The notes under the pieces: generated by a model | Seen by the model: only the letters and a program-made list of their open reading frames with translations | Databases searched by the model: none | What the model was told of the DNA's origin: nothing | In this document: positions 1 through 64,000 of the stretch, one piece after another | Numbering within the stretch: position 1 is the stretch's first letter | How the letters are laid out: the number at the start of each line of letters is the position of its first letter | Assembly: GCA_973895155.1 (NCBI GenBank) | Contig: OZ316892.1 | Location: 14,190,861 to 14,254,860, forward strand | Length of the DNA: 64,000 bases | Reading direction: 5' to 3' | Source: Marsupella aquatica | Lineage: Eukaryota > Plantae > Marchantiophyta | Made by a program: the position numbers and the translations under genes

Positions 1-1200
1 CTCAAACGAGAGATTGAAAGGCGTATAGGCCAGGACCCCTAGCTACCGTGGCGACGAAACCGAATGCGAAAGACGCCAATGTCATAGGACTGGAAAACGA
101 CTATGCAGAGCTTGTCAAGCAAGCTGGCCGGGTGATTGGTAGAGGGGAGAGAGACAATCCTGTGGGTACGGGACGATGGCCAATGAAGACTACCGACAAC
201 TCGGAAAGCTCTCACGAGAACGAGGGGAACAAGTAACAATGCAGATGTGCATGCAGAGAGAGAGGCGAGACGAAATGGCGAGACATGCGTTAGAGGACAC
301 ACTCTTTCTTCTTTCCCTCGCAAAAGTAGAGAAGGCACCACGCCCTAATAGGTGCTCGGACTGGCTGGTGAAGAAGAGGAGGAACACCTCACAGAGCAGG
401 AGTTCCCAGCGCAGGGCTAGCAGTGACTTGAATACAATGTAGATACACCCACCCTCAGTTCTCCTCTCTACGTTTCAGTATTCGCCTGGCTCCAGGCGAA
501 TACTACTGAAGAGAGACGTGTGGAAGAAAGGGTTGGAGATGGGAGAGAAAATAGCTACAACTAGCAAGCAGAGCTTGGTAATGATGCAGAGAGAAGAAAC
601 ACACAGCAATCAATAAAACGCATCCGAAAGTACTGTACACGAGAGACGTGAGACGTGAAATGCAAAGTTGGCCAGACACAAGGACACGGGACGAAAGAGT
701 TCGTAGAGAAATATAAAACCCCCACAAATGAAAGGCTGATGAGTGGATCCGCTTCAGGTTCCAAGGCAACAACAACAACAACAAAAAGTCCAATGAAATG
801 GCACAGACGAGCACGAATCGGGGAGCTAGAGAGGTGCAAAACCGTGCGCGAAGTACAGAATGCCAGGCGAGGGAAGCCAATTAATTGGGTGTGCTGGATC
901 TTGGAGAAAGCGTGGAGGACGACGGAATGCGTGACATGGGCGGAGACTTCGCCAAGACCCTTTGCGAGATCCGAGACTGGAGAGCGAGGGCGTCTGCCGA
1001 GGGAAACAGGGACACAGTGCTCGCAGTAGAGTAGACTGGTGTTGACGACAATGGACTTCCCATCTTGACGAGATTGGAGTACTGTAGAGCGCGACGTCGA
1101 TACTCGTTCTCGCTCTCGCTCCAGTGCGGATAGGGTAGTGGGGTACACGTAGAGTCGTAGACATTGGCTGCCTCTCCACAATTGCAGAGGCGCAGAGCTT
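1..1200 (-). promoter_or_regulatory. CpG-rich putative promoter/5' leader of a minus-strand gene whose coding region lies left of the window
   Basis: CpG-rich, CT-rich on the minus strand, and contains donor-like motifs (minus GTGAGG near 387-392, GTGGGT near 447-452). No ORF here resembles a known protein. Composition switches abruptly to AT-rich, CpG-poor repeat at ~1220, as at the 5' ends of the other genes in the window. Confidence 0.35.
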
Positions 1201-2660
1201 ACTGGTGACAATCATGGTGGACCGTATTTTTTATTTTTTATTTTCTGTTTACTTTGCCACCAAAGATGCTCTATTTGGGTAATTTGACTTTTTAAATTTG
1301 TATTTACTTTACCACCAAAGATGCTCTATTTGGATAAATTGATTTTTTTAGTTTGTATTTACTTTGCCACCAAAGATGCTCTATTTGCCATCACATTTAT
1401 ATTTGTATTTATTAATAAACATGTCGACCTTTTTGTATTACAAAGGAGCCATTTGTTTTTTATGTGGACAACAAGTTCACCAACATTGGCAGTCTCTCCA
1501 GAATTACAGAACTACTGGTGACAATCATGTTGGAGGGTAATTGATTTTTTTATTTATTTACTTTGTCACCAAAGATGCTCTATTTGGGTTTTAGTTCACC
1601 AAGATTGGCTGTCTCTCCAGAATTGCAGAACTACTGGTATGGTGGAGGGTAATTGATTTTTTATTTTATCTACTTTGTCACCAAAGATGCTCTATTTGGG
1701 ATTTTCTGTTCTGATTTTTATTTAAGTTGCCACAAAATATGCTCTATTTGACCACATTTATATTTGTATAAATACGTCACTGTTTTGTATATAGACTACA
1801 GGTTCTATAACAAAACCAGAGAAACCATATCAGAAAAGTGTGGCATACTCCCTCTGGGGTTGACAGGATAGTGGTGTCTCTTCAAAATTGCAAAGCTACT
1901 GGTGACAATCATGGAGCATGGTGATTTTATTTTCCATTTTTAAAGCATTTTGTTACTAAAGATATCCTAATTGACAATATTGTCACACTTTTTTATATTT
2001 ATAAATGTGTAGTGGTTTTGTGCATGGACAACAAGTTCATCTAGAGAATTAGACATTGGCTGTCTATCCCAAATTGCAGGGCTAAGGTTGACGATCATGG
2101 ATAAGGGTAATTTGATTTCTCAAATTTCAAATATTTTTTCACTAAAGATTTCTAATTTTAAATGTTGTCACATTTTTTATATTTACAATTGTGTCACCAA
2201 TTTGTACATGGACAACAAGTTCACCAAGAGTATTAGACATGGCTGCAAAGTAATTTTATTTGTCGACTTTCAAGTATTTTTCCACTTAAGATATTTTAAT
2301 TGACAATATTGTCACTGTCACTTCTTTTTATATTTACAAAGGTGCCACTGTTTTCTATCTGGACAACAAGTTCACCATGAGTATTAGACATTGGCTGTCT
2401 CTCCAGAATTGCAGAACTATGGGTGACAATATGGAGCAGGGTGATTTGATTTTTCAATTTTTAAGTGTTTTGCCACTAAAGATGTTCTAATGAACAATGT
2501 TGTCACAATTTTTTAATATTACAAATGTTTTGAGGGATTTGTATATATAGACTACAATTCATCAACTTAACCAGGGAAACTATATACTAAAAGTTTAGCA
2601 TATTTGTAAATACAAGAAAAACACTAACAGAGCTGTAAATTTGAACATCTTTAGTGACAA
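1160..2660. repeat. Degenerate tandem array (irregular units, often ~170-190 bp) ending in a foldback copy
   Basis: Recurrent motifs ATTGGCTGTCTCTCCAGAATTGCAG, CTACTGGTGACAATCATG, TTTGCCACCAAAGATGCTCTATTTG and GGACAACAAGTTCACC at ~1165, 1485, 1605, 1875, 2055, 2240 and 2390. Inverted pair TTGCCACTAAAGATGTTC (2470-2487) / GAACATCTTTAGTGACAA (2643-2660). Confidence 0.85.
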
Positions 2661-2680
2661 CTTAAAGACTGTTTTATTTT

Positions 2681-2900
2681 TAAGGTTTTTTTTCATTTTG
2701 GCGAAGGTGAAAAATGTCAGTTTGTGAGAATGAGAAGATACTAAGAATTTCATATTAAAGGTTTTTTCATTTTGGCCGGGGTGACAAATGTCACTTTATA
2801 TGAGGGAGAAAATGCTAAGAATTTAATTTTTAAGGTTTTTTCCGTTTTTGGCAAGGTAGATGAATGTCACTTTGTGTGGAGGAGAAAATGCTAAAAGATT
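2681..2900. repeat. ~75-bp tandem repeat x3
   Basis: AAGGTTTTTT(T)CATTTTGGC...AAATGTCA...GAGAAAATGCTAAGAATTT units start at ~2681, 2757 and 2831. Confidence 0.8.
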
Positions 2901-3060
2901 CCTTATCTAATTGTCCTAGGCTAATTTTGACTGTTAGATCTCCCTGGGTTTAATGGTAACTGTCAGATTCCAGCTAATGGAGTCTATGGGTAGGTGGGGG
3001 AAAGTGGCTAAGGCTTTCAGTGAGGTGGATGTGGAGGATTTTTGCCACTAAAAAAAAGGC
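2860..3060 (+). mobile_element. Dispersed non-coding repeat family A, copy 1 (other copies ~7462-7570 +, ~37385-37560 +, ~51415-51565 -)
   Basis: Shared core GGAGAAGATGCT...TTATCTAATT...CAGATCT...ATTTAA...AGATTC; the 2860 and 37385 copies end TTTTG(C/T)CACTAAAAAAA(A)GG. Class not determined. Confidence 0.7.
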
Positions 3061-3626
3061 TTGCATGGAGAGACAGGTGAGACCACAATAACAAAGGACT
3101 ACTCACAGATCAACTCCCTTTGGAAATATCATTGTTTTTAGTGTCTACCTTGAATGCAGTTATGGTCCATGAAGCTTTGGGCAGATCTCTTAATGCCTTT
3201 GGAAGAAGCTCATATACAAATGCAACACTTAAATTTGCATGCAATGGCACCTTTACACTTCAGTTCCACAATGACAGTAAACTTGCATTTGACCAGTAAC
3301 ATAAGGTTTTCAGTGGATTTCTTGAATATGTTGTCCATCCAATGACAAGTCCCCTAGCTTGGTTCCATGTCATAACCTCTCACACTTTCATATCATGGCA
3401 CTCTTCATGGTCAAGTATCTTGTAGTATTGTGATACTATAAAGTTCCTGTGCTTATCCAAGTAGCATTGTCAAACATTTGTTTCCAATGGGCAGGTTTTC
3501 AACTACCGAACATTCCAAAAGCAAGAAAAATATAATTGGGCTCCAAGCACTCTAGAGACCTGTCACAAGGGCATTGTCCTGGATAACAGCTTGAGAGCAC
3601 GCCTGCTGCAAGTGATTTTATAGGGA

Positions 3627-4242
3627 CAGCCTGGCCTGCCTCAAGCTTTGTTGAGAACAATATCCTCAAAGAGAGGATTTTACGATAAACATTAAATACT
3701 TTTGGATTCTAGTAAGACTTCGAGAATGCTCAACCGGATGCAGATAGTTGTGCCTAGGTCACTAGGACCTTTTAGGGCTAGGCACAAATGGATCGCTCAG
3801 TCGTCAATGCCAACAATGTTGCAGCTCTTGAGAAGGCTACCATATGCAAGAGCTTTGGATGCCAGGTAGCATGTGCAACTTACCCCATCTCTATGCAATT
3901 ATACAAGAGCTACAAGAAGCCCTTTTGTCGTCATCCACCACACTGAAGTAGGGCTTGCCTTTGATTTGGTGCCCACGAGGCCCCAATGACCTCTGTGTCT
4001 CCACAACTGGCACTCTCCAGTTCAATTATTTTGTTGCCAATCAGGCTGCCGATGCAATTACTTAGTAGGCTGCCGATCATGCAATTACTTAGTTGTAGTC
4101 TATTATGAATGGAGACATAGGCCTGCTCTATGGCACCATCATGGAGGAGGTAAAAGAGTTGACTGGGTATGACCGGGTGGTAGCGTATGCGTTCCATGAG
4201 GATGAGAATGGGGAGGTGGTGCCTGAAATCAGAGAAACTTAG
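3627..4242 (+). pseudogene. PHY: Phytochrome pseudogene fragment (PAS to start of GAF domain)
   Basis: Translates with frameshifts and stops to MLNRMQIVVPRS, LGLGT, VAALEKA, YPISMQLYKSYKKPF, VIHHTEVGLAFDLVP and DLCVSTTGTLQ, then in one frame (4111-4239) [43 protein letters not shown]. This matches the plant phytochrome motif [41 protein letters not shown]. Internal ~25-bp duplication at 4043-4093. Confidence 0.93.
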
Positions 4243-6261
4243 AGGTGGTAAAACACAAGGGTCTGCCCTAGGAAGATTTAGAGATGGTTGCCATTCATTC
4301 CTTGCAACAGCTTTGCCAAGTCCTTATCTCTGTGATTTTATAAGATGCTCAGTCCAATGCATGTTTGGTATCAGCAGAGATCCTTGTCCATGCTCAAAAT
4401 GGGCCAAAATAGCTTGAGAGATTTTGAAGCAATCTTCTCATTGCTAAGGTGATGGAACACTATGCAAACTCTAACTAGTTGAAACTGCACTTTGCAGTAT
4501 TTATGTTGGTTGGCTTTGCTTTGAAATTAAACTTTCACAATTTGTAGGTGTGACATTCAATCTACACGTACACCTCATTGTGTGCTCCAAGCTGTGCACA
4601 ATTCTTGATGGAATATGTATAGCAATGTAAATGGCTGCTTTACTGAGAAAATCACTTCAGGCTTTATATCAAAGAGCCAAGTAAAAACAAACTCAGAACG
4701 GTACACATGGCATACTGTTTGATTATAATTTCTCATCAGTATAATTTCTCTAGCCTATGAAACTCTCTGTTAGGATCTTTACAACCAATTTGAGTTCTAA
4801 CAAATTCAGGCTAAAAGAGGAGGCTAACAAAGCACTTTTATTGGTCCAAGTGTTGGACATAAATGGAGATGAGAACTCTCATGCATACTGGATGCTTAGA
4901 TTGGCATCCCCATGAGACTCAATGTTTTAATGGCAGAAGTTTGTTAGGGGAGTTTGTTAGAGCTCAGTTTTTTTTGTAAAGATCCCAATGAGAGAGTTGA
5001 GCAAGGTGTTGACAAAGAGCAAAGCATCAGGAAGATAATAACCACATACATTCACTAAATGCTACACCATCTCCTGCAAAAATTGTGTGTGAGTGAAACA
5101 TTTGGCAAGACTCAAATATCCTACTATTGCTTGAAGCAAACTTCAAAGGAGATAAAAATTGCAATGAGAACAAAAGAAGGAGCTCAAGCAAATGAAGGCA
5201 CTCCTTGTTATACAACTGAGGCTTGTTGTACAGACAGGGAGTTAATAGTTAGTACATACAATTAAGGCTAGGATCACGGGGTATATGACTTTCATATGTT
5301 GGGATTCCTACCTCTTCATCACATCTCATGACAACTCACATGTGACCAATGTTTGCCCTCCGATGCCACATGTGAGTTGCATAAAAGTAAAGACTGATCA
5401 TAGAAAGAAGTGAAGGGGGATACAAAAAAAGTTTGACACATGTTCAATTGGACATTTGACAAAGAGGTTGAGCCACAGTTTAAGGAAAATTTGCAAGGAC
5501 TTATTTATCAATAAAGAGGACATTTACAAGAGAATGTAAAAATGGAGGCACAAATGAAGTCACTACCCAATATTAAATAATCGGGGTAATGTGCAAAAAC
5601 AGGAATCAAGATAGCCTAATGCCAGTTTAGTATTGGAGAGAGCTATGTAGGGCTCCAGATTGCTCCACTGTAGGCCCCTTATTAACACCTAGGTCCTTCC
5701 AATCTAGATTGTCTTCTCCTTTGTCAGGCAACAAATCCAGTGAGATCAATCGGGGATGTGCATATGCCTAGAGTTTATCCAACTCATTGAAGGTGTTATC
5801 CATATTGTGATGAAAATCTGGGTCCTTCACATTGAATGTAACGCCTGATCCTGACCTAGGATCCAACTACAAACCTCCTCCTCTGGTAGCCCTCATCATT
5901 TGGTTTGCGACAGACCCAATAGCTTCTTGAGATCACTTTTGGATCTCAAGCTATGGTCCATTGTTCACCCTAAGTTTCTCTTAAATGCATCACTGTCTAC
6001 TCTTGTGCTACTCCCATGGTTTAGAGGGAGTAGAGATGGGTCTCAACTAGTCAGGGCCAAGTGATGCCTTGTGAATTTTTTTAGAGCATACATTCCCTTC
6101 ATATATAGTTTTGGAGACTGACCACCTTGGACAAACTTTGGTCCTCTATTTATGGTCCCTACCCCAAATCTAGTGAGGACTATCACTTCTGGGTTGTGAC
6201 TAGGTTGATTGTGAGCTCATGATGGTACTACCAGCAACCACTCATGACCACCTTCTTTAAG

Positions 6262-6650
6262 ATGTCTTCTTGGATATAGAAGGTATTGCAATGGATTTGC
6301 AATACCCTTGACAATGCCAATTCCTGTGGCTTATGCATGCTTGCCATCCTCCAAAGCTTCCCATCCAATAACAAGGCATTATATAGCTAAAATGCACTTT
6401 TGAGTTCATTGGGATGTAGCTCTCATTTGTAATATGCTGCATGCTAAACTTATTTGTCAATGAATGTGAGAAAAAAATTGAGAAATGGATATGAGGAGAG
6501 CGAGAGACACAGTGATGCATGAAAACAAAGGGCTTGCTTTTCTTCAATATCCATCCCTGGCTTGGAAGACCCTCCCCATACAGAGTGCAAAGCTTGCAGG
6601 GTTGTCCAATCAAATCTCCTCATATCCTCTTCAGAACCATGCAGGCTGGT
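6262..6650 (-). pseudogene. Possible heavily decayed receptor-like kinase fragment
   Basis: Collinear, frameshifted peptides MRRFDWTTLQA, TLYGEGLPSQG, YIPMNS and IGIVKGIANPLQYL resemble the RLK motifs RRFSxxELQ, VYxGxLP, YMPNGS and IIKGIAxxLxYL. Similarity is weak. Confidence 0.3.
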
Positions 6651-7579
6651 CAAATACTAACTGGCCGAGGTGTAGCATTTCTGTCCATGAAAAACCCATT
6701 ACTTAAACCTCTGTTTGTGGCCTATTGTCCACTGTGGAGCTGCTCTTTGTGCGTTGTTTGAGATTTGGCATGGGTTAGGTCAACACCCCATCACAACAAC
6801 CCACCTCGGTAATTAAAGAGTTTGAGATTCTCTGAGTAACCCTTGCCAACACTATGGAATCGGATGCCCAGCTATTTTGCAATGAAGCCAGACCAGACTC
6901 AGTGCGTCCACAAGTACATCGTAGTGCCATTCTGGTTTGTGCAAGTATACCAAAGTGCCATGCTGGTCCTCTCCACCTAGTGTTGGCCACTTTTGGATGT
7001 GTACTGTATTTATCTAATGTTGTACATTGGGACCTCAATTAATGAAGAGAATGAAAAGTTCATCAATGCAAGGTTAGGAAAATCCAATTGGTCAGGTTGG
7101 TAGCAGGGGAAACCCAATTTGTTAGCGTGATGCTAGGGAAAACCTAATTGTGATATCAAGGAAAACATAATTAGGCAGCGTGAATACAGTGAGACTCAAA
7201 ATAAGTGAGGGTGAAATGTGGAAAAAACTTACCTTGGCATGGTCCGAAAGCAAATTTAGAAACTCAGGGCAAATGGCAAAACTAAAATATCTTTCCCAAC
7301 GCTAACCTGAACTTAAACCAACTTAAACCAGATGCTACCACCTCATAGAAAGGTTCATGCGAAAATTGAAGACAACTTCATGCTCTGGAGTTGCATGGCA
7401 ATTCAGTAATGTACGACAGAAGCTACAGTCAGAGTAATTTTCAAGATTTTCTCTTCTGCCAGGGTGGCAAATGTCAGCTCATGCAAGGAGAAGATTTTGG
7501 GAATATTCATTATCTTATATTCCTATATTATTCCGTGATGACCATCACATCTTCCTAAATTATTTTCATTTGTTTTATG

Positions 7580-7910
7580 GCCAGAAGTCATTGTCCTTAA
7601 CTATGAAGCTTTGAGGCCCTAGTAGATTACACCTCTCTGAACAGTCTTGCCACACTCTTGGCAAAATTTCACTAACTTTTTGTCAAAACCCCATTAGCTA
7701 GATAAACAAATGGCCATAGTTTTTTCACAGGATTATACAAGGTTTTCAGTAGCCTCTATAGTGACTTTTGGTCATGACATATGATCAATCTCCATGGCAA
7801 AAGATTATGTATCATGAATATGGTAGTCCATATCTTTTTGTGTCCCAAGCCTTAACTTAGTACTGAAGGTCCATAAAATTTTGAGGTTTGAGACCACCTA
7901 CTGTAGACAA
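7580..7910. mobile_element. Dispersed repeat family B (related sequence at ~31740-31960, partly in opposite orientation)
   Basis: 7700-7830 (ATAAACAAATGGCCATAG...GCCTCTATAGTGACTTTTGGTCATG) is the reverse complement of 31750-31890. 7581-7660 matches 31890-31970 directly (AAGTCATT...AAGCTTTGAG). Confidence 0.7.
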
Positions 7911-7959
7911 TTTTTGGCACTTCAAAAACATGCTGGGTGCATTAGTAGAGAGGAGTAGA

Positions 7960-9017
7960 AACCTTCAGCCAGGAATTGAAGAGCTCTCTTTCATGTCATT
8001 TATAAGTATCATTTCTCTCTCATTCATTAGAAGAGATAGAGTCTTTCTCCATAAAACTTGCTAAAGGGCTGCAATTCATTTTATTGAAATGTAAATGCAG
8101 TGTGAAAAGAAGAGCTTTAGGATAGCAGGATTAAAAAAGTTAGTAGAGATGCCAAAATAATTAGAATATAAATAATACAAGTGGTGCACCATGTTATGGC
8201 ACGTTGAAAAAAATACACAACAGAAAATCTTAAAAAGACAAAATACTGAATGGTGGGTTGGTTGTATACCCTTGTCAAAAAAATTAGAAATACACAACAG
8301 AAAATCTTAAAATGACAAAATACTGATAGGTGGGTTGGTTGTATACCCTTGTCAAAACATTTAAAAATACACGACATAAAATCTTAATAAGTTGGCCATA
8401 TAACAGTGTCAAAAAATTCAGCCAGGAATAGCTCTGACTCGTGGTTAGTAGAAATAAAAACAGACAACAGAAAATCTTAATAAAATGTTAGTAAGTTTTC
8501 TTAATAAGACAAAATATTGAAAGCTGGGTTTGGCCATAGAGTAGTGTCAAAAAAATTCAGCCAGGAATCTAAAGGCTCGTTTGGGTCGTTAAATAAAACA
8601 TAAACTCTTTTAATAAGACAAATGGGCCATTATAGAAGTATAGAAAAACTCAGCTAGGAACTGAAGAGCTCTCTTGGTTACAAAGAGACCGAACCCATAT
8701 AGTAGTGGCAAGAAATTCAGGCAGGAATCTAAAGGCTCGTTTGGGTCGTTAAATAAACAGAAACTCTTTTAATATGACAAATTTGCCATTATAGAAGTAT
8801 AGAAAAACTCAGCTAGGAACTGAAGAGCTCTCTTGGTTACAAAGAGACCGAACCCATATAGTAGTGTCAAGAAATTCAGCCAGGAATCCAAAGGCTCTTT
8901 CGGGTCGTTAAATAAAACATAAACTCTTTTAATAAGGCAAATTGGCCATTATAGAAGTATCGAAAAACTCAGCCAGGAACTGAAGAGCTCGCTTGGTTAC
9001 AAAGCGACCGAACCCAT
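7960..9017. repeat. Tandem array upstream of SEC5: ~78-bp units grading into ~160-bp dimeric units x3
   Basis: AAATACACAACAGAAAATCTTAA at ~8210, 8288 and 8365. GTAGTGTCAA..AAATTCAGCCAGGAATC...ACCGAACCCAT at 8541, 8702 and 8861. Each 160-mer has two CAGC(C/T)AGGAA-like subunits. Confidence 0.9.
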
Positions 9018-9042
9018 TCAGATCCGCACGAAGTGGCAAAGC

Positions 9043-9070
9043 GAGAAGAGAAGAGAAGAGAAGAGAAGAG
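9043..9070 (+). repeat. (GAGAA)n microsatellite in the SEC5 promoter/leader
   Basis: Five consecutive GAGAA units. Confidence 0.85.
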
Positions 9071-9269
9071 GAGAGCTCCGGCGCTTTGCCTTAGTAGAGT
9101 GATGAACCTCTCTCTCACATGCACGAGTGGCGAGAGGAAACTGATCCGGTCCTGGGAGGTGCGGAAGATTGAAACCGTGTTCATCGAACACCATTCGGAG
9201 CAGCAGATCGCTTGGAACGAAGGCGCGTGAGTTCTCCCCAGTACCTGATCAATCGGACCCAGCATCGTC

Positions 9270-12200
9270 ATGTCTAGCGACGACGACGACGAGGAAGAGC
9301 TCCTTCAGCGAGCATTGGCGCAGCAAGCGCAGCGAGATGAAAACTTGAAGCGGACTGCAGCAGTGCCACCACCGCCGACTTCAGGATTGTCGGGATTGCC
9401 TCCCCCTCAGCGCCTTGCCCCTACTCCCGTTGTTGCGAGCACCGCTACTACGGGCCGAGCAGCAGGGCGTTCGGGCTCGGGCTCGGGCTCCGGCTCCGGT
9501 CCTCCCAGACGAACTCCACCTCGAACGCCTCCCAATCGTGCTCCTCCCCCCGCCCCTGCTGCCACCATGGACGACGATGAGGAAGAGTCTGATGTCGAGC
9601 TTCTCAGCATTTCTTCGGACGACGATATACCGCCTCCTACCCGCCGGGACCCCGCGCAGCAGCGAGAGGGTGGCTCCAATTGGGCACAGGGTGGCGGTGA
9701 GGCTGATGACAGCGATTTGGAGTGGGACGAGGATGGTCATGAACCAGAGAACTGGACCAATGTGGACCAAGCTGAGGTGGAGATGCCATCCCTTTACTTA
9801 CCCCAGTGTTATCACCCTACAAATTAGATCCCCATTCAATCTACATTGAGCGCGATCGTTTTCAGAGATATGTACTATACGATCGTCTTTCTGCATGATT
9901 GCCACTCAGAATTATGGCCGTGGATCTTTCCCGGAGCTGTCCTGCTGTAAATTCTTTGCTTCGGGAGCAGAGTAGGGTTGTCTCGCCATACCGTACCACT
10001 TCTAGTGATTGGCTGCTCTGTGTGCGCCTGTAGTTACTCTGTCGAACTTGTGCTTCCTGAATCCCGTTAATGGTCTAACAGTTTCTTAAGGGTATATATT
10101 TCATATGGAAATCTGAATGCACGGGGGAGGAGCTCCGGATTTATCTTGAACCTTTGGATCTATAGGGTACGAAGAATCCGAATTGCACTTTCTGTAGGCA
10201 TATGCTATCTCTAGCTGTTATGTGAAAGCTGGGAAGCCAAATTGATAATCGTTTACATTGATGCACTAAGGGGGCCACTGACTGGAACCCTCGATTTTTC
10301 AATGATCATGCTTTCTTTGGAGGCTCTCCACAATATCACAACAATAGTAAGAAATTAGACTGAAGCATTCTTTGCACGGGTCTTGCTTTAATATGTCAGT
10401 TATTTACCGGAGGTTCACATCCCGTTTCGTGGGCACGAAAGTTCACCACACTATCGAATGAGCACATTCTCTTTGAGGCCTTGAGGATTCTATTGATATT
10501 GATGCAGTACAAACATCTAAGCGTCGACGTGAATTTGCCGTGTAAACTCCATGTATTACAACTCACACATTGGTTGCTACTATCTAATGATTCCAAACAT
10601 CCCGTTACGGGGCAGAGAAGAGTGTTTTAATATTCTTGACGTCTTGTGCAAACTGCAGCTAGTTCGCAGGGTTCGGGAAATGCGGGAAGCACGGACTGCA
10701 CGTAGTACCCTCCCAACCACAAGACTTCGTCGAACCACCACTATTGTTGATGCTCCCCGGGGGGAGGATTTACTTGATCCGCTTGGTCTTGGGTATGTCA
10801 AGTAGTCTCGTTTTTATGGTCGCAGTATATATGAGTTTTGAGTCATCTTGACCTATCTGATGTTTTGATTAGATTCAATCTACACTCGACGTTCTTAAGA
10901 TGAAAAATGTCCACATGGTGATCACGTGTAAAGGATATTCACCTTCACAAGAAAAGTTGTAGCGGGGTTGAGCTGTTCTGTGGGGGAATTCGGGATCTTG
11001 TTCCTTTGAGTCACTCTTCATGCCTGATATTTAGAAGACTGTTTTGATTTATCTGAACCGCATTGTGCCGCCTGCAGGCTCATAAATGTTAAATCCCTGG
11101 CTTTAGTGAGGGACAAACGAGACTCTTATCAAAATGGAAAAGCGGGTAGCACTGAATTTCAAGCAGGCGAAGAAGAAACTCCACCTGCTCGCGATTCATC
11201 TTTGAGAGGTTCGTCTAGATGGCACCTTTTTCTGCCTTTGTGGCTTGTCTCGTGTCTTACGCCAAGTTTGGCATTTGATCATTGCTCTGTGACGCATGGA
11301 CCGACGGAGTATATGGTGTCTTTTCTTCATTTTTTGTGTATTACTAGAAGGCAAGTGAGACTGAGATATTCTGGCAATGAGCTTATTGCACTGTGGCACA
11401 CAGATAGTTTGTCTCTTCCGCATAGTCTTAGGACGTAAATTAGTATCGAACTCTTATGAATGCTGGGTTTCAACCTTCTGCTGAGCTAAGGTTCGTTTTT
11501 GTGCAGAAAAGGTCATGTATCACTCTGAAAGCTTTGATCCAAAGTTCTTCTTGGCTCGCATACACAAAAACACGAGCACTTCCGATCTTGAGGCCGGACA
11601 GGGTGCACTGACAATGGACTTACAAACTTGCAAGGATCAGCTTAAGAAACTCGTCAAAGAAAACTTTGATTGTTTCATATCTTGTAAAAATACAATCGAT
11701 GGTACAACTCTTGTCTTTGCTCAAGTTTTGGCAACTCGTGGTCAGTGTTTACTTAGGTGTCCAGTTTTTGATGTAAGAGTAGGCGTTGGAAGTAAGAACA
11801 AAGGCAACAGACGTGTCTGATTTAGGAGGCCTTGGTTCCTACAGGGGACGTTTATGTGCGTTTGTCAGGTTTTCTCGGATACAAGACACCCAGATTTTTC
11901 TTTACAAGTTTTTTGACTCATGAACTATGGACGCAAATTTAACTCCTTATAAGCATCTGCTGTAGCCTTGTAGCCATAGACCCTACCCCATGGATGGATT
12001 GAACTGAGTCAAAGATGGGACGTGCAGGAACATAAGCAAAAGATACCTGTCTAAAATCAAAATAGATAGTGGGATTAGGGGCATTTCAGAATACAACCAA
12101 TAATTATTATGAACGATCAACACAAATAGAGAAGAGACCCTAAAAACCGTTTTTGATCTGTGCTCCAGCCTTTTAAGTCGACTCCATACTTCTGAAATGC

Positions 12201-15200
12201 GTCAAGTACTCTTTTTGCGCGTAGTTTTCAGTCTCCTCTAGTAAGCCCTCTTTCTCTGCCTCAAAGCACCTTGCAGTGAACTAGAGAGTGCCCCTCGTCC
12301 TCTTTTACCCTGCTTTACAGTCGACAAAAGTCACCCAGAAGCTGGAGTGAAGCACAAGGGGATCCTTTGTAATTTGATCGAATCCTCTCTCGTTTCCACC
12401 CGCTATATTGAGAATCTTCTCTTTGTAAACTGACTGGAGTGAGTAGCCCTTGAAATACGGGAGTATCCTTATTTGGATCATAAAACGACAGGAGTCTACG
12501 GAGATGATTATGAAGGTTAAGCCGGATTTAAATATGCTAGCAATTGTGTAGATCATCTGTGCAAATTAAGGCTAGATTGTCCAGGGGAGGAAGAAAACTG
12601 TAAACCCTATTTTGCGTGTTTCATATTTAGAAAGCACATCACACAGTCTGGAAAAGCGGACTATGCTAAAAACTTCAGGACTTGTACCCTACACACAATT
12701 GACAGCCCTCATTTGGTTTGTAAGTGTTTAGACAGACTGTCCAGCCAGTGACAGACAGAAAGCTAGGATGACCCCAGTTTCTAGGAACCCAGTTCGCCTT
12801 CCCCTTGGCGACCTTGATACCATGTCAATATTGGTGTGTGTTTCATTATTTATTACCTGTCGTCGTTATTGGCTTGATTCACTATCGTGGGCTAAATTCT
12901 CTTTTCTAATAAGTGTTCATGTTTGATTTCGATGCAGACATTCACTCTAAACTACAGCAAATTGAAGCAGATCCAGAGGGTGCTGGGACAGTCCATCTTA
13001 GCAATTCCATTCAGAGTGTTGATGTTGTTGCAAAGCGAGCCTTTGGACCCCTCTTGGAACGCCAGGTCTGTTGAGGCCGTATCAACGTCTTTAGTTATTG
13101 TTAAATTGGATGCCTTCGACTTTGGAAGTAGTGGATCCCGTTTTGAATTTATGATCCAATCCTCACTCTGTTTCCAGGCACTTGCTGTATTGCATCTTAT
13201 CTCAATTTTAAGTGTGCGTGTTGTATCTAGGCCCAAGCTGAACGGATAAGGTCTGTACAAGGAATGCTGCAGCGGTTTCGCACTTTATTTAACCTTCCTA
13301 GCATTATACGTGGGAATATCAGCAAGGGCGAGTTTGACTTGGCTATCCGGGATTACAAGAAAGCCAAGTCTTTGGTACAATATACACATGTATGTACTGG
13401 TTGGAGTTACTGTGAAGTTTGATTATTTTGGGGGGATTGGCGTGCACAGCAGAATTTATGGTTATGGTTTTCAATCGTCCAAAGCCTAGGAGATTCAGTA
13501 CTGTGTACTTGCCGTGCACTGTTTCAGTGACGTAGCTTGTTACAATTAGACCTAATATTGTAGTACAATCTCTCCTATTGCACTTGGCAGTCGTGGGAGA
13601 GTCATGAAGGCTCAGTGTTGGCGTAGTCCACATTTCATGAGAAAATGATGTGGAACGAAGATATCAAATCCATGTCATGTGATCACGATGTTGACAACGC
13701 TCGTAGTTTCTCTGGCTGGCTCACCCGCTGACCTTTGCAGAGTATGCTGTAGTTTTAGATATCTGATATCGATTATTTGTTGTGGTTGTAAATGGGGCAA
13801 GGTGTTTTAAGGACACATGAATTTGTAGCAGGCTGGACTCTATGTTGATTTTGTGAGTGACTCGGTTTAATGCAGGTTGGCATTCTAAGCAGGGTACTCG
13901 AAGAGGTGGATAAGATTGTTCAAGAGTTCAAAGATACGCTGTACAAAACTATGGAGAATCCTACCGTGGAAAACTTACAGGCAAGAATTTGACATTTCTT
14001 GAATGTAATTGTAAGCTCAATGTCATACAAGTGATGCGCAAAGTCTTGTCATGGCCTTTTGTGGAAAGGTCATTCTTGTCAGCTTATCGATTGATGCAAC
14101 TGTTAACAAAGGTCCAGCTGGGTCAATCAGGAAAATATCTCTTAGAGTCAGGCTACAAGTCAAACAAAGCAGATACAGGGGTCTAGCTAGAGATCAAAGG
14201 CCCCGTATTCCCGCTGAGAAATTGCGGAGATTTTAAGTCCTAGAGGGCCCAATCTGTCGGTGGAACCAATGATCTACTCTGGCTTCCAGTAGTCAGAGGC
14301 TAAAAGTCAGACAGTGGATAGCAAATAAATAGCCGAAAAGCCGAGCTAGGTGTAGATTTCCACTGATTCAATCTGTCGATTTTGACCCACATGTGACAGT
14401 GTAGTGCTCATTGATTTAGTTACCTGTCTGAAGAGGTTGAAACTTAGGGCTTCAGGAAAACTACCTTCAAACACGTCACGCTTCTCAACCTCAAGCAGTT
14501 GCTTACTACAGAGCTTGAAAATTCGTGCTGATTTAGGGACACCTTTCCACTTTTCTGTTTCTAGCCCCAAGAATGCAACGTGTGTGATCCACATCTAAAT
14601 TTTCTGCAAGGCTTGGTAGATGCTGCAAATGACGGTGCAAAGGACAGATTGTGCGTATGTTAGGGTCGTCCAAGTACATAGTTGGTCATGTTCGCCACCG
14701 TTTTCCCTGCCTTCCCCCATCTAAGCTAGAGGATACTGTTCTTGCACTTCCTTGGACAGATTTGTTTTGATATTGTTGGACGAGTATGTTGACTAAGGCT
14801 AACTTGTTCATCCTTAGGACTTTTGCTGCGTTTCCAAGATCACCAGCTTGTTAGTCTTTCACACATTATAAATCCATAGATTATCGCTGTGGCACGTCTA
14901 CCCGATGAGCTGCATTTCTGATGCAAATGCCACAGATCTATGTGCTTGCAAACCGTGAGATTAGGAGATTTCTGTCTCTGGTTGGCTAATTCTTACTACC
15001 TGACTTCTAAAAACCGTTTTTACACATCATAGCATACCTTCCTGTAGCAGAGGTCTCCAGCTTCGTTGACAAGGTGGAACTTTTTCAATCTTGGAGCTCT
15101 CGGTCATTAATATAGTTGGTTGCCTGTTGGGACGAGGGGTAGTAATGGGAGCTAGTGCTGCCGCACGACATGGATATTCAGTCTACCTAAATGCTCTAGG

Positions 15201-18200
15201 AATTTTCTGCCTTTGTTTTGTATTCAAAATGTGAGCGAAGTTTGGCTCATGGGTTGTAGGGGAAAGTAAATGTAATGATGGCCTCTGCTGGACCAAGAAT
15301 GACCTGTTAAACTGTTCATCATCAGAGCTGTGAAGTTCATTTTCGTCGTTTTAGTTTAGTTTGTTTGTGTTTAGGCAGGCCATTACTTTGCAAATAGCTC
15401 ATCCATCTGCAATAATACATCTATTTTTACTTTTAAGTTCCTGCCAGTATGGTTATTCTACCAGTAACTGCTACCTTCCAAATTGGTTTTTACTGCCAAT
15501 TCCAGAAATTCTCCAGACTGATAGCCATTGTTGATTCTCTTGCAGCTGGAGACTACCATACGATTACTGTTGGAACTTGAACCCGATTCTGATCCTGTTT
15601 GGTATTATCTCAGCATACAGGTCATGATCTGGAGTCGCTGCTTCACTCAAGTTCTGCTAAAATTCAACTTTGGTCGTGATTCTTAGATCCTACTTACAAG
15701 TTTGATACGTTTGCGTTCTTCATATAGAGTGGTTCATACTTCAATCATGGATTGGCAAGAATGTCAAAGGCTCTTGCCTGGAAGTCATTTCTGGACAATG
15801 GTTGACTCAAAATAATAAAGAAAAAATTAACTCTACAGAAGCTTCGTTTAGAAAAGAAACTAAAGTAGGGACATCTTTCTTTGGGCTATTGCAGGATCGT
15901 AGAATTCGTGGTCTACTTGAGGGGTGCTCTTTGGAGCATGAAGCACGAATGGAGGCCTTGCAGGGTCGTGTACAGGAGAGAGTTCAGTCTGATGCACGTT
16001 GGAAGCAATTGCAGCGGGAGTCTAACAAAGCCGTATGTTCGCCCTGTTTGCTGGCATTCTTCTGATGAAGAGCTTTGACTTATGCAGAATGTGGCTTTCA
16101 CCTCACTTAGCTTGTGGTAAATTGGTGCTAAAATGCGAAGCAGGTGCCGATTTTGTCTTCCAAGGGTGCTAATTGCTGATGCTGATAGGGACTTACCATG
16201 ACTGATAACAGTTGTTTCATGTTGTGCTTTCTACTTCAATTTCAGTCAGACGTGGATTTTAATATTCTCTTGGGAGAGCAAGACAAAGAGCTTGGGGAAA
16301 GACACCTGAAGGAATTTACGGGAGAAGAGTCAGATGCTCTCTTGGGACGCCTCATACGCAGACTCACGGTCATTTTTGTACAACATGTTCCTAGTTTTTG
16401 GCGGCTTGCTCTCTTAATATTTAGTGGCAAGTTTGTCAAGGTACGTAGGTCGTAAGCCTTTTAGTGTCATCTGAGGCTCGTTGTTAAATATTGTAAGAGA
16501 CTGCTAGGCTCAACATGCTTTTGTTTTCTTGCCTTATAGCTGAAATAGAACTCGTCACACTGCTCTGGCTTCTCTTCTTTGCAATTTTAACTAACTGGAA
16601 GATGGTTCTGTTGCCCCAATATCAGGTCTCACAACCTGGGTCTAGTAATGGGAGGCCATCTGCAACATTGAGCAATGATGCTGCAATGTATCCGTTTGAA
16701 AATCAACCAGATTCACAACACTCAAAACATTCGATGGATGAAGTGGTCACTATGGTTCACACCATCATATCATTGTATGAAACAAAGGTGGGGCACTTTC
16801 AAGCTAGGTTGTTTATCTCCTCTTATGTTGGGCGGTCAGTAAAAGCCTCATCTTCTGGGGATATTGGTGTGCCAGTATTTCCTATGCCAAGTGTCTGTTT
16901 TCTTCCAGTGTCTAGAGTGCCGATGCTATTTCAATTCATTGTCTCGATGTTCCTAGATTAATACATCCATTCTCTGTGGTATTAATTCAGAAGTTATTCC
17001 TGCCGATGAGCAGGTTCTAAATGCCTTTAATGCCCTTGCTGAGTCAAAAGTACTTCGCCCATTCATGCGTGAAGCTCTTATTGAGATCACCAAAGCTTCA
17101 GTTGCCTTACAAGGCAAAGACTGTGCCCCCAAAAGTGCAGGTGCGTGTCTTGCCAGTCTGATATCGACAGCATCCGAGGAAATGTTAGGATATGCAACCT
17201 TGATTTGGTGTTATGCGAAGCATTAAATATATTCATAGGAACTTGTCAATGACGGAAAGCTCTCCTTCAGCTTGAAGCAATGTTGCTTTTTGATGCACTC
17301 TGTGACGTCATTGTTACATGGTTTTATATCTAAGATCAAAGATGACGATATGATGTTGTGTATGCTTCCATTCCCTTTTCCCCGATGGCTGACCGTCTTA
17401 AGAAAAAGTGCACCTATCTGACGACTATTGTCGATATAACCTTGTAAGAGTCTGAGGTAGTTCTTGAGCTGTGGCAGTGCAAGCGCTCTTGGTGCTGCGC
17501 ATGGATGTTACAAGAATATTTGTTCTTCGACTCTGTACACTTATTCGAGGGGTAAGCTCTGACTTTGCACAAGAAGAGGATTGGGTTCCCGCTCCAACAA
17601 GTGAGCGTGGAGGAACACCATATGCAATTTCGTATCTTCCTTTGCGCTTCCGCAACACACTGGTGGCAGCAATGGAGAACATGACAGAGTATAATACTGA
17701 CCCGTCTCCTTCCAAGCTTTGTATACTGTGCAATGTAGTGTGCTATTCGCAGACTTTGTCCAAACAGGGAAAACGGTGGTCTCATGTATGTGGATGATAG
17801 TTTGTTGTGATGAATTCATCTCTCGGCATTTTTTTGTTCACGGCTTCATGTTGGATTTTTTTTGGCGAGCACTGTAGAGTCTATACAGTAGCAGTTTGTC
17901 AGGGTTGGCTGTTTTGTGGTCGCAGAATGATTCAAAGAACATCTGGCGAAGCTGTGGAGCTCTTGGAAGAACATGCAGCAACAGTGTATGAAATGCAGGC
18001 GCATGTAAGGAGCACTTTTGTTGAGTGTTTCCTTGACTTTGCGGGTAGGTCCCCGTGGAACATCTTGACAATGAATACACTCATTTTCTTACCATTTTGG
18101 GAAACTTCCTTTCCCGACTTGTGGCCGTAGGGATTCTCCTTGTTGACAGAATAATACTAAGAATTGATGCTGGTTATGATCAGTACAAGCTTGGGAAATG

Positions 18201-21200
18201 TTCATCGTAAGTTCCAGGTATCGTGATGGCGTCCTTCTATCTCATTGCGTGTTCACAAAGTTCTTTGGTTCTTACCTTTTGGCAGACTGTCTGGATCATT
18301 TGTCTGAGAGCATACCCTTGGAAGAGTCCACAATCGGAGAATCAAGCGCAGTCGAAGAGGAGTTCTTGGGTTTGATTCCAGGCTCAGAAGTCACTAATCC
18401 CCATCAAAGGCTGCTGGTAGTGCTTAGCAACACTGCTTTCTGCAAAAGTTCACTTCTGCCCGCTCTTCTGCGAAGTTACGAACCTCTTTGGACCTCTCCC
18501 AGGTGACGATCCATCGTCCTTCTGGTGAAGGAACCGTTTGTTCTTGTTTTGGTGATTGTTTTGTATTATATTTCGTAAAAGTCCACGTAACGGTCCACCT
18601 CCTACTTTGTATGTTGATCGATCCTTGAATTTCTGGAATAGTTGTTTATTACAACTCACAGGTGAGGTTCTGTTTCTGGGCGAAGTTCCATGTCATCAGA
18701 CAGCGTTTGTAACCTGCTATAAATGATCTCGAGTTTCAGTTTCGAAGTTTGATCAGAATTTACTCGACACCTGTCAAAATTCTGTAGACCATGGCAAAGT
18801 CTTACAACGAGCTGTCCGCAATGACTGCAGCTCAGAGAGCACTAGTGGCAGGGCGATGGAGGGAAATCACTTATTAACAATAGAACAAGCAAGTGCTTCG
18901 TTTAACTCTCTAGAAAAAAAGATATTGGACCGGTACAATTTGGCTAAGGTGAGCTCTCACAGGTCAACATGCGATCGTGTTTGTGATAATGTACAGAATA
19001 TGAGATGTGATGTCTACCATTTTGAGCTTGTCTGCGGAAGTCACACTGTTACAGTAAATTTGGTATTTTGTAGGAAACTGGTTTAGGGCTTAGTAGGGTT
19101 TCCCTAAAGAGTTTTTTCCTCTTGAAACGTTTACTGAAATCTGAGTTCCATCCAAGGGGCTCTGTTTGGATCAACATGTACACTCTTGACAGGGCTCATG
19201 TTGGGTACAGGCTACTAAAGTTGGAGTTGCTGCTGCGGCTTATCTTGTTAACGATGGGACTCAATGGGGACAAACTCCTGAAATTAAAGTGAGTATGGAT
19301 AACAAGGAATATACTTTTGATTCACGGGAGCCACTGGATAGCGGAATGAATCAAATATAAAGAAATACTGGTTTTAGATGGTGATGTGAGTAGAGCTCAT
19401 ATGGACCATACACTTTTAGGTTACACAGATACATGTCGCAAGTTAATCCGCCACTTTCAAGACTAGGAAAATTGTGGTTGGTGGATGTCATGTGCTATCG
19501 AGTGCTAGCTTCGTTAGTACCACATTTTTGGTCAAGTGAAAGTCATCTCAATTGGGGAACAGTCTTTGGACAATTAGCCAGCTGGTGGAGATGTGTTGGT
19601 TGAAGTTGCTGAATGATAGACTGTTGGGAGGAAATATAATTTGTTCAGTTCTTAGAAATCAAAAAGTAATGTGTTTCGGATGAAAAAGATTCTTTTGCAG
19701 CTGTACTCTCTTATGATAGCTTTCATATGAATCACTGCAGGGTGTGAGGGATAATTTAATTGAACTGCTGTATCCTCTGGTAACGGTTCATGCTGAGGTA
19801 CGTGACACTTGCCTGAACTTTTCGGATCGTTTGGATCATGTGCTTTTCGGGTGGAATTGGTGAATGTTGACATTAGAAATAATTTATATTTTAGTTTTGT
19901 CTTACTAAGTTTTGGCCCTACTGGAAGAACCTTGGACCTTCCTTCTCTGGACTAGCGTTACACATACACACAATATGTGGATACAAACCTTTTACTCACA
20001 CTCCTGATCAGTCCTTGAAGTTTTTTCTCAATGTGAGATTGCTGGTGTTACAGAACTTAGTACCAGTCTCTTTACTACGGCTTTGGGAAGGCCTTCATTG
20101 CTACTGTAGCTGTGACGTAGGATAGGTTCATTCTTTGTATCTCATGTTCTCATTTTCATTTTGAATGTTTTCAGGTGCATTCTGGTGCTCAACCTTTTCT
20201 GGACAGGGTGATCAAAGCTTTGGTAGAAGCTTTGATTATTGCACTGTTGAACGTTTTTACCGAGAACAAACACAAGTTTTTGAGACTGCTGGATATCAAT
20301 GGATATTGTCAGCTTACTCTTGAGGTAAATTTTGAACTTTAACAAAAACGATTTTCTAATGGTATATTGTCTGTGAGTCTTAACCAGTAGAGTAATCTGC
20401 CGGCAGTAGTTCTATGCACACGCGTCAGTTGAACATTTTGTCAAATCACATATTAGTCTTTCGTGCTTTGAGATACCAATGCGCGCCAATTCACTTTGAT
20501 ATGTATTCTCTCTGATCCCAACTCTTGAGTCCCTAGAAATTGGCAAGAGGAATTCACCTAACAAGCTGAGAGTCGTCTGCTTTGTAAGTGGTGATGTTAC
20601 ACAAGTAGAATCGTTTTCGATTCTCCATCATTTTGTCTTTGAAAAGGGTAAGTGCTTGTAAGATGTTCGCATCCGTAATTAAGGAAACTGCTTTCTGCAG
20701 TTGGACTTCCTTGACACAGTTGTGGAGAGATACTTCACTGGAGCAGCACGGGAAGCTGCTGTTGGACTTCGAGATATGCTTCTAGAGAAAGTTTGTGAAA
20801 GTGTACGAGAGATGCAGCAGGCTGAGCTTGCAAGTTCTGCAAGCATACGAAGCTCTCGAGGGGGGAGCGAAGAAGCATCGAGCCTGGACAGGACTGGCCT
20901 CATGTCACCCGAAGAAATACAGGCATGTCTTGGGCCTCTGGGCTTCAGTTGTGCTGTATTACCAATTTTCCCCATATTACTGAGCTACTTTGAGAGGCCA
21001 GAGTGATTTGCCTTATCATGACATTTATCAGCAGAAATACCCAGGGATTGAAAAGCAGCTGTCTTTTAGTTGTCTCCGTGAAGCCCTACTGGGAGGGAAT
21101 TCTGACGATGATCTGTTGGCAGGCAATTGCGCATCAAATAAGTGCGGACTTCTTGCCCTCTGAATTCAGAAGAGCACGGACAAATATAGTCTGTTTCACA

Positions 21201-21497
21201 GAGCTTAATGTGGGAGGGAAGCGAACCCTAAATCTGCCGAAGTCTAATTCAGGCCGACACTTGCCTTCAGGTGCGTCTATCTTTCACCATGTTCGGAAAT
21301 CGCCTAGTTTCCTTGGAGGAGATTCCCCATTGTCTCCTCGTGCAGACTACGCCGGTTCCGATATTGGAAGTGATAGTCTTAGTAGGGGTGGTTTCCCCTC
21401 AGATAGATATTCGAGATTTCAGTTTGACTCACGAAACGAGAGACGTGGCTCTCACCACTTACTGTCGTCACGAAGTTATGATACAGATCTTTTGTGA
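9270..21497 (+). CDS. SEC5: Exocyst complex component SEC5 (EXOC2), 21 exons
   Basis: Exons approx. 9270-9776, 10659-10792, 11078-11208, 11507-11701, 12938-13065, 13231-13389, 13876-13980, 15546-15620, 15895-16032, 16246-16440, 16626-16787, 17014-17140, 17478-17688, 17926-18044, 18286-18502, 18831-18948, 19211-19288, 19741-19797, 20175-20324, 20701-20922, 21123-21497. Plant SEC5 motifs: MSSDDDDEEELLQRAL, SDVELLSISSDDD, DPLGLG, YHSESFDPKFFLARIH, LVKENFDCFISCKNTID, LQRFRTLFNLPS, DPVWYYL and NGYCQLTLELDF. Confidence 0.95.
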
Positions 21498-24400
21498 TAC
21501 TCAAGAATTAGTCGATGAATTGTAATTCATTAAGACGTATTAGTCACTCTTGTTACTATTTGTGGTAGCTTTCGGGCGTTGGTATCTGCATGTGCTGGAT
21601 AGATGAAATTGTAAGTCACTTTGGTCACGTTCCGTGCTCATTTGCTTGTAAACCTTGTCACATAGAGTACATTTTGTGTTTTCAGCAGTAGAATATGTTT
21701 TATTAGGGTAATTACATTATACTGTAGCAATTGACATGTGTAATGTTCAGTGGCACGAAACTGATCCTTGCCGTAGTGTCCCGCATTTTGATAAAGAAAC
21801 GCGCCCGCGGGTGAGGAATCTGCCGCTTAGGTCTTGTTAGCGTCTGCTTTATTGGACTATATCTCGTCTGACACTGAATATTTTTCTTCTATCGTTTCCG
21901 GGTGCTGGATTCTGGACAAAATGTAGAAAGAGTTTTGGGCGATGTACTCTTAATTGGTTTTAAGCTGTCATGACTTGAAATTTCCCCAAGCACTTTGAAC
22001 ATGAGGAGGCTGCTAGTCAGTATGGGGACTAGTTGCTTCGGTTAGTGGGATAATTAACCTCCACCACCAGCACCGCCTCCATCTTTCCTCTTTGATTGGT
22101 ATTTCATGTAACATTGCTCATTCTAAATTGGCGACATGTTTACCCCCCATGTGAACTTTATTTCTTTATGACGTCCTGCTTGCGTCAATCTTGCTTCTGT
22201 TCATATTTGTCCTCGCTTTACGTCCCTGTAACCAGTCCTCTGTTAAAATATATCATTTTGGTTGCTTCGCTCCAGAGTCCACGGCGTTCGCACCAATTCC
22301 AGACCAGTGGCGTGAAGATGACCCAATTAAGTCCAGATATAGCTGTTGTTTGGAGCTATGTGAGAGGTCAAATCCGACAAGTTTTCTTGTTCGAGGTGTC
22401 GTAGGGATTGGGAAATTCATAAGGTCATCGAGTGGTAATGTCCATGAAGTGTTCAAATAAATGAAGTACTGGAAGATTGGCCGTAACATCAGATTGGACA
22501 AACTCATGATGTTCCGAATTCTGAGCTGCGAGGGGGAATTGTTTGAATCCTTGGGATCAATCACTCGAACTTAAAGAACAGCCTCGCTATGTATCGCTGG
22601 GAAATTTTAATCCAGGTTGGATTTCTGACCACAGCGAAGGTCAGCCAGAGTTGAATTAAAGATTAACACCAATTTTAGTACATTATGAAACTCTCGTCTT
22701 TCTTATTTCCATACATGGTGCCAGGCGGATTCGAAGCGAAACAGTGACACAACGGGAAACAACAGTGGTAGCTTGAGGCTTTCGTTGAACAAAGGGAAAA
22801 TGTTCTGAACAGTACTGAAGCATCGAGTCTCATGCACAGAGAAATCTCGCAAGCAGTCTTTGCATGATTCGATAAGTAGTGAAGCAGCTTCCTCAGATTT
22901 GTTGAACAAGCAAAGAAGACTCGTAGCCACCCTGCATAGGTACAGGATAGCCACTCTCCCAGAATAATATGACACGCTTACAGTCAACGACAGTCCCCAA
23001 ACACCCACACCATTCAACTATAGGCTGCCCGATGAGTCAAAGGTTTGGTGAGTTGGGAATTGTCAAGGGTGCACTTCTCGTTATTTTCACACGGGTTATT
23101 ACAGCCATCTCGCATGTGAGAGTCCCCAAAACAGACTGACCCAGAAAAGAGTGTGACGGCTTCCTCTAACAGGTCTGTTCTAATCCTCATAACGCACATC
23201 ATATTTAGATACGATGTGAGTGAATACAACAAAATTGTGTCCTTTTAAAAATTATCAAATCAAATTTATTCCTTGGTTACCGTGCAAACTCTTTCACCAC
23301 GCCGCACTCTACATTGTCGAAGGTTCATATTTTTGTTGTAAATTCCCAAAATCTTAGTGATAGCACTGTGAACTCTAAGCCGGGACGGATGGCCACCTTT
23401 GTCTCTGGCCACTCCCTTGGACTGTGACCAGGCACTTTTACACTTGACACCCTCTGATTCCAGAGACGGGGCCAAATGTTGGATGACCTTGGTTTTTTCT
23501 GGCTAAACACTACAAGGAAAGCTGGATGTGTATAAGCAATACACAGCAAGACGACCCACAGAAAATGGGGCAATGGCTGAGGGTGGACGGTGGATGGTAC
23601 TTGGAGCAAAATCATAAGAATGCGCAAACCTTCTTAAATTTCTGTCAGTATTAAGAAATGCTAGATTGAAAGCTTTTGTGTTTCTTACGCAGTATGACAA
23701 CAACAAATTTTAAATGAATGCAACACACTCAATTCTTTATGGTTTTTACCTTGCAATGGTGTAATGCAAAGTTCTTTGGAAATATGCATGTGTTTATACA
23801 AAGATAGCTGATTTGGATGGATTGATTCAGAAGTGTCAGGAGAAAAAATTCCTGTCTTTTGCAGAAACTGCTACGACAATCATGTCACAGAATTTCAAAA
23901 ATTCATGGTCTGGCTACTGCTTAACGGAATCTGGGAATGTTTGACCGAGTGTTTGACTCATCAGAATGCTCTTTCTAAGACACTCCCTACCATTCCTTGC
24001 AAGAAAATTTTCATCCAAAAGGTCAATGAGAAATTCAAAATCATTGTGCAGACTACATATCTAGATTTTCAAGTGCCGACAAAGGGTTCAGGGTTTAGTA
24101 ACTTCAAAATCTCCTGAACATGATAAAATCTGGCTAAACTTGACTCGGTCGATTGCTCGTCCAAAGACATGAGGGAGAGACTTGAAATTAGTTATTGCCG
24201 ATCACACAGTCGATTGAAGGCTGGAACCTAATGTTGTAGCCAATGGGAGCATGTAATAGGCAACAAATTCTCACACACTGAAAACCGGCTACATTGAAAG
24301 TGACTTTCAGTCTCTGGTCAGTTATTGAGTTTTAAGGTCATTCTGCTCCCAGAAATGTAAATACTGTTATGCAAGCGAATGGAGACGTTTTGCACCAGTC

Positions 24401-24636
24401 CATCGAGGTTGGGCAATCCAGACGCTCTTCACAAACAAATGTGAGTCCATCAAGGTTTCACCTTCTAATATTCCGGATTACGAGCAAAAAAGGAGTATGT
24501 GAGGCATCTGATGTGTTGATGCAAGGGTAGAAGGAAGTCATTGACACAAGAAAGTATGGTAGACGCAAGGAAGTCATCAAGGAAAGGAAATGTCAGGGAG
24601 GCAAGGAAGTGCCTTCAAGGGTCTTCTTGATGCCAC

Positions 24637-24860
24637 GGTAGATGCAAAAGTGTTGTTGATGCTAAACCTAGTCAGCGGCATCACATGTCAGGTCAGGACA
24701 TGGGCATTGTGCAGTGATAGGGACTGTGTTTGTCAGGAGAATGAGATTAAGGTAGATACAGAAGTGTTGTTAAAGCTAAACCTAGTGAGCAGCATCACAT
24801 GTCCGGTAGGGCCATGGCATGTGAATGCTACGGACTGTTTGTCAGGAGAATAAGATGAAG
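24637..24860. repeat. ~114-bp direct repeat x2
   Basis: GGTAGAT.CA.AAGTGTTGTT...GCTAAACCTAGT...GCATCACATGTC...TTTGTCAGGAGAAT at 24637 and 24751. Confidence 0.85.
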
Positions 24861-25260
24861 GGAGGATGCAAAGGCAGAGTCTGGGCAAAGGGAGGCGAGA
24901 GTGGAGGGAGGAGAGGGTGAAGAAGGGTGCCCAAAACTCACGGTCATCCTAGTTGGGCTCCTTTTCTGCTTTTTTCACCCTCTTACTCTTTTTTCCTCTA
25001 TTCCCCGTTTTCCCATCGTTTCTCTCTCCCTTAAACCCTTCCTGAATTTCTTCCTCAATTTTTTCCTTTGTATGTGTGTACAAGGTTATGAGAGATTACC
25101 CCCAGGTGAAGTTCCGGAACCTGGGCCAGCCTGGCCTGGGGATTATGAAATTTGAATGAGAAATAGAGTAAAATGTAAGTGACAGACAGTGACAAAATCA
25201 AACTTTTCCTATGTAAAACTGAACTGAATGTTGTGTAACAATTCAATCAGACTTTGCACT

Positions 25261-25353
25261 GGGTAACTCATCGCCACCTGGGGATAATGGCTTTAACCCC
25301 CTCGGGCTCAGCGCCCTCTGAGCCCATTACCCCCTCTTGGGGATGGGTTACCC
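25261..25353. mobile_element. Small foldback/MITE-like element
   Basis: GGGTAACTCATCGCCACCTGGGGATAATGGCT pairs imperfectly with AGCCCATTACCCCCTCTTGGGGATGGGTTACCC. Inner hairpin GGGCTCAG/CTGAGCCC. Confidence 0.5.
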
Positions 25354-26363
25354 TACACCATTCTCTCCTCCCCCCTCCCCACACCAACCCTTCCCCACAC
25401 CAGGGAGGCTGAGGGTTGTAAGGCAAGCAAAAGCGCAAGAGAGATTAGAAGGTGCTGAAAAGCAGCCTGTCATCCAGCACCCAGATTGCTTCCCTTCCAG
25501 ATCGGATTTTGTCAACAGACCATGTGGCAGTTAAGGATTACATATTTTAGTGTCAAGATTTCACATTCGACCTTAGTGCTTATCCGGTTGTTGCTGCCTT
25601 CGTCCACTGGTTCCGACTTGCTCTTCAAATAACAAGTAGCCAAACACTACATTGGAAGCCACCCTTGTCCTAAACGTGCCTAGGCAAACCGGGTTGCACA
25701 TAATTGGTCAGAAATTTTGACACAATCATATAACGGTCGACTCTGCATGTGCGCATGTGTAGCCGAGTGTGCAATAGATTACTCCTAGCAATGGCGATAG
25801 TACCATTGTTCAGTCTCGTTGCACGGAATTTCCAGATACCGACTAACTACAAATTTCTCTCCCCTCAGGATCTCCCGAGCCTACTTTGGTCTGCGAAGTA
25901 AAATGAATCTTCTCTCCAGGATGCCCCCGAATAGGAGTTCTCTTCACAAGACTAGTTTTCAACGGCTGACCTCGCACCTGCGCTTGTTACTCCGCCGCTA
26001 GAGTAACCTTGGACATGAAGGGAAGCTTTTGCTAGTTCTCACAACGAACCGAGACAATGCTCTTGCCAGGAGCATCAGACCAGGACAAATCACTTGCTAA
26101 GCCGGCTGACTACGTCTTTCCTTTGCTTTCAGAACCTCTTGTAGTCTTTTCAAACACCCAATTTATGCACTTGCCTTGCCTGGAATTACACTCCAATTTC
26201 ATTAGTCTCGCGAGACTATAGTTGAAGTACAGAGAGCAAAAATAACAATAAAATAATTTCAACCTTGCAGGACTTTCAAGATTACCTCACGAGCTTTCGT
26301 AGGGACCTGGTGCACTCAGATTGATTTCAAAGGAGCACATACTGGTGACCGCAGCCGAACTGC

Positions 26364-29170
26364 TTAGGTTGGAACGACAGAGAGATGATGCCTTGCCAGC
26401 AGGAGAACATGCTTCGCTATTTGGTTTGAAGCATCAGGCGTTGCAGCTTTCACAGTCCTTCCTGTCATTGTCATCAGCATTTGTGGGTCTCCTGTATAGC
26501 GACAAAAAAGTAGTTATGCCCATAGGGGATCATGAAAAAGCGGAATCCGGCTCTGAACAAGGACAATTTGATTTGAAATTGACTTCTACCTACCTAATCC
26601 TAGTGATGCCTTTTGGCTTTTTTAAGGGACTGAACCAAAGCAATGTCCAAATTCTCTACGATACAATTTCAATGCCTGGTATCATGTGCCTGGTATCATG
26701 TCCCAATTACTCAGAGAGCATAAATTATTTTTATTCATTCACTTCAGGTTGTCGTTTTGTTAGAATGCAGTAATTAGAAGCAGTACACCAAACTCATTTC
26801 ATGCAGAGATGCTAATGAGAGAACGAATAATTTGCTTCATTAAAGTTAAATTATTTGGGGGAGAGAGAAACAAATGGTCATTTATGCAGTGTGTAGAGAA
26901 TCATACCGAGCAACTCATTTATTGAAGTTGCAAGTACTGAAGAATCGAGGGAGCTCTCCAACAGAACTTTGGCAGCCCCTTGTTCTGCCATGGCTACCGC
27001 ATTCTTGGTTTGATGATCCTCAGCGACATTTGTGGAGGGAATCTGTGTTCCAAAAGGTTACTTCAGCTGGCCAGACGTAGTCCTTATCTGCAACTTAATG
27101 CCATGTCCTCATTTTCACCTCATAAAATAGTTTCTGCACATAAGTTCACAGGCAAATGCGAATAATAATCAAGGAGAATACCAGAATTGAAGGTTTGCCG
27201 GTGACTAGCAACTCGCTACAAGTGATCGCCCCTGCTCGAGCAACGACCAAATCTGCAGCTGCATATGCCAGGTGCATAGCATTCACAAACCTGTATATTA
27301 CATTGACATTGGATCACGATGATGATTCATTTGCAGATTCCAAACGGGAAAAACTTCTCATATACTAAACTAACACTGGAAGCCGTTATAATAGACTACG
27401 AGTGACCCGAACTGCTAAGAATATCTGCACTACTGTAAGAACTAAGTGAAAACGTTCTTCGATGCATAGTAATAACGATTCATAGACCACACCCATCACC
27501 TAATCTAATGATACATAACACCATAAGAGGAAGAACTTATCTACCGTTCAGACAACATTCTGAATATAACTAGGGTAGATTTGAATTAAATCCAGGAATC
27601 ATTTTTTGTCATAATTGTGCAGTGGCAACTCATGCATGAACCTCTTCCATGCCAAAGCAAAATCGCAAGGAGTTACTCTGAAGTGGTTCTCATACGGAAA
27701 TACTGCCAGGCGAGGATGACTGCCGACTTGAGCCATAATCTCTTCGTAGTATGTAGCTCCTGTCTGCCATATGACATATCTTGTAGGATTCTCTTCCAGC
27801 ATGGCGGCCACCATACCTGCTGCAGCTCTGTTGACAGACTGTGCCCCTAGAGATCCCCCCAAGATCAACAAGACTTCCTTCCTCATTTTCACCGAAACTG
27901 TTGGACTGGATTCTCTAATAGTTCTGCTCTGGGGATCGTCAGGATCCTTACTTTGTGCCCTCTTCTCTCGATCTTGGTCCTGAGGAAAGAAGAAGCGTCG
28001 GGCTACTGTAGCAGAAATATCCTTCCGGAGCTCTGCCCTCGTGGGATTTCCACATAACACACATTTGTCCTTAGGAAAGTATGGTAGGGCAGCAGAAAAG
28101 GCTACGAAAACAGCGTTTGCAACCATCCCTAAAATCCGATTAGTCACTCCTGCGTATGCATTCTGCTCTTGAATGACAACAGGGTATCCCATCATAGCTG
28201 CCAAGAGGCACACTGGACCAGAGACATACCCCCCAGTTCCAACGACCACGTGGGGCCTCACTTGGCGGAGCAGGTTCCATGAGGCGAACAATGCCCTCAA
28301 GAGCTTTGCAGGCAGCTGCAAGTTCTCAAAGGACATGAAAGGACGGCGAATGGCTACAGCAGGGATCGGCCTGATATGGAATCCAGCTCTCGGCACGGCC
28401 GACCATTCCATTCTATCCTGTGTGCCGACAAACTCCACTTCCACCGCATCACCCGAAAGCCTCCGAATTTCGTCTGCTATGGCTATCGCTGGATACACAT
28501 GTCCTCCTGTCCCACCTGCTGCCATTAGAACTTTCAATCGTTCCTGGCCTCCTCCTGCCTTTGCTCCATTTGACTTCACCTCTGCTGCTTCAATTTCAGA
28601 GCTCTCCCACTTCGCAGAAACATTTTGCCAGTGGTTGGACAAGCATCCCCGCCTGGCTACCCGAACCCGTCTCAACCCTGCTCGCCGACGAATAATTATT
28701 GGGACCAGAAGGACTGCACATCATCAGCACAACAGAATTATTTGAGCCCTGCACTCGTTTTCCAAAATTTGTCTGTCGTCACCAATCAATATGGATTCGC
28801 CTGGTTCCAGTATCATACAAAAACGTTGTTTTGGGGATCTCAAAAAAAATCAGTGATGGAGGAAACACAGTCCCTTCCAGTTTATAGTGAGGCATCTCGA
28901 CTGGAATACCATGCCACTTTACACTACAGTCTAGACAGAGTTGGAATATATTTGAGTTGGATGAGACTCCCCTGTGCAACCTTGAGATAGTTATGTTCTC
29001 AACAAATTAATGATACAATTCAACGACAATGCAATTCCGAAATGGGTGCGAAGAATTAGCCACGGATAAAAGAAAGCTGTCGAAGGCAAATCAGGTCGAG
29101 AAATCCTGCCTGGGAAGTGATGATGCTCTACAGTTGGAACCCAAGCAGCCGCTTGGACGAGAAGCTCCAT
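26364..29170 (-). CDS. murG: MurG, UDP-GlcNAc:lipid I N-acetylglucosaminyltransferase (GT28), probably plastid-targeted
   Basis: Exons 28713-27696 (GGTGGHVYPA, GTGGYVSGP, IQEQN, GNPTR, GGSLGA), 27290-27182 (AYAAADLVVARAGAITCSELLVTGKPSIL), 27042-26907 (IPSTNVAEDHQTKNA) and 26491-26364 (stop TAA). The first exon/ATG is uncertain; candidate ATG at 29170 (MELLVQAAAW...) with a possible GC donor. Confidence 0.93.
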
Positions 29171-29567
29171 ACTGGAGCTCACAATTTTGTCGCTGGCATT
29201 TTGTCGTTGACTCGGAGCACTGGTAAGATCTACTAACTTGATACTAGCACTACGTAAAGCCCGCTATAGTGTACATACAGTCGATACTGCAGGGACTCCT
29301 TGTTTCTGAAGGATGTTGGCCGCACTTCCTGGTCCGTTGCGATTCTGCAAGTACTTGTGAATATTCTCGTTGCAGTTTTTAATGCGTTGTGTATGATTTG
29401 TCTCTTAGTGCTTTGTGGAGAAGAAGGAAGAGGGCATGAGACAGATCGCAAGACGAACATGCAGTGGGAAAAGGAGTGGTGGTCGAAGAGTGGATACAGT
29501 AATGTCGATGAACCCGTCACACCCCACCAGGTCAAATCGCTCCCCAACGCAAAACTATTCTCACAAT

Positions 29568-29907
29568 TAGTGTCCGGTTCGGGGTCAGTCAGGGTCGGGC
29601 CGGGGTGTGGGACCCCGACAAATGACATTTGTCACACCCGGTTGTCCCGGCCCCGGCCCGCCCACACCCCGGCCCGACCCTGACCGACCCCGAACCGGGG
29701 GGCCAGCTCGCTAAACCGGGGGAGTCCGGGACCGGGACCGGGCCCGGAGGGGTTCGGGATGGGTTGGGAGGGGGTCGGGAAAGTTCGGGACAGGGGGCCG
29801 GGAGAGGGTTAGGAAAGTTTGGGGCCGGCCGGGGAATATCGGCGAATATTACAAGTTGTTGTGTCCAACAATACGACAACTTGTCCCACAGTTCAAACCG
29901 GGAGCTA
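29568..29907. mobile_element. GC-rich MITE/foldback-like insertion upstream of murG
   Basis: 38-bp inverted repeat with one mismatch (29574-29611 / 29661-29698), a second hairpin ACAAGTTGTTGT/ACGACAACTTGT, and imperfect terminal inverted repeats TAGTGTCCGGTT / AACCGGGAGCTA. Far more GC-rich than its flanks. Confidence 0.6.
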
Positions 29908-29911
29908 ACAT

Positions 29912-30033
29912 TGTAAGTGAACCACACTCAACACACATGGAGGTAGGCGTGAAGGGCCTGTAGCTTAGTGGTAGGGGTACACTCGAGGTACTAGGTTCAA
30001 TTACTAGGAGGTATTGTATAAAGCAAGCAAACA
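29912..30033 (+). mobile_element. tRNA-like LTR copy (solo LTR or 5' LTR of a TRIM)
   Basis: Starts TGTAAGTGAACCACACTC and shares TGAACCACACTC, GGCCTGTAG and GTACAC..GAGGT.CT.GGTTCAATT.CTAG with the LTR at 31072. A-box TAGCTTAGTGG and B-box GGTTCAATT. The 3' end is uncertain. Confidence 0.65.
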
Positions 30034-30711
30034 CAATTTTGATAGTAATTAAGGAGAATGATGTTGTTGTTTCAAATTCTTTTGATTTTTGCTGCCTAAT
30101 AAATTTAGTGTTTTCTTTTACAACTCTAGCAAGCCAAAAGAGGAGTCCCAAAAATGGATGTTACCAACCAGGTTGTTGTTTGCAAGGCACTTGGATATTA
30201 AGAAGGGGGTCATGTAAGTAAAAGTTTGCTCATGTGAGAGATTTTTTATTGTTTCCTTGCATGCTACAATGACCCCAATTCCTAGTCAGTCCATCCTATT
30301 CCATGACAATTCTGAAGCTGCTATATGGTGAATCCAACTCTCATGTTTTGTCTTATTCATATTTGTGTATCATGAATTTTTATTTGAATGTACCTAACAA
30401 GGGGCATCCTTTGTATCACATAGACTTTTAATTCATTTTTGGACCCCTTTAAATTTTTGGTATCCTATAGTATTTTGAATTTATTTTGGCAACCCCCTTA
30501 ATTTTTAAACTTTGTTAAGTCCTAGAGAGAAACTAAGGGCTTCACTTTCTACGCTTTTAAATATACTCATGAGTGAGAGGAACGATTCTAAGTAATGTCA
30601 GCACATCCTCTCTTAAGCTCTCCTTGTGGCTTTCTTTCCTAAGTTTATGGTTTTTATTAAAATAAGAGTCATTAATAAGACACATTGAATATGTGCACCA
30701 GTCTTAGCATC

Positions 30712-30900
30712 TTTGTGTCATAAAATCTTTGTGTCATAAAATTGTACTTTCCATTGGTCACTATGTGCTTTTATTGCATGTGCTTTATTTATATTATTTG
30801 ATTGCATTGTGTACAACTCGTAGCAACTTTGTGTAATAAAATTGTACTTTCCATTGGTCACTATGTGCCATGTACTTTATTTATATTATTTGATTTCATT
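30712..30900. repeat. ~100-bp direct duplication
   Basis: TTTGTGT.ATAAAATTGTACTTTCCATTGGTCACTATGTGC at ~30728 and ~30828. Confidence 0.8.
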
Positions 30901-30989
30901 CACATTTAATATGTATTCTAGTCTTACTCTTTAATTTTGTCCACTTAATATCACTACAAGACAAAAAGTAAACCATGTTCCAGGATGAG

Positions 30990-31181
30990 CATGCTATATT
31001 GAAAGTTCCAACATGGTATCAGAGCCAAAAATCAGGAATTTCTATTGAAGCGAGTGTGGCTAAAGGGAGGGTGCTAGACCTGAACCACACTCGGACTGAC
31101 AGGCCTGTAGGAGCACTACAACGTACACCGGAGGTCCTTGGTTCAATTCCTAGTCCATCCATGCTGTTAAAAGTTCCAACA
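30990..31181 (+). mobile_element. Terminal-repeat retrotransposon in miniature (TRIM): LTR end + PBS + 36-bp spacer + PPT + complete tRNA-like 3' LTR
   Basis: LTR 3' end CATGCT...AAAGTTCCAACA (30990-31013) is repeated at 31160-31181. PBS TGGTATCAGAGC (31014-31025) is complementary to the 3' end of initiator tRNA-Met. PPT AAAGGGAGGG (31062-31071). LTR 31072-31181 begins TG, ends CA and contains GGTTCAATTCC. Confidence 0.85.
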
Positions 31182-34100
31182 AACATGCCAAAATTGGCTG
31201 CAAAGACTCTCCCACGATTCTGAGGTAGTCAGGATGTCATGATACTCAGCACGAGCTTCTTCAGCTGCAAGGGCCACTAACCTCGTGAGGAGGGTCGACT
31301 TCCATGCAAACCAAAATAATGGAGCTGGATGATGCGGCATCTTCTCCCTACCTCATCGAGACTGCCAAAGCCGGTAAGCTAGCAAGCATCAATGTTGGTC
31401 CATCCAGTGCCACCCTCGTCCATCAAGACTCGCCTCAACTAAGGGGTCTCAAACATCAAAGTTTGGCCCTTTGTGCCCCCTTGATTGGGTCTTTTTGTTT
31501 TGCCTCTGGAATCATGTCTTGGCTCATTTACCTCTACTATCATGGCTCTGCGTTGGGGGCCTTTTGTTTTTCTGCATTTAAAATACTATCAAAATTTGAT
31601 GTACTTTAACCTAGTAGTTAAGGTTACTGCCAGAAAATAAAAGTTATCTACTACCAAATTCACTGATCCAAAATTTCCAAAAAAAGTTATGTACTACCAA
31701 ATCCATGATCCATAACTTTTGCCGTACAGATTGCAACACAGATTGGTCATATGCCGTACCAAATTCATGATCCATGAGTTTTTGCCATAAAGATTGGTCT
31801 GATGCCATGACCAAAAGTCACTCTAGAGGCTAGTGAAGAGAAAAACATTTTTACACAACCTTGTGAAAAAGCTATAGCCATTTGTTTATGACCAAAAGTC
31901 ATTATCCGTGAATATTAAGCTTTGAGACACCCTACTAGTGCACCACAAAATCTGCCTTGCAAGCCTTGGCACCCTGGGATCTGTGAAACATTCAATCTGG
32001 ATTTGTTTGTGACAGAAGCAGTCAAACTCTAAAACATGATGCTTGGCTAACCCACCTGCTCAACCGTTAGTCGCACACTAAAATCTGATGCTTTGCTACC
32101 CCAACCTAATTTTTCTTTGACAGTTATTGAACTTAAAGTGTCCCTCATTGGGGTATAAAATGTGTCTCGTTGGGGTTTTTCATGTGCCTTATTGATGTTT
32201 ATGCATATTTCCTGTGAGTTTGGGGGTTTCTTTTGACAGTGACTGAACTTGAAATGTGCCTTATTGGGGTTTATACATATTTCCTGTGAATTTGAAATTT
32301 CACTATACCCCCTAATGTATTAATAAACACAATTTTATTCTTCTGTTTCACTTTTATGGGTTTGATGCTCATGAGGCCCACCACTTAATCCTGTAAAACC
32401 CTCACAGTTTATCATAGAGGCTGGATCTGGCATTCCAATGATCACACTCAGTCTTCCTAAACCACCTAACAGAAGTTACTCAGAAGTTTTCATAAGGAGA
32501 TTCAAATACATATTTATTTAGTATTGCCCATAATGCCCTCAAACAGGGCATTAATACACTTTAATGCCTAAGAGGTTTTTATATTTAGTAAAAGTAGAAA
32601 ACATTTTTCATAATGCCCCCATCCAAACCTGGACGATGCATTCTTCTCCTTGGATGACACATATGCAACCACCCAATTGCATGAGATTCATGTGCATCGT
32701 GAGGATGGGTGAATTTTGAATAGTCTTATTAGGAGATACAGTAGTCACAAATATAATTACAATAAGATATTGATATGCTAGACAAATTTAAATCAAATGC
32801 ACATAGAAGAAAAGTTTTAAGCCAAACAAATACATTTATCCACTTCAGGGGTAGAGGTGGTTGTCTAGAAATTGGGTTTCTTCAATAAAACCAACTTTAA
32901 ACAAATTTAAACTATTTAAAAATCAGAGCACTAGGTGTTTTTACCAGACTTACCAAACTACACTATTTTTTTTATAGAAAAGAATCTATCATTTCTGTTT
33001 AAGTTTATTCTATTGCATCTGGTGATAATTTCAAAATCAAGTATCATTTTACTACTCCTTAAAAATATGATGTAACCATGGTTAAAGGAGCCACAATTTG
33101 ATAAATGTGTTTAATAGCAACTAATGCAAAACCTTCTTCTTCACATTAACATGAGGGTAAATCTATGGTTCTTTGAAATTGAACTCTCCTTGGATCCAAA
33201 AGTTCTTAAGTTTCTCTTTGACAACAAATTTCACTCACTTTAGAGTGTGCTCAATCTTTAAGTGATCCAATCAAATGTGGTCCATTTGAGATTTCTAGAG
33301 GTGGGGACTAGCGTACCTCGGCAAAGGCTTGCCGCCTTAGAGTACATCCATGTCACACTTGCAGATTTACTTAAAGCACTAGATGTGGACCACTAGCTTA
33401 TCACACCATATTCATCTCTTAGCTTTTCCTTTTTCTCGATAATTGGGGTTTACTTTTGCTATCCAGAACTCTTTTTCCTCGATAGTTGGTGTGTGGGTAT
33501 CCAGAACTCTTTTGTTTTTACTCCATTGTACTTTATTTTGACGTGAAATATACTTGTGAACCTCCAAACAAAACGTTTTCTCTTCATCAACCAAAAGATG
33601 GATTTTCCCTTTCAATGGACCTGGAGGCCCAGCAGAGGTACCATTTAGAGTCAGGAGTTCTTATAACATGATTCACATATCATTGTTATAAGAACTCCCT
33701 ACACTCCTTATAATCAAGCCTGACACTCCTCACAATGCTTGTAAGGTGATTGGATTACTTTGAACCAAATGTTAAAGCAAGATGTTCTATGATTGTGGTG
33801 TGTCTAACCGTGTAGCCAAGTGCAGTTGACTACAATTGCCGTGTCAAGTGAACCGTTTGCCGTGCAGCTGCAACACAATATGAAGTGTCATAATTAGAAC
33901 TTGTAGACATCTTGTAGACATGGCATACACATAGTTAGAGGACTACGGCTTAAAGCAAATCGTGGCAACACAAGAAAATGTCAAGAAATAATCCTAAAAT
34001 TCTAAAAATTCTAAAAATTCCTTTGACTTTTTTTATATAATATTTACATTATCTTCAAAAAAGCAATGAGGTTGGGGAAGCTAGGGGCGCTTGCGTGCTT

Positions 34101-34702
34101 AAGTGCGTCGTAAGCTTGTCCCTTTGTAGTGTGAATACAATAGCCACAATTTGTTCAACCAAGCTAGGAGGCCACACTATGGCATCTGCACATTCCAATG
34201 CAGCTATAAGATACTGCATTTGTAGGTTGAATACAATAATCACAATGTATTCATATATTTAACTTGGGAGACGCTAGTGTGCTCCATTGCAAACCAGGTG
34301 CTATGGTGCGTGGGGGATCCATGCACTACTCAATTACCTTTTGATGTTACTACACAAGACCAACCACATTGTTATCAGGTTCCATAGTTGGCGTGAACTC
34401 TCTGGTGAACCCTTTGGTAAGAACATTGTTGTGGGGAGTGGGCCCTTGAGGTCCACTCCAAGAGAATCTGAAACTTTGGGTTCACTCAGATAGAATAATT
34501 CAGTTTGTCTGTTAGACATAATTTTTTGTTTGGAAGTCCACTGAGCATATATATAGATCTCTTGTTTTGACCCTTTTTAGTAAAGTGGTACTTTTTGTTT
34601 TACTTTTACTTTGTTTGCTCGTTTCCAATAAGTGGCTGTTTTCTTTTCTTTATACCCTATTCTACTTTGTTTGGTTCTTTCTAGTAAACAACTTTTAATT
34701 AT

Positions 34703-34871
34703 GTTGCCACAAAAAGATGTTCTAATTGACAATTGTGCCACAATTTTTTTTGTATTTACAAATATGTCAGGGTTTCATATAATGATGGACTATAACTTTC
34801 ATATATGGACTATAACCCTGACATGTTTGTAAATAAGATAAAAATATTGGCAATATTGTGTATTCAATTAG
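34703..34871. mobile_element. Palindromic MITE-like copy homologous to the unit of the 1160-2660 array
   Basis: TTGCCAC.AAAAGATGTTCTAATTGACAAT matches 2470-2497. Arms TATTTACAAATATGTCAGGGTT / AACCCTGACATGTTTGTAAATA and CTAATTGA / TCAATTAG. Confidence 0.65.
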
Positions 34872-37800
34872 TTCGTGGACCCCTTGGCTAATTGACAGCA
34901 TGGTTATCACAAGCAATTGTCAAAATCAAGCCTTTTCGTTACTTACATGAGTCACGTTCTCAAGCTACTAGAGTCATAATTCAATTGTGGCAAGTCCATT
35001 TCCAATTTATTAGATGAATGTGTGATCAAATGAATTGTATCAGTTGGTTGAGTTCAAGTTGGGATCATGGCTAGCAGATTACCTTAATTGCAAAGAGCCA
35101 GAAATCTGACTCCAGGTGCCAATTACCCTTTTAACCACAGATATGGGTAACCCAGAGCCCGCATTTCCAAGTGCATCCAACACTTAAAACAGCGGGCAGC
35201 ACAGTAGCGCCTCCCTTCAACTCTTAGATTTGCATTGAAAGCAACGCTTATTGTCAACCATCAGATCAGATCTATGGCTCAAATTGTAGGTCTCGTTGAG
35301 ATCTACGTCTGTGAAAAAAAGCAGGCAAAATGGTTGGATATTTTGTGAGAAATAACAAAAAAAAACAAACGGGGCAATCTGATTGGCCGAATTTGAAATT
35401 TGAATTTCAGGGGGAAGGGTCGATCTGAGCCATCTCCATTTCTTGTCTCCGGAAATCTCGTCCGTCCATCATAATGGCCAATCTATGGCTCAAAAGAAAG
35501 ATCTCAAAGAGATCTATGGATGGGTCCTCTCCGTTTTGTAAATGAGTTAATATTTTTCAAATGAAAAATAAAACAAATCCAAGCCTTCCTAACCGTGGAT
35601 TTTGTTGATTTTACAATCTTTGCCGTCCATTTTGTAATGTCTCTAGAAATCTTATTCATCCATGTTAGAAGGCGATCTAGGGTGCAAAAGAAAGATCTCA
35701 ATGAGATCTACGACTGGGTTTTTTTTGTTTTGAGAATGAGTAAATAGTTTTGAGTATAAAATTCGGTGAACTTTCAAGATTCCAGCCATTCCTCCTCGGT
35801 CCCCAATCATGGGTTTCTATGTGCTCTTCCCAGCATTAATGGCCGTACAATACAAGAGGTCCTTATACACTGGGAGTTGCGGTTTAACAAGGAAGTTATC
35901 AAGTTAGTTATTAGCCATTATTTTTTATATGAAAAATATTTTTTAAAAATCTTTGAATTTAAATTTTAAGGGAAATGTAACTAAAACAGTTACATAGTGA
36001 TAGTTTTAACCGTCTTGTATTTTGCATTTCTAACTTTATTACTTCTCTTTTTACGGCATGGCGTCCCAAAATTTACACATAAATTGACGCAAACACGAAT
36101 GAAAATTGTAAGTTTTATTCACAAAACTGACAAGTCTTGTTTGTTGCGGTTGTTGTTGACGTGGCACGCTCTGGTGCCAAGAATTTTGGAAGGGACCTCT
36201 AGTGGGGTCCGGAAATATTTGTTTTTACAATGTGCTTAAAAGTTGTACTTGAATGGGTACTTTTTTGTTTTCCTCTATTGTTCTTTGTTTTGCCTTTTCA
36301 CTAGATTGGTAAGTTTAATGGACCCCCTTGGGAAGCTCCTTCCAAAATCCGTGGAAGCGCATGCTCCCAGATCAACACTATTGGTCACAAACAAGAAGGG
36401 TTCGTTATACAAAAGGTACCAAACAAGACTATGTGTGTTTGAGCTAGACAAGAAAAATAATATTTAGACCTTGTAATTGTACAAAAAATAGAAAACTGAA
36501 AAGTAACTTTCAAATAAACAAAGAAAGGGGTGAAAATGAAATAACCTTTGGATGGATCGTGATTGATATATCAGTGTTTTCCAATAGATTGTAGGAGTTT
36601 TCTATTTAATTAACAATTTTTGGAATAAGCATGGTAAAAAGAAACTCTTCAACTACTGTAATATTTACCAAGGTAATGTCACAAACCCTTTGGCTACTAT
36701 GGACAAAAGAACACCAAGGGAACATAAGAAACCTTACAATTACTATGGATAAAAGAATACCAAAAGAATGTAAGAAACTCTTTGGCTTCTATAACACATT
36801 TTGCATGGCCTCTAAGGACATTTGAGTACCAAGGGAAAGTTTGCATGGACTACTACCATGAAAAATCTACTCTTTTTTCCCCTCATCTCCATATTCAAAG
36901 CTATGCCAATATGCAAGGCTTCATTTGCTCTAACTTAGCAGTTGAATAACATCAAACTTAAACAACCAAGGGGTCCTCCAGCTAATTTTCTTTGCATCCA
37001 TTGTTCTTTGTTTGGCCTTTTTTCTTCTTGACTGTGATTCGCTCAGAGAGTACATTGGGCAAAGGTATAGTAAGACACTACCCAATGAGATACTGTAATA
37101 ACATTTACAAGCTTGAATGCTCTTTCTTTGAATGTTAAAAGGGATAAGCCAAAAGAAGGCTTGCAAATGAGCCAAAAGTTTCATGGGCTCGTCCCATAAA
37201 AAGAAAAAAAAGAAAAAAAAGAGAACCAATGTTGTTCCCTTCATCTTTGCCCCCATTTGTGTTTTTGGTTTTCATTTTAGTTTTGTCCTTATTAGTTTAT
37301 CTTTATCTATAATTAAGGTCTAGAGAGGCTTCATTCCAGAAGCCTAATCTGTAAGGTTTCCACTTTTTCACCACATTGGCCAATGTAGACTCTGTGAAGG
37401 AGAAGATGCTCAAATATTATTTATCTGATTTTTTGGAATCTCCCTGGAATATTTTACTGACCATCAGATCTTACTAGATTTAAGGATGTCCATTAGATTC
37501 TGTCCAATAGGCCTGTGAAGAGGTGGAATTTGGCAAAATTTTGTCACTAAAAAAAGGGTGCTTTACAGGTAAAATTAGTTAAAATAAAGGCTGGTCTAGA
37601 CACCAACTTTACCTCATGTTTTCGCTTTAAAAGTAAGATTAATTTTATCTTTGTCTGTACTTAAAGTTTCACTCTAGAAGTCTAGATACAACTGTACCTG
37701 ATTTTCGCGCTTTCTAAGTAAGATGTTTACTGAACGGTACTTGTACTTACTGTACTTACAATATTCTGCAGGAAGAGTTCGTTTGAACTGTGACGAAGAT

Positions 37801-38768
37801 TCGCTCCAGTCCTGTTTGAAGTAGCATGAAGTCATGAACGGTCGCTGCGAAGGTTGTATCTGTTTCCTCGATTGCAGCCAGCATCCGCTCCGACGTACTC
37901 TGTCGACCCATGTTTTATTCCTTTCGAGAATTCTGCAATTCAGGTTGTCAGCCGCAGGGATCCTGTGTACGCCCATTTACTCTGAAATCATTCGACTCGA
38001 GCGGCGTTCTCTTCGTCAATCGACCACATTTGGGTTCTTGGTTGCTTTGCGGTAGTGAAGGTTTTATGCCTTTCAAATTCTTCGGCTAACCAGTTCTGCG
38101 ATCCCGGTGGACACCGAATCCAAAGCCTGCTGCATCGACACTCGGCTGGGTTCTTGCGTTTCGACGATTGACGGTCCGCATTCTTTGCCATGGATCGCAC
38201 CCATCGAGGACCATTTGAGCGGGCAATCTCCGTCGGCTTTGACGAGTTGGCTTCGGAGCTTCTGAGCTGCATCGAGCCATTCGTTTATCCTGGTGCATAG
38301 GCTCGGCCAGTTTTGTTTATATTCCGGTAGTCGTACCAGACCTATGCTGTTTGCTGTTTTGTCCAGATTTTCGGTTCTCAGGGCTGAGTGTTCTGGTCGT
38401 TCTCTGCTATGGTATCCCCTGTGTCTTTCTCGCCTGAAATGACTGCATTTTGAATTACCACCCGTTCCAGTACTGTCCGGTCAATCGTTTAGGCCGGCTG
38501 ATTTGGTTGAAAGTTTAAATTGCAACCTATTCAACCTCTGAAGCGTTTACGAAGTGTTTCGATTGCGCAATTGAACACTCTGTTTCAGAATTTTATTACG
38601 TATCATGAGCCGAGATTGTGAATCAAGGGTTCTTGTCTGACCTCGCTCTGAGGTGACTGAAAGTTGTCCCTCTCAATGTGCTGAGAACACAGGCATGGTA
38701 CGTTTGGAAGGAGGAAGCCGTGCCCGGAGGACCTCATATTAGCGACTCTAAGGTTAAGAGAATCCGAG

Positions 38769-41700
38769 ATGAGAGAAAAGGAGGCAGGACCTAGCCCGGG
38801 CGCACCATACATGAGTCCGCTAGTGAAGCAGGACCTGGCCAGACTTGATAAGGACGGCGAGAGTAGGCGCAGTGCAATGAACTCTTTGAAGCAATTTGTC
38901 GAGAATCTAGACCCTGGTTCGATGCCTCGCTTTCTCGCTCAGGTGGGTTCATTTCTACACCACAATGTTTTTGCTATGTATGAAGTGTTCGACAGGCGGG
39001 ACTCAAATATCCTCCTTGCATGTAAATGCGTAGGAGGGACCCCGCAGAGAGCTTCTTTGCAATGGAGAGCTTGAGAACTGAGATTTCTGATCCTGATGTT
39101 TTAGATGAGGGAATGGCATTCATAATGTCTATTGCACAGCACAGTTAGTAGCGGTCACTCGTGAGCACTGATGGAAATGACGCGAGGGCTTTGTTTTTTA
39201 GGTTTCTGAAACCCGAGACCAAGGGGGATCGCGATCTTACGCTATCTCGCTCTACGAAGAAGTGGCGCGCGTCCATGGAAAATTAATTATTCCTCACATT
39301 TCACGTGTTATGGCCACTGTCACACGGTCTCTGTCGTCGAGCGGAAGTTCACCCCAACTTCACCAGGCTTGTGCCAAAGTGGTTTCTGCCGTTGCTAGGT
39401 TTTCAGTTGAAGAGGGCTCGCCTGAGCAAGTAGACAGGATTTTACGGGATCTCTGCGATCCGCTCTTAAGTGTACTTGCTGGAAAGTTGGAGCCTCTTGC
39501 AGCTGGTGCAGCAGTATGTTTACAGGCATTGGTGGAGTGCGAGAAGTGGAAGTATGCGTCTGATGAGATTGTTAACGAAACCTGTCTGAGAACCACGGTT
39601 GCCCTGGGGGAAAAGGTTACACGTACCGTCGCCCATATGCAACTTGCTCGATCTCTGGCCACTACGAATCCATCCTTCTTTGACGGTTATGGAGTAGCTT
39701 TGCTGAGGTCTGGATCCGAGGTTCTTCGTCAAACATCGGCTTCTGGTACCTGGCAGCAAAAAGCTTGTGCGGCACGCCTTTTGCAGGCTGTGCTGCCCAT
39801 TGTGGATAAAGCAACTCTTGCTTCAGAGTTGGAACATATTGTCGAAGCCTTGGATGACTGCAAACACGATCGGATGGCCCACGTACGGGCGGCAGTCAGT
39901 GAAGCTCTGAAAACTGCAAAGGTGCTCTCATCACATGACGGTCGCGTCAGTAGTGACGGTGAGTTTGAATTTTCGGAAATAGCAAATCTCAGCTGTTCGC
40001 CATTTGATAAGAACAGTGTCAAAAAGCTTTTCATCAAAAACGAGGCGTGATTGGCTGGTCGGAAGATAGCTTGACCGCTGGTGCCTCGCAGAGAACTCTC
40101 TTTTGAATTCTCGAAAATATCTGATGTCATCTTCCGTCATGCATGGTCTCCTTCCTTAGTATCGTTTCGGTCGATGATCTGGATGTTTATATACATTTTA
40201 GCGATGATTTGAAGTCCTTGCCGAGGAGATTTTTCCATCAAGCAATCTGAATGTGAATGCAGGACTCTCGTGTGATTCTCGTCCGTCATCCGGCGTTTCA
40301 TCCCATTCTGGTCAAGGTGGAAAGCATGGTCGCCTCAAACCGAACACGCCAGGGAGCAGCAATTCTCACCCTTCGCTGCGGGGTGACACGATGGGATGCA
40401 ATCAGCAATCAAGTGATACTGGTCAGTACCAGTAACATCGCCGATTTATCTTTCTCCTTTCCGTACGAGGCATCGCTCCTATCGTGAATTGTGGTTATTT
40501 GTGCAGAGCCATTTGTTCTCTGTCAAATCGTCATTTTCTTTTCTAAACAATGTGTCACAGATTGAACAACATCACATCTTTTATTGTTCACTTTATAGCA
40601 TGCTGAATTAATGAATATAGCCTACAGGCGTCTTCATGTCTTTCAGGATAGTTCTTGGATGAAGAGAGGGTTTGCCATCCATGATAGCGATTGCACAACG
40701 CACATAGGTATATGGGTGGTTATATTGAAACTAGGGGCTATTGCTTGTCAATATTGTTCGGGGCTTGGGACTCCTGTAATTTCTTTTTTTTGATGATGTG
40801 ATTGTAGCAGATGGAAGCTATTTTGTGATGATTCCTAGTAGAAGAGAAGGAAGGGCCAACACTTATTCAAAAAACTCTGCCATCACAGCCCACCAAAAGC
40901 AGGAAGGATCGGATTTTCTACTAGAAGAAGTCTCTTCTAATGGCACCATGCTCGACATCGAAGTCGAGACTGATATCGATTCCAGTCAAGCTCTCCCAAC
41001 CAATGAGAGCAGGTACAATGAAGGTGGCGATACACGTAATGACAACTTGGGTTCGGTGTCCAGTAGCAGGTTTTCGCACAGGCAGACGTCACCTATTGGA
41101 ACTACCAGGCAGAGAGTCTGCAAACTTGAAGGAAGTGCGGCTGACAGCAGGAACCAGTCTGTTGGTCTTCATATTAATGGTGTGGGTGGATACCTCCATG
41201 CTACTTCAGGAGTATGTGTGGGTCATGATTGTAAGGAAAATTTGGATTTTTTGAGTGAGCGGCAGTCGAGGCAAAGTTCCCTACCGAATTTACGGAATCC
41301 GGCAGACGTCTCTGGTCCCCAGGTAGTCACTCTTTTTTTCTAACGGCATCAGCTGGCTTGAAGCTAGGGAAGTACGAGTGCTGTTGCATAAGAGGCTTAG
41401 CCCTTTGATGCTATTTTGATTTCTGACCGCCGATTGAAGATAAACAGATTCTGAGGTGCCTTTAATGTCTTGCGAAAGACAGTATGCGTCTGTTGATTTG
41501 ATGAGATAAAAAATTGGACTAGACTTGTTTTTACATTGAACGCGCCCATGAGCCCCTGTTGTAGCCCTGAGGCCGTAGATCCCGTACACTGGACGCAAAG
41601 AGTAGAGAAGGAATGTGCCATCATGCAAGGTCTTAACATACGATAGAGGCTGTAGAAATATAATGTTGCTCACGCCAGAACTAAAACGGCAGACTCAGGT

Positions 41701-42694
41701 CACTGCCAGAGATTGCTTTTCTGTTGTAGGGGATTCTAATCTGCCGTCTGATTCTCAGTATCAATTGATTGATAAAGTTTTCTCAGATATTTTTTGCCAG
41801 TTTACTGTGCAGAGGCAAAGAGCGCTCATCACAGGAGAGGATTTCCTTCCATTCAGCACTCCCAGGCGCTTGGTTCGCTCCCTGCAGTCCAACTTATCAA
41901 GTCCCCTTTGTTCTAGCCCCCCAAAGAACAAGTTCAGCAAATCCTTACGCGGAGGAAATATGGCAAACATGGCCGATATGGACTTGGACTGCAGTAGCGA
42001 GGCTGCGTGGAGTGTGCGAGATAACCCAATTGCCTCAGATGAGTCCCTTAAGACTGACAGTGAAGGGGATGACAGAGAGCAGCAGGGAAATGCTGGCAAG
42101 CAGATATTAACCAATTTAGGCACAAGACATAGCTTAACAGGATTTGACTCAAAGGTTGGGCCTAGTAAAGATTGTGGAAAGCCCTCATCTGCAAGTTTAA
42201 TTGCCGCGGAATCTCTTTTCTGTTTTGGCACGACGAAGGGTACGCAGCATAAGTCCTTTACGGATAATGCAGAAGTTTTGAATGATGAGTTGGATCATAA
42301 GATACGTCATTTCTGTGTCTCTCCTGCACAATGTCAGGGGGTTTTACCGAGAATGGTTGACGAACATTGTCCCTCTCAGTGTACTTGTGGTGGAAAAACT
42401 TTTAGCGGAGAACATTTCATTGAAGGTGGAGATCACCTGGTGGCAAGGGATGAACATGATTGCGAAATGTTTTCGACTAGTGAAAATGAAAAGGACAGTA
42501 GAGTCAGAGCACTGTGGAAAGGCTTCCAGCACTGCCTCCGGTATGTTTGTGGGAAATTTTTTAGAAGCTTGCAAGTCTGTACAGAAGCTCTCCTAACCGG
42601 ATTTTTACTTTGCATATTGGCAGTTGCATTTGCTATGATGATGTCAAAAATTTCATCATCACATTTGGACCGTCCTGGATTAATTCCCAGTTGA
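38769..42694 (+). CDS. SINE1: SINE1/SINE2-like ARM-repeat outer-nuclear-membrane KASH protein (SUN-interacting)
   Basis: Exons approx. 38769-38942, 39202-39958, 40263-40421, 40811-41322 and 41801(or 41813)-42694. N-terminus SPLVKQDLARLDKDGESRRSAMNSLKQFV...ISLYEEVARVHG...LHQACAKV...AAVCLQALVECEKWKYASDEIVN...DRMAHVRAAVSEAL parallels Arabidopsis SINE1. C-terminal hydrophobic segment followed by a short tail ending LIPS*, fitting the plant KASH motif. The middle exons are less certain. Confidence 0.88.
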
Positions 42695-43559
42695 AGGTGA
42701 TTCAAAAGTGGGAATATTACCAGCCTTCATCTGTGAGGTGAATCGAATGTCATTGAAGTCCCAAATATTGAAAGTCACGAGCGAGTCTTGTACAAAGAAT
42801 CTATGGCTGAAAAATGAGAAACGAAAATCAAACTGTCCGTCTTAAAGTTGTATGCAGTGGGCAGCAGCTTCTCTGTTTTCCGTCTACAATTTGACTCACT
42901 GGCTGTACAAATTTGGTTTGCGTTTCATCTGAGGTGAGAATTTTTGAGTCTAGCCATCAAGCGTGCAAATTAAGCTGTGATTTCACTTGGACAGTCAGTC
43001 AGGTTTTATGCTAAGGTTTCTTGAACTCAACATAAGCCTGTACTTGAAGGCGCTTTTTGCATGTGCTATCGGTGAGCCCATTTCTGATGTAAACTCTGAG
43101 AGTTTCAGGGTTCAGCATAGTCATGATAGCCTACCAAAGCAAAATCTAAGGAACGGCAGGAACTTAGTCCTTTTTCAAACTGGTATGGAGCCAAGCATCC
43201 TCTAGTCAAGGCTGAAGCATTCCTTAATTACACCTACTGTAGGTGGAGTCCAAATAGCCACAACGTAAGGGCTGTACCTGCTATTTAAGGTTAGCACCGA
43301 CCTTAGCCTTCTCTCGTCAATCCAATGCAGCAATTGTTGTCTATGCATGGGAAGTTGCAACGAAGGCACCTGCTTCATCTCAAAATAGGTACCATATGCT
43401 AACTCTTCAAAATATACACACCAACTACTGCTCAGGAACTACCGTAAGGCTTCCATAAACTCCAGCTTTCCCAAATTCTATGTGGGCTCGTTGGAAGCTC
43501 TCTGGGTAGAAACTGGCATAAACTTCAAATCCTATTATCCTTGAAAAGTATATATACAC

Positions 43560-45090
43560 GCTTTTTATATACAAAGGGACCAATCAGAGTACAAATGAAC
43601 AAACAAAAGAGGGCCCAAGTGGACAAAACCAATCGAAAAAGAAGTGAGCAAAAGGGAACCACTAAACACCAAGAAAGAGGAACTAAAAGTAAGAAATGAG
43701 CAATAGGGAACCCTTAAAAACCAAGAAAGAGAGACTAAAACTAACCCAAGTGGACCGAGGTCCTCATCATTCCTAGCAAATGTGGCAAAAAGCTACTGGT
43801 CCACATCAAGGGTCAAAGCTAGATCGGCAAGTGGGATTGGAACATCCTCTAGGGGAGCTAGCCGTTGTGGAGGCACACTAGCACCCACTGTAAGAGATCG
43901 ACGATAGATGGCCCGAGCTTGAGCACGCTGCAAGGTGACTGAAATGCGTTGGCGAAAGTGCGTGGTCAAAATAGAAAGCGGGGGTCCAGTGGGACCCATG
44001 TGGCCATGAACATCCCGGGCAGCTTGCCGAGGAAGCCCATCAAACTGAGGATGAAGACGCCCAAATAGCTCCAGAGCAAGGGGGAGGAAGCTGTCGGATG
44101 AAGCTCGTGCAGCATATTTGGCCTCCTTCGTTGTTGCCGCACGTGACGCTGCTGCCCCTGCCGTAGTTGCCGCTGTCCCAATGATGTCTTGGCGCAATGG
44201 GTTTGTCACCACTACATCTGCCAATGTACGTTGACCCTCACGGACCATGGTAAGATCCACCCGTAACCGCTGTGATGGAGGACCAGGTAACTCGAGTACC
44301 ACCTCCCGCCGCACGCATACCAAAGAGCCAGAGAGAACCTGAGCAGTCGCATCTCGCACAGCGTCGTGAACAATAATGGTTTCACCTCCCAAACTGCACC
44401 GAAGAAGATGGACACCTGTGGCATCACAAGGCTTCCCACAAGTGCAAGAAGGGGGTAAACCTGCAAGAAGTGGGTGGGGCAGCCCCATACGAAGACGCAT
44501 GGCTGTGGAGAACTCCGTTGAAGACATCCGCAAATGAGGAATGACTGGATTGGCCTGAAGCCATCCACCTGCGCCCTTTCCTCCAGAAGAAAGAATCCGA
44601 GCTCGGTCCGTGTCAGGTGCCTCGGAGAGGATGCTGGAAAGGGTGAAAGCGTGCATACGCCCAGCGAGGTCTGCCTGAAGACGAACGGGATCCAAGGATA
44701 AAAACTCCTAAAAAGAAGGTAACGCGACGCGAACGGGATCTGGTAATGAGGACCGCGCTGCGCGCAAATGAACCTGAAACGGGAGGGAACCCTCCTCTAC
44801 CTCCATGAAAGATGAAAGTAAAAAAGGGCGATCCTCAATAAGAAAACGATCGGCCAACAATGAGAAGGCGGCCGCCCATGCACCCAAAAAGGCCAAAGGT
44901 GCAAGGCTCTCAATGGAAGTAAATTCAAAACCACCCTACGAAATAGGAAGACTGAGTTGTCGATGAAGCCACGGAGATGAGAGCAACGTACCCGGCCCCA
45001 AAAGAGAGGCCAGGGTCTGACGAATGAAGACATCAAATGCTCGAAGGTGGAAACAAAGATCCTCGGTAGGGGGATGCGTCCTAGCCAGTA
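43560..45090 (-). mobile_element. 5'-truncated CRE-clade-like non-LTR retrotransposon (RT thumb, CCHC-like motif, restriction-like endonuclease, 3' UTR)
   Basis: One frame with two in-frame TAG stops: RQLSLPIS*GGF (RT thumb), then AGGWLQANP, AMRLRMGLP, CTCG...HLLRC...HDAVRD, RVDL...LADVVV...TKEAKY, FLPLALELFGRL and RQRISVTLQRAQA. Stop at 43793, followed by a repetitive 3' UTR to ~43560. Confidence 0.88.
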
Positions 45091-46173
45091 GCATACAATA
45101 GAGAAGTTAGAGATAACAGTGGGGAATGCTTCTTGAGTACTGCTTCTTGAGTACTGCTTCTTGAGTGATTAAGATGCCTGCGTTCAGGTTCCAGGTTCTA
45201 GGCAGGCTCGAGGGCTAGGTTCCATGGGCTAGGAGTGAGGAGTAATGTGTGTAGGAATGTATGAGCCAATAAAATTACAGCTTTTACAAGGAGTGAGGGG
45301 TTACAACACTATATAATAGGGAGTATGATTTTCCCTCACACTCCTTGTTGAACTCCAAGGGTACTCTCTGTATAGTACCAATGCACTGGGCACACTCATT
45401 GGCTGTTGAATCCAAAACATACATTTTAAATATTGTGTACATCATGGCATATAGCCTATTTGGGCCCCAGGGGGGGAGTGATCCTACTCCCTACCCGTGG
45501 TGGCCCATGGAACCTAGCCCTTCAGGGTCGGAGCATGGGGGTGGGGGTAACGATGGAATCACTGTCGTATTCCTCCTGGGGGGGGTACAAGCCACCTGTC
45601 GCGGGGTAAGTGCAGTCCCACAGAGCGCGGTGGGCTGAATGGCTGATTTATGAGTGGAGGGAGGGATGTGCAGCGGGAAAGATGGAGTGAGTAGATCTGG
45701 GCGGAGAGCCTCGAAGGCCTTGAGGTCGGAGATGGAAGGGAAACCACTGAAGGATCACAGAGAGGAAAGCGGGGCAGGCTGCAGTTCTCGACGGGAGGGC
45801 CTGCACTTCATCTTTGCAGCCCTTTGTCAGCAGTGGAATAGGATTCTTCCGATCGTGATTCAGAATCATGTTTCTCATCTCTCACCGGATTGACGGAGGG
45901 GGATTGGTAGAATGTTGAATGTAGGACCCAAGGGAAGCAGACAGAGGCTTTGAGTTGAGTGTTCTTTTTTACGGGTCCATCTCGAGACCTTGGTAAATCT
46001 TTTCAGCCTTGTTCTTCAGGCGTTGAATGCGATTACTTTTCGATTCCATTCAAGGGGTCCAGTTTACGATAAAGGCTTGTGACCATGCCTGAGGTTTGTC
46101 AAAGAGGAGAGGAGATGCTGGACATATGGTACTTGACGGTCCTCCGGTTCTAGGTTGATGCCAATAGGTGAAA

Positions 46174-48576
46174 ATGGGTTTCACCGATGGAAAGATGCTG
46201 CCTCCCATGAAGTTAGTGAAGGCTGCTGATAGTAGTGTTCGCAAGACGAACATCAGCGAACTGCCTGGGGCGGTCTTGACCAGCATTTTTGGTCTGGTGT
46301 CAGATCCGCGCACTCGAAATTGCATGGCGTTGGCTTGCAGGGATTGGTATTACTTAGAAAGACAGACTCGTTCCTCCCTCACACTCAGGGGCAATGTCTG
46401 CAATCTATTGAAGCTTCCGCTTTGTTTTGGAAGCGTAACGACCCTTGATCTCTCCCTTTGTTCCCCATGGGGTTACTCTATTTTCCAGTCCACTACTGGC
46501 GGCGAGCTCATTGTCAAGACGTTACAGGAGGCATTTCCAAACGTCAAGGACTTGGCTATTTATGTGAGAGATGCGCTTGATATTCGAACGGTGGTATGGC
46601 TGTGGCCGGAGCTGGAGGCTATTAGGCTCGTGCGCTGGCATCAACGTTCGACAGAGGTCGGAACGGGGATGGAGATAGGTTCTGAACTGGGACCCCTACT
46701 TGAGTGCCCAAAACTGCAAAAGGTCGACCTCTCGGAATTTTACTGCTGGACCGAAGATATCCTGCCAGGTCTTGAGGCCGGAGCTACGACTGCCTCAAAT
46801 CTCCGCGTATTGAACCTCTTGAAACTTTCTTCTGAGGGTTTCAAGACACAAGAGATTGTAGATATCACTGCGGTGTGTAACAATCTGGAAGAATTCTTTG
46901 TTCTTTGCGAATTCGATCCCAGGTTTCTTGATTCGGTGGGCGACAGGGCTCTCGAATCCATCGCAGTGAGCTGCCCTCGGTTGCGGGTACTGCACCTAGT
47001 CGATAACAACGAGTGGGGTGCGGCAGGTTGTGAAAGGGTTAATGGGCCTAGCGACGAAAACGCAACCGTGAGTTGCCAGGGTTTGGAGACCATGGCTAGA
47101 AACCTCCCGCTCTTGGAGAACTTGGTTCTTTTACTTGCACAAAACGTCTGGGATTCCCGTCCTGGTCTGGAGGCTCTGTTTACCAACTGTCGCAAACTCA
47201 CATCTCTACAATTGAGCTGTTTTCATGGATTGTGCTCAGGTCCCGAGGATGGGCTGGCAACAGGGTCCAATTTGCTAGAATTATCTATTAAGAGAAGCGT
47301 AGACCTGTCTGATCGGAGTTTGGTGTTCATTGCAAATGGCTGCAAGAAATTGACAAAGCTTACTCTGAAATGCTGTACAGAGATTTCTGAACAAGGTTTG
47401 CATACTTGTGTGAGAGCGTTGTCTAGTACACTAGTTGACGTGAAGATTTTCAGTTGCACACGTCTGCCTTCACTTGAGATACTGCGAGCTCTCGAGCCGA
47501 TACGGAGCTCTATTCGACGGCTTCACTTTGATTGCGTATGGGATGACGCGGTTGTAGCTCAGCAAGCAGCTGCTGTGTCAGCTACAAATGGCTCGCCCAC
47601 TCGATGGCAAATACTAGATCGTGACAACGAGTTTCTTAGACCCCAAAGAAAGCGAAAACTTAGCGTCGACCTTGAGCAGACCGATTCCCGGGGCAGCGTG
47701 TCTCCGAGTCTGAGCCCAAGTTGCGATTCGTCTATTCTGAGCAGGGGCGAAGGGGCATCGGCAAGTGGGGGAATGCAAACGCCGAGTTCTCTAGACGGCA
47801 CAGCAGAGTTCGACCCAAGGAGCCGCAACGAGACGAGTAGAGAAGGTTCTGGGTTTGCTTTAGGCAGAGTAGGTGAGGCTGGGAGTAGCCGGGATACGGG
47901 AAATAGTTCTTTAGCTGACAGTCTAGATGAGGTCGGTGGTGACGGCCGACATGAACAAGCACCCGATCAGAGATGCTGGAAAAGCTTGCAAACCCTGTCC
48001 TTATGGATGGACGTTGGCTTCTTGATGTCGCCTTTACCTTCCATGGGGCTCGGACGGTGTCCCTCATTAACGGAGGTGACCATAAAAGTGGAGGGCGACT
48101 GCAAGTCCCGCCAGAAGCCTGCTGTCAAGGAGTGGGGTCTGGGAACGCTGTCTCGTTACGAAAGCTTTTCCAAGCTTAATTTGGATTTGGGCGAAGTAGT
48201 TAGTTTCTCGCTCAGCGCCCCGGAGGGTCAGTGTGATCTCAGCATCTGGGAGCGTCATTACCTAAGCGGGATCGCTGAGTTGAATCTTCGAGAGTTGGAC
48301 TACAAGCCTCCTTGCGACAAAGACTCGAATCACAGGGGCCTCACATTACCAGGGGTGGGGCATCTGTCGCAATCTCTTTCGATAAGAAAGTTGATCGTGC
48401 ACGGGTCTGCCCACGCACATTTTCTCTCCATGCTCCAGAGCATAGCAAGTCTTCGGGATTTTCAGCTCCGGTGGGATTTCTATCCAGCGCCTGAGTCCGA
48501 AACCAGTAATGAAGTTCGCGTAGACGCATGTCGAAGGTTCGAGGAAACTCTGGCAGAGCGAGGTCTCTCAGACTGA
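46174..48576 (+). CDS. MAX2: MAX2/D3-type F-box/LRR protein (KAI2/D14 signalling), intronless, ~800 aa
   Basis: F-box LPGAVLTSIF...RTRNCMALAC. Family motifs LTLRGN, LDLSLCSPWG, LVRWHQR, DLSEFYCWTED, EGFK, IKVEGDC, RKLIVHGSAHAHF, YPAPE and CRRFEE, ending in Asp. First in-frame ATG at 46174. Confidence 0.95.
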   Translation: MGFTDGKMLPPMKLVKAADSSVRKTNISELPGAVLTSIFGLVSDPRTRNCMALACRDWYYLERQTRSSLTLRGNVCNLLKLPLCFGSVTTLDLSLCSPWGYSIFQSTTGGELIVKTLQEAFPNVKDLAIYVRDALDIRTVVWLWPELEAIRLVRWHQRSTEVGTGMEIGSELGPLLECPKLQKVDLSEFYCWTEDILPGLEAGATTASNLRVLNLLKLSSEGFKTQEIVDITAVCNNLEEFFVLCEFDPRFLDSVGDRALESIAVSCPRLRVLHLVDNNEWGAAGCERVNGPSDENATVSCQGLETMARNLPLLENLVLLLAQNVWDSRPGLEALFTNCRKLTSLQLSCFHGLCSGPEDGLATGSNLLELSIKRSVDLSDRSLVFIANGCKKLTKLTLKCCTEISEQGLHTCVRALSSTLVDVKIFSCTRLPSLEILRALEPIRSSIRRLHFDCVWDDAVVAQQAAAVSATNGSPTRWQILDRDNEFLRPQRKRKLSVDLEQTDSRGSVSPSLSPSCDSSILSRGEGASASGGMQTPSSLDGTAEFDPRSRNETSREGSGFALGRVGEAGSSRDTGNSSLADSLDEVGGDGRHEQAPDQRCWKSLQTLSLWMDVGFLMSPLPSMGLGRCPSLTEVTIKVEGDCKSRQKPAVKEWGLGTLSRYESFSKLNLDLGEVVSFSLSAPEGQCDLSIWERHYLSGIAELNLRELDYKPPCDKDSNHRGLTLPGVGHLSQSLSIRKLIVHGSAHAHFLSMLQSIASLRDFQLRWDFYPAPESETSNEVRVDACRRFEETLAERGLSD

Positions 48577-49509
48577 ACACTCCAGAATTAGTGCTCCAAA
48601 TGAGGTGTCTGAATACCACTGCTTTGAGTGGTAGCCCTCCGAATTCAGCCATCTGGGATAGGCAACGGTAGTCCTGGGACCGTTATCCTACATAACTGCT
48701 ATTATCTCAGGTACAGTGATTCAGAGCTTGAGCTGGTTGTGCGGCGAGGACGATGACAACTCGCATCCTAGCTACCTTGAGCTGGCTGTGGGATGAGGAC
48801 CATCGACGTCTATTTCGGCGTATGTTTCTGTTCACATAATGCATGATGAAGCAGAGCAAAAAGAGAGCAACGAGAGGTGTGTTGTCCTGTAATGTGATAT
48901 GCTCCTCCCTCACCTTCTGGGTTTTCGATCCTTTCTACGGACAGCAGTTGTTGGCTTGCATCAAATCGAGTGGAACCGTTTGCTTCCTTCCGTTCTTCTG
49001 TCCATGATTCTGCGGCCTACCCATCTCCAGTAATGAATGTCGCCGCATTATCGTTCTCTGTAAAGCTTTCTCTATAAAGCTTTGACATCCCGTTCCGTTC
49101 CTCGTTCTAGAGAATAATGGTAAGGCACTTGGTTCTGATTAAAGACTAATGCAGGGTTACAATACGAGAACAGTATCTTCATCCAAAACCAGGTCCTTTG
49201 ACCCCAAAGCTCGTTGCTGAAAAGAAGAGAGCTCCTTCGGTCGCAAGACATTGACAAGAGGCTTTTCGATAGTTTTTCTCTTTGGTCACACTAAGATTGA
49301 ACAAACTGTTGTGGTTTCGAAAAGAAGACTTTCTCTCTTTGGTCACAAGACCATCGGACAAAAGGCTTTTGCATCAATTCTAATTCTAATACATACATAT
49401 GAACACCTGGTTTTCCCCCCTGATTCTCCTCCGCCAGGAAATCAGCCCTGCACATCGATGGGCAGACAAACCCTTTTTAGACATAGGGTTTCTGTTGCGC
49501 TTCGGCAGG

Positions 49510-50055
49510 CATAGGCATTCACTATTCTTAGTAGAGGGGCATTCACTATTCTTAGTAGAGGGGAGACTCTTGGTCTTAGGGCTTCTAGTAGAATTCTTTT
49601 GTTTGACCCCCATGCTTGGTCTTAGGGCCTTTAGTAGGATTCCTTTGCTTACCCCCCATGCAATTCACAGGCGTTCACTATTCTACTATTCTTAGTAGAG
49701 GGGAATTCTATTATTCTTAGTAGAGGTTCACTATTCTACTATTCTTAGTAGAGGGGAGGTTATTGGTCTTAGGGCCTCTAGTAGGATTCCTTTGCTTGAC
49801 CCCCCCATGCAGTTCACATCTGAGTTTTACCGGGCTCTCCAGTTTGCTGATAGGTAGACGTTTGGGTTCCTGTCTTTGGGTTTGCTTTTCTTGGCCCCTT
49901 GGTGGTCTCCCCCTTGATTGGGTCTTTTGCCTGAGGGATCATGGGCTCTCCAGTTTGCTGATAGGTAGGCGTTTGGGTTCCTGTCTTTGGGTTTTCTTTT
50001 CTTGGTCCCTTGGTGGTCTCCCCCCTTGATTGTGTCTTTTGCCTGAGGGATCATG
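49510..50055. repeat. Compound repeat: short CTATTCTTAGTAGAGG units plus 111-bp direct repeat x2
   Basis: TATTCTTAGTAGAGG occurs five times between 49523 and 49755. GGGCTCTCCAGTTTGCTGATAGGTAG at 49832 and 49943. CCCCCTTGATTGGGTCTTTT also occurs at ~31476. Confidence 0.85.
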
Positions 50056-50697
50056 TCTCCCGGTTCGGTGCCCTCTGTTTTTTGGCAGTTTGATATATTT
50101 AGCCCTCTGAAACCTCACTTCACTTGGGGATCGCCCTTACAAGTTGTCAGAATTACGCAAGCACCTCTCAAAGTTTGTCCAAGGGAATTGCCCTTGCAAG
50201 CTGCCAGAATAGAGCGAGCACTCTCAAAGTTTGTCTAATTACGATAATACCCCTCTTATAGTTAGCTGCTAGGCATTTCCTTAGCCATTGCATATCCATT
50301 CTGAGTCCGAGCGAGGAATAGTAGAAGAGCACGGCACATAAGTTGCCACACAATTGCCCCAGCTGCTTTAGTAGAATTCATGTCACAATTTTGCTCTTCA
50401 GATTTGGTTGGAGCTAGTGATCAAAGCTGACCTCAAAGAATTCCCAAACAGATCTCTTCAATTGAAATACAGATGCTATTTTTGTAATACTGGCAACTTG
50501 TAAGGGTAGTTTGGAAATTTCCATTTGTCCTGTTTGAGAGACCCTTTGTATTCCCAAATTTTATGTCATAGAAAATTAAACATAGGCAATAAAGTCCTGA
50601 AAACATAGCCTGGACGGACCTCTAAATTTCCTAAAACGTCCCATTAAGTTTTTGCAACCTGGATGTACCCCACTTTACTCATTAGAATGAGCTAACG

Positions 50698-50885
50698 AAC
50701 AATGATAATTGTTAACCCGGCCCTGATTGGATGAGTATGGCTAAATACATAATGAGTGGATGAGGAAGAGGCTAAGCTGTATTAGCCATAATGTGGTGAG
50801 ATGAGGATGAGCACATTAACAATGAAAATTGTTAATCCTGCCCTGATTCAATGAGTATGGCCAAATTAATAATAAGTGGATGAGC
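50698..50885. repeat. ~120-bp direct repeat x2
   Basis: AACAATGA.AATTGTTAA.CC.GCCCTGATT..ATGAGTATGGC at 50698 and 50818. Confidence 0.8.
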
Positions 50886-51297
50886 CAAAAACTACACAAG
50901 CAACGCAATCCAGACAAAAGGGAAGGTTTGACGAACAATCGTTTTCGTAAGAACAATATGCTATACTAGTAGAGAGACAGGGCCTTGTGTTTTAATGCAG
51001 GCATTTGCGTAATAAGACTGATCAAGTCCAACACTCACTTTTCAAAGAGAACCCCCTCAATTAAAAAGACCTAGCCCCTTCCTCTTCAAGTCACTATTAG
51101 ATGACTTAAATGTAGATCTAAGCCCCGGAAAACCCACGTCTATTCCTGTTCAGTGGGAGAAAAAAGGAATACAATCTGAGCCATCTGATTGGCTGAAACA
51201 ATTTTCCAAATTCAAATTGCTCAGGCAGGACACTCACGTAACCCAAACGGGCCCCCAAGGAGACCCAATGGAGCACTAGCCAGATTACACCCCCCTA

Positions 51298-51404
51298 AAA
51301 AGTATTTGCCACTTTTGGCCAGAACTACACCTCCGTAAAAAGTATTTGCCACTTTTGGCCAGAAGTACATCTCCGTAAAAGTATTTGCCACTTTTGGCCA
51401 GAAC
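51298..51404. repeat. ~40-bp tandem repeat x3 adjoining a family A copy
   Basis: AAAAGTATTTGCCACTTTTGGCCAGAA at 51298, 51338 and 51377. Confidence 0.9.
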
Positions 51405-51668
51405 TTAGCTGTACGTTCGGTCAGTTTCCCACCTAGCCAGAATCTAACGGTCATTCTTAAATCTAGTGAGATCTGACGGCCGGAAAATAACCTACGGTAG
51501 TAAAGGTACTAAAATTAGATAAGGAAGATCCCTAGCATCTTCTCCTTTTCAAATGACACACTGGCGAATGAGAAAAAACCTGAGCAAAAAGAGCGCGGGC
51601 TAATAAGTGGAAGCTACAGTACTAGTCGAAGGCAATCAACTCGGCATGGAGCTGATTCTGTTCTGATT

Positions 51669-51848
51669 TGTGTTCAGCTCCGCAAGATTTGATTCCGAGG
51701 CAAGAATCCCGCTGTGTGTTCAGCTCTGTTAGATTTGATTCCGAGGCAAGAATCCCGCATTCCCGCTGTGTGTTCAGCTCTGCAATATTTGATTCCGAGG
51801 CAAGAATCCCGCTGTGTGTTCAGCTCTGCAAGATTTGATCCCGAGGCA
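51669..51848 (+). repeat. 46-bp tandem repeat x4 in the putative SMC1 5' leader
   Basis: TGTGTTCAGCTC.G..AGATTTGATTCCGAGGCAAGAATCCCGC at 51669, 51715, 51769 and 51815, followed by donor-like AG|GTAAGC at 51889. Confidence 0.9.
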
Positions 51849-53698
51849 CGACGCGCAAGGGTGTAGGCTGCTCTTGCATGGAGGTCAAGGTAAGCGATCA
51901 CTGGCCTCTGGGTTGCCCGACACCCGTCAATTGATTGAATTTTTTAAGTTGCATTTCCGTCGTCTGCTGAGAGCAGCATGTGTAATGTTCATTAGGATTA
52001 ACGTCAGTAGGAGAGCTTGGTGGAGATCCCATTCAGTCAAGGTTTCGTGTTCTAAGTTTCTGTGCTCTCGCCGGATTACGGTGAGGGGACAAAGGGTTGA
52101 ATGAAATTTAAGACTACGTCAAGAGCCCATAGAGCTTGATTCGGGGTTTTGATACGCCCGAACCTCTGGACGTTTTCCAGAACGAGCTACTCTTCGAAAA
52201 GTTTTACTTAAGCTCGGTTATAATTCTCGCTCGTGGTCATATTGTTTAGGGTTTAATTTTGTTGCCCTTGCTTAAACCCTTGCTTACAGGTTATAGTAAT
52301 TTTTGCACAAGCAGTGGCTGGTGTTGTTGACTGAAATTTTAGTTTGAAGGTGAACTTAATTCGGACTCCTCTTACACTAGTCTCTTGAATGCAGTCAGAG
52401 ACAAGAGACTGAATGCTAGAAGAAATCGCAGTTGAGAAGGAGTAACAGTAGCTTTTCCTTCAGTCTTACTTATTGCATTGTGTTCGCTGCTCTGCACCTA
52501 ACGTCTTTCTTATTTCCTCCTACAGGTATTTGGTTTTCACTAGTGACGATCTCGAGGAATGGCCTCAGGAATGGGCAGGAGATGGTCCAGTTTAGGGAGA
52601 AGCTTCGACCATGTGCTGAATCTCTATGTCAAGGTTTCTCTGAAAGGCATCGGGAGGTAAGGAATCGTTCTCGTCAAGAATTCTTGAATTTTCGATCGGT
52701 TTTCTCTGGTGTTGTAAGCTTGAGGTTATCTACATTTGCAGGATATTTTGGCTGTGTTTTCCAACTAGCCATTATTTTCATAAACTGGAGGTCTCGAAAC
52801 TTTGTCAGCTATCTAAGGCAGGATGTCAGTTATCTGAGGCAGAATGCCATATCTTCGACAAGATTGCTGATCATTAACTTCGGTACGCGTAACGAGGAAA
52901 GAGATTTTAGGGTTTACTGTGTACAAATAGCCTTGATACTTCACGTAGCTGTCATTAAATTTCTGAAGGTGATATTAAGGAGCCTGGTCTGTCCGATATT
53001 TGTTGGGATACTAAAGGGATATGAAATTCGGGATTGGGGCTATATCTGGATTTTAACTGGAGCATTAGGTAATAAGGATGTTTTAGTCACTTCTCAGAGG
53101 ACCCGATCTCTCTTCACAACTAGGCTCACGGTCCTTGTATGGGGCAATCTTTGCAGTTGGTGGAGCTAAAGAAAGCGGGCCTTGGGTGACTACTTGGCAC
53201 AGCTGCAGAGGTAAAATCCGAACTACGCAAGTTTTTTTTTCAGGGTTGCAGAAGTGTTTGATTTCTATTCTGATCTCACAGAGGATTATTGTGCGGTGGA
53301 GTTACTCAAAGGACATGTTCTGTCATAGTTCCTTCCTGCCATCACCTTTCTCAGCTCTCCGTGGTGCTAATTCTCAACTTTCTGACGAAGAAAATTCTGT
53401 GTAGACTTAACAATGCCAACCTTCTTGCATGTGTTCTGCAGGGCTGGACTCCCGGCGATCATTGTCTAACGAGCAACTGAAAACAATTAAGAATCTCGCC
53501 CGGTTTTTTCCTGTCCCGCGCGATTTCTCTCTCCTGATAAGTGCCCTGCGGACTGACGGACAACAATTTTTTTTAGGGAGAGCCTTGACTTCGCTCGGGA
53601 ATGTAAAGCTTTCGAAGGTTATCGAGGTGCTCGGCTACAGTACAAGTATAATCATATTCTATTCTAGAAAAGGAAATCATTCTTCTGAAGACGGAAGA

Positions 53699-56600
53699 AT
53701 GCCTGCAGTAGTTTCTTCCGGTAGTATAGACAGACTTGAAGTGGAAAACTTCAAGTCGTACAAAGGTCATCAAATAATCGGACCATTTAGAAACTTCACC
53801 GCCATTATTGGACCGAATGGGGCAGGAAAGTCAAATCTCATGGACGCCATCAGCTTCGTTTTAGGTGTGCGATCAATGCAACTGAGAGGAGCCCAGCTGA
53901 AGGATTTGATCTACGCATTCGATGATCGGGAGAGGGAACAGAAGGGCAGGAAGGCGTTTGTTAAGCTTGTCTATTTGACCGGCAGTGGTGAGGAACTCCA
54001 TCTCACCAGGACAATCTCAAGCTCAGGATCAAGCGAATACAAAATCAACAATAAATCGGTTTCCTGGGATGAGTATAATGAAAAACTGAGATCTCTGGGC
54101 ATTCTCGTGAAGGCTAGAAATTTTCTAGTCTTTCAGGTGATCTTTTTCTCTCCCCCTTTTGACTGTGGAACCTTCGCCGTTGTTTGTCACCTGTGGTCTC
54201 CTGTTCCTTTAATGTACTAGATTTATGTGAGATTGAAGCTACTTGCTTCACTCGTTGTCAAATAATGAGTGCGTTTTAGATGACAACTGCGCATTCTTCT
54301 CTGTGATTATCAGACGGCAAAATGTGCATTTGAGCAGGACAGACATTTAAAGATATTATTATTATTTTTGAACTGATACCTTGTGTTCGGTCAGGGTGAC
54401 GTCGAATCAATTGCATCCAAAAGTCCGAAGGAGCTCACGGCCCTGTTTGAGCAAATATCTGGTTCTGAAGATTTCAAGAAATCTTATGAAGAGCTTGAAG
54501 TACGAAAAGCTCGTGCCGAGGAGAATCAAGTAGGCAAGTATCAGAAGAAGCGGACTATGGCTGCGGAGAGGAAACAGAAGAAGGAACAAAAAGAAGAAGC
54601 CGAGAAACATTTGAGTTTACAAGGCGAATTGGTAAGCATTTTTGCTAGAGTCGCTGATTTACAGTGGTCTGTGAGAGTTACACGTTGTAGTGAAAAAGTC
54701 CGCAGCGATTTGAAGTTCTATCATCCTTATAAACCAATCTGGACCTAAGAGTTGATGCCCAATCTTTTTTCCCCACCTTTCAGAGGGCACTCAAAACCGA
54801 GTACTTTCTTTGGCAATTATTCAACATTGAGAAGTCTATAGAGAGAACAAAAGCAGAACTCCAGGTCGACGATGAGAACGTGCAAGAGCTGGCCAGAGCA
54901 CAAGAGAAATTGGAAGGTGAAATAAGAGAACGAAAGAAAGAGCAAGCTGTATATAGCAAGGATGCTCTTCTCTGCGAGAAGAAGATGATCAAGAAGAAAG
55001 CCGAGCTTGATAAGAAGGTAATCAAAAACACTGTCCTAGCTTGACTGATGTCATTTCTTACAAAGTGCTCTTGGAGCTATGATTTTTGCTGAACATCGTT
55101 CCCGTTACTTCGGGAGAAGGGGTCCCTTGAAGTTATTCAGTCTGTAGACCGAGTACAATCTCGGGGAAATCTCGTTTGTCGTGCTTGTAGTTCCACTTCG
55201 AGTGCGGGTCTCAATCACTTCTTTCTGACACTAAGTATTGAAGGCAATTAGTATTGGCTCGTTTGACACCGTGCTGGGCTTCATCTGTAGCATCCCGAGC
55301 TTCTGAAGCTAAAGGAGGAGATTAAGCGAATCAAACAAAAAATCAAGAGTGGTGAAAAAGATCTCGAGAAGAAAAAGGAAGAGCAGAGCAAACAGGCAAC
55401 GGAGATATCAAAACTGCTCAGAGATTTGGAAGACGTCACAGCGTCGAGAGACCAGCTCAATGAACAGCAAGATAAAGAAGGAGGTGGCAGGCTGCATCTA
55501 GCAGAAAATGAATTGGAAGAGTACAACAGAATGTATTAATGCGATACCCTCTTAGTTCTTATGTTTCTAATACTCATGGACTACAGTACTTTCGGTCTGT
55601 CGTAAGCATGAGGTGCACGTGAGAGCACATTATAGAGCTCTTTATAAGAAGTATGGCACAGGAGTTAAGTTAAGATTGTACTTGAGGCTTGTCACTTTCA
55701 GTCTTGGAGTGTCTTCACGAGGTTCAGGGAATAACAGTTTGTATTTCGCAGAAAAGAGGAAGCAGGAGCGAAAACTGTAAAGTTGAGGCAAGATAAGGAG
55801 GTTCATGATCGGCAACAACGAGCCGATGAAGAAGCCCTAAAGAATCTTGTAGAGAATTTACAGCAACTTACGAATAGACAGCAGCAACTCATTCAAGAAC
55901 AGATGGACATTCAATCTCGCATGACGAGGCTGTCAAACACAAGCTCCAACAATAACAATGATCATGCTCGATTTGCGGCTGAACTTCGAGAGATGCAAGA
56001 CAGGCATCGCCAGTCAAAGTGAGGACACATTCAATTCATTTGTTTCAAACAATTGACATGTGTCCTGTAACTTTTATTTTCTTACAAGAATTACTCCTAA
56101 TCAGATTTCTGAAATGTCGAACTTATATGCTCTGAGTCTGATGATTGCTGTTTTTGAGATGTGGACTTTTGTGATATAGTTGGCTTGTCTTGAACTAGGA
56201 CTCGATATGAGAGCTTGAAGGCAAAAGTGGACCAGCTTGAAGTGCAGCTACGCGAGTTGAAGGCTGACAAACGAGAAAGTGAACGTGACGCCAAGATGTC
56301 GGAAGCTGTTGAGAGTCTGAAGCGTCTGTTTCCTGGTGTTCATGGTCGGATGACAGATCTATGTAGACCCACTCAAAAGAAGTACAATCTTGCGGTTACG
56401 GTAGCAATGGGAAAGATGATGGATGCTGTAGTCGTGGAGGATGACAACACTGGAAAGGAATGTATCAAGGTAATGTCTGTCTCATGATATTTGTGTGAAC
56501 GAATCAACTGCGAATTCCTTCTGGGTTCTCTGATGGATGTTGTCGTAAGACCTTTATTTGGCGGGTATTGAATAGCAACAAACTGTAGCAGGTTGAAGAC

Positions 56601-59600
56601 CAAGGTGTTCTGATCCTTTCTAGCCATCCAGCATCGTAGTGTTTGTCCGATGCGCGTTGGGTTTGCTACCTTAACTCTAGTCTCATCTTCAAGAAACGAA
56701 AATTCATGGAACGCTCTGAGATGAAACGGCTTTCTGACTTTTGTCGTGGTTGTTATGTCTCAGTACTTAAAAGAGCAGCGGTTAGCACCTATAACTTTCA
56801 TACCGCTACAATCTGTCCGTGTGAAACCGGTTCATGAGAGGTCCCGAGGAATGGGAGGAACAGCAAAATTAGTGTACGACGTTATACAATATCCTCTTAT
56901 ATCTCCTGTAGGGCTTGTCAGTGTCAGCCCCCGCAAGATAGGCTAATCTGTTAACAGAGGTCTGTCGGTGGAGTTTATTGATGAAATTAACATCGTAGAC
57001 AACTTGCATATTTGGTTTAGTTCTTGCTGCCGATGCTCCTTCTCCTTAACCCACTTACATTTGACCCGGCTTTGGAACGGGCTCTAGTGTTTGCCGTTGG
57101 CAATACATTAGTGTGTGATCGGCTGGATGAGGCCAAAGCTCTCAGCTGGGGTGGTGAGCGACATAAAGGTATTAACACGGAAATTGACTACCATTGTGTC
57201 ATGCGTCAATTGTGATCTTGCTGATGAAACTCTACCTTAGTAGGCCTTCTTATTTTGTCTCGTTATGATCACAACCACTAACGAAACGCGCAGGACCTGT
57301 TCGTGTCTCCTTCTTGTCTGGATTCGCTTTCCTGACTCGCTTGATTGAAGTTTCTGTCCGCAGTTTTCTACGTTCCCCTTTTAATGCGTCTGTTTTCCTC
57401 CAGTGGTCACTCTTGATGGTATCCTACTAGGAAAATCAGGGACAATGACCGGTGGTGTGACTGGAGGCATGGAAGCACGATCTCAAAAGTGGGATGCTCG
57501 AGCTGTGGATGGTGAGCGAGAAATTCTTTCTCTTTTGTTTTAATGTATGATGCAAGGGTGAGGTCCAAGCTACAGATTTCAGACTTCAGACAAAGTCGTG
57601 CTGTTGATGATGCGCACCCGCCTTTTGTGAACTTCTCCTTGTATCCAAGTATTGGGCTGCCTTTTCCTCTATTTGGGGCTCCTACCCAGGCTTCGTTGTT
57701 AACTTCATGGCTGTTCAGTCTACGTTAGATTGAACGAAATTCTAGGACCACTCTATTGGGTGTATTAAGAGATATGGTGCTAACTCTAAATACACCGTAC
57801 TGGCAGCGTTGAAGAAGGAAAAAGACCGCTATGAAGCGGAGATGTTGGAGCTTGGATCTATCAGAGATATGGCGAGCAAGGAAGCAGAAGTCGGCGGGCG
57901 GATTACTGGCTGTGAGAAGAAGATGCACTATAATGACATCGAGAAGGTAAGGGATTGACTGAATCGTGAAACAAATCTGGGGCCCGGTCTTGTGGAGTCT
58001 CCTATCCTGTCTTTTGTGAGAAGTAACCCTTTTATTAACTTAACGTTCCTATTGGCTTTCCAAATGTTAATATGATCTGATGGCACACAGAAAAATTTAG
58101 ATCGGAAACTGGCAAAGACAGCCCAGGAGCTCGAGGCTATTGAGAAAGAGATCACCAGGCTCAGTCCAGACATTGATCAGGTATATTTCTTCCTCTTGGG
58201 CCGGAACGGCTTTAGTACGAGCTGCAATACCTTGAGAGTGAACGATACTTTTTGAGAAGGATATTGGAATGAAATTATGAGTAGCCATTGCTTTCTGGCC
58301 AAGCTGTGTCTTGACAGTGGGTTTGGTAGGTGAGATTCGCGATACCATAGATGAGCTTCTAATTAGAATACTTTTACCTTGAGAGTTTCAGTTGCAGAAA
58401 GTGATAGCAAACAGAAGCAGGACTACTGCAGATCTGGAGAATCGCATCAACCAGATCGTGGATCAGATCTACAAAGCTTTCAGTGAATCTGTTGGAGTGG
58501 CAAACATCCGTGAATATGAAGAGAATCAACTCCGAGCTGCCCAGGAGCTTGCAGAGCGGCGAATGGGCGTGAACAGCCACATTGCACGAATTAAAAATCA
58601 GTTACATTCTCTTCCTTATCTGCTCTTCTCAACAGTCGTCGCTCTGAGTTCCCTTTAACGTGGTAGCCTTCAGTACTCGTTTTTTAAAATGTTTTCTTGA
58701 TACTTTAGTCCCAGGTTTGTCATGTGTTGTGCTGGTTACCACGAAATCCCTTTATATTAAGAAAGTTTCCGATGCTGCAGGCTTCAATATGAGCAGAGAC
58801 GTGACACCGAAGCACCAGTTATAAAACTGTCAAATTTATTGACGGCATTGCGAGATGAGCTTGTTAGGGTGGAGAATAAGGAAGTAGAGGCCAAGGCAGT
58901 AATGGATGAAATTGCTGCCCAGCTTGAAGAGATGAAGAAAGAGCAGCAGGGTTCTGTTCTGAACTCTTAAGAATTTTGACTTTTTCGTACGCACTCAAGT
59001 TGTATTGTCAGTGAAGCATATATATCATTTAAAACACCTGTTGGATTACTTATGAAAGACGTTGTCAGTTGCATGTCCGGTGTTTTACCAGTATTTTTCC
59101 AGCACGCTTACATTAAAACCTTCACACTGCCACGGTGGTAGTAGTAATATCCAGTTTAAGAAATGTTCTCTGAACATTCAGTGCAGCACACAACCGCAAT
59201 TGTATTCATATTTTGATGTGCTCTGCAGAGTTCAAGGTGAAAGTCGACGACATAGAAGAGCAAATTGAGGAGCTGAAGAAGCAAGGCAGCAACGATACAA
59301 CGAATTTGGGGAAATGGAAACGTCAGATGACTGCAAAAGTCAGTAAGATTTCCTTTTTATCAATAAAGCGTTGCGGACATCGGTCGAGAGATAGGCATAA
59401 CTCTGTAAAAGATGACTCCCTTGGAACGCAATGAAAGTCAGGAATGTCCAAAATTGATTATTTCGCTGATTTCTGCCGACAATGAGAGCGTCATATCTGA
59501 AGCCTTACAGTGTCGATGCTTGGAGAGTATATGGACGCATTCTTTAGATTGGCAGTCCGAAGTGAAGAAAATCTGTTGTAGACTTTCTCCTTTCAGTCGT

Positions 59601-61835
59601 CAAAGTTGCAGTAAATCATATTGAAAGTAGCATGACACAGAATCTAGAGACGAACTGTTTTTACAGAGATACCTTCATCTGACTCGCTAGTTTATGTGAT
59701 TAGAGATTTAATATGTGATGCTTACAACTTGCAATAACTTTTTATGATCAGTATTCTTTCTAACCTTATTGTGGTTCACGTTAGGACCTGTATCGTACAC
59801 TACTCTTATCAAAATTCGATTTGACTTGCAGGAAACTCAAATAGAACAACTGAACTCAAGGAGGCAGGAAATACTTGAAACCTGTGAACTGGAACAAATT
59901 AAGCTCCCAATTGCACATGATCCAGATTCAATGGATATTGACTCTGCTCATCCTATCATAAGTTTTAATTACGCCCAGCTGAGTCAATCACATCAACAGG
60001 TTCTAATTTACCTTCTGAGCTCTTCAATCCTCTTTGCATCTCCTGTTCCTCTTATTCCTGCGTTCCAGGTGTGCCAAGTTGGCAGTTATTTGTCGTATTT
60101 GCACTTTTATCTTTCTGTAGTCATTTGTGATGTTCAGGTTGTTTGTGTGCTTTGCGATGTCACACTGTAAAAAGGCAGTGTTTTTCAGACCGTCTCATAA
60201 ATTTCGAATCACTATCCACAGCTACTGGTTCCGACTCTTGTGACCAGCTTTTCGGTTCTAAACAGGCATTAATTCAGCAAGGTTCTTCATAAATTTTGAA
60301 ATTGTATGTGCTCCAGGATCTCAGACCAGCTGAGAAAGAAAAGCTAGAGATGGAGTTCAAGAGCAAACTGGACTCGATTACTTCGGAAATTGAAAGGACA
60401 GCTCCGAATCTGAAGGCCTTGGATCAATATGAAAGTTTGAGAGAAAAGGAGAGAGAGTCTATAGAAGAGTTCGATGCAGCAAGGCGTGAAGCCAAAGATA
60501 TCACTGACCGATATAACTCAGTCAAGGTTAAAAGGTAAGGCCGTGTTTATTTGTCTTGGCACAACTCCTGATAGAAAATCAGAAGCATTTTCTGGCAAGT
60601 CACTTAACGCTGATGTTATCATGCAGACATGACAGGTTCTTAGATGCATTCAACTACATATCAACAAACATCAACAAGATCTACAAACAATTGACTCAAA
60701 GTAGTACGCACCCACTTGGCGGAACTGCATATCTTAGCCTAGAAAATGAAGATGAACCCTTTTTGCATGGTATAAAGTATACCGCCATGCCGCCCACAAA
60801 AAGATTTCGAGATATGGAGCAACTTTCAGGAGGAGAAAAGACTGTTGCCGCCCTAGCACTTCTATTTGCAATTCACAGGTATGACAATAGCTAATTGTTT
60901 CATCAGAGTTTAGCAACATGTACATTTCAACACAAGCATTCAGATAATATTGTCTCTGAATGCATTCTCTCACAGTTCCATCATTTCTCAGAATCGCTGG
61001 GAAAGAAAGTTTTGGGCTTTACTTTGACACGACTAATAGGAGCCAGCCTTATTCACGTTGGGCAGAATGGCTAATTTGGCAGGAAACCAAGTCTATTCAT
61101 TCTGTGAAAATATGGCACTATCCCCTTTCTGCAAGAATGCAAGACGAACGTTGTTTCTAAACGCATATGAACAATTATCAAAAAGTGCTGAAAGCACATT
61201 AGTTCTGTCTACCAAATTGCTTGGAATCTGAAATTTTTACTTCAGCATGTTCGAAGTCTATTTCAGTACTAATGTGAGGGACAAGGGCGATTTATTAACA
61301 ATTCTCTTTTGTGGTTTGCCATTTTCCCTCTCATTTTGCAGCTATCGGCCATCTCCTTTCTTTGTCCTGGATGAGGTTGATGCAGCATTAGACAATCTTA
61401 ATGTTGCAAAAGTGGCAGCTTACATTAGGTCAAAATCTAGAGATGAGGTCAAAGGTTCTGACAGGTCGGGGAAGGGAACCGGGTTTCAAAGTGTCGTAAT
61501 CTCTCTCAAAGACACCTTTTATGATAAAGCTGATGCCTTGGTCGGAGTGTATCGGGACTCAGATCGAAGGTATGTTAGTTCCTGCCTGCCCCTCTCTTGA
61601 TTGCGGATTTTGAATATTCTCACTCCAAACTATGTCTCGAAAGCTACAAATTAAGGTCATTTGCGAAGTAATAATGTATTTGCATTGTTACAAGCCTTTT
61701 CAGAATCAAGCACCCAGGGATATGGGACACATTGTACGCCTTGGAATTAAACACTTGCCTTTTACTTGCAGTTGTTCAAGCACTCTCACGTGGGACCTGG
61801 AGAAGTTTAACGATCCACTGTTGCCGCACAGTTGA
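53699..61835 (+). CDS. SMC1: Structural maintenance of chromosomes 1 (cohesin), 19 coding exons
   Basis: Exons approx. 53699-54136, 54395-54631, 54784-55017, 55291-55532, 55752-56018, 56199-56469, 56764-56888, 57059-57168, 57404-57511, 57807-57946, 58091-58180, 58392-58600, 58781-58950, 59229-59338, 59832-59999, 60317-60534, 60627-60878, 61342-61569, 61773-61835. Motifs: ENFKSYKG, Walker [26 protein letters not shown], hinge [14 protein letters not shown] and KSGTMTGG, signature LSGGEKT, Walker [13 protein letters not shown]. Confidence 0.97.
56889..57058 (+). other. AT-AC U12-type (minor spliceosome) intron in SMC1
   Basis: 5' site ATATCCTC, branch point TCCTTAAC (57043-57050), terminal AC at 57057-57058. 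Removal restores the conserved peptide DVIQ/FDPALE. Confidence 0.92.
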
Positions 61836-62289
61836 TGTCTTCTTATCACTTGGGTGTGGAGACTGTAGTAGGTGTTAGGCCCAACTGTCTAGCAGCATTC
61901 GGCTTGACAGTTATGAGTTGCAGCAGTTCATGTAGTAGCTCCCGCGAGAAGACAACAAAAATTTCTCAGGGCCATATTTCTTTACGTCTTGTAGTCAAGT
62001 AGACGTATCCTCCAAGCACCACTACATCGGACTTCACGGTTGTTTACAATAGATAGCGTTTCTATGTAGTATGTGGATCTATGTATCCATTTTTCAAGTG
62101 ACGCCTGTAAATTTTCTTTTGTATAGAGTAACAGAAACCTTCAGTCGTTTTTACCGACCTTTTCGGACTGTCACATTTGTAATGTAGTTTATTATATACG
62201 GGCACAAATTAAGTAATCTGGAAGCTCACGCATTACAACAGGCAAAGTTCTAGATATTGAATGAATAAACAATCATCATCTCAAGGATG

Positions 62290-64000
62290 AGGTTCTAAGA
62301 CAGAAGACGCTAGTGCTTCTCAGGGAAGAGATCAGTGAACTTGAGGAGAAAAAGCTGGAGTTGGAAACATTGATAAAAATGTGCTTGAAGAAAGCAACAA
62401 ATCTAATAGGCAGATGGGGGAAGAAAGAAGCAATGCGGAGAACAGAAAAAGACAATAGGCTGAGAGAAGAGTACGAGCTGGCACAACTAGAATTGGAGAG
62501 TATCCACAGTGCGAGTATAAAGAGGAAGCTTGCAGAGGAGAAACTAATTTACATGAATTTGAAGATTTGAAAGCAAGGTGGATGAGCGCAAAGCACTGAA
62601 GTAACATGGGTTGGACAGGGAGAAAGAGTATGACCTCGGCGTTTCGAAAGCAGTCAAACGAGTCGGCGATAGTGAGGCTAAGTATATGCAAGGGAACGTA
62701 ACAGATAAGTATGACGAAATGTCAGCGATTGCAACAATTTCTTTGAGGACCTATTTCATATTTGGAATTAATCCCATTTATCTTGGCTCTCCGACGATGA
62801 TCTTGATGCGGTCTGTTACCGGATATCTACCCGATCCACCAGGAGGAAAGAGAGATGGGCGGATCTGGCGAAGAACAAGAAACCAAAGGATTGACAGCTA
62901 GGAGGAAGTGACAGTACTACTATAGCAGTTTCCAGTGAAAGCTGCTCAAGCGCTGCACCTAATCTTTTTGCAGGAACAGAGGTGGGAGAGTCTCGGGTGG
63001 AACAACCCCGCACACTCAAGCAACTCCTCCTGGACAAAGAATGGGCGATCCAGAAGGGCATCTCGTTGGTCGGCAAGCAGCCAGACTGACTCAGGGGTTG
63101 CAATCCACTATAAAGCATTCCATGGAAGAAGTGAGGAAGATCTTGACAAGTAGTTGGGCGCCTTTGAGAACAGAGCCTCGGCCAACGGAGAATTGGACTT
63201 TAACATGCAGATTCTGCCGGGCATGTTCAAAGGTGAAGCAAGACCATGGTTTAAGACTCCAGCACAACAGTTGGACTTGAATATTTTCAAACTAAGGTTT
63301 GTAAAGGAGTTCTTACAGAGATTCAATAAGTTGGTGCGGCGTACCAAGACCAATGGTTTTGAGTTAATGCAGTTGCAATGGTTGGTAAACGCGCTACCCT
63401 AGAAGATGAGTTTTGCGATACAAAAGGCAAGATCGCTAGCAGAAGCAATGCATGATATTCTGATTTATATCGATGCTAATATCACTAGCCAAAAGAAGCA
63501 TTCTAAATTGGAGTATTCCTCCTCTGAGGATGAATAAAAAAGCTATTGAGAAAAATATGCCTAGAGCTACTGCTATGTTGGTACATGAGGCTTTGGAGTC
63601 AAAGGACACCAAAGTGGCTGCAAGCACTGCAGTAGTCTCGGAACTAGCTGTGGAGGCAACTCAGATCAAACTTGCTGTTGCAATCAAAGTAAAGCCAAAT
63701 CAAGATCACGAGTTATGGGCAGCCAAGTTACCACCACCAGATGATACTTTGAAGCGCTGGTACCCTACGACTTAGCCAAGGATGTATTGGAATCCAGGGT
63801 ACAGCCACAGTTGGCTAACCTTTGAAAAACAGTCTACTTCATAAAGCAATTGAGCAAGCAATTTTGGCTAAACCCAGGCTGCCAAGAATAGCAGCACTCG
63901 CTTACTGATTGATGAAGGACCGGGGTGTGCATCACGATTGACTCTGCAAGTGGTGGACTTTGTCACCCAGTGCACTCACCAATTTCAATATTCTTGCCTA
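62290..64000 (+). mobile_element. Decayed retroelement remnant with gag-like segment
   Basis: Broken ORFs with a coiled-coil-like stretch followed by QILPGMFKGEARPWFK...FKLRFVKEF, which resembles the retrotransposon gag motif (LxGxAxxW...LkxxFxxxF). Many stops, no splice structure. Confidence 0.5.

What the first reader, a model, noticed from the sequence alone, without database searches (positions are those of the whole stretch)
29912..31181. Miniature LTR retrotransposon whose LTRs are tRNA-derived (tRNA analogue of Cassandra)
Seen: at 30990-31181, an LTR end (..AAAGTTCCAACA) directly followed by the Met-tRNA PBS TGGTATCAGAGC, 36 bp of spacer, PPT AAAGGGAGGG, and a 110-bp TG..CA LTR. A second related LTR starts at 29912. 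The two copies have complementary deletions. Merged, they give GGCCTGTAGCTTAGTGGTAGGAGCACTACAACGTACACCGGAGGTCCTWGGTTCAATTCCTAG, with an A-box, D-stem GCTT/GAGC, B-box and T-stem CTWGG/CCTAG. Established: Cassandra TRIMs carry a 5S rRNA Pol III promoter in their LTRs, and SINEs carry tRNA heads but lack LTR/PBS/PPT. From memory, tRNA-LTR elements have been reported in some invertebrates (needs checking); I know of no land-plant example. Inference: a Pol III-transcribed, non-autonomous LTR family that uses a tRNA as primer and a tRNA mimic as promoter.
Basis: partly seen in the sequence, partly recalled or inferred. Interest (0 to 1): 0.8.

Follow-up and report, generated by a model that had tools for sequence, protein, structure and literature searches.

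The report
Liverwort Helenus: tRNA-bearing mini retrotransposon

Summary
Real, but a known kind. Its 5' LTR is split by two later insertions (30008-30276, Mutator-like; 30313-30999, high-copy, unclassified), so 30990-30999 is not LTR. Met-type PBS, 58-bp interior, PPT and 110-bp 3' LTR are as stated. Contigs of two public runs show a family: 9 and 10 contigs carry an intact box A where this 3' LTR lacks it, and joints link the tRNA-like part to the PBS and interior. The host is likely a leafy liverwort (MurG 76% to Calypogeia). Pol III transcription is inferred, not shown, and this copy lacks the usual T-run terminator. Side result: a 9-bp stem loops out the PPT and LTR start; by eye the same stem occurs in Selaginella Helenus and 21 of 23 rust-fungal families, and I found no mention in print.

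The parts
29907..29911 (+). left target-site duplication AACAT
   Evidence: identical to 31182-31186
29912..30007 (+). 5' LTR, piece 1 (TG start, U3-like part, tRNA-like part)
   Evidence: aligns to 31072-31153, score 49 vs shuffle maximum 28
29961..29971 (+). box A-like motif TAGCTTAGTGG in the 5' LTR
   Evidence: fits TRGCY..YGG of Helenus; covered by tRNA profile hits
29994..30004 (+). box B-like motif in the 5' LTR, with the conserved C of the T-stem changed to A
   Evidence: the duplicate at 30277-30285 keeps the C
30008..30276 (.). nested insertion 1: Mutator-like MITE with imperfect G-rich terminal inverted repeats and a 9-bp duplication (29999-30007 / 30277-30285, 8 of 9 identical)
   Evidence: TIR score 27, reached by 15 of 2000 shuffles; ends shown; repeat depth; superfamily call inferred from TSD length and G-rich ends (own knowledge)
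30286..30312 (+). 5' LTR, piece 2 (after box B)
   Evidence: 30276-30312 aligns to 31144-31168, score 34 vs shuffle maximum 26
30313..30999 (.). nested insertion 2: high-copy repeat, unclassified, no terminal inverted repeat
   Evidence: loose ends with mixed flanks before 30313 (32, 39, 26 contigs in X1-X3) and behind 30999 (58, 77, 26, 64 in X1-X4); TIR test negative, 156 of 2000 shuffles
31000..31013 (+). 5' LTR, piece 3 (end, ..CA)
   Evidence: 12 of 12 identical to 31170-31181
31014..31025 (+). primer-binding site TGGTATCAGAGC (initiator-Met tRNA type)
   Evidence: same PBS as Cassandra; Met assignment from own knowledge
31026..31061 (+). non-coding interior (36 bp between PBS and PPT)
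   Evidence: carried by many other contigs
31051..31093 (+). predicted hairpin: 31051-31059 pairs with 31085-31093 (9 Watson-Crick pairs) and encloses the PPT and LTR start
   Evidence: family variants keep or add pairs
31062..31071 (+). polypurine tract, directly before TG
31072..31181 (+). 3' LTR, 110 bp, TG..CA; box A mostly deleted at 31110/31111; intact box B at 31140-31150
   Evidence: best box-B score of 127,980 positions in the window
31182..31186 (+). right target-site duplication AACAT

Best explanation
This is a single decayed copy of a Helenus-type miniature LTR retrotransposon (TRIM) in what is likely a leafy liverwort: a gene-less element with two tRNA-like LTRs, a PBS, a PPT and a 5-bp target duplication, whose intact relatives would be transcribed by RNA polymerase III from box A and box B in the 5' LTR and likely copied and inserted by the enzymes of an autonomous Copia-type element. 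Shown: LTR-PBS-interior-PPT-LTR layout, TSD, a multi-copy family, intact box A in other copies, later disruption of this copy's 5' LTR by two insertions. Inferred: Pol III transcription (from motifs and by analogy with Cassandra); priming by host initiator-Met tRNA at the PBS, not by the element's own tRNA-like part; a Copia helper (5-bp TSD, TG..CA ends, Met PBS; Gypsy not excluded); birth by a tRNA or tRNA-SINE piece entering a TRIM LTR. The tRNA-like part works as a promoter, not as a tRNA: it has no anticodon stem or acceptor stem here. This copy is predicted dead: damaged box B and two insertions in the 5' LTR, box A lost from the 3' LTR.
For: TSD AACAT at both ends. Both junctions are spanned by exact-match contigs in runs of two studies (left: X1, X2, X3, X4; right: X1, X2, X4), so it is not an assembly artefact, though the best run may be this window's source. 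On 31000-31215, 53 (X1) and 81 (X2) contigs were laid, mostly under 90% alike. Loose letters before 31111 end in an intact box A in 9 and 10 contigs. Joints 31167>31000, 31173>31006 and 31153>31000 put the tRNA-like part in front of the LTR end and PBS; 31059>31111 and 31075>31130 put interior and LTR start in front of it; flanks behind 31181 are mixed (4 and 7 contigs, agreement 0.50, 0.46). Joints 29973>30997 and 29974>31004 in all four runs show box-A LTRs running to the PBS without the insertions. With a profile of 17 tRNAs not selected by the element's motif, the two LTRs rank first and second in 64 kb; same ranking with all 26. Layout, motifs and TSD length match Helenus-1_SMo. Host: MurG 76% identical to Calypogeia fissa, 57-61% to Marchantia and Riccia.
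Against: The tRNA match of each LTR alone is statistically weak (E 0.061 and 0.3 with the unbiased profile; no ARAGORN or Rfam tRNA hit). No run of four T lies in either LTR or the interior on the + strand; the first is at 31492, whereas most Helenus LTRs in the supplement parts I saw have one after box B (by eye), so termination is unexplained. The two LTRs differ by 9 of 73 aligned bases plus several indels, more than a young insertion would. No full-length second copy could be read as sequence: the family evidence is contig fragments, and each joint rests on one contig per run with 21-57 letters on its short side, which the tool flags as less reliable at 80% likeness. No helper element and no transcript were found.
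Confidence: 0.85

Rival explanations
1. A TRIM family that carries the tRNA-like piece as a passenger (an old SINE or tRNA fragment fixed in the LTR) but is transcribed by Pol II or by read-through from neighbours.
For: No T-run terminator in this copy; Pol III activity is unvalidated for any Helenus (Kojima's own caveat).
Against: Box A and box B are the kept parts while the anticodon arm is degenerate; no variant at 5% or more is listed over 31111-31155; the roughly 40-50 bp upstream of the tRNA-like part leaves little room for a Pol II promoter.
Confidence: 0.1
2. Chance assembly: two unrelated fragments (a tRNA-SINE remnant at 29912 and a one-LTR piece at 31000-31181) that happen to sit 1.1 kb apart, with a coincidental 5-bp match.
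For: The two LTRs differ by indels and 12% substitutions; a related composite over 29856-30156 (20 other letters, 36 gap letters) is seen in X2 and X4, so rearrangement here is possible.
Against: Three colinear LTR pieces in the right order around two insertions, a 9-bp duplication inside the LTR at the first insertion, an exact TSD at the TG and CA ends (p about 0.001), and contigs that join box A to the PBS without the insertions.
Confidence: 0.04
3. A self-priming or ribozyme-bearing element (the LTR's tRNA mimic supplies the primer, or a ribozyme makes RNA circles as in retrozymes).
For: Earlier AI notes on other genomes suggest such variants (untested leads).
Against: The PBS is the canonical 12-mer that host tRNA matches; only 28 nt follow the T-stem in the 3' LTR; no Rfam ribozyme hit; Kojima found no LTR-PBS complementarity in Helenus.
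Confidence: 0.01

Closest known systems
Helenus-1_SMo, Selaginella moellendorffii (Kojima 2024, PMC10886601; read parts 1-4 and 6 of 6 of the text, supplement passages and parts 2 and 8 of 11)
   Same: TRIM with tRNA-like LTR of about 110-140 bp, very short interior, Met-type PBS, 5-bp TSD. By eye: same box A into GAGCAC stretch as the family here, same GGAGGTCCT-GGTTCAAT box B region, LTR end TTCCAACA, similar start (TG.TAGA.C then CTGAAC and CACAC), and a stem of about 19 pairs enclosing PPT and LTR start.
   Different: Host likely a leafy liverwort, not a lycophyte; interior 58 vs 85 bp and mostly unalignable by eye; Selaginella keeps a paired acceptor stem and a T4 run before the LTR end, this copy has neither; this copy is decayed. 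No computed alignment was made, so shared ancestry is open.
Helenus of rust fungi (Pucciniales; Copia-dependent; Kojima 2024)
   Same: tRNA-like LTR with box A/B, 5-bp TSD, short interior; by eye a stem around PPT and LTR start in 21 of 23 families shown.
   Different: Most use anticodon-loop priming; unrelated LTR and interior sequence; T-run after the tRNA-like part.
Cassandra TRIM (Kalendar et al., PMC7215508, passages read)
   Same: Plant TRIM with a Pol III promoter in the LTR and the same PBS 12-mer.
   Different: Promoter is 5S rRNA-derived (box A/C), not tRNA-derived; transcription is validated for Cassandra only.
tRNA-derived SINEs (SINE2)
   Same: Box A/box B internal promoter.
   Different: SINEs lack paired TG..CA repeats, PBS and PPT, all present here.

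Membership tests
Helenus (TRIM with tRNA-derived LTR) | Two LTRs with PBS and PPT between them | tested here: met
Helenus (TRIM with tRNA-derived LTR) | Shorter than about 1000 bp and non-coding | tested here: met
   LTR pieces 96+27+14, interior 58, 3' LTR 110 = 305 bp without the insertions (lengths); no ORF of 120 aa in 29912-31181
Helenus (TRIM with tRNA-derived LTR) | tRNA-like sequence in the LTR with box A (TRGCY, YGG) and box B (GGTTC) | tested here: met
   box A and B in the 5' LTR, box B in the 3' LTR; intact box A in 9 and 10 other contigs; top two tRNA-profile hits in the window, weak E-values
Helenus (TRIM with tRNA-derived LTR) | 5-bp TSD (plant and fungal families) | tested here: met
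   AACAT / AACAT; one locus only
Helenus (TRIM with tRNA-derived LTR) | Dispersed multi-copy family | tested here: met
   53 and 81 contigs laid, mixed flanks behind 31181; copy number not measurable with this tool
TRIMp3 (Pol III-driven TRIM) | Transcription by RNA polymerase III | not testable with these tools
   no RNA holder listed; unvalidated for Helenus in general
TRIMp3 (Pol III-driven TRIM) | Pol III terminator (T-run) in the LTR, as in Cassandra | tested here: not met
   no T4 in LTRs or interior of this copy; not part of Kojima's definition of Helenus
Same family as Helenus-1_SMo | Alignable LTR and interior sequence | tested here: inconclusive
   short shared motifs by eye outside the tRNA part; interiors differ; no computed alignment
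Cassandra | 5S rRNA-derived box A/C in the LTR | tested here: not met
   no 5S rRNA hit in Rfam scans; motifs are tRNA-type
Functional tRNA gene | Cloverleaf with acceptor and anticodon stems | tested here: not met

The most novel reading that the evidence does not exclude
Liverwort and Selaginella Helenus descend from one land-plant lineage that predates the bryophyte-vascular plant split (older than Cassandra) or moved between them, and Copia-dependent Helenus elements of plants and fungi share an undescribed cis signal: an RNA stem between the interior's 3' end and the LTR's start that loops out the polypurine tract, kept by compensatory change.
Probability: 0.3. Interest if true: 0.6.

Novelty: new member of a known kind. 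Interest (0 to 1): 0.3.

Why it matters
It would double the land-plant divisions known to host Helenus and makes the question of one ancient plant origin versus repeated capture testable. The PPT-enclosing stem, if it holds up in a computed survey, would be a candidate recognition or priming signal in the smallest LTR elements, whose dependence on helpers Kojima calls unexplained. For annotation, such LTRs are a source of false tRNA or SINE calls. The locus itself is a dead copy with no sign of host function.

Tried and rejected
No whole genome was held, so no genome-wide copy retrieval. ARAGORN on the window: 0 genes. Rfam on 29500-31500, 31072-31181 and 29912-30020: no tRNA, 5S or ribozyme hit. 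No third LTR copy in the window by BLASTN; no retroelement domain among the 33 of 43 long frames scanned against Pfam or by motif scan. Sequencing-run search: no RNA holder listed. Pattern box B + LTR end + PBS: 0 hits in metagenome contigs and prokaryote genomes; LTR end + PBS: 0 in viral contigs. A looser pattern gave 22 metagenome loci; 0 of 22 had a PBS; 13 of 22 held ARAGORN tRNA genes; none is a relative. The 26-tRNA profile is biased, since 9 members were fetched by the element's own motif; it was redone with 17. Folding the whole PBS-to-U3 stretch gave no significant stability (z -1.22 and -0.81); only the 56-nt hairpin stretch did (z -2.92, chosen after seeing the stem). No contig joint showing an empty site was among the 15 listed of 111. 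Self-priming and ribozyme readings rejected (see rivals). Literature: 'Helenus' + 'retrotransposon' gave 5 papers, 4 listed; the two later ones read by passage only cite Kojima. Searches for liverwort or bryophyte TRIMs and for a PPT-enclosing hairpin (passages) found no such report; subscription journals and Repbase/Dfam were not searchable.

Full report
Observation. The stretch 29912-30007 is related to that repeat beyond chance (local score 49; maximum 28 in 2000 shuffles, 31 in 2600 background pieces).

One element, not two copies. AACAT lies directly before the TG at 29912 and directly after the CA at 31181 (chance 0.0012). Between them the 5' LTR appears as three colinear pieces, 29912-30007, 30286-30312 and 31000-31013. 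The first gap, 30008-30276, has imperfect terminal inverted repeats (15 of 2000 shuffles reach the score) and a 9-bp duplication of LTR sequence (8 of 9 identical), which by my own knowledge is Mutator-like. The second gap, 30313-30999, is a high-copy repeat whose ends are marked by many contigs with mixed flanks; it has no inverted ends (156 of 2000 shuffles) and stays unclassified. Without the insertions the element is about 305 bp. The two LTRs match at 64 of 73 bases in four ungapped blocks and differ by several indels, so the insertion is old; I give no date. Exact-match contigs span the left junction in four runs and the right junction in three, from two studies; the best run may be the window's own source.

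A family. No genome was available, so I laid contigs of public runs on the locus. On 31000-31215, 53 and 81 contigs were laid in X1 and X2, 34 and 63 of them under 90% alike. Summed depth is about 20-55 times the flank over the PBS and interior and about 160-185 times over box B; the tool warns that this is no copy number, and box B may also catch tRNA genes or SINEs. Nine and ten contigs continue left of 31111 with an intact box A, exactly where this 3' LTR has its deletion. Joints link the tRNA-like part to the LTR end and PBS, and the interior to the tRNA-like part; others link the box-A part of the 5' LTR to the PBS without the insertions, in all four runs. Each joint is one contig per run, and the tables were cut (60 loose-end rows and 131 pieces not shown).

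tRNA likeness. ARAGORN and Rfam do not call either LTR. A profile from 26 tRNAs found in fetched loci ranks the two LTRs first and second in 64 kb (nhmmer E 0.0003 and 0.005; covariance model E 0.037 and 0.06), but 9 of these tRNAs were fetched by the element's own motif; with the other 17 the ranking holds at E 0.061 and 0.3. So each damaged LTR is weak alone; the case rests on box A and box B in register, both LTRs, and the family contigs. T-stem and D-stem motifs are present; acceptor and anticodon stems are not.

Host and setting. The neighbouring minus-strand gene (26376-28660, four aligned pieces) is MurG, 76% identical to Calypogeia fissa, 57-61% to Marchantia and Riccia, 53-54% to mosses: likely a leafy liverwort. 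The element lies about 1.2 kb upstream, among other repeats.

Mechanism. Shown: layout, TSD, family, promoter-type motifs. Inferred: Pol III starts just before box A in the 5' LTR, reads through PBS, interior, PPT and into the 3' LTR; host initiator-Met tRNA primes at the PBS; a helper's reverse transcriptase, RNase H and integrase do the rest; 5-bp TSD and Met PBS point to Copia, as Kojima argues for fungal Helenus, but do not exclude Gypsy. Against: there is no T4 run in this unit, first at 31492, while most published Helenus LTRs that I saw have one after box B (by eye). Transcripts would have to read into flanking DNA, as SINE transcripts do, or the T-run is lost only in the copies seen. 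No transcript evidence either way.

What is known. Kojima 2024 (PMC10886601; text parts 1-4 and 6 of 6; supplement passages and parts 2 and 8 of 11) defines Helenus as TRIMs with tRNA-derived LTRs in fungi, animals and one plant, Selaginella moellendorffii. All testable defining features are met. The word 'liverwort' does not occur in that paper; two later papers only cite it (passages); four searches for bryophyte TRIMs found no report (listings only). An earlier, unreviewed AI note reports an intact 332-bp Helenus elsewhere in this genome (e1-10634709); I could not test whether it is the same family, and it is not independent support. By eye, Helenus-1_SMo shares the box A and box B stretches and several short motifs outside the tRNA part; terminal motifs are generic for Copia and the tRNA part could be captured twice, so common origin is open, and the computed alignment was not done.

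An extra observation. Bases 31051-31059 pair perfectly with 31085-31093, enclosing the PPT and LTR start (22 of 20000 shuffles, 28 of 6392 window positions; z -2.92; both post hoc). In the family, the majority variant at 31062 (about 90% of depth in both runs) adds a pair and a minor variant at 31051 keeps one as G-U; the LTR arm's first 12 bases are identical in both LTRs. By eye the same geometry holds in Helenus-1_SMo (about 19 pairs) and in 21 of the 23 rust-fungal families with both parts shown, with different sequences; these families are related, so they are perhaps 7-8 independent cases, and they are a tenth of the published set. Of six wasp families looked at, one had a 9-pair stem with two G-U pairs and five had six pairs or fewer. 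This was unblinded and uncomputed. Kojima's text has no 'hairpin' or 'inverted'; four searches found no description, though the Ty1 3' region with its PPT is reported as well structured in vivo (passage) and Cassandra is modelled as a large hairpin (passage), so a generic retroelement feature is possible.

Verdict. A real, decayed Helenus-type TRIM in a likely liverwort: new member of a known kind, interest 0.3.

Noticed in passing
window 31051-31093: Stem between interior end and LTR start enclosing the PPT; seen by eye in Selaginella and most rust-fungal Helenus in the supplement; not found in print.
   Followed up: partly
window 30313-30999: High-copy 687-bp repeat with sharp ends, no terminal inverted repeats, similar GCTATAT motifs in direct orientation near both ends and an internal 100-bp duplication; other copies continue with ATAG past 30999, which would give a TC start on the minus strand (Helitron-like, inferred); unclassified.
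   Followed up: partly
window 30008-30276: Mutator-like MITE with 9-bp duplication; its middle (30132-30198) belongs to a much higher-copy family with different flanks, so it may be composite.
   Followed up: partly
window 29568-29907: GC-rich repeat family with a 38-bp, 97% inverted repeat (29574-29611 / 29661-29698) and loosely inverted ends starting TAGTG (hAT-like by recall, no TSD found); the TRIM inserted at its right edge.
   Followed up: partly
window 29856-30156: One contig in each of X2 and X4 covers flank, LTR start and MITE together with 20 other letters and 36 gap letters: a second composite copy or a diverged allele.
   Followed up: no
window 31042: Loose ends in X1 and X2 show a subfamily with a different interior 3' end before the same PPT.
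   Followed up: no
window 26376-28660 (-): Nuclear MurG gene (plastid peptidoglycan pathway), ordinary for bryophytes; other genes in the window: TORTIFOLIA1-like (39202+), F-box/LRR (46168+), SMC (53411+).
   Followed up: partly
L008:800-936 and L017:1421-1557: Pairs of tRNA-like repeats with extra letters in the anticodon region (likely intron-bearing fungal tRNA-Pro genes; ARAGORN called only the second, as Asn).
   Followed up: no
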